A stretch of 64,000 nucleotides of DNA from Ophelia neglecta (Eukaryota): NCBI GenBank assembly GCA_965285935.1, contig OZ260667.1, positions 54,188,001-54,252,000 of the forward strand, written 5' to 3'. Below the pieces are notes generated by a model. It made no database searches. It worked only from the letters and a program-made list of their open reading frames with translations, and was not told the DNA's origin. The translations under genes were made by a program, and so were the position numbers. Positions 1-64,000 of the stretch are shown one piece after another. Position 1 is the first letter of the stretch; each line of letters starts with the position of its first letter.

Positions 1-248
1 GATAACGTTCCTCCTTGATGGAGACCCTGGAGTACACAAAACCATTCTGAAAGTCCTCGTCCGACTCTTACGGCGCTGTAGAAATCTCTGTACCAGTGAC
101 GCAGCAAACGATAGGCCTTCCCCTTAACACCAAGGTTGAATAGTTTATAAAAAAGGCCCTCTGTCCATACTGTGTCGAAGGCTTTACGGCAATCCAGGAG
201 GGTCACGTAGACTACGTCGCCACTGGCCGCGTGTTCATGGATAGCAAT
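1..248 (-). mobile_element. Non-LTR retrotransposon RT fragment (RTE-X-like), running off the left edge
   Basis: Stop-free minus-strand frame reads VVYVTLLDCRKAFDTVWTEGLFYKLFNLGVKGKAYRLLRHWYRDFYSAVRVGRGLSEWFCVLQGLHQGGTL, with the LINE RT motifs D..KAFD and G..QG..L. Absent from the ORF track, presumably because it is cut by the window edge. Clade call is from motif recognition only. Confidence 0.85.
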
Positions 249-3200
249 GATAGCGGGATAGCAATTGACGGCTCGTGCTGAGATTGGACCAATTTGTATG
301 AATAAGACTCCCTATTTTATGCAATTTGTCAAATTCGCTGATCAATAGTGGGCAATTCATAGTCAACGGCAAGGAGTATGCGATAATCATACACGTTGGG
401 TTAACTTTTGTGTAGTTGTTGAAACTGGTTGAGTAAGGTTATTCCAGATGTCTAATAAAATAATCATAATAGTTGTAAGCAAGGTAACATATAAAAAGGT
501 CCATGTGCTTTCAATGCTTAAATATTTATAATTTTTACAATTTACTTCGTAAAAAAAGACGAAGTCTGTGGGCATGATTGTTATAAAATTTGGTCCTGAA
601 TTGTTCATGTTTTTTTTATATCAAATAAGATAATTCTCTTCCAATAAAAATAATTTTTATTAAGGGAATGTAAGTATTTATGATTAAATTCTATTGTAAA
701 CGTGAACAGCGTCGGGGAAAATATTTGCCAGAATGGCGAATATTGTATTATTGATCACATAATCATGCGCTTACAACTGTTGTGCGGACACCATTCTGTT
801 AGCACTTCAGCATGTTAGGCTGGGCGAGTTTACGGCTAGGAGCAGACGACTTTTCCTGCAAGCTTAAACGAAGGATTTATAGCAATTGGCCCAAGGAAAG
901 GCATCTGACACGATTGGTGTACATCTTACACGAGTACAGTTAGGCCCAAACAATGTCTTCATGCCATAAACACGTTTCTTTTGGTGTCTTCATCGTGATG
1001 TTTTTTAAAGTCATTTAGTAGTATGTTCAAATTAAATGCCGAACGTTTTCTACCAAAAATGTCTAGATAGTGAGTGGTATAAATCCCATACAATTCTAGT
1101 TTGGCCCAAACAATGTTTTGATACTGTCGGGTTCTCATCGCAAGAGCTTATCGCTTCATCCGGACGGAAAACAACTCCAGACCAACGCTCCATTAACTAG
1201 GACAGCTCTGGAGAAAGCTTGATGATGTGCACCGAGCACATAGCCATCGGTTTTGATAAAACAGATGACAACTTCATACAAGATATGAGCAACAACAATG
1301 CCGCAGGTCCCAAACTTATAAGTTGGCCAGCCACGACAATTTCTGGCAAAAGCAATCGGTTGCAAGAAAATGGAATGACAGTTGAGAGACAGACGCGATG
1401 ATAAACTTAAAAACAAGAGTCGAAGAACCGTTGTTGTACCAGAGATTTGACAGTTCGCATGTCACCATTACTGAATTAGGAATGTCACACAGGCAATTTT
1501 ATTGACGTAGTTTACCAATAGAACGTAATGTACCCGGAAGCTTTTGAACAAGGTTTATGGTGCTAACACACCTAGGTTTGTAAAGACATATTTTACATTA
1601 TTATTCTTAACTTCAAAATGCTCAACAACAATATGACCGGGTCTTGGAACACCATTTGTTATCCAATCAATAACATGATCAGGAGCACCTTGAGCAGGTT
1701 TGTCATACTCTAGGACTTTTTGTTAGCTGCCAGACGGCGGTTTTTAAACATGGCATATTACTATGTTAATAAATAAATAGAGGGGTTTGACCGACTTTGA
1801 AATGCTAATAGTACAGCAGGTGACTGGGAAAAAGTTGTGACCTACCAGACATGAAGTTACAACAAGTTCCCCAATGAACCGCTATGATCTCAGTACACTG
1901 GAACGGCTTAATGCAACTGCAATTTACAATGGCGAGCTGGGAAAATCGATTTTGAACACATTGGTGTCATTTTAAACATAAACAGCAAATATGAGCATTT
2001 TTTGTTTAAGACGGGGTAGGGTAAATGTAATGTTGTAACTCCATGTCCATTGGTCAATAAATACCTGATAAAACTTCAGCACTATAATGTCTTAGCAGTA
2101 ATCGCCGATAGAACTAAACAGCTTAACGGCGGAACAGACTATGCAGCCCCAATCTGTTGCATCTATACCGCCGGTAAGTAAATGAGGCCGCCTACAGCCT
2201 CGTTAAGAGGCAATGGATTCGAGAACCCACACTGACGATGTGAACATCATAAGAAAGCAAAGAGCTGCCCTCGAAAACACGTAAATTAACTTATGTCTGT
2301 CGTGAATGTAGAAACGTGAGACCAACGATCCCTCTTACACTGGCTCCACTTATTCCCATGGTACCATTTTCGTTCAGTTGGATACTCCCCTTTTATTATT
2401 CCTACCAAGCCGGTGTTTTGTCCTCCCGAAATACGGTTGAATACTGAAAAGTTACCATATATATGGATGCTAAGAGTGCCCTTGGCGCTCAGGTAGTTTT
2501 GCTGCCGATTTCGTGCAACAATTGGATAAGGCATTATTTCGCTACTCAAATCTTCACGTTTATTAATGGCGGTTGTGTATCCGACATCGCAATTCGTACA
2601 CAGTAAACTTTACTTACAACAACCTCGACACACTGATTAGACGTGAGATAAGATGATTAGGGTTTGAGTTAATAAAATAACATTATTGTCAGGTTATGAG
2701 CTGGTGTGCGTGTGTGTGTGTGTGTGGGGGGGGGGGGGGGGTAGTATACCGAGTAACGCTAGTTACTCATTTATGATACCGATGCTTAATGCTAAAGAAT
2801 CCGGAATTACCATATAACCGCATCAGCAGAAGTAAGTTAATCCAATAATATCGCAAGAATAAGATATCTGCCTCAGCTACCACAGTTGATATATAAATCT
2901 TATACAATTATTCGCGTTATCAGGAATGAGAAAAAGACATACAAAAACCTTAAACCTCTTCCGCAATAGATTACTTGCTAAACTATATGTATCATTTAGA
3001 TCACGCGTGCTAAAACATGAAGGGGCAGCTGGTGTTTTGCATTAGAATATGACAAGTAAAAGTTTTGTCACCAGTTAACCTATAACAAATACAAATTTGG
3101 TGAATGTCACAGGACAGGATATCAATTTAATGTGTCTTGTTTGCTTAAACCAATATCTCTGAAACAAAGCTTAGTCATACATACTTTGTTATATTTAAAA

Positions 3201-4518
3201 CACGTCTATGTTTGCGTTACTAGATATTTGCTCTCAAGTTAAATGCATGTAAATTTCGATGCATTCTGTGGAAATGAATGGTTTCTGGAATTTAAAATCA
3301 CTGATTATTGCCATAGCATAGTCTATTATACGCGCACTATTACTCATTAAATGAGTTTGGAGCGGATCATTTGATTGACCTGGAATGGGATGAAGAATCC
3401 GGTGGTAGAAAAAGTTTTCTCTACAGGAAGAATCACATAGAAATGGGAGAACACGATGCAGGGATGTGCTTAATTTAATTGCAGGCCCTTAGTTGAGTAG
3501 GGAAAGTAGGTTTGAAAAGAGGATGATTTGAATTGTGCTTTGATTGGAAGGAAACGTGGTTTTCTATTGGATGGTGGATAATTTGGATGGTTGATCAAAT
3601 TGATGAATGGAAAAATGGCGGGAAACGGGCCACTGATCTAGTTTGATGCGACCTTGTTGATCAATCAATCAAACCTTGGTTCATAACATTGGTCCACTAT
3701 TAGTTATTCGAATTATTAAGGAAGTAGGTCTTTATTGCCCACGAACACTGTGGCAATGCAAAGTTAGCCCCTGATAAATGAGCTTATGAGATCTTACCAT
3801 GCAGCACTAATAACAACCCCTTTAAAACTCTTTAAGCTTCATTCAATTACAAATCGATGGCAGCTTCTTTGCCCGGTTCGAAGTTAAGCAAAGCTATACC
3901 AGTATTCAACTGAAATGTCGAGTAAGGATCTCATCACAGATACCCGCCATGTCAAGGGCTTTGTGTTGACGTATGTTTTTTACCCTATGACCTAAGCCGA
4001 ACAAGCGTCACGACAGCATGCATGACTAATCAGCTGCTGAAAAAACCACACATTTTAAGTATTTCTACATGATTTGACCAGTAAGTAGTATTTCTTTCTT
4101 TACTTTGTCCCCGTAATGTTTGTTCCATCGAAGACCTTTTAATCCCATGTCCTGTGACATCTGTATGAGTAATCACCCAAAGCAAGAGCTACCCAGAGCG
4201 CATGACCGTTGAGGTATTTGCGAACATTCTTATCAACGCATTTGTATATAGGCATAGTTAGCTTCTTTGAACAGCCTAGAACAGAACAACGGTATTCGCC
4301 ACTGCAGGAGTAAAACACGTCTTTGGGTAGGTCTTTAAAATACTTATCGGTTTATTAACGTACCAAAATCTGTCTGTGATCTTATATTAGCATTGTAGTC
4401 AATTTCTGTGTCAATTAATAGGGCTTGTAATATTTAGTTACATCTTATTTCTTACTGATGACAGGCTTTGGTCACTATTGCTTAAGGAAATCGATAATAA
4501 AGATTTCAACTTGTAACG

Positions 4519-7500
4519 ATGGCAGGCTGTCAAGCATTATCGAAGATGGTACTTATAGTCCTTAACGCCATATTAGCGGTGAGTGTTTGATGTCTTTGTT
4601 GATTCCCGTAATTTCGATGATAAAAATATTATTTGATCATTTTTAGATGAATTTTGTTATCTTGATGCATTTGGTTAAGGTCTCGTCATCCATCTCACAT
4701 ATATTAGCGCAACAATAATAACGACTAGCGCAGTAATTTATCCTTTATCTAGTATTGTATTATTCCGATTTCAAACAAATGTCAGCAAGGTACAGTGCTT
4801 GTAGATACATGTACTATGGTGACCACAGGCAATGACTGAAAAAGAAACACAATATGTGAATACTAAACAATAAAACTATGTCATGGGGGGGGGGGGGGTG
4901 AGAAGCATGGAAGTATTGCCCCTCCCTCCTCTGCCCTGCTAGGTAAAATTTACTATAAAATCGGGAGATTACCTCCAAAAATAAATATACAGAATTTTAT
5001 AATATAAAGAAAAACCAATATAGTTCGTATATGAAAAAACACAAAGAAGAAGGGAACGTCTGATTAATAGTAAACAAGGCAAATAAGGAATCCAGTGCTG
5101 ACCGTATCTTTTGCGAGAAGTATTTATACTTAATTGATTTATCGGTTATGCTGAATACTTAACTGAAAATAATAAACAACTATTGGTTTTAACAGAAGGC
5201 AATATCATCTTTGATCATACAAGTAGCACTGACACCGATCGATACTTGTTCAGTAACCATAGCAACGCCAGTTTTAAAAATTGCATTGGCTTTGACAATC
5301 TTCCAATGAAAAGCATTAGCAGTGCTTGTAGTGACATTGACATATATGACATCCCAGCTTTATTTAAATATTTAATAATATTCAATATTTCTACTTTTAA
5401 ATAACCGTAAAATTGTCAATTGATATACACATCTTTATGATGTCCTACACGCCACTTTATTTCAGGGTACAACAACTTCCCTATCGCATGTATGCATTAA
5501 CAGTAGGTTAAAAACTGCTTATTTGTTTTTGTTGGAAAACCCTATGGGGAATACCGGACATTTATACGGGGGAATTGCTATTTTAATATTTAGGTGTGTC
5601 GAAGTTGATATGAATGATTAAACTAAAAGCATTTGCATGAAAACTGATGTGCGCGTTTAATGTTCTGCCTTCAACCTTCGGGTTCTGCACAAGGAAAGCG
5701 CACACGGATCAGAAAGTAATATTTTTTAGTATGTCTAATATGAGTTTTCTTATTTATTCTGTTTTATCTGACTTAGTTGTTGGGTGTGGCTATCCTAGCT
5801 GTTGGAGCTGTTTGTTTATTTGTCTATAATAAGGCGCTCTTGCTCGTGTCACAAGTTGAATACATCCAAAAGATTCTGGAAATGCTGTCGTCAAGCGGAG
5901 GCATTGACCTGATTAAAAACAGCGCCATGATCCTGTTAGGTGTAGGTAAGTGGTAACACTATTTGCTCGTTATATATCATAGATTTGTTATTAAATGTAC
6001 AATATCAATGTTGTCGTGGTTCAATGGTGTGCACCACGAATCGTCTGTTTCAATCGTCCTTTAGTTTACTATTGTATTTCTCAAAAGTTCATTTGTGTGC
6101 ATGATTTGCAAAGAGCCTCCATTTTGATTTTTTGACCAATGATTGTGCATTGTTTGCCCGATATCGACCTATTTCTGATATTATCATTAAATGCTTGAAT
6201 TCAAATTTTTTATGCTTTCTACCAATACAATAGTTATGGTATAATGATCCCCTGACCAGCGAAACTAGGGTCAAAGATCATTATTTGTTTATCTGTCATA
6301 ATTTGAATATAATTTGAAGTCTGTTCCTCTTGGACATATATTTGATACTGACCAGATGTCTTCATATGCAGCAATCAACCTATAATTGTATTAGTTCAGG
6401 TGCAGTTAATAAATAATGATATTCCGAATATATGTATCGTCTAAATTAGGCTCTATAATTACTATTCGCCAGATAAATTCCTTAATCTATATCAATTACG
6501 TGGAATACATTTATCATTAATATTTTTTTGCCAGGAATATTCTTGCTGATACTTGCCCTGCTTGGACTATGTGGAGCAAAGAGGTCTCAGAAATGTTTGT
6601 TGAGTATGGTGAGGTGAATTTATATTTAATATTATACTTAATGTTATCCATCTACTATTGTAATGTTATGGTTAACCACTATTTTAGTGTAATGGTTAAC
6701 TACTATTTTTATGTTTAACTATTATTGTAATGTAATGGTTACTTTCTCTCTTAGCGCAATGGTTAACGCAAATAATCAGCTTAAATTTAGTTTCTCTTGA
6801 AAAACTAAACTAAGTATAAAAATCACCTTTTTTTCTTCCAACTAGTAATATATTTGGTAACAGTTATACGTATCAATATATACAACTAATTATATTACAC
6901 CATAGAGCGTAAGGTTTTATATTACTGCAAAGCATAGAAATGTTATATTCAAAAAAAGATGGACAAGAAAGAAGATCATCACAATAAGCTTTTTAGAGAA
7001 TCAGGTGTCGGGCTAGTAGGTTTTATTGCACAGTGAATGTTTATGGTACTTTCGAAATTATTTCAAGTATTATTTCATTTATTTTGCTTCTTATAATCAT
7101 ATATTAAAAAAGTGTCACTTCGGATATTAATTAGATATGACTGTTTGATTTGGTTCAATAGTTCACCATTCTTTTGGGACTGATCTTTGCGGCACAAATA
7201 GGTTTAATTATCTATGCTAAGGTGGACAGTCACACGGTAAGATACCAATATATATATTTAATAATTTCTGTATTTAAAGTGTACATAATGCTTAATATAA
7301 CTACTTGGCACAATTTAATAATTTACGCTTTCAACAAAGTACATTAGTTCATATGGCCAACACGAGGCAAGCCAATACTTTGTTCATTATCTTTTTTTGT
7401 AATTACAACCACTTTACTTTAAACTTTGTGTAGTCAATAAGTTTCGAAATAAGAATATGATCTTGGTATTAATACATGGCCAGTGTAACAACTGCTCATG

Positions 7501-10500
7501 GCATTCTACAACTGGGCGTGTTCATATAATCAATATTCATTTTATTTGAGCTTTAAATTTCTCATATCTTCCGTATCAACGCATACTTAGCCAAGGTTAG
7601 TAGTATATAAGAATATCAGGATTCATTACCTAGATACGTAAGCGAGGTAGACCAACAACAGAAGCCCATCATTCATTTATTCGTTCTAATTTCTCCTATC
7701 TTCTCAGCTTCAGTCGAAAATATCCGAACACCTCATTGAGACCATACCAAAATATAAAAAGGAAGGTAATTAGTCATACAATATTTACTTGCATTTAGCT
7801 GCTAGTTGGAAAGCAAAAGGGGTAGAATAAGTAATATATTTTTATGCCGATTTTTTTAAAGGTTTCTATGGATATTTGCTGGATGTACGGGGGTGGGGGG
7901 GGGGGGTATCAACATTATCTGCGGTATATCCACATCTAATAGAAGTTGGTGTCTAAATTATTGACCCAGGGAAATTAAAATAAGGTTTTTCATAATCATG
8001 GATACATATGCCACAAAATATTCACTTGTCGAGAGTCAAAATACGGCCAATGACTCTTCTTTAGACTGTATATATGTAGCTTCTAGTTACATTTTGTTTT
8101 ACCTCCTACACAGTAAAGGCCTGCAACGGCTTTGAATGTTCTAATCCGCTCATCCATAGGTAAGGGGCCATGTGTAACGTATATTAGAGATGCCCGTGTT
8201 AAGCGTGACTGTTTCCCTTAAAATATTTTACATTTATAGCACTATAAAGTAGACTTAATACCTTTTTCCTCTTTAATGGGCAAGGACCTTTTATTCTTCC
8301 TCTTCTTCCTCTTGGCTTGTATTGTTTGGAGTCACGGTGTTCGGCAATGCCTTGTCGGCGCTGGGGGATAAAAAGAGAATACTATTTTACTTGCTCCAGT
8401 CGCCTGCTGCTCCCTGGGAGCGGCTTGGCCAGAAATACTGCGCGCGCAGCGTCGGGTGCTGGAGCCCATATTTTGAGACAATTTCGTCCCCAGTCTCTAT
8501 CTTTTGCAAGAGACTAGACCATCATTAACTCTTATTTTGAGTTCTGACCTGCATCGTATAAAACTGGTGACAACTTAGCAATGCAAGTGATATCATTTTT
8601 GCGTTTTCATAATTTAAAGTATGAATTACAAGCTTTTACCTGTTTAGGAGCTTAAGACCTATTTATTTATGTGTGTTCGGCTATGGATGACGGTTCCTGA
8701 TGTTATCGGAACCGATTTTATGGACCAATGATTGGGTTTTGTCTGCCGGGTTTCAATTCCCGCTTTGTACTTTGTATTAAATGTTATTTTTATGCAGGCT
8801 TACAGTACGAAAACGGCTCTCTAGTCATAGCTGATCAAAACACCAAACTGGTTCAATTTGCCTGGGATTATATGCAAATTGCCGTACGTACCAATTTCTC
8901 CTTGCTATGTTAGAATCATGTCATGAAATATCAATTTACTAAAATAACTGATATTTTGTGATTTTTTTGTGTAATGCTTATGCTCTCATATTACTTATTA
9001 CAGAAGCGCTGAAAGCTGTACTCAAAAATAGAATATATAGCCCCTATATTTATCTTGCCCGTATTATTGTTGTTTTCCAGGCCAAATGTTGTGGGGCGGA
9101 TGGCATCAGGGATTGGAAACGCACTTTCATCAATTATCTCCCGTCCAGCAGTGCGCCTTCAAAATCACTGGTAAATGAACAGGTTCCAGCGTGTTATCCA
9201 TTGTTTGATGTATTGGTCGGCATTTCGTATAGAGAACCCTGACACAATGGTCACTATAATAAATATCTGGTCCAACTGGCTTATAATGGAGCAGTTAATA
9301 TTCGTGTTTAAGTGTGGTGCCAAAACAAATATTAATGCAAAACGATTTTTCCTACCTATATGGTACATAATGGATGTATTTGGTTTTTATAAACCAGAGA
9401 TAAACCTATGACATGTACCATAATATCAACTACCAAGTTGAATTCGACCTTTGGACTATATCAGTAAAAGCTTTGCATGTTTCACATAGTTTCATATTTC
9501 CAGTTTCCCATTTCGTGCTGTAAGGTGGACGATCCAAGCAAATATCCAGCCCACTTTCAAACTATTGTGTTCAAAAATGCAACAGATTGTTTGGAAACTG
9601 AATCCAAAACATTTACCAATACAGAGGTATTGATCTCTGACAAGGCGAAGTATAATATATATATATTTAGGCGGGGAGGGGGGGCGTATTCCTTTCATTA
9701 GAAATGTGCAATTACGTTTCATGTAACCGGACACTTCTTAAATTCTTCAATATTTCGTACTTTCCGATGCTAACTACACTTAGGAAGAAAGGACTTAAAA
9801 AGCAATGACTTCATGAAATTACAAGTGCATTGTTTTGAAATATTATTGTTGACCTGCCTTTTAAGGAAAAGGACCTGCGATGTCAAATAATTTGCTCGAA
9901 GTTTCCTTATCCTTATAATCTTTTAAAACGACAGGTTAAACCCTTACAAAATTTACTCATCCTGTAAGAATATGTATGACCGTTTGCGAGGGAGATGATT
10001 AGGTTGCTAAAAAATAAACATGAAGGCTCTGCCAATAAAATTATATTGCAGCTGAACAATGAATTAAACAAGCTAAAAATGGTGCGTCTATTGTTTGGAA
10101 ATTGGCTGATTCTGCTTTTGAAATAACCTTGATCCTGAAAAGGACTTTGGATTTGAAAGTCTCTCTTATTTACTTACTTCAGTATTGCCTTTTTTTGCTG
10201 GCACTGTTTAAGTATTTCCTCAATTACCTGGCCCTGTATGGTTAATCGGGCTGTTTAGGACCTGCAAACTGGCACTTTTAACCAAGGTGGGATTTGTCTA
10301 TGATAGACGACACTAATGGGTTTCCCTCTAGTTTGCTTTGTATCGGAAACCCATTAGTGTCGTCTATCATTGACAAATCATTGATAAAAATTACAATTTT
10401 ATTAAATTTCATTTTAAAATTGTCCAATTAAACCAGAACAAGGGCAGGGATGACCCAAGATAAGTAGTCCGCCCCATAACCCCGATCTATTGTAATAAAT

Positions 10501-11172
10501 TTCAACTGTTCTGGGCTCTTTTCGGGAAGCGGACTAAGCTTCAGGATTAGCTTAGGCTATTACAGATAAGACGAAACCATTTAATGACCAAATCCAGCTT
10601 CCAGAAACGCCGCATAGCACCGATTAAGCACTTTAATCCTGATTTTAATCTGAATTTAAGAGTTAAGAACGCTTCCGGAAAACCTGGTATATATATGCAA
10701 GTTTGTTTGAAGACATTAGCAGTGTACGGGCTGGTTTTGAATATGTTCTTTTAAACAGTCTATGACATTGATAGTTTCCCTATTATATTCTAATAGCGTG
10801 CTTCATATGACCATATGTTATTTCATTTCGGCTTTGACCTAGGGCTGTGTTTCGGCAGTCTTTAACGAAATCTGGAAGTTCGGAACGACGACAATTGCAT
10901 GCATAGGTGGAATTTTAGGACTACAGGTAGACAAATTTGAAAAGCAGTTAAATGATACTTGAAATTTCGTGTTTAAAAGGTGGCAGTTACATAGGTAAAG
11001 ACTTGATTTTTTTAAATAATTATATCCTACATTTGTATCGTTTCTATTCTGTGCTTTGTAACACTGGAGCCAGGCGGTGCCTAACTTACAACTTCACTTG
11101 TTCTTTCAGTTCCTTGAGCTACTCTGCGCCATATGCCTCATATGCGGCAGAGATGAAAACAAACCAGTGTAA
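4519..11172 (+). CDS. Tetraspanin paralogue 1 (10 coding exons, 293 aa)
   Basis: Exons 4519-4578, 5777-5945, 6535-6608, 7162-7236, 7708-7765, 8798-8883, 9081-9170, 9504-9626, 10843-10926, 11110-11172. All introns GT-AG and the frame stays open. Four hydrophobic segments; EC2 has AWDYMQ, KCCG, PISCC, one further C and GC before TM4; ends CLICGRDENKPV*. Confidence 0.93.
10291..10379. repeat. Near-perfect 89-nt hairpin in intron 8 of tetraspanin 1
   Basis: Arms 10291-10325 and 10345-10379 are reverse complements at 34/35 positions, with a 19-nt loop. Confidence 0.9.
10513..10687. mobile_element. Degenerate MITE (PIF/Harbinger-like), same family as 20534-20732
   Basis: Imperfect TIRs (TTTTCGGGAAGCG ... 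CGCTTCCGGAAAA). Shares the internal blocks CAGCTTCCAGAAA and ATTAAGCACTTTAATCCTGATTTTAAT with the copy at 20534. Confidence 0.6.
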
Positions 11173-12809
11173 ACGCTGATTCATCATGGTCACCTTGGTC
11201 AATTTGACCTGCTAATTGTTCTAGTTCTACAGCCAATAGCCAAAATGACATGCAGTTTGAAGACGCAAGCAGTAATTGCACTGAAATATATATTTAATAT
11301 CGTAAAATTGCCTAAAACTTATAATTTCGAAAATTAAATTGATCCAATTATAATCACAATAACACTAACAAAACAATTGCTCGTGGAGATATTAGCTTGC
11401 ATATTTTAGTCGATTTGCAAAGTGTTTGTACAAGTATTCCATTTTATTATAGTACTTTATTCTTTAAATCAGACTTTATATATCAGTCAGGCCCATGTCT
11501 TCTAATTCTTTCATTTATTGATAACAATAAATTAACCCTCGTTCCATTGCCACATTGTTCGCCTACATTCATTTAGTTGATTCAAATTTTATAGCTTCCA
11601 AATCGTTGTAAACTTATCCAAAATACAAATGAATAATAAATAGGATTAAATTTGTATCCAATATGAGCCCAAATTTTTGTCGAACGCGACTTTTATCGCG
11701 CAGTGCTACGAGAAACCTACGAGACACAAGCATACTTCAAAATAAAACAGAGTTTTGCACCATTAAATTGTAAATATCGTATTTTTTTTATAAAAATAGC
11801 ACTAGAGTATTATGCTATCTTTAGTTATAATACATTGATATATAAGTATAGGTTTTTTTACATTGGGCCTTTACGTACACAAGAGTGTATGTGTTGGGAT
11901 GTCTTATGATAAAACAATTGCTACCGCCAGAGGCCATGACGACTATCTATTATGTTTGAGGCATTAGTCGTGGCACAGCCGAGTTCTCGAATAAGACATA
12001 GTCAGAAATATCAAATAAAGCTATATTTACGAGCTGCAGTAAAACCCACTTACACAAGTATCCCAGAAGTACTTTTATACTTATTGACCGTAAATATAAT
12101 ATTTGTCATACATAGTTTCAATTATATTGACCAAAATGTTAATCCCCGTGAAACAAGAATTGATAAATCGGTAGCTAGCTCTATTAGAATGTCACTTTGT
12201 GTACATGTCCCGTATATCTTTCTATCATTATCTATTTGGAAGTTGATAATGCTAGAATCGGAAGAGCCCTAGAAAAAACAGCGTTATCGTGACTGGAAGG
12301 CTGCCATATGGTGCAGCTTATCACTATTGCCGCTTATGGAGCCTATACTTTTGTGGCTAGCTCTAGTTGAAGCTGCTGGATCTACTTAGCGGATAAGTCC
12401 ATTACATGAATCACATAGGGTGGACCATTTATTAAAACACAAGAAATGAAGATGATGGGACTAATAAATTGATTTGTACTCATTCTGAAGGGATCCTTAT
12501 TCATTCTTGCATGTAACTAGCAATAAATGTAGGAATTTGTTAAGTTCAATAACCAAATCAGCTAGCACGGCTGGATTTTGCTGCCGAATGGGTACCATCC
12601 CCCTTATCTTGAGTGGTGACATTCTAGTGTTTGGAGGCTTATAGCACACTTCTAAAATTCACAACCAGCAGACGCCGCACTCGGTGAGTATAAATATATA
12701 TTCTTTAAGCTTGTGTATTCTAGGCAGTCACTAGGCAGTCTTAGAACATTGAGGGTGCGCATGGCTATTTTGATTATTAGGGGTAATAAGACCCAGGGCA
12801 AGAAATATA

Positions 12810-13064
12810 CCAATATAGTGGAAGCGGCGGGCGTTTTAATAAACCAGGATTTCGAGACAGTATCTCATATATACTAGAATTTCTAGACCGTCTTATTTAT
12901 AATGCTATAATCTGAAGGTCGGGGAGTCCCGGGTTTACATGATATTAATCTGGTATTCCTGACATGATAAATGTATTTTATTATTCATGTGTATAATCTG
13001 TATTAATTGATACAGTCCTGTAAGTGTCATTAGTCAAATGAAATAAAGCTGAATCTGAATCTGA
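12810..13064 (+). mobile_element. Probable 3' end remnant of a non-LTR retroelement
   Basis: Ends in AAATAAAGCTGAATCTGAATCTGA, i.e. AATAAA followed by a short tandem-repeat tail typical of LINE 3' ends. The 5' boundary is uncertain. Confidence 0.4.
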
Positions 13065-15199
13065 TGTCGTATGTTGAAGATGGATAAGGCGCCAAAACAA
13101 TCGGGTCCAAAAGTTATTCTTAGACTAGCCTTTCACTAAGATGTCGTGCTACATACATGTAGCGGGCCGCGATATTTCGTTACTTCCTGTGTAGTCCCAA
13201 TGGATCATTTCCGGTTCAGCGGTTCAAATGGTCTAGGCCTACACATCCCGGTATATCACATTTACATAATGTTAATAGTACTTGGCCCTATTTGCTCAGA
13301 ATAAACTCATCTTCTGCACTTTTGTTTAATGTGTCTATTAATCATTTCCATTTGGGATTATCTGCCGCGATCAGATAAATATGGCAGTGTTTTAACAGGC
13401 AACAGATAAACTCGCCATTTGACAGAAATATGTCATTATTTTTGAGACCATAGAGCACACTATTCCTGACAATTAAGAGCATTTTAGTGAATAGTGAAAA
13501 GTTTTGAATAATAGCTTATGCTTTTCCCTCCATGTATATAATTTATAGAGAAGTAATTATATCAATTTCAATGAAAGCAGCTATTAGGAACGAACTTGCA
13601 TGAGACCGACAATTGTCCTCGCTCTCATGAATGAGGAAATAAAGAAACTTAAGAAGAAAGTCCGATGTTAAGTAAATGTCAACAGTCTGAGACATCTAAT
13701 ACATTGAATGTTGTATCAACTTGACTTCTGGTCTTTCCTTGTGTACAGTTTTAAATGGTCGTGGCTGATATACTGTTGATACATATACACTTTAGAGCTT
13801 GGCTGTTGATCAAACGCGGAGGTGCCAACCCATCGTTGAGGCAGAACCTGTGGTTTGAGGGCAGCCAGCTAAATAGCTGATTTTTTTATAGGACGGCAAA
13901 CTTAGACACTGTAAACCACCAACCCTATTGTGGCAGCGTTTAATTCCTAGGCACATGTATTTTATCTCGAACAGAATCGTAAAGCCACGTCATTTGGCCG
14001 CTGTGTTACTAAGCCGCGAGCCATCATCACCTCATCACAGCAGGTTTTTATAGTAAAAATGCTATGGTAGGTGTATGGGTGGGTAACATAAAAAGTCAAC
14101 TTAACATGCAACAAAGGGCCGCTTCCCTTCGAGCAAGCCTCCCATCTTCAATGGATACCGAGCCCGTGTTCCAGTATAAAGTAAATATACTCATACATGT
14201 AGTCTCCAAGTGCAGATACTTATATGTGATTCGGCAAATTAAAGGATAAAACGTTATAGATTAAATGAATAGAAGGAACAATACCGAAGCATTTGTTTAT
14301 ATTCCACCTCATTATGTGTTCTCTACCATAATTTTATTATCTATAGATCTTAACACATATTTGAATTCCACCTCACCGAGACTTCTGCTCCTCCGCGTCT
14401 GATCATAAGCCATACGTCTTAGAACAAGAAACTCTGTACGCCTGCCTCAACTGCTAAGATATGAACAAGAAGAACTTTGCCCAGTCTAAGGTGTCACGCT
14501 TTATAAAATTTGTGTTTGCTGACCGTAAATATTCAGGGTCACCCTTTGGTCTACACCGTTGAGCTCTGCATGGTAATTTGCACTCTGAATGTACATAAAC
14601 CAACGTAATTCAGAAACACTTCAATGAGGGCTTCTTCGAGTGTGAAATTAGCATGTTAACGTGTTGTACATTAATAATACCAAATCAGCTGAGCAGGCCA
14701 TATGCGTTTTACATGGTAAAGCTGCTATTGACGCAATATGTACATTACCTTCATTCCTTATGAATGTTTTAGCAGGATATTACGCCTTTTCCAATGGGAA
14801 ACTAACAACAACGCTACCAGTTGCATACCTAATATATAATTAGACCTTAGTGATTTGAAAGTCCTGCACGTTATTTGAGAAAAGGTACGTTTTATTGTCA
14901 TAGGTAATATTTACATTTGAATATTTTATGCTAGGAAACGACGTGCATATACTCGCACAAATTTCTCAATATTTCCTTGTAACATTCATGCATTCTTTAA
15001 ACCAACAAAGATAGTCAAGGTTCTGGGGGGGGGGGGGGGGGCTATATTTTAAAGGCCGGGAACGGAAATAAAACAGGGTTGAAATGGAACAAATATATCC
15101 GGACAAACTGATTTATAATGTAAAACCAATTTGTTTAATTATTATTTTGCTTTTAGCTTCCACATTCTTGAAATAGACAGACATCTTGATATAGTAACA

Positions 15200-18100
15200 A
15201 TGCATTTTCCGGAATGCCAGGATATCATCTACAAGTCCATTCTCATCATATTCAACGTGGTAGTTGGGGTAAGTAGTATAGAATCGCTTGAGTCACTAGT
15301 GAATCGAAATTGGATTTTGTACAGGAGATGACATATAAATATTTGTATGAATATCCTAATATGCTAATTATCACAGGTAGGCAAAGGCCAACGGCACCCT
15401 AGTATAAATCATAATAACTGGTTTTAACTAACTAACCAATCACTTTCTTTACAAGGAGGTGTTGTAGTTGTGCATCAATTCCTGCAACCTTCCCCATAAC
15501 AAACATCTTATGTACAACAGAACCCCTGATCAAAGACCGCACTTAAGGTCCTGTGATTTTGGTCTTATGAGAGGGGTGGTCCTTCGTGAGTGGTTTGATC
15601 TTACATATGACATATCCATTATCAAATGTAAATCTTTCAGAAGGATCATCATATCTTAATTATTGTAAATAGCAAATAAGATGATAACTGTTCCTTACTG
15701 CTTTAATAATTAAACTTTGAAGTGGTTATTTCAAGAAAATAAATTAAATGTTGCAAAAATAGTAAGAATCACTGACTTCTGGAAAAAGTCCGTTATTGTT
15801 ATTTGTAACTTTTAATTGGTAATTAAATTAAATATATAGTATTTGGGCACTTCTTTTGTACCGCGATGTCTATAATTCGAATTATTAACTATGGTACCGT
15901 TATATCAAAACATCACCGAGTCTGATCTAGTAGCGTTGCAGTTTTATGGTTTGCAAGTAGTATGTCTGCATGTACTCCTACATATACTCATATTTAGTAG
16001 TATTGCATTATGGCTGGTCCCTTTGGTGATTACAAATTGCGACAGCATTCATGCTACTCAGTTTCCTGTTCAACTTGACGGCAAACCGTTATTTACAACA
16101 TTGTTAACCATACTTATGGCGTGATAAACATTGCAAAAATCAAGTAAGCAGGCCTAGACATGGAGTGGATGACTCCTTGATGTGTCTCAAGTAGGCAGAT
16201 ATGGCTCTTGATTGCTGCTTGCTTGGTTTATTGCAGTATATGCTGGCTTACAGGGCATAAGGAATGACCATTAGTGACAACTTGGCCTTTTTTACAGGGT
16301 TTTTTTGACCACACACACCCGGTTCTACTGTACAACCCAAATTAAAACAAAATCTCCTTCTCGGTTTACCTCAGCCGCCATAACACGCGTCATGGAAAAA
16401 AGGAATAGGGCACAAGGCTGGGTTTTCTCAAAAGTCTCCAGTTTACCAAAACACCCTCAAGGGTATCACATACATACAATTAATTAGTGTGGTAGATAAT
16501 AATAGGAGCGTGATGTATTTAGTTATGCCTGTGCTGTTTCCAAAATTCATGGGCTGCTTCTTATTATACAAGATGTTGACCGGGTATACATATTCCAAAA
16601 CGATTGTTTTTATTTATAACAAGATGGCCACTTATAGCATGATGGACAATTGATCTGTTGGTGAGAGAGGCCCGTTCAACGCCTTAGACCTTGACTCGAT
16701 CCCAGTATAAATCATTAACTGTGTTCTGTTTTCACTCACAGATAGTAGGAGTGTTTCTAGCCTGGCTTGGCGGTATACTTCAAACCGCCTTCGAGAAAGG
16801 CCTTACAGCGCTCTCCGCGCCAGTCTATGTAAAGCAAATTCTTCGCATGTTGGTGGATACGCTGGGAGTGAATATACTGCAAACCTTGGCCGTTTTCCTG
16901 CTGATAGTTAGTAAGTCACAAAAGGGGGAGTTCCATTTGATTTGAGGGCATGTGGTGTTTATTTCTATTTTGTTCTTCGGGTAAATAATACATATGCTAG
17001 CCCCTGGTTAATGAAACCAGTATCTTGATGAATACAACAACCCCTGCCCATTGAAATGAAACGAAACGCCACAAATTGACATCATTAAGCATGATCAAGA
17101 ATCACCTAATCTTTTTTTGATGACAATTTGACAATCCTTTTAATTTCGGCTTACATTCGCCTTAAAATGTTTATTTTATGAGTATACTTGTCTAGTTACC
17201 ATGAAACAATTACTACGAAATTTAAAGCAAGGATTGCAATCAATATTTATTTTATGTGTATTGTCACATCTTGAAGGTATATTCTTGCTGTTGATCAGTA
17301 TTTTTGGAATAGCTGGGTCGGTATTTCAACATCCATTTTGTCTTTGCATTGTGAGTATGAAAAACCCTTTTATATCAAAAGGCAAAAGGGCGAGACCCTA
17401 AATACAAGAAAATGGAAACACCTTTTTTGATATAAATTCCATTTAACACATGAAAATCTAAGCAAGATAAATGACATAATTAGTCAGATGGCCGGTATTG
17501 TCTGAGGCGTATTAAATGTCCACAAACTCTTAATCTTTTATTAGAAATTTCGAATATCGTTCTTGAATTAACAAGTAAACGATAAATGAAATAATGTGCA
17601 AGTAAATGCATTACTGGTTATAATCTTAAATTTATTCTAGTTCATGGTGCTTATGGGGTTATTGTTGGCTGCAGAACTTGGTCTTGTCATCAGTACTGCA
17701 GGAGGTAAAGCTAGTGTAGGTATCTGCAGGAGATAATGTTATATACCTGTTTTAGTATTCAAAATAACAAAAGAAGGAAGTTTAGTCGGTTAAAGGAAAA
17801 TCAACCGTTGATTGCCTGGATGATTGAATACATTCTAATCGGGAGGTATGAACTGAGTCTATAGTTCTAAAACGGCTGTGAAAAGTCTTACTTTGGACAT
17901 TAGCCAATCGCACGGCAGACGCTCCCTGTGTTAAATGTGAGAAGAGAAAATGCAGTATCTATCCTCCTAACCTTCTTGCAATCAAACAGTGAAAAAAGTG
18001 TTACATGACTTTAACGTACTCCAATGACCATTATTTGCTGTATATTCAGTATTTGCAGTATTTCCACAAGAATCATTTAACGCTTTTTATCCATTACCAG

Positions 18101-21100
18101 CTGCAGCGTAGTCTGGAAAATGGCCTGATAAAGACAATGCCACTGTATGAAGGAGCCGGTAAGAGAACCCCCAAGTTACAGAAATAAATTAACGATCAGG
18201 AGTATCTTGTTATTGATGTACAAAGCTAAATACATAGTATTATGGGTATACAATAATAATAACAATAGGCTACAATAGATTCAGTATTGTGCAAAGATAG
18301 GATTGCTACAAATATTCTGTGTTCGTATTACAAAGATATAATTGAGCAATTCAAGAAAAGAGGCTACCTTTGAAACTACAAACGATTCTATCCTGCAATT
18401 ATTCTATAGAAACATGCAACATCAAATTCATTTACATAAGAAACGTAATATATATATTTTAACAGACCTTCTGCTACCTTTTTCAGGAATGCACTACGTG
18501 TCTGGCGTTCTGAAATGGTCGGACCCAGATTCCGGCGTGGTGTCATACCCTTGGGATTACATGCACGTCCAGGTATATTAGGAAAACTATTTAAAATTAA
18601 ACAACAGTACATGAATGTCTGAACATCCAACATGTATTATGATTCGTTTTACAGGGGGTATATTTTAACAAATGGAACCCATGACTTGTTTAATGAGTTA
18701 TTTTCACTACCAGTTAAAAGCTGAGATAAAGTTCTTCAGTTGAATGGAGGATATCAGTGATTCCTGTGTGGAGTGACATAATTACCATTTTATTAAAATG
18801 TCATAACATTATTGTGTCGTGTTAGCATACTTTTAACAGCGCTATGTTCGACAATGGTGGAGGGCGGAGCTCTTCTTAATTCTCTCTATACTCGACACTA
18901 TGTTCTAAGTATCCATACACATACAGCACATACAGACACACACACACACATCATACTTTTCCCTCCAGGACTCAATTGGAACGCCGCTTAAGAACAGTAA
19001 TTTTAGATTGTGTAATGATAAACTAATTGTTAAAAATACACATGGCATACCAAGCAATTTGCATGATACTATATCAAAATGAGTTCTGTTTTAACGGCTT
19101 AGGTGGGATGTTGTGGGGTGAACGGAACTGGTCTCTGGGCTGAGTCCTTCAACGCCTCGTACCTTCTACCATCAACAACAACAGTAATCGCATCTAAGGT
19201 AAAGATTGTTTTTTAGTTATTGGCAAATGCAACAAAAATATGAGTTGATATATGGTATTTGGAACGTGTCTGCCAAACCCAGTCTTAGTTTAACACAGTC
19301 AAGAATATCACGGGGACGGCACCATGAATATGACCGAATATCAAACATCAGCATCTCCACCATTGGGTCTTCGGAAAGCGTTCCCTCTCAGGTTAGGATT
19401 GCTGCCCCAAACTACATTTAAGCCTGTTGAATTATATCCAAAGGTTTCCTTTTCCAGTTTCCTCTCTCCTGCTGCGCCACAAACAGCACCAGTAGCGTCC
19501 TGAGGGATGCGTCAGGAATAACGTTTATCGATGCCAATAGTTGTCTGACCAGTTCCACTGCCGCCTACACCAATACAAAGGTATTGTGATAGTTAACATG
19601 GATAGCCGCTGGTCAACGGGCACGACTGAATACAGCTACATTGACTTAAACGATAAATGTAAAGACTTGATTAGAAATTACTGGAAAGTTCTTTTATCGA
19701 TAGTTGTTCTCACTCCTCTGGTCATTGACTACATGTACCGACACGTTTGCCGAAGAAAAACTATATTAGAAAATAGGTATGCCTGGCCGGTGGAATGGCC
19801 ATAGGTGTTGACCTGCTCATTCGATTTTATTAAATGAAATATAAAGCAAACGTGCAATGACATTGGCAATATGAGGCTAGTGGCCAGACACAGGAAGAGA
19901 CGCAAGGTTGTAGAATTGGTCTTATGATGAGGGTGCGTGGTGTGAGCGTGTGTGTGGGTGTGTGTGAGTGTGTGCATGGAGGAGGGGGGGGGGGGGTTCG
20001 CAAATGGCAACTTCACATAGACACACATTTCCGTTCATTTATGACTAGCTCTACATTTACTTTTCTTGCCATTTAACACGCCTACTTCCATAAGAATTTT
20101 AAACTGCAATTGCCATGGGGCAGCAGGGTGTTGCTTTATACAATGAGAAAACATTCATTTGGTTAAATGACGTCGATTCTGTAATAATAAGACTTATAAC
20201 AACTCCACAGTTTGTGTTGTAGGCCAATTTGTCCATATGCAATGTACCCTCACGCACTAGGTAATGTGTTCTAGCTAACAGTACCTAAACTACTTAACTT
20301 GATGTCTACAGGGCTGTGTGCAGGCTTTGTTTGACGAGATATGGACAGTTATGCTCGTCCCCGTTGGAATTATGGGAGGAATAATAGGCGTACAGGTTAG
20401 CAATCACTGCTTTTACTCAAGCATAAATTTATCAAAACAAAAAGTTGCTGTAATACATCGATTCATATTGTCTTCAATGCGATGATGCATGGTACAATTA
20501 TTCTCTCTAAAAACGTAATTGCAATAAGTCCCAGGGTTCGGTTTCTCCAAGCGGTTTTAAGTTTTGGATTAGACTTTAATCGTTATTTCAATTGACCAGG
20601 GTTAGGTTTTACACCAAAATTACTAGGTTCAGCTTCCAGAAATTCAGATAAGCAAGTTAGGACATATTAAGCACTTTAATCCTGATTTTAATTCGAGTTA
20701 AGACTTAAGACCGCTCCCAAGAAACCAGGCCCGTGTAGTAGTAGTAGTAGATTTCTTTTATTATACTGACTATGCCACCATATACAAAGATATACTGTTT
20801 TTTAACAATGGCCCAGCCCTATGGGCTTACAAAGTCACTTTTATCAATTATAATCACTTTAACAGTTACCACTTACATAGCTGTTTAGACCCAAGGTACA
20901 TATTACGCTGTTGGCAAAAACATCCAATTACAAATTCATTTTTGCATGTGGAAACTAAGTAAATAAACTATTTCTTCTAATTGTATATGCATTTTTTTTA
21001 TATATTTTGCTGTAATTCTGTGACTAGAGTTTAACCATTTTTTAATTTATCTTCTAGACTCAATATGTCTAGATCTGGACATGTGTTTTTAGCTTTAGAT

Positions 21101-21645
21101 AACCATATATTTCTGATGCTATGATACCTAGGGCATGTAAACAGGAAATGACATTCATCTTCAACTTCACCACCGTGTAATAACAGGTTAATGACGTATA
21201 AAACGCACAACTATCACCAGTTGTGATATATTTGGTAGTTTTTATCAGCTAGAAGTGACATACATGACGAGGTTTCACCCTGATCTAGACGCTATGGCTG
21301 GTCCAAGATAAAAACACTGTCGCGTATCAGTCAATGTTTCGTCTTTACTTATACAGTGAAACCTGCCGTAAAGACCACCTCTTTACTCAGACCACCTGCC
21401 AATTCAGACCACCTGCCAATTCAGACTAGTAATATGAGAACCATTCTGTATGCTTTTAATGGTAAATAACCTGTCTAAAAAGACCACCTCTGAAATCAGA
21501 CCACTTATTTCCAGTCCCCTTGGTGGTCTTAATTCACAGGTTTCACTGTTTATAACAAAACTCTACAAATGTATTTTTTCAGATTGTGGAGATTGTTTGT
21601 GCCGTATGTCTGATTTACACCGCCAGAGAAGGAAGTCTAGTATAA
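15200..21645 (+). CDS. Tetraspanin paralogue 2 (10 coding exons, 298 aa)
   Basis: Exons 15200-15268, 16742-16910, 17277-17350, 17641-17715, 18101-18158, 18487-18572, 19103-19198, 19458-19580, 20312-20395, 21583-21645. Same phases and near-identical exon sizes to paralogue 1. Motifs PWDYMH, GCCG, PLSCC, GC; ends CLIYTAREGSLV*. Candidate polyA signal at 22232-22237. Confidence 0.93.
20534..20732. mobile_element. MITE (PIF/Harbinger-like TIRs)
   Basis: Left end GGGTTCGGTTTCTCCAAGCGGTTTTAAGT resembles the reverse complement of the right end (GGGCCTGGTTTCTTGGGAGCGGTCTTAAGT). Related copy at 10513. No clean TSD seen. Confidence 0.7.
20738..21172 (-). mobile_element. 5'-truncated LINE 3' end (RTE-X-like) with 7-bp TSD
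   Basis: Minus strand encodes EVEDECHFLFTCPRYHSIR (C-terminal Cys/His motif of LINE ORF2), then a 3' UTR, AATAAA and a (CTA)n tail. Flanked by CCGTGTA at 20731-20737 and 21173-21179. Confidence 0.8.
21354..21548. mobile_element. Tc1/mariner-pogo-type MITE (195 bp)
   Basis: TIRs CAGTGAAACCTG...AAGACCACC / GGTGGTCTT...CAGGTTTCACTG. TA on the left flank, TT on the right. Internal AGACCAC repeats. Confidence 0.8.
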
Positions 21646-22317
21646 CGAAGGAACAAAACAAAATATGAATTACTTTAACAGCTAGGGTATTATAGTGCCT
21701 CTTCCGTGTTTACTGCTTGGTTTTTCATGCGTTCTTGATATGTTGTGAACTTGGTCAGTACTTGGTTGAATTGTAACAGAACTATAGTTCTCGTATTATT
21801 CTTTTCGAGATTTTAAAAAGCATCAACTTGCATGGACAAGCAGTATGACATCCAATTTCTAGTTATAGCTTTCGCCCTTTTAATGAGGCCCGTATAATGT
21901 GCATGAATGCCAAGTGAAAACTTGCAGTTCTACCATTCGCCATTGATCAAAAAAAGATCTGACATGTGAACTACTATTTGTTGCCTATGATGTGTAGGAT
22001 AAGCGATATAATTGACGTAAATGAAAATAATGTACTACTACCATGGGACAATTTATGACCTATTATTCTGTGTATTTTTTACATGGTTATATAGCATATA
22101 CTGCTAGGCTTCAACTGTTTGATAATAATAGTATTTCATAAGGAGCTGACTATATACTAGGAAAAGATTACCACTTGCTGTTGCCCAAAGCTTTTGAACA
22201 AACACTTAATACTGTACCTCTTTATGATACAAATAAAGCATATTTGAAATGTACTGCATTAATCATATTTATAACAGAAAACACACACAAATAGACTACA
22301 AGGAATGTCAGTTTAGG

Positions 22318-22738
22318 TGTAACAGTAGCTGCACTACTAATGCACTACTTATTTTAAACTACCTAGCTTTCTCTGATATTAGTTTGCGCAGCTAGCGCTT
22401 GGTGGCTGCACCAGTTTTTGATTTTGCGTGGTACGCCAGATGGCCAGTGAGATGGCTGTCCTCCTTCTCGACGTGTCAACCTTTTAAGGAGATTTTAGTC
22501 GAAAGTAAAGGGACCAAGGAGGTAATTAGTGTTACGTTTAATAACTTTAATCGGAAGCCATAGATATTACTAATACCAGCAGGTGTAAGCTGTATTTCAT
22601 GGTCATATTGTTTTGTTGTAGTTTTCACGGTGACAACGTATGGTTGAAATAAACGCTGGAAAGGCCTATGTCATCAGTTGAGTCTCCTTGTGTGTCTTAA
22701 TACGTCCCGGGTAGACATCGCCCCTGTCTGCCCTAACA
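22318..22738 (+). repeat. 5' LTR
   Basis: TGTAACAG...CCCTAACA; no difference from the 3' LTR on manual comparison. TATA-like TTTTAAG at 22482-22488, GT-AG intron candidate 22522-22621, AATAAA at 22648-22653. Confidence 0.97.
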
Positions 22739-22752
22739 GTGAAAACTCCTTG
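22739..22752 (+). other. Non-tRNA primer-binding-site candidate
   Basis: GTGAAAACTCCTTG follows the LTR directly and lacks TGG. It is the exact reverse complement of CAAGGAG|TTTTCAC (22515-22521 joined to 22622-22628). Confidence 0.7.
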
Positions 22753-23570
22753 AAAGCAGTTCGACGTATATAGCCAGCCAGTATCCTTGCATGTACATGC
22801 AGGCTCCATGCTAGAAGTTTAGACGTATTTGGGCTGGTGGTAACGCTGGTGCCTGTGGAGTGATCGTGTGACCTACATTCGAGCCGCCGCTGTGTCTGAG
22901 TGTGGACCCGTACATGCAGCAGCCGGGCCGGACCGTATACAGGCGTGACCAGGTTATATGTACTCTGTAGGAGCGAGCTTTGTGAGGCCAGCCGTCTGAG
23001 GAGCCTGTATCGTCGGAGGATTGCTGTATTTAAATGAGGGTAGAATGCGTTGCACTTGCACACTGGTGGTATTTACTGTAAATCTGGTGATTTTGTGTTC
23101 ACATATATAATATGTATTCCACGCTATGTAAAGCATATACATGCATGTCTACACTACTTGACCACTTCAGTTCAGTGTTTATAGCTGTAATTTAGTTGAA
23201 AATTTACTCACTAGTAAACTGTCACTGAGTGTAATTGTATATTTGTGAAATTGTAAATTACATGTGACTGAGCTTTATGTCCACATAGGTAGACTACAAA
23301 GTAGTATTGTGGCTTTCATAATTTTGTGTGTTTTATACTTGTTGTATCATTGCAGTGTCTCTGCATATCATTTCTGCTTGTAGACTGAGTGACAAATTAT
23401 ATTGCAATACTGTCTTGATTACCTTTGCGGGTCACCTTTGATATTTTTGTCTGCTTGAGTTGCCTGATTCATCTGCATTGTGTTTCTGAGTGTCTATTTT
23501 GTATTTGATTTTGAGATATGACCTGTATTTCCAGCAGTGTATATTGTGTACCTGGGCATATCGGTTTGTA

Positions 23571-26500
23571 ATGGCAACTGCTCATGACCAGGATAATTTG
23601 ACACAGGCTAGTGGGGGGCCTCAAACCGAAAATGTGTCCCGCGAAGATCGCGAACGCGTGCGTACTCTCACAGAAAAGGGTGTGGCTTATAATTTAGATG
23701 TCTCGAGGAGAAATTACCGCTCTGCTATATCCGCATGGCGCAAGGCTGCTGGACAGCTATCCACGCTGCTCACTGAAACAGAAGACATTGCCACTTTGAG
23801 GAGAAGTCGCACTCAGGTAGAGGAAATATTGGGAGTGGTGGAAGCTGAATATAACAAATATTGCAGTATACTTTCTCAAGCAGATCCCGATGAAAAGGAA
23901 AGATTATTTGATCAATATGATGCTATTGAAAGGGATCATTTTAACCTCATGGGTCTGTGTACTAATGTGATGCTTGACTTGGAGGAAGCTGGTTCTATGA
24001 TTTCCAAGCGTAGTTCTACGTCAAACCGTGGTCATGGCTCTCGCGTTTCACACAGATCACAAGAGTCCGCTGTTTCCATGATGTCAAGACAAGCAGATAT
24101 TGCTGCCAAAGCAGCAGCCCTGAAAGCTGAACTGCGATACATTGAAGCTGAAGCAAAGCAGCGTGCAGAAGCAGAGAGGCTTAGGACCTTAAAGGAAATA
24201 GATGTGGCTGAGGCAAGGTTCAAGGCGATAGCGAAGCTAGCCAGTGCTACCACACAAGAGGTTTCAAAACAGCCCAAGCTTCCTGATGTACCTGACGGGA
24301 GAAAGTTGCTTCTAGATCAGTATTTACAGAGTGTGGAGAAAAAAGAGAGCTTACCCGACAAGGCGGTACAAGACGTGGTGCCCAGTCGAGATGACTTACC
24401 TAATGATGATCAGCTGCCACAGAAAGTGACGCCTGCTCCTTGTGAATATTTGCCAATTGAGTCCTCGGAGCATGGTGGGCTGCAGCTTCCGGAAGAAGAG
24501 GATACAGGAGGCTCGCAGGTGCCAGAACGTTGTTCATCTGCTGCTCTGTCTCAGGTAGGCAGTAGGGGTGACCTGGTCCACTTGCTGAGGTCTGTTTTGA
24601 ATGCTGGTAGATTGCCCATGCCTGAACCTGGTGTTTTCACAGGCGACCCATTGGAGTACCCTGGCTGGAAGGAATCCTTCGGCACCCTAATCGAGCGTAA
24701 AGGCATACCACCCCCAGAGAAGATACATTTTCTGAGAAGATACCTGGGTGGACCTGCCAAGCAGGCTGTGGAGGGCTTCCTATTGTTGTCAAATGGTGGA
24801 GCCTTTGAAGAGGCAAAGGCTCTGTTGGATCAAAGATATGGCGATCCATTTCTCATCGCTAAGGCATTCCGGGACAAGTTGGAACGGTGGCCCAGAGTCC
24901 CCCCGAGAGATGGCACAGCCCTGCGATCGTATGGCGACTTCCTAGGTCAATGCGAGGTAGCCATGAAAAGCATCGATAGCTTGAACGTTCTCAACGACGA
25001 CAGAGAGAATCAAAAGATGCTGCAAAAGCTTCCTGACTGGGTGGTCGCCAGATGGGGCAGAGTGGTATTCGAGACGAAGGAAACCAGTGGAACTTTCCCA
25101 ACCTTCCATAAATTTGTAAAGTTTATTACAAAGGAGGCTGACATCGCATGTGATCCCGTGACATCACTTCAGGGCCTCAAGGTGAAGGACAGGGTAGCCG
25201 ATAGTGACGGATACGCTAAGAAAAAAAATACCCGAACTTCAGGTGCTCGCGCATTGACAACGTCAGCTGGTGAACTCAAAAAGAAGACAGAAAAGGTGGA
25301 TATGGATCCCTGCATCTGTTGTGGAAAAGGGCATGACGTGGATACCTGCAAGGTGTTTCTGAAGAAGTCCGTAGAAGAGAGAAAGGATATGGCCAGGGAT
25401 TGTGGTCTTTGCTTCGGATGTCTGAGAACTGGGCACCGATCCAAATTCTGTAAGAATAGGAAGACTTGCCAGATATGCTCCAAACGGCATCCTACTTCTC
25501 TGCACGGCAATACAGGGCAGCCGGCAAACGTATCTCAATCCGGAGCAGGCTCATCGAGGAAGTCCGTCGCTGGTGAGACTGATGGTGAGTCCAGTATCCT
25601 AAATAAAGCCGACCAGGCTGTAGCCTCAGTGGATGGGCCTACGCAGCCAGGATATCCAGTTGGTTGGTCGACAGCTGATGAGACTGCAGCCCAGGTACAT
25701 TGGTCGGGCAAACCGCGACCACATGTTTCTCAGTTCAACAGTGTTGGTCCCGGCAGGAAGTGTTCCTTGACTGTCCCTGTTTGGGTGTCTCACAGTAACG
25801 GCCCTGGGGTGGAAGTCCTTACATACGCTCTTCTCGACACGCAGTCGGACACAACGTTTATTCTCCAGGAGACTTGCGACTTGCTGGGACTTCAAGGTCC
25901 TCAAGTTACTCTCCTCTTGTCCACTATGTCTGCTGAGAGTCAAAGGGTGGAAAGCAGCCGTATCGAGGGGCTGAAAGTGCGGGGTTTCGACCAGGAGACA
26001 TCAAAACAGATCTCACTACCTCCAGCATATACTAGAGAGATTATGCCCGCGAACCTTTCCCACATCCCGACTCCAGAGCTAGCAAAGCAGTGGCCACACT
26101 TATCGAGAATCGCTAACAAATTAATGCCGTTAAGCAACTGCGGGGTGGGGATGCTGATTGGCTACAATTGTGCCAGGGCTCTCACACCTAGGGAAGTCAT
26201 TCCACCGGTTGGGAATGGTCCATTTGCTCAGCGCACTGACCTTGGTTGGGGGATCGTGGGAATGATGGACCCAGATAACCAAGAGGATTGTTTGAGCGAC
26301 AGAATTGGGGTCAGTCATCATGTTGGTCAGTTGTATGGTTCGGTCGTCTCATTCCGAACCAGTATCAAGGAAGAGTTGACTCCCTTCCAAGTGACGAGCT
26401 TATTGGAGTCAGATTTTCGAGACACCAAGGGTGAGGACAAGCTCGTTTCTCTTGAGGATCCCAGTTTCTTGGCCAAATTAGAGAAAGGTATCCATCAGGA

Positions 26501-29500
26501 TAGAGACCAACACTACGAGATACCATTGCCATTTAGAGGACCAGAACCAAGCCTACCAAACAACCACAACATGGCATTCTATCGTATTAAGCAACTAGAG
26601 CGCCGCTTCAAAGGAAACCCTGAATTTCTCCAGGACTACACTTCATTTATGAATGACCTGTTAGATAGGGGATATGCGGAAAGGGTGCCAGAGACCCAGA
26701 TCACTAGAGAAGATGGTCACTTGTGGTACATACCGCACCATGGTGTGTATCACGCCAAGAAGAAGAAGATACGTATAGTGTTTGATTGCAGCGCCAGGTT
26801 CCGGGGTCAGTCCCTAAACGATCACCTGCTGCAGGGACCCGATCAACTGAATGCTTTAGTTGGAGTATTGTGCAGATTTCGTGAAGAGCCAGTGGCGTTC
26901 ATCTGCGACATAAAGCAAATGTTTCACCAATTTCGTGTAAGCCCGGAGCACCGCGACTACCTACGTTTTATTTGGTGGGATGCTCAGGGTACTTTGGTGC
27001 CGTATCGCATGAAAGTTCACATCTTTGGAGCAGTGTCCTCTCCAGGATGTGCAGCTTATGGCCTACGTCAGGTGGTCAAAGATCATGGCAGCGAGTTTGA
27101 TCCTGAGGTTTCGGAATTTGTGCTGCGAAATTTCTATGTGGACGACGGACTGAAATCTGTCCAGACCTCAGATGTAGCTGTGAGTCTGATCTCACAAACA
27201 AAAGCGCTCTGTGCTAAGGGAGGCCTACAACTGCACAAGTTTGTCTCAAGCTCAGCCAGTGTAATCGACGCAGTCCCTGAAGAGGACCGTACAACTGGGC
27301 TCGCGAGTATTGAGTTCTCAGACAATGCGATGCCAATCGAGCGAGCTCTGGGAATCCAATGGTGCATCAGTTCTGATTCCTTTCCGTTCCGTATAACACT
27401 GAAGGACAGTCCTCTTACCAGACGCGGAGTATTGTCAACTGTTTGTTCGGTCTATGATCCGTTAGGATTCATAGCGCCTATTATTCTTGTTGGAAAACAG
27501 ATCCTACAAGAAATGTGTAGGTCTCATGCAGATTGGGATAGCCCACTGCCAGACGAGTTGAGACCTAAATGGGAAAGATGGAGAGAAGGACTGTTCTTAC
27601 TCCAGTCTCTCAATATTCCCAGGTGCTACAAACCACAAGGGTTCGGAGAACTGAAATATGTGCAGTTTCATAACTTCTCAGATGCTAGTCTTACTGGCTA
27701 CGGACAGTGCTCCTACATTCGTCTCGTTGATGTCTCAGATCGTGTCCATTGCTCTCTAGTCATGGGCAAGGCCCGTGTTACGCCTCTGAGACAAATCACT
27801 GTCCCGCGTCTTGAGCTAAATGCAGCCGTTGTCTCTGTTAAAGTCAGCTGCAAACTTAGAAGGGAGCTAGACTACAGCGATGCTTCACATTGGTTTTGGA
27901 CTGACAGCAGGGTAGTCCTGGGTTATATTGGAAACGATGCACGTCGTTTCCACATTTTCGTCGCCAACAGAATTCAGCTCATTCGGGATTCCTCCGAGCC
28001 ATCCCAGTGGCATCATGTGAGTACTGACCAAAACCCAGCGGACGAGGGTTCCCGTGGTATGAATCCTGTGGAGTTTCTTGAAAGGTCCAGGTGGCTGACA
28101 GGTCCAGACTTCCTTTGGGAACAGGACATCCCGGCTTTACAAGAAGACCATGCTGGACAAAGTGTTTCTCAGACCGACCCTGAGATAAGAAGTGCTGCAA
28201 CACACACTACTCAGTCGTTACCTGAAACTGACATGCTACGTCGCCTCACACGTTTCTCGGATTGGCATAAGTTGAAGAGAGCCGTGGCTGTCTGTCTCAA
28301 GTTGAAGTCAATCCTGCTTTCCAGGTCTCGTCAAGGAAGAACCACGGGTGAGGATAGGTCTACTTACCTGCCAGTCCAGACGAAGGACCTCATCTCGGCT
28401 GAAACGGAAATTGTAAAACTTACCCAGAAAGAGTCCTTCCTGTGTGAACTCGAGCTGTTAGAGTCACTTGATGTCAGGGATGATGCAGACAGAAGAAGCA
28501 CACAGATTCGCAAGAAGAGCCTAAGAAAGTCCAGTTCTCTATACAGATTGGACCCCTTCCTGGATGGTGACGGCGTCATGCGAGTTGGCGGAAGATTGCG
28601 TCTGTCTGACTTCTCCACAGGTATCAAACACCCTGTGATTCTCCCAAGAAGACATCACATTACTACACTGGTGATCCGGTACTTTCACCAGCTTTGTGAG
28701 CATCAGGGCCGTGGTCTCACAACCAATACCATTCGTTCCAATGGTTTCTGGATTGTTGGTTGTAGTGGAGCCGTGGCAGAGTACATTTCCAAATGTGTAG
28801 TTTGTCGGAAACTACACAGCCAAACACAGCTACAGAAGATGGCAGATCTCCCACAAGATCGTCTCGATCCCTCGCCTCCATTTACTTATTCGGGAGTGGA
28901 TCTCTTTGGTCCATGGCGGATCAAGGGGCGTAGAGAAGTTAAGAGATACGCCGTATTATTTACCTGCTTAGCCTCACGGGCAGTGCACGTGGAGGTCGCT
29001 AGCTGGTTGACAACAGACTCATTCATCAACGCCCTTCGTCGGTTTTTTGCATTGAGAGGGCCCATCAGAGAGCTACGATGCGACAGAGGAACCAATTTCG
29101 TGGGGGCAGACAATGAGTTGAGAAAGTCTGTGGAAGAAATGGACACAGACCAGATAAGGAACTTCCTGCTTCAAAGGGAATGTGACCTGTTCGACTTCAA
29201 TATGAATTTCCCACACTCTAGCCATATGGGCGGAGTGTGGGAACGTCAGATTCGTTCCATACGGCGAGTTTTGGATGCTCTCTTGAATCACGCCGGCCTG
29301 CAGTTAGATGATGAGTGCCTACGCACGCTTATGGCAGAGGCGGCTGCAGTTATCAACAGCAGACCCCTTACGGTGCAGAACCTGAACGATCCAGCTTCTG
29401 CAGAGCCACTCACCCCAAATCACCTCCTCACTATGAAGTCCCGTAGCCTTCTACCGCCTCCAGGAGTCTTCCCGCCAGAAGATCTCTATGCATGGAAACG

Positions 29501-29789
29501 TTGGCGCAGGGTACAACACCTGGCGAACGAATTTTGGCACAGATGGAGGAGAGAATACCTCCAAAACCTGCAGGTGAGACAACGTTGGTGTCGGCCTAGC
29601 AGGGATATGGCCGTGGGAGATGTTGTGATTATCAAGGAGGAGGCACCACGAAATCAGTGGCCCATGGCAATTATCAAGGAGGTCTTCCCTGGATCGGACG
29701 GTCACGTCCGCAGGGTCAGACTTAAGGTTGGCGACACCTATTTGGAACGGCCAATTCATAAGGTTGTCCTGTTGGTTGAGAGCAATTAG
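23571..29789 (+). CDS. BEL/Pao Gag-Pol polyprotein (2072 aa from the first ATG)
   Basis: Uninterrupted ORF. Gag core FTGDPLEYPGW; three knuckles CICCGKGHDVDTC, CFGCLRTGHRSKFC, CQICSKRHPTSLH; protease LLDTQS; RT DIKQMFHQ and FYVDD; RNase H FSDAS, PRLEL, WTDS; integrase HHCC plus GVDLFGP, CDRGTNF, GGVWER. The track's start at 23490 is a GTG. Confidence 0.96.
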   Translation: MATAHDQDNLTQASGGPQTENVSREDRERVRTLTEKGVAYNLDVSRRNYRSAISAWRKAAGQLSTLLTETEDIATLRRSRTQVEEILGVVEAEYNKYCSILSQADPDEKERLFDQYDAIERDHFNLMGLCTNVMLDLEEAGSMISKRSSTSNRGHGSRVSHRSQESAVSMMSRQADIAAKAAALKAELRYIEAEAKQRAEAERLRTLKEIDVAEARFKAIAKLASATTQEVSKQPKLPDVPDGRKLLLDQYLQSVEKKESLPDKAVQDVVPSRDDLPNDDQLPQKVTPAPCEYLPIESSEHGGLQLPEEEDTGGSQVPERCSSAALSQVGSRGDLVHLLRSVLNAGRLPMPEPGVFTGDPLEYPGWKESFGTLIERKGIPPPEKIHFLRRYLGGPAKQAVEGFLLLSNGGAFEEAKALLDQRYGDPFLIAKAFRDKLERWPRVPPRDGTALRSYGDFLGQCEVAMKSIDSLNVLNDDRENQKMLQKLPDWVVARWGRVVFETKETSGTFPTFHKFVKFITKEADIACDPVTSLQGLKVKDRVADSDGYAKKKNTRTSGARALTTSAGELKKKTEKVDMDPCICCGKGHDVDTCKVFLKKSVEERKDMARDCGLCFGCLRTGHRSKFCKNRKTCQICSKRHPTSLHGNTGQPANVSQSGAGSSRKSVAGETDGESSILNKADQAVASVDGPTQPGYPVGWSTADETAAQVHWSGKPRPHVSQFNSVGPGRKCSLTVPVWVSHSNGPGVEVLTYALLDTQSDTTFILQETCDLLGLQGPQVTLLLSTMSAESQRVESSRIEGLKVRGFDQETSKQISLPPAYTREIMPANLSHIPTPELAKQWPHLSRIANKLMPLSNCGVGMLIGYNCARALTPREVIPPVGNGPFAQRTDLGWGIVGMMDPDNQEDCLSDRIGVSHHVGQLYGSVVSFRTSIKEELTPFQVTSLLESDFRDTKGEDKLVSLEDPSFLAKLEKGIHQDRDQHYEIPLPFRGPEPSLPNNHNMAFYRIKQLERRFKGNPEFLQDYTSFMNDLLDRGYAERVPETQITREDGHLWYIPHHGVYHAKKKKIRIVFDCSARFRGQSLNDHLLQGPDQLNALVGVLCRFREEPVAFICDIKQMFHQFRVSPEHRDYLRFIWWDAQGTLVPYRMKVHIFGAVSSPGCAAYGLRQVVKDHGSEFDPEVSEFVLRNFYVDDGLKSVQTSDVAVSLISQTKALCAKGGLQLHKFVSSSASVIDAVPEEDRTTGLASIEFSDNAMPIERALGIQWCISSDSFPFRITLKDSPLTRRGVLSTVCSVYDPLGFIAPIILVGKQILQEMCRSHADWDSPLPDELRPKWERWREGLFLLQSLNIPRCYKPQGFGELKYVQFHNFSDASLTGYGQCSYIRLVDVSDRVHCSLVMGKARVTPLRQITVPRLELNAAVVSVKVSCKLRRELDYSDASHWFWTDSRVVLGYIGNDARRFHIFVANRIQLIRDSSEPSQWHHVSTDQNPADEGSRGMNPVEFLERSRWLTGPDFLWEQDIPALQEDHAGQSVSQTDPEIRSAATHTTQSLPETDMLRRLTRFSDWHKLKRAVAVCLKLKSILLSRSRQGRTTGEDRSTYLPVQTKDLISAETEIVKLTQKESFLCELELLESLDVRDDADRRSTQIRKKSLRKSSSLYRLDPFLDGDGVMRVGGRLRLSDFSTGIKHPVILPRRHHITTLVIRYFHQLCEHQGRGLTTNTIRSNGFWIVGCSGAVAEYISKCVVCRKLHSQTQLQKMADLPQDRLDPSPPFTYSGVDLFGPWRIKGRREVKRYAVLFTCLASRAVHVEVASWLTTDSFINALRRFFALRGPIRELRCDRGTNFVGADNELRKSVEEMDTDQIRNFLLQRECDLFDFNMNFPHSSHMGGVWERQIRSIRRVLDALLNHAGLQLDDECLRTLMAEAAAVINSRPLTVQNLNDPASAEPLTPNHLLTMKSRSLLPPPGVFPPEDLYAWKRWRRVQHLANEFWHRWRREYLQNLQVRQRWCRPSRDMAVGDVVIIKEEAPRNQWPMAIIKEVFPGSDGHVRRVRLKVGDTYLERPIHKVVLLVESN

Positions 29790-29999
29790 AGTGATCGGAG
29801 CCGATTAGCGCGATTGTCCTTCCGTATTTTTTTTAGTAGTTATACGTCATTCTAATATGCTTTCCTGTCATGCGGTTGTCATTGCATTACCGATTTTTTT
29901 TTTTAGTAGAGTTTTAGTCTTGTAAACTCCCCAGTTGTGTAGTTTGCATTGGAGTATGTTAATTGTTAAATTTAGGGTCAGTAAATTTAAGGCGAGGTG

Positions 30000-30420
30000 T
30001 GTAACAGTAGCTGCACTACTAATGCACTACTTATTTTAAACTACCTAGCTTTCTCTGATATTAGTTTGCGCAGCTAGCGCTTGGTGGCTGCACCAGTTTT
30101 TGATTTTGCGTGGTACGCCAGATGGCCAGTGAGATGGCTGTCCTCCTTCTCGACGTGTCAACCTTTTAAGGAGATTTTAGTCGAAAGTAAAGGGACCAAG
30201 GAGGTAATTAGTGTTACGTTTAATAACTTTAATCGGAAGCCATAGATATTACTAATACCAGCAGGTGTAAGCTGTATTTCATGGTCATATTGTTTTGTTG
30301 TAGTTTTCACGGTGACAACGTATGGTTGAAATAAACGCTGGAAAGGCCTATGTCATCAGTTGAGTCTCCTTGTGTGTCTTAATACGTCCCGGGTAGACAT
30401 CGCCCCTGTCTGCCCTAACA
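30000..30420 (+). repeat. 3' LTR
   Basis: Copy of 22318-22738, preceded by purine-rich AAGGCGAGG (PPT candidate) and followed by the TSD TTAGG. Confidence 0.97.
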
Positions 30421-33400
30421 TTAGGACTGATCGACAAGTCGCCATCTACAACCTAGAAATTTTGCGCAAAGGAATGTCTGCGAATATACTTTTTAAATAT
30501 TTGTGACTGATGGAAATAGCTCACTCCTGGCCAACCACAAAAGTCTAAAAAACTTGGGTATGGTTTTATGTATCAGATTTTTAGCTATACACAGGTGTGG
30601 GGGAGGGAGTGAGGGTATGGGATGGGAGAGCGCTTACGTCAGACCTACTTTGCCCACGTGATTCCTTAATTGTGGAATTTTTATTGCCAATCCGTGAGCA
30701 AGCAACTACCAACCATTAATCACCTCCAAAATATAATGTGTAATGTTCTGGCAATTATCATCCTTATGCAAATAATATTGTGTTGCATTCAATGAGGTTA
30801 ATGGTGTTAACAATATAAATTTTAAAGAAAATTCTATATCCTGGTAACAAAATAATTTGCCGGCTAAACTTTTATTGTTTAGAAAAAAATGTAATCAAAT
30901 GTCGGACAATTGTGAAATGCTGGAACAAGACATTTGCACTTACGTTCGTTCAACTATCTATGCTCCTTCTCCAAGAAGTCATATGTCCAGTCATATGACT
31001 GCCGTGTGATGACATGAATCAGGGGGGGGGGGGGGCACTATTAGTTATGTTTATACAAGTTCACAACCACTATTGGATATTTACCCCTTACTACACACAT
31101 CGCATTTAATCCTTGATTTTTTAATATTGCCTTTTTGCGGAGGCAGGTACTTCGGATAATGGGCATACTACGAGTTTCCCTATATGCTGTAGAGACAGCA
31201 TATAGAATAAGTCTTGTTGGAGGGGGGGGGGGGGGGGGGTGGAGGATACACATGCTATCACCAGTCATCTGGAGTGGTTAGGAACGTTTCTGCACTGAAC
31301 GCGCGCAATTTACTTTACGTTATTCATATATATATATATGTATTGTTTAATCTCTGGCATATTCGATATACCGGCAATTTACACCAGCCCGCCGCATGAA
31401 TTTGGTTCCTGACCTCTCCTTTGCCATGATTTATGGACCCACAGGAGCATAAAGGCCGTTTAAGTTCAATACTTATTGCAAAGGGGGACAACAACACACC
31501 GCATGGATGAGTACGCACAAGGCGACTTGTTTATACTTTATACAATGGTGAGTATATCCTCCATATAGAGGGCCCGGGCGAGAGATCTAGTGATACACAA
31601 ACCACACCGCAAAGATTACATTTTATGTTGGTTCGAACCTTATGTCCATGGGACAGAATTAAACAATTCCCCCCCCCCCCTTACACAGGAACGCTCTCAG
31701 CAGGCCTATATACTTGTCTCCTAACCATGTGACGGTCACGTATTTGTCTCCTTGTATATCATTAAGGTCATAGGGACGGAATTCTTTCTTTAGAAACAAC
31801 GGGATGGGCCTCTGGTGTGTGTGGTGGGTGCATGGGGGGTTTGGGGATAGCGGGATGGGCGGGAGCCCTCCTAATGTGTCGATTCCTCGCACTACTGAGT
31901 GTAAACGGCCTGTTTTTTCTGTTCCCAAAACCGTACCCCCATATCGACATCTTCCAAAGGGTGCCCTGACCCTATGGTGTCTCTCCTACCTCCGCCGCCG
32001 AGGGCACAGTGAAACAGGTGACTACCACTACAAATCACAACTTAAAGTGCATAAAACTATGACAGATTTATATCTGTATTGCGTTGCCTTGTGAGCGAGG
32101 CTCCCTTTAAGAATTGACTAATCCGGTTGGATGGTTTGTTTTTCACGGAAAGCGAGCTAGGAATGTAAGGTAGGTCCCAGGCCTAAACGCTAGTTATTAT
32201 CAAATGTTAAATTTACCAACAAACCGCCAATTGACAGGCTTGATCGATAAATGGTGTAAACTTGAAGATGTGTTTTACTGGCACATGTCCATTTATGTGT
32301 CACTTAAATTTGGTAGCAAATAAATGGGCCTTAATAAGTTTCCATGAGTTGGCCAACTTCTTGGACCAGTGTAGTAGATTCCGGTGCTGACCTATTTAGC
32401 TGCTGTGATGACGTCCTAGCCCATGCCCAGATCGGACACTTATATGATCTTATATGGCCAACGCACTATTTGTTTTGCTGTGTAGAGACACGTGACTGGG
32501 AATTCAGGGTGATTATTGCAGATATACGCAGGCTGTGAAATTTCCGCCTGATATTTCAATGAAAAGACGCTATGTTTTCTCCATGTACCGATATAGTCCG
32601 AAAATCTCTGACTATTTTGGCATATGTAGGTTAAATGACCAACATCAAATCCAGGCGATCCGTTAGAAAATACACTAAAAAGCCATTTAACGGCAGAGAT
32701 TCTCGGACTAGTACCGATCCACACTTAACTACACCTCTTAGTCATACTGCTCCTTGATTCGGATACATAAAAGAATACGGGATGAACTTAGGTCTAGGCT
32801 CCTTAGAGGGAGCTATATAATTTGCATGGGAGGGGAGGGACACTAGTTGGTAGCAAATAAATATGTCTGATATTCGATGAAAAAACAACTCGGTTGATAA
32901 TAGATATATTTTTTGCTTTGCGTATCGAGAGATAGCTGGAGACAAGAGAAATGGAAAAAAACCGTCTCGCAACTCATCCACGCTGGAATTCATTGAATTG
33001 CCGTTCGAAAAAGTCTAGAAACGGTAGTTATTGAATGATTGTGGTTAACACAGGTAAAGCCCCGAAGATAAGGTTTCTATTTAGATTGGAAGCAGCAGGG
33101 AATTATTATTTTTTAGACTAAAGTAAATGGGTTCTAAATATGTATAAAATATACCATGGTTGTCACTGACTATTTATAGACATTGGTTTATCACATATCT
33201 TGAAGATAACCAGTATTTAATTTAAAGGCCGAAGTGGGTGTTGGGTTCTGTTCAAATATATGCCGAATTTCATAACTTTTATTTCAACAATTTAGGTAAA
33301 TGCTTCATGAAAAAACATGCCTACCAATGCATCTTAAACATAACGTCAATTTGAGGTCGGATTTTATATGATAAAATTTTATTTGATTTGTATGATAGGC

Positions 33401-33940
33401 AAACTTCACACAGCGAGGAGTCAACTGGGTTGAAAGTGTGTGTGTGTGTGTGTGGGGGGGGGGTTGCCTGCCATATGATGAACCATGATCCATATTCTCG
33501 GGCTACGGCAAATTTCAACTGCTTGGGGACGTACCAGCAGTAGCTTATCGTGTCTTGGGAGTGGAGGGCTTGGGGGTGGGAAGCTAGAATATTTTTTAAC
33601 AAAACAGTTTGTCACCTTTTTTATTTATTTGGGGAAGAAAATGGTTAATTTAGGTCTAGTAAATTCAATATTCATTTTCAACAACATAACTTCGTATTGA
33701 CAAATGTTGAAACAAAATTGCGAGTGTGCGAGAGCTAAAATTGATATTAAGCCCCCCCCCCCCCCCATATCTCACGGAGCTCTCCTAACTTCGATATTAT
33801 CAATATTAGAAAGATTTGCAATACCTCCTTGCGTCTCGTAAATCACTCATTTTGTTGTTTAATCAAATGATCCATTTTCAGATAACCCATCTGACGAGTA
33901 CCAGAGTATTGTAAATTTAACTGAACGAGTCTATGACGTC

Positions 33941-36900
33941 ATGGCGTGCTACACATTTGCCAGATGTACTCTCATGCTTCTAAATGTATTGTTTGTGGTA
34001 AGTTTTAAACATATTTTACCGATATATTACAAATACAAGAATATATGTTTTTCTCGCGACATGTTATTCTTTTGGAGCATAAATATGCCTGTTACATTAA
34101 AGGTTGACTCCTTATTTTAAACACTACAAAAATTGTTGCCCTGATGTCATCAAGATTGCTTATGTGTAATTGTAACTGGGTTTGAAAGTTTGATGTAATT
34201 ACCGCTACGTTCGCTACTGATAAATTACTGTATATAAGTATTTGGGGTTGGCGATGTAGCACAATGATATCGCTGGGCTAGGTGGTGGTACCGCAAAGGT
34301 TGTGGGTTCGAGCCCCAGCCAAGTCAACAAACACCTTTGAATTTCCAATACAAAAAATTGAAATAGGGACTTTCCTTAAACTTGTAGGTTTAAATAGGCC
34401 TAAATGACCAAGGCTATAATGATAATACATCCTGCCTAGGTTTCAATCAATATATATATATATATATATTTATGAACTGAACTAAGCATAAATACCATTT
34501 GAACATTTTACCTTTGCTCAATGATAATAAGTTTATTATTGGTTATAATAAAATGTCAGCAACTTCAACCCGCGGAGCAGCAAATATAAGGAGTAGCTAG
34601 GCCCTTAAAGCAATACAACGAATGAAGGTCTGGAAAATCTATTTTTCGTAGTCTCCTAGTCCTAAGACACTAGTTAATGAAGACTCCAGGGTCTTTTGTA
34701 GCCTAGAGTTTTGATTTGAAGGTAGAGGAGGGGGGGGGGTGGGCTTTCAGCCAGGAGAGCTAACAATCTTGTTCACCGGTGCTGCGCATGTTTGGATATG
34801 ATCTGTTGTGTAAATCACCCTCGACTTATCTTTATTTCAACAATAATTTACAGCTGGTGGGATTGTTCTTGGCGGCGGTGGGAGTCTTCATATTGATTGC
34901 CTTCGAGTTGATTGTTGACATCTTGTCAATGGATGACTTCGTTAAGGAGATGATTGAAGTCTTGGAAGAGACCGGGAATGAGGACATGCTCAAAATACAC
35001 GGCATATATATCCTGTGCGTTGGTATGTTGTAAATTTCAAACTAAGGTCTTTTTATGGGACTTCTAGGTCGGCCACTATTTAACCCGAAAAGTATTTCGG
35101 ATGAGAATATTAAGATACACTTTGAACATACAGTCTAATCCGTGATGTCGTCTTAGTAAAGTATGATCTGTCCGTCCTTACCTGCTTGTTTTTGGTCGTA
35201 TTTGAATAAATAATTTATTTCTAAGTTGTTGTTTGGGGTTATACGTGGCTTTCAACACTTATCGGTCATATCACAACAGTGCCTACTTGTGACAGTGGGC
35301 TCAATGCCCTCTTTAGAGTGCTGCCCCACTGTAGTACTTGCCGTAGACACCAGACATCCCACCCAGTCACATTATACTGACACCGGGTTGACCAGTCCTG
35401 TTACTTCCCCCGAAATACCGGGCGCCTGGCAGGGGAGCTATCAGTACCTATTTTTATGTCTTAGGTTTGACGCGATTGAGCTTTGAACCCCGATCTCCCA
35501 CTTGCGAGGCGGACGCCCTAACCACTCAGCCACGCTTTGGTCGTTAATTTCTAAGCGGCAGACAAACAAATATTTTATATTAGTATTAATTTCTCCCTCA
35601 TTAGGGGTTGTAGACAAACGCTTCCAAGCTAGATTGATTTGTGCAAAATCTACATTGATTTACTAAACATCATCCGCCGTATCAGTAGTCGATGTGGCAG
35701 AAGTTATATTAAGAATAAATTTACTTCTGGACTGACCCGCAAACATTTCCTACAGTCAATCCCGTGGGAATAATGTTTAATGATTCGCCTGCGCTCCCAG
35801 TGGAACCATCTTGATGCCCAGAACCATATTTCATTCAGATAAAGCACAATGTACGAATTTCAAAATTCCGGTGACAGACTTTGTCATCCCCGTTACCAAC
35901 CCTCTGAAACCAACTTGCGTGGGTCCAGAAATTAGGCCCTGGTCCGGGTCCACTTTTTGGCAAAAGAGGGGGGGGGGGGGGGGCACCATGTACAAAAAGG
36001 AGCACACAAATACACAGTTGAGTTCCATTTCAGGTGTTTCAATGACGGTAATATGTATAATAGGATTTGCTGGTGGCCTCTGTAAGGGACAGTGTCTCCT
36101 GTATTCCGTGAGTAGATTATATCTTTTCTCTGATATGCCTAGCAACGACCTGTGGTGCTAAGACTCGTACAAACAGACGGTGTGATGTATGTTCTTTTGC
36201 ACTTGGCTACTTCAAGACGTGCATTTCTTAAATTTACCAAATACTTTAATTAGTTCACATAAACAATCAGTGTGTGGATGTGTGAATTAATAGCATTAAC
36301 AACCATTGGAATAAGGAAACAATGTCTAATCATGATTAAAAGTGATAATAATCACTTTTATACGGCCATTTGTAACAATTTTAAATAGTTCAAACTTTGT
36401 TTCGCACCAGTTGTTTTTTGTGTTAAAAGCCGTGTGTAACGGACAGTTGCAATAACCCAATCATTGGCTTTACTAGTATGTATCTAAATTGTAAGATTAG
36501 CTGAGAACAAAGAAGATGATCAAAATTAAAAAAAAAACATGTATAAACTTTGTGATTGTAGTTTCTTGTCTTCTCGGGCCTCGTTCTGATAGCGGAAATT
36601 GGGTTTATCGTACACGCTGTCATAGACCGAGATGGGGTAAGTTGAGTTAAAACACACTTCAAATAGACTCTCCCGTCCCGTCACCCCTCTGTCCCGTCCA
36701 GCCCCATCATCGCCCCGTCCCGCCTCTGTCAATTCCGTCCCGCCCGCCTCAACCAAATTATCGCCCATTCCTCCATTACTCAGACTAACACCGCCCCATC
36801 CAGCCTCTTCTCAGCCTATTCACCGCGCTGCCCTGCCTCAGCCAAGTCGCCGACATGCCGACTCCATCCAATCTATCGACTTCGCAATTCCTTGCCAATC

Positions 36901-39130
36901 AATGATCGGTCGGAGCTTTGATTAGAGCGATTAAGCAACTTAAACAACATTGAAATATAACATGCGTATATAAGCACTAGAGAATACAGTGTAGTTCCTC
37001 AAAACACGCATTATAACAATAGAAACACTACTAATGCTGCAAAAACTACTCATATAATTAGTTTTTTTCCAGGTTCAAAGTAACGTTGTAGCGGGACTCG
37101 AGAAGTCCATCCTTGAATATGAAGGAAATGGTATATTATATTTTGAAAAGAATATCATTTAAGAATAGGTTATTTCCATTAACAGAAATAGCCTGAAATA
37201 AGAAATTTGACTGTTTTTTTTGGCACACTACATGGTAAAATTATACAATATTTAAATTTGGTTTACATGTTTTTTTCTGTCTAAGGCATGCATTTTGACA
37301 CCGATGGTGTGTTGGTATTAGCAGACAAAGACACGAGTCACGTGTCATTCGCTTGGGATTACATGCAAATTGAGGTTGGTCTCTGCAGAGTTCCATGATA
37401 ACTCTGTTGTTAGCGGTAGTCGGTATATTCAACAGGCTTCTGTTTCAAGACATTTAAATCCAACATTAACCTTTTCAGAACAGAATGATGCATTTGCAAT
37501 TACTATCAATAAATATAACTTATTTCGTCCCTATTGATGGCACGCAATTGATTATAGTTAAATATCGTTTGATCATTTGATGGGTGTTATTGAAGAATGT
37601 CGGTTTTTTTATCGTATTCTTTCATCGCCCAGATCAATTTTACTTTTACATCGCATTTTGCACACTTTCATTTTAGGCTGGATGCTGTGGCGCCACTGAA
37701 ACCGCGAATTGGTCCTCATTTAACGGAACATACACCTTGCCCGGAACAACTTTGCCAATAAGTGCAAAAGTATGTGCATTTAATCAAACGGCTCTTGCTT
37801 TAACAACAAACTGTGGTTGATACACGACGGTTCAGTCACGAATAAAACATTATCCAAATGTTAATTTGGTTGGACAATTAAAAGTTACAATCAACACATT
37901 TACCTATGCGTGGAAGAATAAATATATATGTATATATATTATGGAAGCGTCAGAAGTATGAAGTATAGTAGTTCCGTTTGAGTTTGTCTCTCACTAATAT
38001 GAAGCCTTCATTGTAGGTTCCCCTTTCATGCTGTAAAACCGATGACTTTGAAAACTACCCTGATGAAGTCGACAAAATAACATTTTTGGACGCAGAGTCT
38101 TGCCTCGCGTCGGCTAGTGATGAAGCAACCAATACAAAGGTGAGGAACGCGTTTCAATATTACAGTAATACTACTATTGGTGGTTTGTTTCAAACGAATT
38201 AATAGTCAACATATCCTAACATGTCATATAAGGTTTGCCTTATGACGTATAAGGCTTTGCATGGCATGGGACCTGGCTATGTCAATGCTTTGCTCACTCG
38301 GCGTGCCTGTGAAAGGCATCTCAGATCTTCTAATACAGATCAGCTTGTGATTCCAAAAGTCAGAACCAAGCAATATGGTGAAAGGAGATTTTCGTATGCC
38401 GGCCCACTGTTGTGGAATGGTTTACCAGTATCTGTCGGAACCTCAAATAGCCTCGGCGCTTTCAAATCTAGTCTAAAGACCCACTTGTTCAGGGTAGCTT
38501 TTAATGTTTAGTCATGAGTCAGTTACTATTAATGTATAAATGCGTGTGCATTTCTAATTTTTTAATTATTACTGACCTACTTGATTATAATTATTGCTAA
38601 ATGGAATGTTTTAATTGTCTTACTGTATTATAGTGTCCTACTGTAAAGCGCCTTTGATGAGGCTTGCCTGGAAAGGGCGCTATATTAAATGTAATAAACC
38701 ATAAAGCATAACAACATTTTCGTTGGAAGGAAAATATACTATAACTCAGTACAAAAAATATATATATAATATCAATATAATTTGAGTATATTACCTTTTT
38801 AGGGTTGTTCACAATCGGTATTTGAAGAGATTTGGCAGTTCAACGTGATATTCGCTAGTACAATAGGTGGTGTCATATTTGCACAAGTAAGTCACAGAGA
38901 CTGTTTTTTTAAAGACCTCAAGTCTTCGGCGATATTGGTGTAAAAGTGGGTACTTGTAATGGATGGATGATACATTGTAGTGAACAGCTATGTGGTAATT
39001 CACGGCTGTGCATTTATGCATTATGTTAAAATTGTACTAAGTCTTTGTTTTTTCATCGCAGTTGTTGACCTTGGTATGTGCCTTATGCGTTGTTCGGCAG
39101 GCTAGCCTCGGTACACATAGAGCGGTTTGA
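33941..39130 (+). CDS. Tetraspanin paralogue 3 (10 coding exons, 296 aa)
   Basis: Exons 33941-33997, 34854-35022, 36034-36107, 36562-36636, 37073-37130, 37286-37374, 37677-37769, 38017-38139, 38803-38886, 39062-39130. Motifs AWDYMQ, GCCG, PLSCC, GC; ends CVVRQASLGTHRAV*. Confidence 0.93.
34247..34328 (+). mobile_element. tRNA-derived SINE head / pseudo-tRNA in intron 1 of tetraspanin 3
   Basis: A-box-like TGTAGCACAATG, B-box GGTTCGAGCCC and terminal pairing GTTGGC/GTCAAC, but no convincing anticodon arm. Confidence 0.55.
35226..35546 (-). mobile_element. Full-length tRNA-derived SINE with MESC/Meta-type conserved core
   Basis: Minus strand shows A box TGGCTGAGTGG, B-box-like GGTTCAAAGC, core GGACTGGTCAACCCGGTGTCAGTATAATGTGACTGGGTGG and tail GTTGAAAGCCACGTATAACCCCAAACAAC. 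TSD ATTTCTAAG at 35217-35225 and 35547-35555. Confidence 0.85.
36668..36860. repeat. Decayed C-rich (CCCGT/CCGCC) pentamer repeat
   Basis: Repeated CCCGT, CCCGC and CCAGC units in intron 4 of tetraspanin 3. Confidence 0.6.
38220..38716 (+). mobile_element. 5'-truncated L2-clade LINE in intron 8 of tetraspanin 3
   Basis: ORF 38221-38511 reads YKALHG..PGY...LRSS...GERRFSYAGPLLWNGLP...FKSSLKTHLF, the L2/CR1-group ORF2 C-terminus. 3' stem-loop AGCGCCTTT...AAGGGCGCT, then AATAAA at 38693-38698. Confidence 0.88.
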
Positions 39131-42100
39131 TTGACGCAGACCTTTGTCGTGTGAATTCAACCTGAATGAAGTCTCCCCGGCAAAGCTTTGAACGCTGTGT
39201 TTGTCATTGACTGGAATAAATAAATCATTTAACGTCTGTGCACAGTCGCATGAGAATTATTTCAAGTGGACACAAAGGAGACGCGACCTTGTAGTTTTAT
39301 AAATGAATTATATCTATCATATACACAGTTAATCTAAAGCAAACAAATGTTTATTAAGTGTGTCCCAATACACCTGACTAATTTTACTGAGCATACTGTT
39401 TGTGACAAATTCGATGACTTAATACGTAGTCTTATATGTGAATACATTCTTATGTGTGAAACATCCAATTTCAAGCATTGATGCCTTACCAAAAAGACTA
39501 TTTACTGATGTGTAGACTCAGCCTCAGACATACGTGTTTTGACCAAATATATACACAGAAAATGTTACAACAGTATAATAAACATTTATATAATAAAGCA
39601 ATTTTTTAAACACAATATGGAAATGACAGTCAAGGAGACCCTCCCTGAAAATAAAAGTTCATCTCTAGCGTGAGGGCCACCTGTAACAATTCATGTGTTG
39701 AAGAAACGTTATGTAAATTGTGTATGATAATAATTACCATCATTGTAAACTGAGAAGAAAATGTAAATCAAATCAAAATCCCAGGTATTCCGTGTGTTAC
39801 TTATATTGCTTATTATAATTGCAGGCACATTTATGTTTATCCTAACATTGCTCATTTTATATCATATACGAGTAGTCAACAAGCCCGCGCCCATTACAAT
39901 AAAAATTGTTATTCCCAAGTCTGGCGATTTTCAGGCCCATATTTAACTTAGTAAAAGGTTTAATTTACGTACTTCTCTTATATTTTTACCATAGGCATGC
40001 CTCTCCTGCCCCCCCCCCCATACCAGGTATATTATGTGTGCCTTTTGTGTACCTATCAACCACAAAGAGGTATGTTCATAGGCAATTGCCGACCATAACT
40101 ACAGATTCTTTAGCCGGTGCAGAATATATCAGTATGAAAAAAGGCTATTAATTTATCAAATTTTTAAATTCTAGCTGGATTGGAAGTGCACATAATGCTT
40201 TTTTGCTTATACAAGACGAGCGGTTCCAAGAAATTTGGGAGTTGGTGTCTAAATCATGGACAAATTAATTATAAAATAGTGATCTCTTCCCTAAGCGAGT
40301 GTCTGTCCAAGAGTCTTTTATTTGCCGTGACGCCCATCTCGTATGAGAAAATTCATATAAAAGCCTTATTTAGTGTATAATGAATTTAATGTTTGCACTC
40401 AATTGCGTATTGAAATATTTAATCTTGTGTTTTTAAAACTGTGGTGTAGTGGGATGACTGTTAATGAGCTCACACCGCTGCTGTGAGTAGAGGTAGCAGT
40501 GACAAGGTAAAAACCTTAGTAGTGGTCCATAAAAAGGTGTGCTGACACCTGCAAACTCTGTTGCACGTGTGGAATAACCCATGTAATCTTCCATTAATTC
40601 GGTGATCTTAACCTAAAGAATGGATCCTATAAACAAGATGTGCGATTAAGGGCACAAATAAACGAATCAGTGGTCGACGTGGGATAGAGATAAATATGAC
40701 CTAAAAGACCCTCTGATAGATTAAACTCTCTCATAACTGAGAGAATAAAGATGGACTTTTCTAGAATACTAGCGTTTATAGACCGGGGGACTCCCGAATT
40801 AAGGGCCCATAAATATAATCCGAGAAGACCTTCCACTCAGGGGACTCAAAGAACTTTTGCACCTTATTAACATAGAATAGCTTACTCTTTTGTAGATGCC
40901 TGTCATTCTATAATTGATGCATTCATTTCAATTTAGTACGGTGGCATGTGAAGGTTAAATTTACTTTTATAGGAGCCTTTATTGAGTTGCTGCTTTCGCG
41001 ATGAGCTGGGCTTTCGCCGGTTGCAATAACCCGATTAGGATAATTGCATTAGATTTTCAATACAGGGAACGGGCATGGTCGTTTTCATATATGTTTGAAT
41101 GCTTTGGTCATGGTGTATGTGCTGGGACCGACCATTTGATATGGAATGGGATGGTGTGAGAGGGGGACTGTTAGGAAATTGTCCATTTTACTATAAACGT
41201 GACCAAATTGACCCCCTCACCCAAACGTACTACCATCAATTGTATCAAAATTACCGCCTGTTGCTTTTTACAAATAAACCCTTTTACTCTATGTTGTATT
41301 TTGATGACATTATGTCATTTATCCTCAATTGTGCCACCTACAGTTTCGTGTGAATAGGTGTCTATATGCGTGCTTGCAAATCAGCCTATATTAAAATGAT
41401 ACAGGACGGATTATGTATTTACCTAAACCAGTTATTAAGAAATCTGTGCAAAAAAATATGACGAATAACACATAACATTGGTTGATACTTTGTACGCAGT
41501 TGCAATCGACTACTTGTCGTAGGGCTGTAAATTAGAAAGTTAAAGAGTTTTACGTTGGGCTACAAGTGTCGTGACAGGACAAGGTAGAAATAGCTTAACC
41601 TCTTTCATGAGAGGACATACAGGGTGCAAGCTGCAAACGTCAGCTTTGTTTACCGACCATGCTGGCCGAGCGTCAGTAACAAAGAAGCTTTACTTAATGT
41701 CACCTTAATCACGATAGTGACATGCTCGCCAGTGTCTATGCTATACACAATGTGACCTTGATTAATCAAAATCTTAAGCCACATCCTGTATGCAGGTTAA
41801 TTGCCTTAAACTAGTTTATGTCTCTTAAGCAAACACGCACAGAAATTAGCATGGCTGAGAAGAAATACTGCACCTAAATTCGAAGCTGCTTACGTGATTT
41901 GAATAATAAATAGAATTTTTGATTACTTTTATCATTGAGGTGTTTGTTTATGCAGCAAATGACCTTTGGAATCGCCTGGCCCACCCCTATGACTAAGACA
42001 CTGTGCGAGTTACAAATCTTATGTACGAGATTTGACACCATAGCGCATTATTGTGACTTTGGTATTTGGTCGACTCTGAAAGATTATTGTTCATTCGCAT

Positions 42101-42208
42101 CTGGGGGACTATTTACCAACCTGAAAAGAAATAGGTTAGTATACTATATTACAAATTATAATCTAGCACAAAGAAATTTGGGTTCGGCTCCAGTTTTACT
42201 GTTAAGAA

Positions 42209-42300
42209 CTGCCTTCTTCTGGACTTTATTTAAAACGAAAGGTTTATTTTTAAATAAAGTCCAGAAGAAGGCAGGCTTGCCTGCCGAAAATTCGACACTT
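42209..42300 (+). mobile_element. Penelope-like remnant: 27-bp perfect inverted repeat plus a minimal hammerhead-like motif
   Basis: Arms 42209-42235 and 42248-42274. The right arm runs into CAGAAGA-A-GGCAGGCTTGCCTGCC-GAAA-ATTC-GAC. Confidence 0.55.
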
Positions 42301-42427
42301 ATACCCTGGTGTTTTGTTTTATCTTAATATCAGCTCTTTTGATAAAAATAACATTACAATTCGCCACACATAGGATATCCGTGACATTCGGCCAATCATT
42401 CGAAGATAAAGCGTCGATTGATCAACC

Positions 42428-45400
42428 ATGGGTGGCTGTCTAATAATATCGAAAGTAGTGATCATCGTCATCAATGCTATATTTGCGGTAAGGCCTTAAC
42501 ATACATTTTTCGCCTTGCCCTCGGGCATATGGGAACGAATCGCACCATTATATAGCATTCATATTCAATGTTCATTAGGCATTGTAAACAAAGTATGTAA
42601 TTTTTTACAGGGAAACCGATAATTTTTGAGATATTGTGATAATTAAAAATGCATATTATATTATTGGAAGACAGCTACATGGGCTTATAAATCGTTAAAC
42701 TTTAGGGAAAGAGGTGTTAGGATGGCTCTAGGGGAGGGGGTGGGTTGGATGGGGAGAGGGGGAGGGGTCGCTATGGGAATCTGGGTTAAACAGATATTAG
42801 AAAAACCTGCTCATTATACTGAATCCCTTGTTCCGGGTCTGTTGCCTATTGCTGAACAATCTAATCTTATATTCGACAGTTAGTTGGGTTGGCCCTGACA
42901 GCTCTTGGAATAGTGTGTTTAATTGCTTTCGATTCGGTGGTGGGCATGGTCTCGAATGTAGGGTTTATCAAGACGATTCTGGAAATGCTCGAGGAAAATG
43001 GAGGAGTTGACCTGATTAAAAACAGCGCAATCTCCCTATTGTGCTTGGGTGAGTGCAAAAACTATTTAGGAAAGTAATCTACGTTGGTAAATATTAATTA
43101 CTATGGTTGTTGCTCATTGGGCGAAAATGTAGGCAGATCGAACAGTATCGAAAATCGGCCTTGTCGAGAGACATTTTCTTCTTTACCCGTTACGCGTCTG
43201 CCATAAGTATACACGGAAGTACCAATCATTCTACCATGGGAATACATAGCATAGTTGATTACTTTTTACAGGTCCGCCATAAGTGGTTGTTTATACTTTT
43301 CGTTCACAGCGGATTTGATTGATCTAACTCATATAATCTAATAAATATACTCGAAAATGAGTACCTCTGTTATAGTGTTGATTTGGTTTGAGTCCAGGAT
43401 AGCCCAGCCATGAGAGCTGGTAGCATCAGACCCCCCCCCCCCCCCCCATCCATTATACAAAAAAAATAGCCGTCGTTTTTGCAAATGAGACGCACTATAT
43501 GTATATATACTATGTATTGTTTTTAGGGATATTTTTGTTAGTGCTTGCCTTGTTTGGTCTATGTGGTGCTGTTAAGAGTGTGAAATGCTTGCTCGTCATA
43601 GTAAGTTGAAGCTCATTCTCAGTATATCTATAAAAAAACGTTTCGAATTAATCCTGACTCAATGTAGACTAAAAACGTAGATTCCTACCTTTCATGAGAC
43701 TGAGACGAATCTCAATAAATTATTCATGTTGTATTTGTCAGTTTGCACTACTGACTTTTTCTTGCCTTATACATTAGCTTATATCGAATGCCGTGGTATT
43801 GTTCACTTTGCCTTGATTTTATATATAAATTACTTTATGAGAAAAGAAATGGATCTTTGACCTCAACGACCTTAATTAACCAATACCTTCGTATATTTAT
43901 GAGATAATGTTTATTGGAACTCTTCAATAGTTCATCGTGCTCGTTGGATTGATACTAGTCGTAGAAATTGCGCTCATAATTTATGCTGTTGTGGACAGGG
44001 ATGGGGTAAGTGTTTAAGCTGGCCGATTGGTCAGTCTGACCTGATATCATTTCGTGAGTTGCAACGCACTAGTAAATGAAATCAATATATATTGTATTCT
44101 GTTTAACAGTAAAGTGCAAGTGATGACAAATGTATGTTTTGATTAGCTTTTATTAGCATTACAAGTTTATCTACTGATGGGGAACCTGGATTATTTTATT
44201 GATGTGTATTGAAATGTGGCTTATGCTTCCTGATGATTTTGTATTGATTGAATGGACCCTTATCGACTGACAATTTGGCTTGTCTGTCGTGTATCCACTC
44301 CCGTGTTTATCCTGTACTCGGAATCTAGAACATAAGAGTATTTGCAAAACTATCGAACTATTTCAGATTCAGTCAAACGTGGATGAAGCGGTTAAGTTGA
44401 CCATTCCAAAATATTCGGGGGCAGGTAAAGGCTTAGGAAATTAGACCACTTTTCACCATACACGCTGATAATAGAGTTAATGTACTAACAACGAGCTATG
44501 TCAATTTTTCAATAATTATTTATCCTGTCGACTTATTATCCTAAGCGGGTGTATATTTCGAGCGCCGCTTAAGAGTATCTCTGATATCTACGTTATTAAA
44601 TAATTCACAATGATAATGTGTAAGGCCATATGGAATACTTCAGCCATGCTATTCAGCAATATACCCTTTCCTTTAAACAGCTATTTTTCAGTCATAAATG
44701 TTAGCTAGGTTTAATTCATAAATTTAATATCCTTGATCGCTTAGAGTCTTAAAGCACCCCCCCCCCCCCTCCCCTCCACGTCAACCGTTTATCTAGGTAA
44801 TACATTGAAAACAATTCAACTATGATGGCAAACTGTTCGCGCGAATAAAGTAGCAAATTTTGTAACAAGAATAAAACTGACGAGTCGCAAATTTAGTGTT
44901 CGCCTGTATATATAGGCTCTACATAAAAATACATGCAGAGTGTCAATGTTTGCAGAAATTATATTTACCATAACCGAATTATTTAATATTTTCTAGAATT
45001 ATATATTGCTAATTGTTGTGAGTGGATAATAATTAAAACAGTGTATTAATTATTATATTATATTGTCTCTGTAGGCCTACATTATACGAATGGCACCCTT
45101 ATCGTGGCAGATAAGGAATCTGACCTGTTCTCCTTCGCCTGGGACTATGTACACATTGCAGTATGTAACACATTGCTCAATACCAGGAGTCTATTAACAA
45201 CCGAACAATACAGTCACTTATTTTCGCCTATATGTCTGTGATTTATAATTATCGACAATTGTACATCGGCCTATTTTTGTTTACTTCTGCCGCACATTTT
45301 AGGCTAAGTGTTGTGGGGTAAACGGCACTGCAGACTGGGAAGCTACCTTTAACGTCTCCTATGTTCTTCCGAATGGCTTGCCACCAGTAAATGCTAAGGT

Positions 45401-48165
45401 AAAGTATAGACAAGCAGATAACCATATTTTAAACGTGTTTGTCATAAAATACGGATTGTAATATACATTAATCAACATTGTTCAAAAGGGTTTCAAAGTA
45501 GTTCCTTCTCATTGTTCTGAGTTCAAAGCCTAAGGATAAAAGAACAATGGTCAGTAGAAAGCATATATTTCAATTTGTGTTCTTGGTTATCGCATAGATT
45601 AAGAAAAAAAAGGCAAACTTTTTGTATTTGTTATTATCCCTTCTTTCTGACCGTATGGGCAGATGAAGAGTAATGCTTTAAGTGTAGCTGAGTTCCTTAA
45701 TTATTTTTCATGAAGCGAAAAAAGCATCCCACTGCAAACAAACAAACCCATCTGTAAAACTACTTGTCTATTCGCAGTCAAAACTGCATTATGATATTTG
45801 AAGATTATGTTTACAACATTAACTGGCGAATGTTATAATTACCCTGACCTAATTCGCTATTGTGTGGCCACCCTAAAGTGAATTCAATAAAATGGAGAGA
45901 CTAGACATCATTCTTATAGATACTAACCACATCTATTTTATGCTGTTCGTCGTCAACCAATCGTCTATTATACGGTGTCTTCTATTTATCACTCGTCTTT
46001 TACATGGGGTCACCTATTTATAAGTCGTCTTAAAGCACTAGTTAATGTATGCCGTAAACGTTATTCCTTTTACCTCTTAGTTCCCCCTCTCCTGCTGCCA
46101 AACCGACCACGGTAGCCGCTACCCCGCAGATGTACCAAAAATGGAGTTTAACAACCCAGAAACTTGTTTGACTAGCGGAAGTGAAGCCTTTACCAACACA
46201 AAGGTACAATTCGTTGATAACGCATATCGTTTGAACTTTGAACGATAGTCCTTGTATATGAATAACTCAACAAAAATGAACTTAAATCTAAGCATATATT
46301 TCAAACGGTACTAATATACGAGTGTATCAATATATGTTTGGGTGAGAACACTTGCTTAAACAAAGAAATTCATTCCGCATATGTTCCTAGATAACCGGCA
46401 TACCGGTAAACCTGATTCGATACTGGAATGTCCTCTGTTATGAAATCGACAGTTTGACCATTTTACCCGGTGCTTTATTTGCTCATGTGTCTAAATGACA
46501 TAGAAATCCGTTGTCGTAACATTTATAATTTCAGTATAAATAGGACTGATGTCGATATGCCTTATAGTTTCGTAATTTATTTTCAACCTACCTTGCTTGT
46601 GCAAGGCGTACACTTGGCGACGGTAGCATGGTGACGTTGCTGGGTATAAATTATCGTAAACTGTTTTACGTCAATAGGTTCTTAATCTACATGTATTAGG
46701 CTCCATAACCAGCATGTTCTGTGGTAAACCAATAGGTTCATTTAGGCCTTATGCTATTTTGAATTAAGTTGAATTTGTTTTTGACCATTAAAATATACAG
46801 GCCACATTTTGACGTCCGGACACCACCACAGCCCCGGGCGCTCGTGAATGTTATATTTGGCTATACTTGTGCGATAAACAAACATATTAATATGCACGAA
46901 ACATACAAGATAAATGAACATTACACAATGACTTCGAAAAAGGGAAAAGTGAGTACGGCAAATTTAGAATGCAGATAGACAATAGCCAACAACAAAACTA
47001 AAATGTCAAAATAAACTGGCTAAAAGTGGACTTACATGATTCCCAAATTTCCTGTTCCGCAACACTCCTACCAACCACTTCTACCTTATCCACAAACACC
47101 CAGGCCAAAACTGCACAACCACACAAGCGCACAGAACATTATTGTATGGCCGTGTGTAAAATCTATCCAAGGGACCCCCGCCCCCACCCCCCTCGAAAGC
47201 CGCCCAGACAAGTACACACATAAGCTGACACCCAAACATACCCATAAACTTCCCCCTGAGCCTGCGCACTCAAAATGTTGATTTCACACTGGATGAAAGT
47301 ATATGTAGCTATAGCATACACACAATTATATATTTTTGTAAGTTTTCTTCTAACGTATTTTTGTATTGTTCAGTTCATGCCTTTCAGGGCTGTGTTGCTA
47401 ATATTTTTGACGAAATCTGGAAGCTTGGCACGATAGCTGTCGGAACCATTGGCGGAATTATTGGAATACAGGTAACAATATTATAACAATTAAACACATA
47501 TTTTAGTGTGTTTGCCTAATTTAGTGATGGGAAAGTTTCAACGGACAGGAAGCAATTATGCTCACTACTTTCGTTGCCATTGGTAAAAATATGCTGCTGA
47601 CCATTTAGGTGGTAATTTTAAATTACCGAGTTAGAAATACCTAGTCTGATTATATATTGTTATTATATGTTGGACGACTTCCATACTTCTAGAATAAAAT
47701 ATCTAGAACTCACAAATACAGCCACGTTGCTTGCTATACATTCGTAGCCCGATTATTTAGGATATCATCAAATTTCTAATCAGATTAAATGGCTTATAAA
47801 AACTAATGTCTGTTTAAGTGTTATAAAAAGTGCAAAGCTAAAAAAAAGGTGGCAGGATTTCCTAGCCCAGCAATCCGATTGAATTTAATTCTTTATGAAG
47901 TGAACCTTGAATATGCTAATAATTGTGTTTGGTTAAACCTTTTAATATTATTTATGTCCTACACATTGTCAGATCAATTCGAAATAAATCAATATTTTCT
48001 TAAGCTCTGAGCTACATGTCAATTCAAATGACTCTCTTTCAAACTAACGCAGGTTAATAATTTGACTACATAAATATATCTGTCATGTCCTTTTCCTTTC
48101 AGTTCATTGAAATAATCTGTGCCTTGTGCTTGATACGGGGCCCCCTTGAAGGCGAAATTGTATAA
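42428..48165 (+). CDS. Tetraspanin paralogue 4 (10 coding exons, 295 aa)
   Basis: Exons 42428-42487, 42880-43048, 43527-43600, 43931-44005, 44367-44424, 45075-45160, 45303-45398, 46081-46203, 47388-47471, 48103-48165. Motifs AWDYVH, KCCG, PLSCC, GC; ends CLIRGPLEGEIV*. Confidence 0.93.
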
Positions 48166-49029
48166 TTTATAGACAGCTTTCCGGCGTGACACATGCATAA
48201 TAGGGTTTTCTGATGCAAATGGGCGAAGAAATCCAGCCCGTCTGTGAAGACTCTTTATAATGTCGGGATCCTAAGGTTTTTACTCGTTGATATTCATAAC
48301 ATTTGAACACACTGAGTATGCGAATATGCGACATGTGACATCCTTTTAGAGAGTGAATTTTATGTGTCACGGCGAATTATACAGATTGTTTTCATTACTT
48401 TAGGAAAATTTAATAAAAGAAAAGAAATGGTTCGTATATGAAGTTTTAGTATTGTAAAAGTGTGTTCAAATAGACTGAGCAATATCAGGCCTTTCGGCTA
48501 AGTGCATTCCTCAAAATATGTGTTTCCAAGGTAAAAGAAACCCCACCTATTTGTAACTTTGTGAGCCCCAGGGCTAACTCTAGCTCAAAAGGTTAGCCTA
48601 GTTTAGGGTTAACACATGTGACACTTTTTTTATTTACCCCATACAACAATCACAGTAATTTTTCACCAGCAATTTATATAGGGTCGATTGTATAAATCTC
48701 ATTAAAACGTGTGTATGTACATTTTCTAATTGTATGCATACTGATAAATAATGTTGAATTACTAACGTTAGATGGAAAATCGGTTGTGGTAAAATCTCTG
48801 ACTGTCTTAGTTACTCTTTCGCTTAAGTGTGAGGACGAATTGATTCTTTGACTTACATATCGAGGAGATCGACAACCCGTTTCCTTTTCAGCATTTTTGA
48901 CATCATTCTTTCGTCTTGAGATTCACTTAACAAATCCCTCTATTCTCACAAATATAGCACAAGAAAATTTTATACTACTTAGTTGGTTTATCTGCTTGAT
49001 TTAATTTCTGTAGGACAAATAAAGACTTA

Positions 49030-49690
49030 CCTAAGTTGAACACCTTGTGATTTTTTCTCAAGTCCTTTATAGTGTAATAAGAATTTACTACCCACAAATA
49101 GTTCTATGCCAAAGATCTATTTTATGCTAATGGATCACTGTTTCCCGAAGACTTCCATATTTTTCAAATTGGTAAATACATATAAATGGGTAGCTGCGCC
49201 TTCTCTTATTAAAACAGTTGAAGAAATTCGATAGTGCTATGCTGATTTCATAAACATTAAGCCGGAGATATATATTTGTGTATACAATGAAATCTGTAAT
49301 ATAAGCTATCTTGAAACTAAACATCGACATAATTCAATGGTATCAAATTTTTATAAATGGTCACATTTGGAGTCTGTATGGGAAGAACTATTCAATATAA
49401 CAAAGCGCTGTTAAACTCTGCAAGCAATATACAGAAGAAATATCTGTGATATTCCGATCAGGAAAAGAGAGGAATTTAAGTATGCATTACTACATTGTTG
49501 AAACTGTTAACACGTTGCAAAAATGGAACCTTACTATTAATCCATATTTCACCATATGTAATTATTAAATTACACCCAGACATCTTATTTTACAGTGCAA
49601 TCTATGTAATATTTTATGGTATAAGTTAAGCGAAGTCTTTCATATAGAAATTAACTCGAAACACATTGATATCGGAATAAATGGAACAAG
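49030..49690 (+). mobile_element. Decayed L1/Tx1-clade LINE ORF2 C-terminal fragment
   Basis: Broken frames give EEFKYALLH, NTLQKWNLTINPYFTICNY*ITPRHLILQCNLCNILW and IDIG, resembling the zf-RVT region. Many stops and frameshifts. Confidence 0.6.
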
Positions 49691-51097
49691 TGATATGGTT
49701 AAGATGTGTGTTCACTACCATGGAGCTAGTGGCTTCAATGAGTTGATTGTTACATCGCTTCTTTGTTTTTTTAATAACCATTAGCTCATAAACTATACCC
49801 AATACAATAAATAACTCCGTGAAGAGATACTAGATACGTAGTTTCGTAGGAGGACGTGCTACTGTTCTAAGTGGAGACATCAAAATGCATGTACACCAGA
49901 GTGGGCCTCTGAAAAGGTGAGCAGTGAACTTTCTGGCTCTCAAGGCGTTCTATTAAACATGCCGTCTGTCACAGATTTGATTATTTGTTTTAAATAAGCG
50001 TAACCATAATAGTGCCCTCAATAATTGAACACATAAGAGCACGTTATTACAATGATGATAACATAGACGGGCATGACAGCAAACTTATATACATGTTCTC
50101 AGTTACGGTATGAATAACACTTGCGAGCCTTTGTTCAACATGATATACGATGCCTGTAAATCGCTTAATGAATGATGGCAGCAAGAATGTTGGCGGACTT
50201 TTATTTTACCATACTTTGGCACATTTAATGTTGACGAATAAGTTGATATCTTAATGACTTGGGCACAAAACCTTTAACAATCTTTAGTCTGACGCATAAA
50301 ATCTTTCCGGTTTCCATTTCAACAGCCACATCTGCCAAGTTTACCCGCAAAAAATTAAGCGATTTACTTCATCTAAATTTGTAGTCCTGGAAGCTAGAAT
50401 TGTAATTTAAAACGTGTGAGAGATCAATAGTTGAAGCAGTAGGGAGAAGTGCAATTTTAAGCAACTATAAACCATCTCTTTATAAGTGCTGTATTGAATG
50501 GCATCTAGAGCAGCTAGCAAATATACACGGCCAAGACATTCACTTTTTTTAGAAATAAGTAATGTCAAGGGGGAGGTTGGCGGACTCTACAAAAGAACGT
50601 TGTAAGTCACTGACTGTTTTCCCAGCCACGTGTCCGTTTTAGTATCCGGGAGATGCGTAACATGTGACCCCCGCGCCTGTACTTGGCTAGGGAAAATGTA
50701 TTCAAAATGCATAACCTTAGTTAGGGACATATTACCATGAATCACAGTGCGCTGAAATAGCACTTAGGCGAAAGCTCTGCGACGAATTTTGCGTCACAAA
50801 ACGTGGCTAGGGCAAATGTTTAAATTTTAGGCTGTTTGGTAGGGAGATTTAGTGAACATTGACAGGGACATCTGCCCTTCCAGTAAGCGTTTTAATGGTC
50901 AACATGCCAAAGGGGAATGGACGGAGGGGGGGGGGGATGCGGCTGGGTTTAAACTCACGCCGAGATGCCGAGAAACAGTGAGGACATTTTGATCAATGTA
51001 ATAATAATCATGGGTTATAAAAACATAATAAATTGTTAAAACATGTGCTAAGTTATGGAGAGTTAATTAAGACTAACTTTCATCCAACTTCAACTAC

Positions 51098-53468
51098 TCA
51101 TTCCTCGAACTTTCTTGATCTCAATTTCAGACTGAAATCTGGCGGAGTCAGAACAGCTGTAAGCTCGTAGCTGCGTGGGTCACATGACACCTTCGGATCC
51201 GGTTGTTCTATATCAAATCTTTGAATCATAGAAGTTACCAGGAGAAAGAGACGACCGAGGGCAAACGTCTCTCCGATACACATGCGCGGTCCAGCACCAA
51301 ACGACCAGAGACGCTTTCTGGTTTCATGGTCCGGAGGCAACACTTTCCCACATTCGTCCAAGAACCGCTCGGGTCGGAATTCAAACGGCTCCGGCCAGTA
51401 AGTTTCGTCGTGCATTGATGACCATATATTGATTAGTACATGCGTGCCTTTGGGGATGTGGGTGTCCCCGATTGCTGTGTCTTTCAAGGCCATATGCGGA
51501 AGACAAAGTGGTGATATAGATGTGAATCGCAGCAGTTCCAAGATGGCTGCATTCGTGTACGGCATGTTGTCTCGGTCGTCTGTGCGCGGTTGTCGAATGC
51601 CAATTACATAGTCTATCTCCGTCTGTAACAAGAAATTAAGTTGGTTGAGTTGGTTGCTACACATCCGTGTATTTCTTGTTTAGAATTGTATGATTATTGA
51701 TGCATTTTTAGACTAATACTCTGTACAAATTTATTTAGAAATCACCGAACATATGATATTTGCAAGACACGACTTAAGACACGAATCTAGTTTCCTCGTG
51801 GCCTGTTTAAATTCCATAACCTTACCTGTAGTTTGGAGTAGACATCCTGATAGTGGGTAATGATATTCATAAAGGCGAGCAAAATTGAAGTGGTAGTCAA
51901 CGTTCCTGAAAATATCATATTTATGCTGGCACACTCAGTCCTCGCGTCTGCCCCCTCAAACGTCGGCTTTGAACGAAGTTTCTGGAAATATTCAAAGAGT
52001 GTCTCGTCTTTTTCAGACTTCCTACTTCCAAGCATTTCTTTCTTCATCTGAAAGTAAAGATCATGGCGCTTTCTGATGACGCTGTGGGCAAGCTTAACGG
52101 TTCTGTTTCCAAAGAACCTCAGCAACGGATATCTATCAATCCAGGTGCAAGTTCCGATGCTGGAGAACATTTTCACCATGTCCGCCTCCATACTAATGTA
52201 TTGGCGGAATAGCGTGTCGTCTTGGGTGAAATTCTTTCCAAGGAGAAGCAGCGTAAGGTGATTCAGTATTGCATTTGCTATGTATTCTTTGGGGTCAAAT
52301 GGTTCTCCATTATGCGAAGCAAAGCTATTAAGCATGTTCTGGCAAATCTGAAATAAAGACAAATCAGAAAGAGTCAGCGGTCAGAGTAAGGCGACGGTAA
52401 AATATGCCATATGAAAGCCTTGAATGGACGGGTCAAACTACAATACAAAAAGTCATTGGTCCGCATTAGGTTGGCCATGTACTGTACTCCGGGTAATGGG
52501 TATGTTAAACCTAGACGAAGGTGTACGTAGGGTAAGGGTGAAAATAGCCCAGGAGACACCGGGTCGAGTCTCGCCAATAGACAAACGCAGTAGTATTATT
52601 CCCGGGCGAGGATAATATATACCCTGGAAAACAGAGGGTGATGAAAACTTTCAGACAGAGCAAAATAAGTAATAATTGTCAGGGCATTGATAGAGCCAGT
52701 TACTGGTCTGTGTAGTATTACGATGCTAATTTAGACTAAGTGATTACAGTGAATACAATTAACGCGCATGCTCTTTCTGCAAAGAAAGAGGATGCAGTGG
52801 TCAAAATGCATCCGTAAAGTAAAGTATTAATCCTTTATTGTAATTAAACAGGCGAAACTTCGATATAAACTAGGTGTGAAATTGTATCGTATGATCTAAG
52901 ATGAGCCGATTTAAACCATTTTTAATCATGTTAAACAAGTTTTTCGTCAATACGATGTGTAAAGGTGAGAGAAGTATCCACTCGACCCGAGTCCTTCACG
53001 GATTATCTAAGTCAAATAATTAAGAAATTAATTAAAGGGTGTATCCCACCGAACCCTGAATACAGTTTTCACTAAACACTAGCTTGGCATTGCCACCAGA
53101 GTGATTAAACAAATACCTTAAAGTGAATGGAAAAAAACGTTTTTGTTAATAACATTATCCTACCAAATATGTTAAAATTTGACCAATCTATTACGTGTAT
53201 ATTATAAAATCCACGTCGGTTAGTGCAGTGATGGGTGGCAATTTTGGCTATCGACGAACATGCGACCGCATGGCTCCATTAGCTGGCATGACTCCAGGCA
53301 TATGTAAATAAATATGATGGATAAAGTGCCCATAGCATAATCAGTATTGGCATATTATTATGCACTTGTTTCATTCCAATACATTAGTTGATGTGATTAG
53401 ATTTTTTAACGGGACCTTGCCAGAAGGTTCGCATTTCCCATTGATCATTAACGGAGTATATATATATA

Positions 53469-53523
<55 letters not shown>

Positions 53524-54844
53524 CACTAGTAACAACCACGGTTCTATTTAGGTCATGGATCTGTTTGAAAATATTTCTGCGGTACATGTGGGAGGCATGA
53601 CATTCTCTATTTCAATCAACTGTTCACCACCTCCTGTCGTGTTTCCCATGTGTAGCTGTAGGCTTCCCTTTGATGTTTATTAATTTGCAACTGTTCATCG
53701 CCCCTAGTTAAATTTAGGAATTGACGCCTGCGCAATCAAAGTGGTCCTTCTTCTTCTCTTCTTTCTTCTTCTATTTGATTTGAGTAGAAATACTCAAAAG
53801 AGATAATCAGGCCAATTCATTAGTATTTAAAAGTAGTGTTTTCAATGTTTGTAATGTATTGCATATGTATTAATTATCACTCTTTTTGCTGTTATTTTAA
53901 TAAGATTTTTCCATTTAACATAGATAATTATTCCTGCATTGGTTCACGTTATATTGTTATATTGTCATAGGGAGACAGTGAGTAACAACGAACGATTAGA
54001 ACTGGCAGGTAGTGGTCTATTGCTCAAGTCTCATATATTTCATTCCAGGATTATATACCCTTCGACATTTCTTAACCATTTAAATAATAAGCGCGTATTT
54101 GTCGGTCCATCACATTATCCAATTACAAGCATCCCCCGTTCCATCACTTTAAATTACTATGTCTCTCGGAAATTGGCCCTTAACCGAGTCACCTGTATTT
54201 TCTATTGTATTAACACTGTACAACACTCCCTTTCTGGAACTGTGAATGATTTTTGCAATTAAGTAGTGATTGGTTGTTAGTAAAAGGCTTTATTGGATAG
54301 CAAACAGCATTGTAATATGGGATATATCCCCCTTAAACTAACTTACCTCATTGCTTACATCTTCAATGCGTTTGATGCCAGCGTCAAATTGTTTAATATG
54401 CTTTTGACCTCCAATTCTAAGCATCTTCCACGTGACATCAGGGGGACACATACGCATTCCATCCTGCCAGGGGTTGGACAGACCCCATATCTTAAACAAA
54501 TACGAAGAGGGTCTACCAGCGAAATCCTTTCCCCTTGTAACCAAGACTTCGTGCATGCTTTCGTTCGATCCGACCACAACAACGGGAGTGCCGAAAAAGG
54601 AACTTTTAAATACTCCGTTGAAAGTCTTGTGCCATTTGTCGAAAGTCAGGTGAGGTTGTTTCATATTGACATGAAACAGGTTTCCAAAGAAAGGCCAAGG
54701 GGTGGGACCTGGAAGGTTGATCTTACTCCTCCGGAACGCTTTATAAGAAAGTATCAGGCCGACAATGACTGCTACAAACACTGGTGTAATTAAAGTAGCT
54801 GTTGTTGGTGGGATTTCCACCAATGACACGTTTTCCCAAAACAT
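51098..54844 (-). CDS. Cytochrome P450, clan 2 (CYP17/21/1-like), 3 exons, 514 aa
   Basis: Exons 54844-54347, 52347-51826, 51622-51098 with two phase-0 GT-AG introns. N-terminal anchor, LPGPTPWPFFGN, WKMLR, I-helix SGTLTT, ELLR, PERF and heme motif FGAGPRMCIG. Confidence 0.93.
53456..53522. repeat. (TA)n microsatellite in CYP intron 1
   Basis: About 30 TA units with one interruption. Confidence 0.95.
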
Positions 54845-54887
54845 TGCTAGTGCGTCTGTGTGGCATCCAATATTCCGAGAAGAATAC

Positions 54888-54896
54888 TCTATATAA
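54888..54896 (-). promoter_or_regulatory. Candidate TATA box of the CYP gene
   Basis: Minus-strand TATATAGAG about 45-50 nt upstream of the ATG; supported by position only. Confidence 0.3.
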
Positions 54897-57800
54897 AGTG
54901 AATACTATCTGCCGTCTATGTGATTTCCTGTGGCACCTGTATTACTATATCGTATGTTATAACTTTGATTTATATTATGACGTTCATTGCAGACTGCCGG
55001 GGGTGGTGTTGAGCTGCTGCCAGACCCTTACTGCCAGCCCTAATCACTAGCCTCCAGGCCGTTGATCATTGTAATGGGTGTCTGGGCAAGATACCCTTAC
55101 TTTTAATCACATTTGCGTAATTCACTTAACGTTGCTACGGTTCCGATCGTCCCGGGGGATGGGAGGAGAGGAGGGGGATACTCGAATCATGCAATTTCAT
55201 AGGACAATGGTGGGAATTAGGACAGGAGAGCTCAAGAAAAAAGCTCCACGTTACTTAATTCAAAAAATATTCTTTGGCAATGAGATCTTTCTTTATGAAA
55301 GCACTTTACTTATATTTAACATTCCAACACTTGTTATACATATAACATTTAATAAGTGATTATTATTTGAGAAGATTGGCAAACAAATAAGTCATAAATA
55401 ATTAATACCAAAATTGTATTTGATATAATTCAGAATATTATTTGGGTCATAAGCCTGAAATGGCAGCATAATGGTTATTTCTTCACCGCTTCACTAAGCT
55501 TCTGTGAGAGTGAGTTGAAGTTTATTTATGTTTTATTTATTCATTTCTGAAAGTGGGTGATTTGTACAATAAAAAAACTGTCTCCCCCAAAACAACATAA
55601 CCAATTCGAAACATAATGTCCGCAAGTGAATGTTAGTTATTGGCATATGAACACTCTTTTGTCTTGTATATAATGAGAAGGGCTGTGCAAAGTTCTTTAT
55701 TTTCAATGTACAGAGCCCTACATAAGTCTTGAAAAAGTGGGCCTTAACAACGCAGTGAAAATAGGCGGCTCGTTTATTGTGTTAGGTTTTCATTTGATTT
55801 GTTTAAGCATTAACAAACTTGACTTTAACTTTTTTCTTTAAGACCTTAAGCTAAGGGTTTTATACAATTTGATGGTTGGTTGCCTTAAAATGGCTTGGAT
55901 GTGGTTAATTTTAAACTTGAACTGAAAGGGAGATCTTCAAAAGTGTTGATAATTTGTACGATTTAGTATTGCCTTTCACCTTGGAATGCTCATATCCATT
56001 TGTAGTATGATACAGCTAAGGATTTCAATATGTGTTAGAAGCAAGGAGTATATGAGCAATTGAGAGACAGTGGAATCCTCTTACTGCCAAGTCCATCACA
56101 CTTGTGTCGCTACAGTTACGCTGCCCCAAGCATCCGGGCCGACATGAAACAATGTTTCGCCTCATGAATGAAGCTGAGAGACAGAAAGTCATCATTGAAG
56201 GTCGACGTAGGGGGAAGGGTGGTGCGGGCTAAGTTTCGATAAGATGAACATTCAGGGGAATATGACGTTTATTTGCGAATTTCAGTTCTCAAAATATCTC
56301 TTTTATATATGAATATATAGACTTGCTTAAACTTTAAGGTTACTTGGAGTCTACACCTTTTTCGACGAACCTAAAAAATATAAATTACTAATTATATAAA
56401 TAATTTCAGACTTATCTCAAGTTTTGACCAAAACTTACCGATACTAAGCTAGATGGTTTTCCACATCTTAATGAAAAAGGCGAGATTTGCATGAATTAGG
56501 AAATGGTAATGTGATTATTACCCTGAAATCAATTTTGTATATTTTTTGTTAATATTTGCCTGAACGTTCCGATTCCTGGCGCTTGTGTCCACTAGTCACA
56601 GATTTATAGGAGTCTGGTTTCGGCGCAGCGATTTAGCAGTTATTAATAAAGAGTACCCCTATTAACTACCCATGTGACCTGCCACTCCCAGTGACCCTCC
56701 ATAGGCCTACATACATTGGCAAACCAACCGGGGTTGCTGGGCAGAGGGATAGCCGGTGATTAGAGTCAAATATAAGAGCATCCTTCTTTACAATCAAATT
56801 AAACGGTGTCGTTCATAAGCAATGAAATACAACACATGTAATTCAGGCAAAATAGAAATAAGAAAGAAGACACTGCTGCCATGTCAAGGCATTTACTTCT
56901 AGGTGCTAGGGTGAATAGTCAAGTAAGGTTACCTACTATTGGACCAGTTACGATCAAAAAAAATCGTATGTCTACGGTATTTAATGTTAATGCGTTGGCC
57001 AGGCTGAGACATGTTCAGACAACACACACTTCTTAAAGAATTACGCGGAAGGTTAAAAAAAAGATTACACTACTAAAGAAATCCTAATTTCACTGAAGTT
57101 TATATCGGCGTTGACCAGTAAAATTTGTCCCATGGCAGTCAGTAATATCCCATCGCCTAGGGACATGAAGCATCCGCATAGAGTAGCATGGAAATATAGA
57201 AACAATTGCACCTCGGAAAATAGACCAAAATCACCAATCTTTATAGTGTTATCTCAAATTACCTTGACATGATTTTGAGTACAGAGATTAACGGACTTTT
57301 GTCTGTGATTTTGAAAAATAGGCCAAGGTCACCCATCACTAGAAAGAAAAGTTGAAAAATAGCCAATCAAAAATTGCAACACTGCTGATTTCTATGGTAA
57401 AATCTAAATTGCTGGCAACCCAATATACCTGTTGAGAATAGTAGGTAAGGAGTGGAAAATCCAAATCCTAGTTACTGTTATTTTCTGATATTTCCCCTGA
57501 ACACGTGTTTTGTCGTTTTAAAACATGACCCTCCGTTGCCATGACAACCATAGAAAATCTAATTGCCTCTATCGTTAAAATTAATCAATGTTTTATGATC
57601 TCTAGCGTTTAAAAGTTAAACGATAGTGTAGTTCATTATATGCCTGTGTACTGTGACACGTCCTATTTTTATTACCATTTTAAGTATGTACTATATTTTA
57701 TTCCCATATCTTTATTTTACGATTTCTTACTTTATTACCATGTGTCTTCAATGTATCATATTCCATGCAATAACATTCTGTGTCTTCCTTTTGCATGATA

Positions 57801-59755
57801 CATTTCCATTTAGATACAACCGAGAAACTCCATTAAAGTAGACATTGAAGCATTTATAACAATTTTGTATGCTTTTGTAACCGCTTTGTACCCGAGAAGT
57901 CTTGTTTCATGCAAAAAAAAAACATCTGTACATTCCATACCAAATATAGATTTGAAATGTTGCATCTATAGGTTGGTTTTTGAAAAAAATTTCATGTCTG
58001 GGTACAAATAAATTTTGTACAGTTTGTAACCATTTGTTATGTTATTTTTACCTTCCATACTTCCAAATCGGGGAGTTTCAATCGCCAAACCCCTACCCCC
58101 CTCCACCTCTTCCATCACAATTCTGAACTAATATAATTCAGCCTTTTTGGCCGCAAGATATAGCCCATTTTTAAATATCAAGAGCACTGTGTGCCTTTTC
58201 TCATTTCTGTAATACTTTCATTTCTTTGGCTCATGGCTAGGAAAAAATCTCAGGGTTATATGCAAAAATATTCACGTAGTGTATAGTTTGGAAAGGTTTA
58301 GCAACAGTGGTAAAAAAAATTGCATGATTTCTAATCATGAAACCAGAAATAATACTTCAGCTATGTATTCGATATTATAGTTGTGCATGTGCCCAGAAAG
58401 AAGTAAACAAGATATAAAGAAGCATACACTTTGTAAAGAGCGGCCAACCGTTAACAAATCGGCCCAGGCCAAGCGTTTACCTCGGCGCTGCTGAAGACAT
58501 GTCTCTTGCAGATCGAGTAGAATATCCACGGTTTCCATAGTATAAATATAAGAATTTTTTTGAAGGTAGGTTAAATCGATATCTCATTTTATTTGATGGA
58601 AAGTTGAAGCAAGTAACATGGAATCCTTCGGTGAAAATCTAATTCAAATCGCGGGAAAAGGATTTTTGTTTTGATTGACGTTCACTATATGTGCAGTGTT
58701 ACAGCAGCAGCAGGCAGTCAACTACGGTAATGCTCTACTAAACAGAACCAGGCGTGCGTGCAACCAGGTAACTGTACGTTTTTTGTTTTTGTGTCTGGTA
58801 GGCACACATACAGAAACACATCACAACAGGCCAGGTACGCCTAGCTGGCCTAGACTTCACATCTAGGTAGGATTAGCCACATACCCCCGGAACACGTACA
58901 CTATAGGCTACCCCAGCAAATATCAACTCAGGTGCAACTTTGAGGGTGGAATTAGAAAATTCCATAGCTTTGTGCAGATAATACCCCGGACCTTCTAACA
59001 TTACACCTGGCTTTCACTGTCACGTCTGAAATAGTCTACCGACACGCAGAACTCTTGGCTACTAGATCTAGCTTGCATAGTCGTCACATAGGTAGGCCCG
59101 GAGACGGATGTAGAAATCTTGGCTTTGTGGAGATATTCCCGAGAACTACTAAGCTTTCGTAAGCCTCATCTGACAGTGTATGGTTTATTAAACCGTATTA
59201 GGAACCCGAGATCCTCGGAATCGGCTTCTTTGGCATTCATCCAACAGGATAGAATTAATCATTAGTTGTTGTGACGTACAAATAACACAGAGGCCCCTGA
59301 AGTCGGTTAAATTAACGCGTGGATGCGTTTCTGTTTGTATTTCTCGACGCATTGCACGGATTTTTGTCTTGACACATCAGCTGCATGGCCACACGTATTG
59401 CCACCAAAAAGGCCTGTACTCGTGATAACAGGGCTGCGTATCCTGAACATTTCTAGGAATTAATTTATATGGGAAGAGGGGACACCTTCTACATATCTAT
59501 GTAAATAGGCCTACATCAATTTGCTTTGTTATTAAGGTAAATTGTGCCAAATTCTACATGGCCAACTAGCAAATGTCGGCGACATATAGTACACATATCA
59601 CTCAACAATAGTACTTGGCTTAGAAGATTCTGCTAAGGACCTACTTAGATTACACGTTAATAATTGACACCTTCTACAAAGAGGACAGGTGAAGCTGGAC
59701 TCTAGGCGGCTTTCATTCATTGGTTGCCAGGTGAACGGTGTGAATAATTTTAAAA

Positions 59756-61080
59756 ATGGCGGTGTTTCACCGTGTGTGTGGTACTAACATTGATCTGAGC
59801 GAAGACGGGAGAGTGGCTCGTAGGAAGAACCCCCGCGACACCTTCCACACCATCCTGTTGTCCTCTGCTCCCATGGAAAACGGCGTCCCATTCGAGGTCA
59901 AAGTCGTCAAGGCGTCTCCGTCGGTAGGTACTTGTACCTACAACACTTCTCAACGTATAGGTTCAAAAACATGTATCTCTTAAATCTGGGATAGTTGTAT
60001 TTTCATGGTTTGGGTTAAGGTGCGGATGAGGGGCCATGTGTAGTTTGAAAGGGAGTGCACAGAGCCCGGTTTCTGGTCCCCTGACTGGAAGGTTTCCCCC
60101 TCCCGGTCTAAATCGACTCACCCTAACCCAAACTCGGGAGTCCCCCTGTCTTAAACCCATATAGTATATTAACCCCGCAGGCTAGAAATACTAGTATGCT
60201 TGGGACCCGGTCTTGAAATGTTGGTTGATAACGTCCGCCGGTCTCGACATACTGGTATGTTTCTTCTCCAGTGTCTTATTGCCCTACGGTTTTGAGTCCC
60301 GGGGACTGAGTGACTGACGGGCCTCAAAGAAACTTAACCGGGGGTTCTGAAAGCTTGATTTATACCTAGTAATTTTGGTATTAAACCTCATCTTAGTCAA
60401 CGTGTAGGTTTCACATTAACGTGGGTCTCATCTCAGCGTAGTATGCAAATCCAGTCCCTCAACTTAAAACAGCTTCTAGAAAAGGAATCGATGAACGTAG
60501 AACAGAAGCAATTATTCTTTCTGCTAGTGAGAGAAACAATCTTTGATTTGCAAAAAAAGAAAAAGGAAAGAATGCTCCTTCCTGAACGTGACAAGTGGTT
60601 TGATCTTTAATGGAACTTTCTTAAAAAGCATGAGGTTAAGGTGTCGTGTAGAGGTCATTGCTACTCTCAGACCATGATAAAGATCACATGTAATGGGTCA
60701 GAGGCTTATGTGTTAAGAAAAGTAATATGTAACTATATATAAAAATTCTCACGTCGTCTATTTTGCAGTTACCTGTGTTACACCTCGGTGTGACCTCAGT
60801 TGACCCTGACGTAAGTCCTGACCTCCCTCGTCTTCAGCGTGACCTTCGACCTTCTTGGATGCTGGCCGGCGCCTCCTTGCGGCAGGATGGACAGGAATTC
60901 GGCAAATACACCAAATCGATCAAAGCGCACCCAGGTGTCACTGTGGGCATCACGTGGTGTGATGGAGACGTCAGTTTTCAAGACGATGGGGAGGATTTGG
61001 GAGTGGCTTTCACGGGTGTGCCAGGCCCAGTGTGGGCCATGGTGTCTCTGGTTTTAGTCGACGAGGTGGTTGTCGAGTAA
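59756..61080 (+). CDS. Stand-alone single NHR (neuralized homology repeat) protein, 2 coding exons, 159 aa
   Basis: Exons 59756-59923 and 60769-61080 (phase-0 GT-AG). FHRVCGTNIDLSEDGRVARR..F...LLSS.P....PFEVKV...LGVT..DP...W...G.TVG...DG.V.F..DGEDLGVAFTGVPGPVWAMVSL fits the NHR pattern. In-frame upstream stop at 59741; likely acceptor at 59730 and non-coding exon donor at 58768. Confidence 0.8.
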
Positions 61081-61128
61081 ACAGTCAAATAAGATAAATG
61101 GAATCCACAGTCCACAATAAGCTATTCC

Positions 61129-62900
61129 ATTCAATTTCAATTCAAAAACTTTTATTATTCCCAAGATACAAAAAGTAATAACATTTGAAAAATCAATCAA
61201 AATAATAGTAAAATGAGTATATAAATAATAAAACTAATATCAAGCGATTAGTTTGAATGTATGTTATACAAAGAATATGTTAATTGTAGTAAATCTAGAA
61301 GAATTGGAGGCTAGAATCTCTAAGCTTATGGGCCCTTAAAGATGAGAATTCGTTTGAAGGAAAACAGGTTGCGGTGCAAGGACAATTTGCAAATATTACC
61401 TTATAAGAAATATTATTATAGTGTGATTACTCACAAATACACCAAAAAGGGGAAAACAAAATGAGACAAAATCTGCTTGTACCATAACGGAAGCTGGGGT
61501 TAATAAGAAGAAAGTAATAAACTAATAATTTAAGAAGTAGGACAGAATGTTTTATATCAAAAATGAAAACTCTCCTAATTCTAACAACACCTGTTGTAAA
61601 TTATAACATCGGGTAATAGATAATGATAATAAGACCATTCCGCAGCTACTATCACCCTAGTTATCTTCTTAAATAGTATAACCACTAGAAACTGATATAT
61701 AACATACTCTAGTAAAATATATGTGTCAAGTGACATTATAGGCCGCCTCCACAAGGTGAAGGTTTAAAACTATTTTCGGATTGTACAATTGTAAGTTAAA
61801 ACCTTAGACAGATTGTTGAATGATAAGGTACCTGATAAAATACACCACGTTCCAGGATATCTTACTGCCGGGACATGCAGTTTATCAGCCTGGCGTGTTC
61901 TATGGTTTTGGATATTTGTAGATTAAAATTAAACGAAGAAGCAATAACATAGTGTAAATGCATAAGTTTGTGTATCATGATCCGTAAAATATAAGGATAC
62001 AAATGATTTAAAGGAAGTAACCTCTCGGTGATGAATTATGGGTAAGTGTGAGTACTGGTGGGAGATCCCTTATTGCCCGATGTTGAAGTTTATTGAACGG
62101 AACAATGTAAGTATAATATGTATTGCCCCAAACTTCTATACACTAAGAAAGGTATGGAAATAAAAATCAATAATGTACCGTAAGAAGGGTGCTAGTATCA
62201 AGAAATTGCCTTGCTCTATGAATAATCCCCAAACATTTTGGCTAATTTACCCCGTTAAATATTGATGTGATCTTTCCACGAAAGGGAAGAATCTATCATA
62301 ACTGCAATAAATCGTGTAAATGTTACACTTGTAATGTGTATACAATTAATAAATATGCTTTGCTCAATGCTAATATTTTACCTCTTGCTTTTAAGATTCA
62401 TATAGTGTGTCTTGTCTGCATTGAGCATTATTTTGTTCATTTCGATCAGATCCACAATTTGTTGATAAGCTGTTAATGTTCTTTCCAGTAATAAATGCAT
62501 TAGAGTCCTTACTAGCATTAGAGTCCTTACTATTGTGTTTGCTATTTGTGAAAGATAAAATCTGAAAACTGAAAAAATGTGTTCGTCCATTTGACTATCC
62601 TTCGAAATAATCTAAGTTAAGGGGAAACCGATCTAAAGTTATCTAAAACGTAAAAACTTGGCTTCAGAAATAAATCATAACAATATGACATCTGAAGTAG
62701 TCGAAGGTGAAAGTCAAGGCTATAAGGAGACTTATATTTTGTTATTGGTGAAATTCTTCAATACAACAAAATAACATTATGTTTCAAACACTGTGCACCT
62801 GTCTCATACACCTTTTTACAGATACAGTAATATATATTGCTATAATCAGCTCCCATAAAATAATAAGGATTCACCCCATTTATTCGATCCTTATAAATCT
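61129..62900 (-). mobile_element. Decayed L2/Crack-group LINE
   Basis: Minus-strand remnants NKIMLNADKTHYM, LSWKDHI, FPYLS*CIEVWGNT and KLQHRAIR. AATAAA plus a TTGAA-repeat tail at the left end. The right boundary is uncertain. Confidence 0.7.
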
Positions 62901-64000
62901 TGACATTTTGGTTTACTTGTTTATGAAATAATGCCGGTTAATTTCATAAGCACCCTGTGCGGTTTTACAAAGTATATGGTATGTGCCTTATACATAGTAG
63001 TACAGCTATAGTTAGTAAGAATATGGTATTTGTTCTATACTTAGTAGTGCGGTTATATTTAGTTATTTACACAGACTATTTAATTGTGGTGCTAATGTCT
63101 GACTGTACTGGACTATTGAGTTCAGAAATTTTTGTGTATTCATTGTTTTGCTATACTGCCTAGTGTCATTCATTCTCTTTTGTCGCGTAGTAGATGCGTA
63201 GCCAATGCAATAGTTACATTTAACTGAAATTCACCTCATTAATATCTATTTATACACTTGAGATATATATTGCGAATTGACATAAATACTTGTGAATATT
63301 GAAACACTATGTTACAGGCCTTGGCGTCCTTTCTGTGAGACATGCTTAAAATTTCAGTTGGAAAATGCAGCTTAAATTCTTTGGAAAATGTTGGGAAACT
63401 AGTTTGATTCTGTAAAGAGACTTTGCCTCACTTGTGACACATTGGAAAAGAGATAATAAAGAAAAAAACATACACATATTAGTTTTATTAATCTATAAAC
63501 TGCCAGTTGATTCTGATCGCAATGCAGGGCGATACAATTTTGATGAAAAAAAACTAAAGCAGAACTGATTTAGCTTTCTTAAAATGTATTCAGTAAATTA
63601 AGATTTTATTATCTCAATGGTATGTGAAGACTTTAAACTTAGGCCTAAGTCCTAAAATGCATAAAAAGTAATGCCATTGCTCTTAAATGGGGGATGTTGA
63701 GGGACAATGAAGTTTCTCCTCCCTTACAATGAAGTTTCTCCTCTCCTACGATTTGTTCCTTTCTTCTTCTAATTACTGGGTAAGTTATGTCTCTCAAAAA
63801 TGAAAAATGTTGTGTAGTATATTTATTTTATATTTACTAGCCTAAGCCACACGTGCGATGTAGATAAATCAGTCTGGTGTCTGGAACGTGACACGTCAAA
63901 GATTTAATTTCGATATAACATAAATTCCAGATACCCTTGATACCATTTTCCCTATAGTTAAGTCGCGTAATGAGACACGATCTAAAACAAACCCAAGTTC

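Follow-up and report, generated by a model that had tools for sequence, protein, structure and literature searches.

The locus considered here lies in the genome of Ophelia neglecta (GenBank assembly GCA_965285935.1, contig OZ260667.1), in a stretch of 64,000 nucleotides (positions 54,188,001 to 54,252,000, forward strand) that is referred to below as the window and to which all coordinates without a locus name refer. It carries a young, apparently complete BEL/Pao retrotransposon, bounded by two LTRs of 421 nt (22318-22738 and 30000-30420, + strand) that are 100% identical, begin with TGT and end with ACA, and are flanked by a 5-bp target-site duplication TTAGG (22313-22317 and 30421-30425). 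Between the LTRs, a single open frame of 2099 codons (23490-29789, +) encodes gag and pol, with Pfam matches to DUF1759 (gag; PF03564, residues 383-522), Peptidase_A17 (PF05380, E 9e-44, residues 1310-1473), an integrase core (rve, residues 1813-1873, below the Pfam cut-off) and DUF5641 (PF18701, residues 2003-2095). These domains, in the order gag-PR-RT/RH-IN, are those of BEL/Pao (Belpaoviridae) and not those of the Ty3/gypsy chromovirus lineage, and the related elements carry the same domains. About ten copies that are 98-100% identical lie in the 762-Mb assembly. Variation within the family is too small to test pairing: one copy (L009; L numbers designate the individual loci that were compared) has a T-to-C change at position 9 of the site described below with no compensating change in the LTR, and the 5' LTR of another (L013, G000:C7:93642964-93643424, compared with L020) has a deletion of 21 nt inside the spacer that its 3' LTR lacks and that leaves both spacer boundaries intact.

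The sequence directly after the 5' LTR, GTGAAAACTCCTTG (22739-22752, +), does not contain the TGG expected of a site that pairs with a tRNA 3' end, and is considered here as the putative primer-binding site. Its complement is found in the LTR in two pieces, CAAGGAG (22515-22521, +), which pairs with positions 8-14 of the site and is followed by GTAATT, and TTTTCAC (22622-22628, +), which is preceded by TTGTTTTGTTGTAG and followed by a G. The two pieces flank an intron-like spacer of exactly 100 nt (22522-22621, +), which begins with GTAATT, ends with a T-rich tract and TAG, and is not unusually structured; its copy in the 3' LTR is at 30204-30303. Once joined, the two pieces are the exact 14/14 reverse complement of the site and the pairing ends flush with the LTR end, whereas without joining the match is 9 nt (22620-22628). 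The LTR also contains a TATA-like TTTTAAG (22482-22488, +), about 33 nt before the upstream piece, and an AATAAA polyadenylation signal (22648-22653, +) 20 nt after the downstream piece; an AATAAA in this region was seen in the ten related families of this genome that were inspected by eye. Every coordinate given in the initial annotation holds, and its observation was confirmed.

To estimate how often such an arrangement arises by chance in this LTR alone, we generated 4000 dinucleotide-preserving shuffles of the LTR: none gave a flush joined GT..AG complement of 14 nt, 2 gave one of 12 nt or more, and a contiguous flush match of 9 nt or more occurred in 13. One such hit could still turn up in a very large scan, and the decisive evidence is therefore comparative.

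We first considered whether a host RNA could serve as the primer, as the initial annotation had itself proposed to check. The 14-mer (the reverse complement of the natural site) has 13 exact hits in the genome, of which 9 are the sites of the family itself and 4 are unrelated. ARAGORN detects no tRNA gene in the window or at these four hits, and a search of Rfam finds nothing in positions 22000-23600. Hits with one mismatch are close in number to the control count (325 versus 283). Among them, pairs of one-mismatch variants (AAAGGAGTTTTCAC and CAAGGAGTTGTCAC) recur about 4 kb apart on the same strand at many places of contig C1 of the assembly (G000), for example at 824213/828262, 2354691/2359112 and 3966052/3970018, and represent another repeat family.

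Ten further BEL/Pao families of the same genome, with 49-57% pol identity, were then collected and their LTRs defined. All end in ACA and are followed by GT(G/A)AAACT-like sequences whose continuation differs between families. In every one, 80-145 nt before the LTR end, a T-rich tract plus YAG is followed by 6-7 nt exactly complementary to the first bases after the LTR, and further upstream each LTR has a site of the form xxAG|GT, the last 4-7 nt of which continue the complementarity into the variable part of the site. In several families a second helix of 4 bp follows after a bulge of 1-3 nt. A pattern search of the genome with AGTTTYACG-N65-95-CAGTRAAACT gave 39 hits against 0 for the reversed control, a count that rests on the pattern alone.

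Protein relatives of the element occur in echinoderms, bivalves, a limpet, a sea anemone and a crab. Loci from a sea anemone (L062), a pearl oyster (L063), a crab (Scylla, L064), the assembly GCA_029980105.1 (L059) and several Logan runs (L054, L066, L068, L070) show the same layout, and a scan of metagenome contigs added 16 more distinct elements. Altogether, the split complementarity is shared by the 34 other elements examined (ten families of this genome and 24 elements from cnidarian, mollusc, crab and metagenome contigs), although in several of them the extension beyond the shared AG is only 1-2 nt (k = 3-4, and one element of the metagenome set has k = 2), and L149 fits the acceptor half only (k = 2). 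The Acanthaster locus L061 was set aside, no LTRs lying within 5 kb on either side. Some of the relatives have particularities of their own. In L059 (L059:120-240 and L059:8165-8195), the leader starts with about four to five tandem units of about 25 nt, each beginning like the primer site (CAGTAAAAYCCTGCG...), and the downstream primer half, TTTTACGGAG, is duplicated in tandem in the LTR. The LTRs of L064 (L064:162-4252) are about 4.1 kb long and filled with internal tandem repeats, yet keep the same acceptor, primer half and flush site. The clam-associated relatives carry an extra open frame of about 235-239 codons, with no Pfam hit on record, between the primer site and gag (L065:178-885, L069:519-1238, L066:3-512).

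Both halves carry compensatory changes. The downstream half covaries with the first 6-9 nt of the site, as in GTAACAACT/AGTTGTTAC, GTAAGACT/AGTCTTAC, GTAAGAACT/AGTTCTTAC, GTCAAGACT/AGTCTTGAC, GTAGAAACT/AGTTTCTAC and GTGAGATCT/AGATCTCAC, the last three pairs being from the metagenome elements. The partner of the site is therefore encoded by the element, not by the host, and a common host primer does not fit sites that vary in this way between families. For the upstream half, we took for each LTR the longest exact match between the bases preceding any GT upstream of the acceptor and the variable part of a site, and compared cognate with non-cognate sites. In a first set of 19 elements the mean match was 4.68 for the cognate site versus 2.78 for non-cognate sites, and 0 of 300,000 permutations reached the observed sum; in a second, independent set of 16 elements the means were 4.44 and 3.06, and 2 of 200,000 permutations reached the observed sum. 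In the first set, the joined halves give 10-14 contiguous base pairs against 6-9 unjoined. The mean duplex energy, computed for 16 elements with the joined models built from the coordinates, is -17.6 kcal/mol joined, -9.4 unjoined and -9.6 non-cognate. When no GT is required, the best upstream match is followed by GT uniquely in 8 of 16 elements, plus 3 ties, against a background GT frequency of 0.10, but in 9 of 32 elements a longer match without GT exists elsewhere in the LTR. In addition, U3 holds several extra copies of the motif complementary to the variable part of the site in L039 (three ATGAA(C)-type copies, LTR positions about 185-270) and L062 (four (T)CAAG copies, LTR positions about 12-215); only one copy in each is followed by GT, and the others could be decoys, enhancer repeats or duplications. 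On this evidence, pairing between the LTR and the site is essentially certain.

That this pairing is real but is not the primer, serving instead RNA folding, packaging, dimerisation, or the control of splicing or translation while an unidentified host RNA or another mechanism primes, appears unlikely. Priming itself was not observed, and in the window's copy the upstream half can also pair with a second CTCCTTG in U5 (22684-22690, +), which competes with the primer site for this half and wins in the minimum-energy fold; it could be a competitor or a regulatory helix but is not found in most relatives. In the ensemble, the primer-site helix has a probability of 0.38 in the joined model against 0.08 for the 9-bp unjoined helix. 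Against this reading, in the 19 tabulated elements the duplex ends exactly at the first base after the LTR (ACA|), where, in the retroviral replication scheme, the 3' end of a minus-strand primer must lie, and neither a TGG nor a tRNA match was found.

The boundaries of the spacer bear on how the two halves could be brought together. In the 19 elements tabulated, the spacer begins with GT in 19/19 and ends with pyrimidine-AG in 19/19, position -2 before the GT is A in 18/19 and position -1 is G in 18/19, position +3 is A or G in 14/19, and the T content before the AG is 56% versus 35% in the LTR as a whole; the base that follows the downstream half is G in 19/19. The second set also shows the pyrimidine tract and YAG. 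Spacer length ranges from 87 to 688 nt, and the spacers are not unusually structured (mean z +0.38) and their ends do not pair. Five elements discriminate further. Where the base pair at the junction is not AG/CT, the two bases before the GT change to match the site (L039 AC with GT, L059 GG with CC, L074 CG with CG, L110 TG with CA and L136 TG with CA), while the spacer still ends in AG, which then does not pair.

These five elements disfavour plain Tf1-type self-priming by the first 8-9 nt of a transcript starting at the A of the YAG, with the upstream match due to chance, since they leave only 5-7 contiguous nt while the upstream half restores 10-13. A contiguous match of 8-9 nt is present in most elements and YCAGTT resembles an arthropod initiator, but the upstream half covaries with the site in two independent sets and the T-rich tract before the AG would remain unexplained, so that this reading is very unlikely. 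Self-priming without splicing, in which the unspliced leader would pair with the site through both LTR halves in a three-way junction with the spacer looped out and would then be cut after ...AC as in Tf1, is a more serious alternative, although also unlikely. All the pairing covariation fits it as well as it fits splicing, it is consistent with the lack of a junction read, and it accounts without further assumptions for the absence of spacer-less LTRs reported below. However, it does not explain the conserved GT, pyrimidine-AG and T-rich tract, nor spacers of such variable length with neither a closing stem nor excess structure. Furthermore, if plus-strand strong-stop DNA copies the primer, the site would drift towards the complement of the end of the spacer, whereas it matches the upstream half instead, most clearly in L039, L059, L074, L110 and L136; as inferred from the retroviral replication scheme, this is what is expected if a joined primer is copied.

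We then looked for evidence that the spacer is removed, the initial annotation having named reads across 22521/22622 as a test. A search of public runs returned only three runs of one sample, and no RNA run, for this genome; these cover the flanks at low depth and the element at about 10-20 times that depth, and thus behave as DNA, run through the LTR in one piece and show no joint. No read or contig showing the joined junction was seen. The only physical hint, an indirect one, comes from a family found in runs associated with lucinid clams. In SRR26948310, a circular unitig (L070) carries the LTR with ...CCCAAAGAG|GTGATT...(198 nt)...TTTCAG|TTTGAC, whereas in two independent runs, SRR26948412 and SRR14371706, the contigs (L065, L071) are linear, begin exactly at AG|TTTGAC and end exactly at ...CCCAAAGAG, the predicted splice boundaries. 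In a de Bruijn assembly this pattern is what arises when the joined and the unjoined form coexist, and the unspliced three-way junction does not explain it, but the joined words themselves were not seen and the runs may be either RNA or DNA. Proteins of this family also appear in 'Candidatus Thiodiazotropha' symbiont genome bins, and the BEL/Pao polyproteins deposited as proteins of such bins (P0059, P0121) are almost certainly from host (lucinid clam) contigs binned with the bacterium.

Spacer-less, already joined LTRs were also sought, since they should arise if the 3' LTR copy were spliced as well. None was seen among about 20 LTRs of this family, in the DNA contigs, among about 35 relatives or in about 50 related contigs; L046 looked like a possible spacer-less LTR but is not an LTR. 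The splicing model thus requires either that the cap-proximal copy is spliced preferentially or that a spliced RNA primes an unspliced template in trans.

The reading that we favour, with a probability of about 0.6, is that this element and a large clade of relatives prime their own reverse transcription instead of using a tRNA, the primer being encoded in the LTR in two halves, the last 4-7 nt before a GT and the first 6-7 nt after a T-rich tract plus YAG 87-688 nt downstream, which would be joined by removal of the spacer as a spliceosomal intron into a stretch of 10-14 nt (14 here) exactly complementary to the sequence starting at the first base after the 5' LTR. As in Tf1, the RNA would pair with this site and be cut after the conserved ...AC, before the G, and the new 3' end, inferred here to be the last base of the downstream half, would be extended through U5 and R. 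Because in this view the cut primer is not copied into strong-stop DNA, the spacer could be regained from an unspliced 3' LTR copy, or from an unspliced template if the primer acts in trans. What the analysis demonstrates is the split complementarity, its flush position, its covariation and the conserved GT and T-tract-YAG boundaries; that the pairing primes DNA synthesis (very likely), that the spacer is actually spliced (the best-supported way of joining the halves), the position of the transcription start, the cleavage and the use of the primer in cis or in trans are all inferred.

The interpretation offered in the initial annotation is therefore supported only in part. Its core, a self-primer without a tRNA site whose halves lie in the LTR and are joined by removing a GT-AG spacer, is strongly supported by the covariation in 35 elements and the conserved boundaries, and indirectly by the contigs of a relative that break exactly at both predicted splice boundaries in two runs. 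Its proposal that the junction sits at the very 5' end of the transcript, on a tiny first exon, is only inferred, as it rests on a TATA-like word that has similarly placed counterparts in two families (L021, L027), none in most and differently placed ones in others, lying only 18 nt before the GT in L037 and L063; moreover, a very short capped first exon would be an unusual splicing substrate. Its suggestions that the primer could act in cis, or in trans as a short spliced LTR RNA ending at the AATAAA, and that the intron persists only if the 3' LTR copy is unspliced in the template, remain inference.

A bolder reading, possible but slightly less probable than not, is that a whole clade of BEL/Pao elements, found from cnidarians to echinoderms, molluscs and crustaceans, uses the host spliceosome to assemble its primer from a small LTR exon, that splicing of the cap-proximal LTR copy but not of the 3' copy would act as the switch that commits an RNA to replication rather than translation, and that the intron would be regenerated in every cycle because the cleaved primer is not copied into strong-stop DNA. 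Known LTR retroelements start DNA synthesis from a host tRNA or, in the Tf1/sushi group, from the unspliced 5' end of their own RNA, and a primer that exists only after splicing would be a third way. It would tie retrotransposition to the host spliceosome, offer a built-in switch between messenger and replication template, and explain why automated annotation finds no primer site in many marine-invertebrate BEL/Pao elements. The split signature (T-tract-YAG plus 6-7 nt complementary to the first bases after ...ACA, and an upstream xxAG|GT that extends the match) is simple enough to be added to LTR annotation tools.

No description of self-priming in BEL/Pao or of a primer split by an intron was found in the literature collection to which our search was limited, and the main BEL/Pao survey (PMC3118150) does not mention primer sites. 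Self-priming is established for Tf1/Tf2 and the Tf1/sushi group of Ty3/gypsy elements (Levin 1995; Lin and Levin 1997, as cited in PMC5341516 and PMC6934838), where a contiguous stretch at the 5' end of the RNA pairs with the site and is cut off. As in these elements, there is no tRNA site here, the site next to the LTR is complementary to a sequence in the element's own R region, and the primer is presumably released by a cut in the RNA. The contiguous duplex is of similar length, 10-14 nt here and about 11 nt in Tf1. In Tf2, whether the transcript contains the self-primer is regulated, there by choice of start site (PMC5341516). The present element differs in its superfamily and in that the complement is not contiguous in the DNA, only 6-9 nt being so in the elements compared, but is split by a GT...YAG spacer and exists in full only after joining.

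Within BEL/Pao, Achilles of the olive fruit fly is reported with a site complementary to 18 nt of the tRNA-Tyr 3' end (PMC4580426), so that the superfamily is not uniform; gene layout and the position of the primer site directly after the 5' LTR are the same, but in the element studied here the partner is encoded in the LTR and covaries with the site. In retroviruses such as HTLV-1 and BLV, a functional splice donor lies in the R region of the LTR, but the acceptor lies far downstream in the body and splicing produces subgenomic mRNAs, whereas here both candidate splice sites lie inside the LTR and the junction matches the primer site. Finally, GalEa-type Copia elements with a 'conserved hairpin site' and bivalve TRIMs (PMC5445492, PMC6934838) are marine-invertebrate or fungal LTR elements that also have no tRNA site and for which unconventional priming has been suspected, but those proposals involve inverted repeats in the internal domain rather than a split LTR complement with splice signals.
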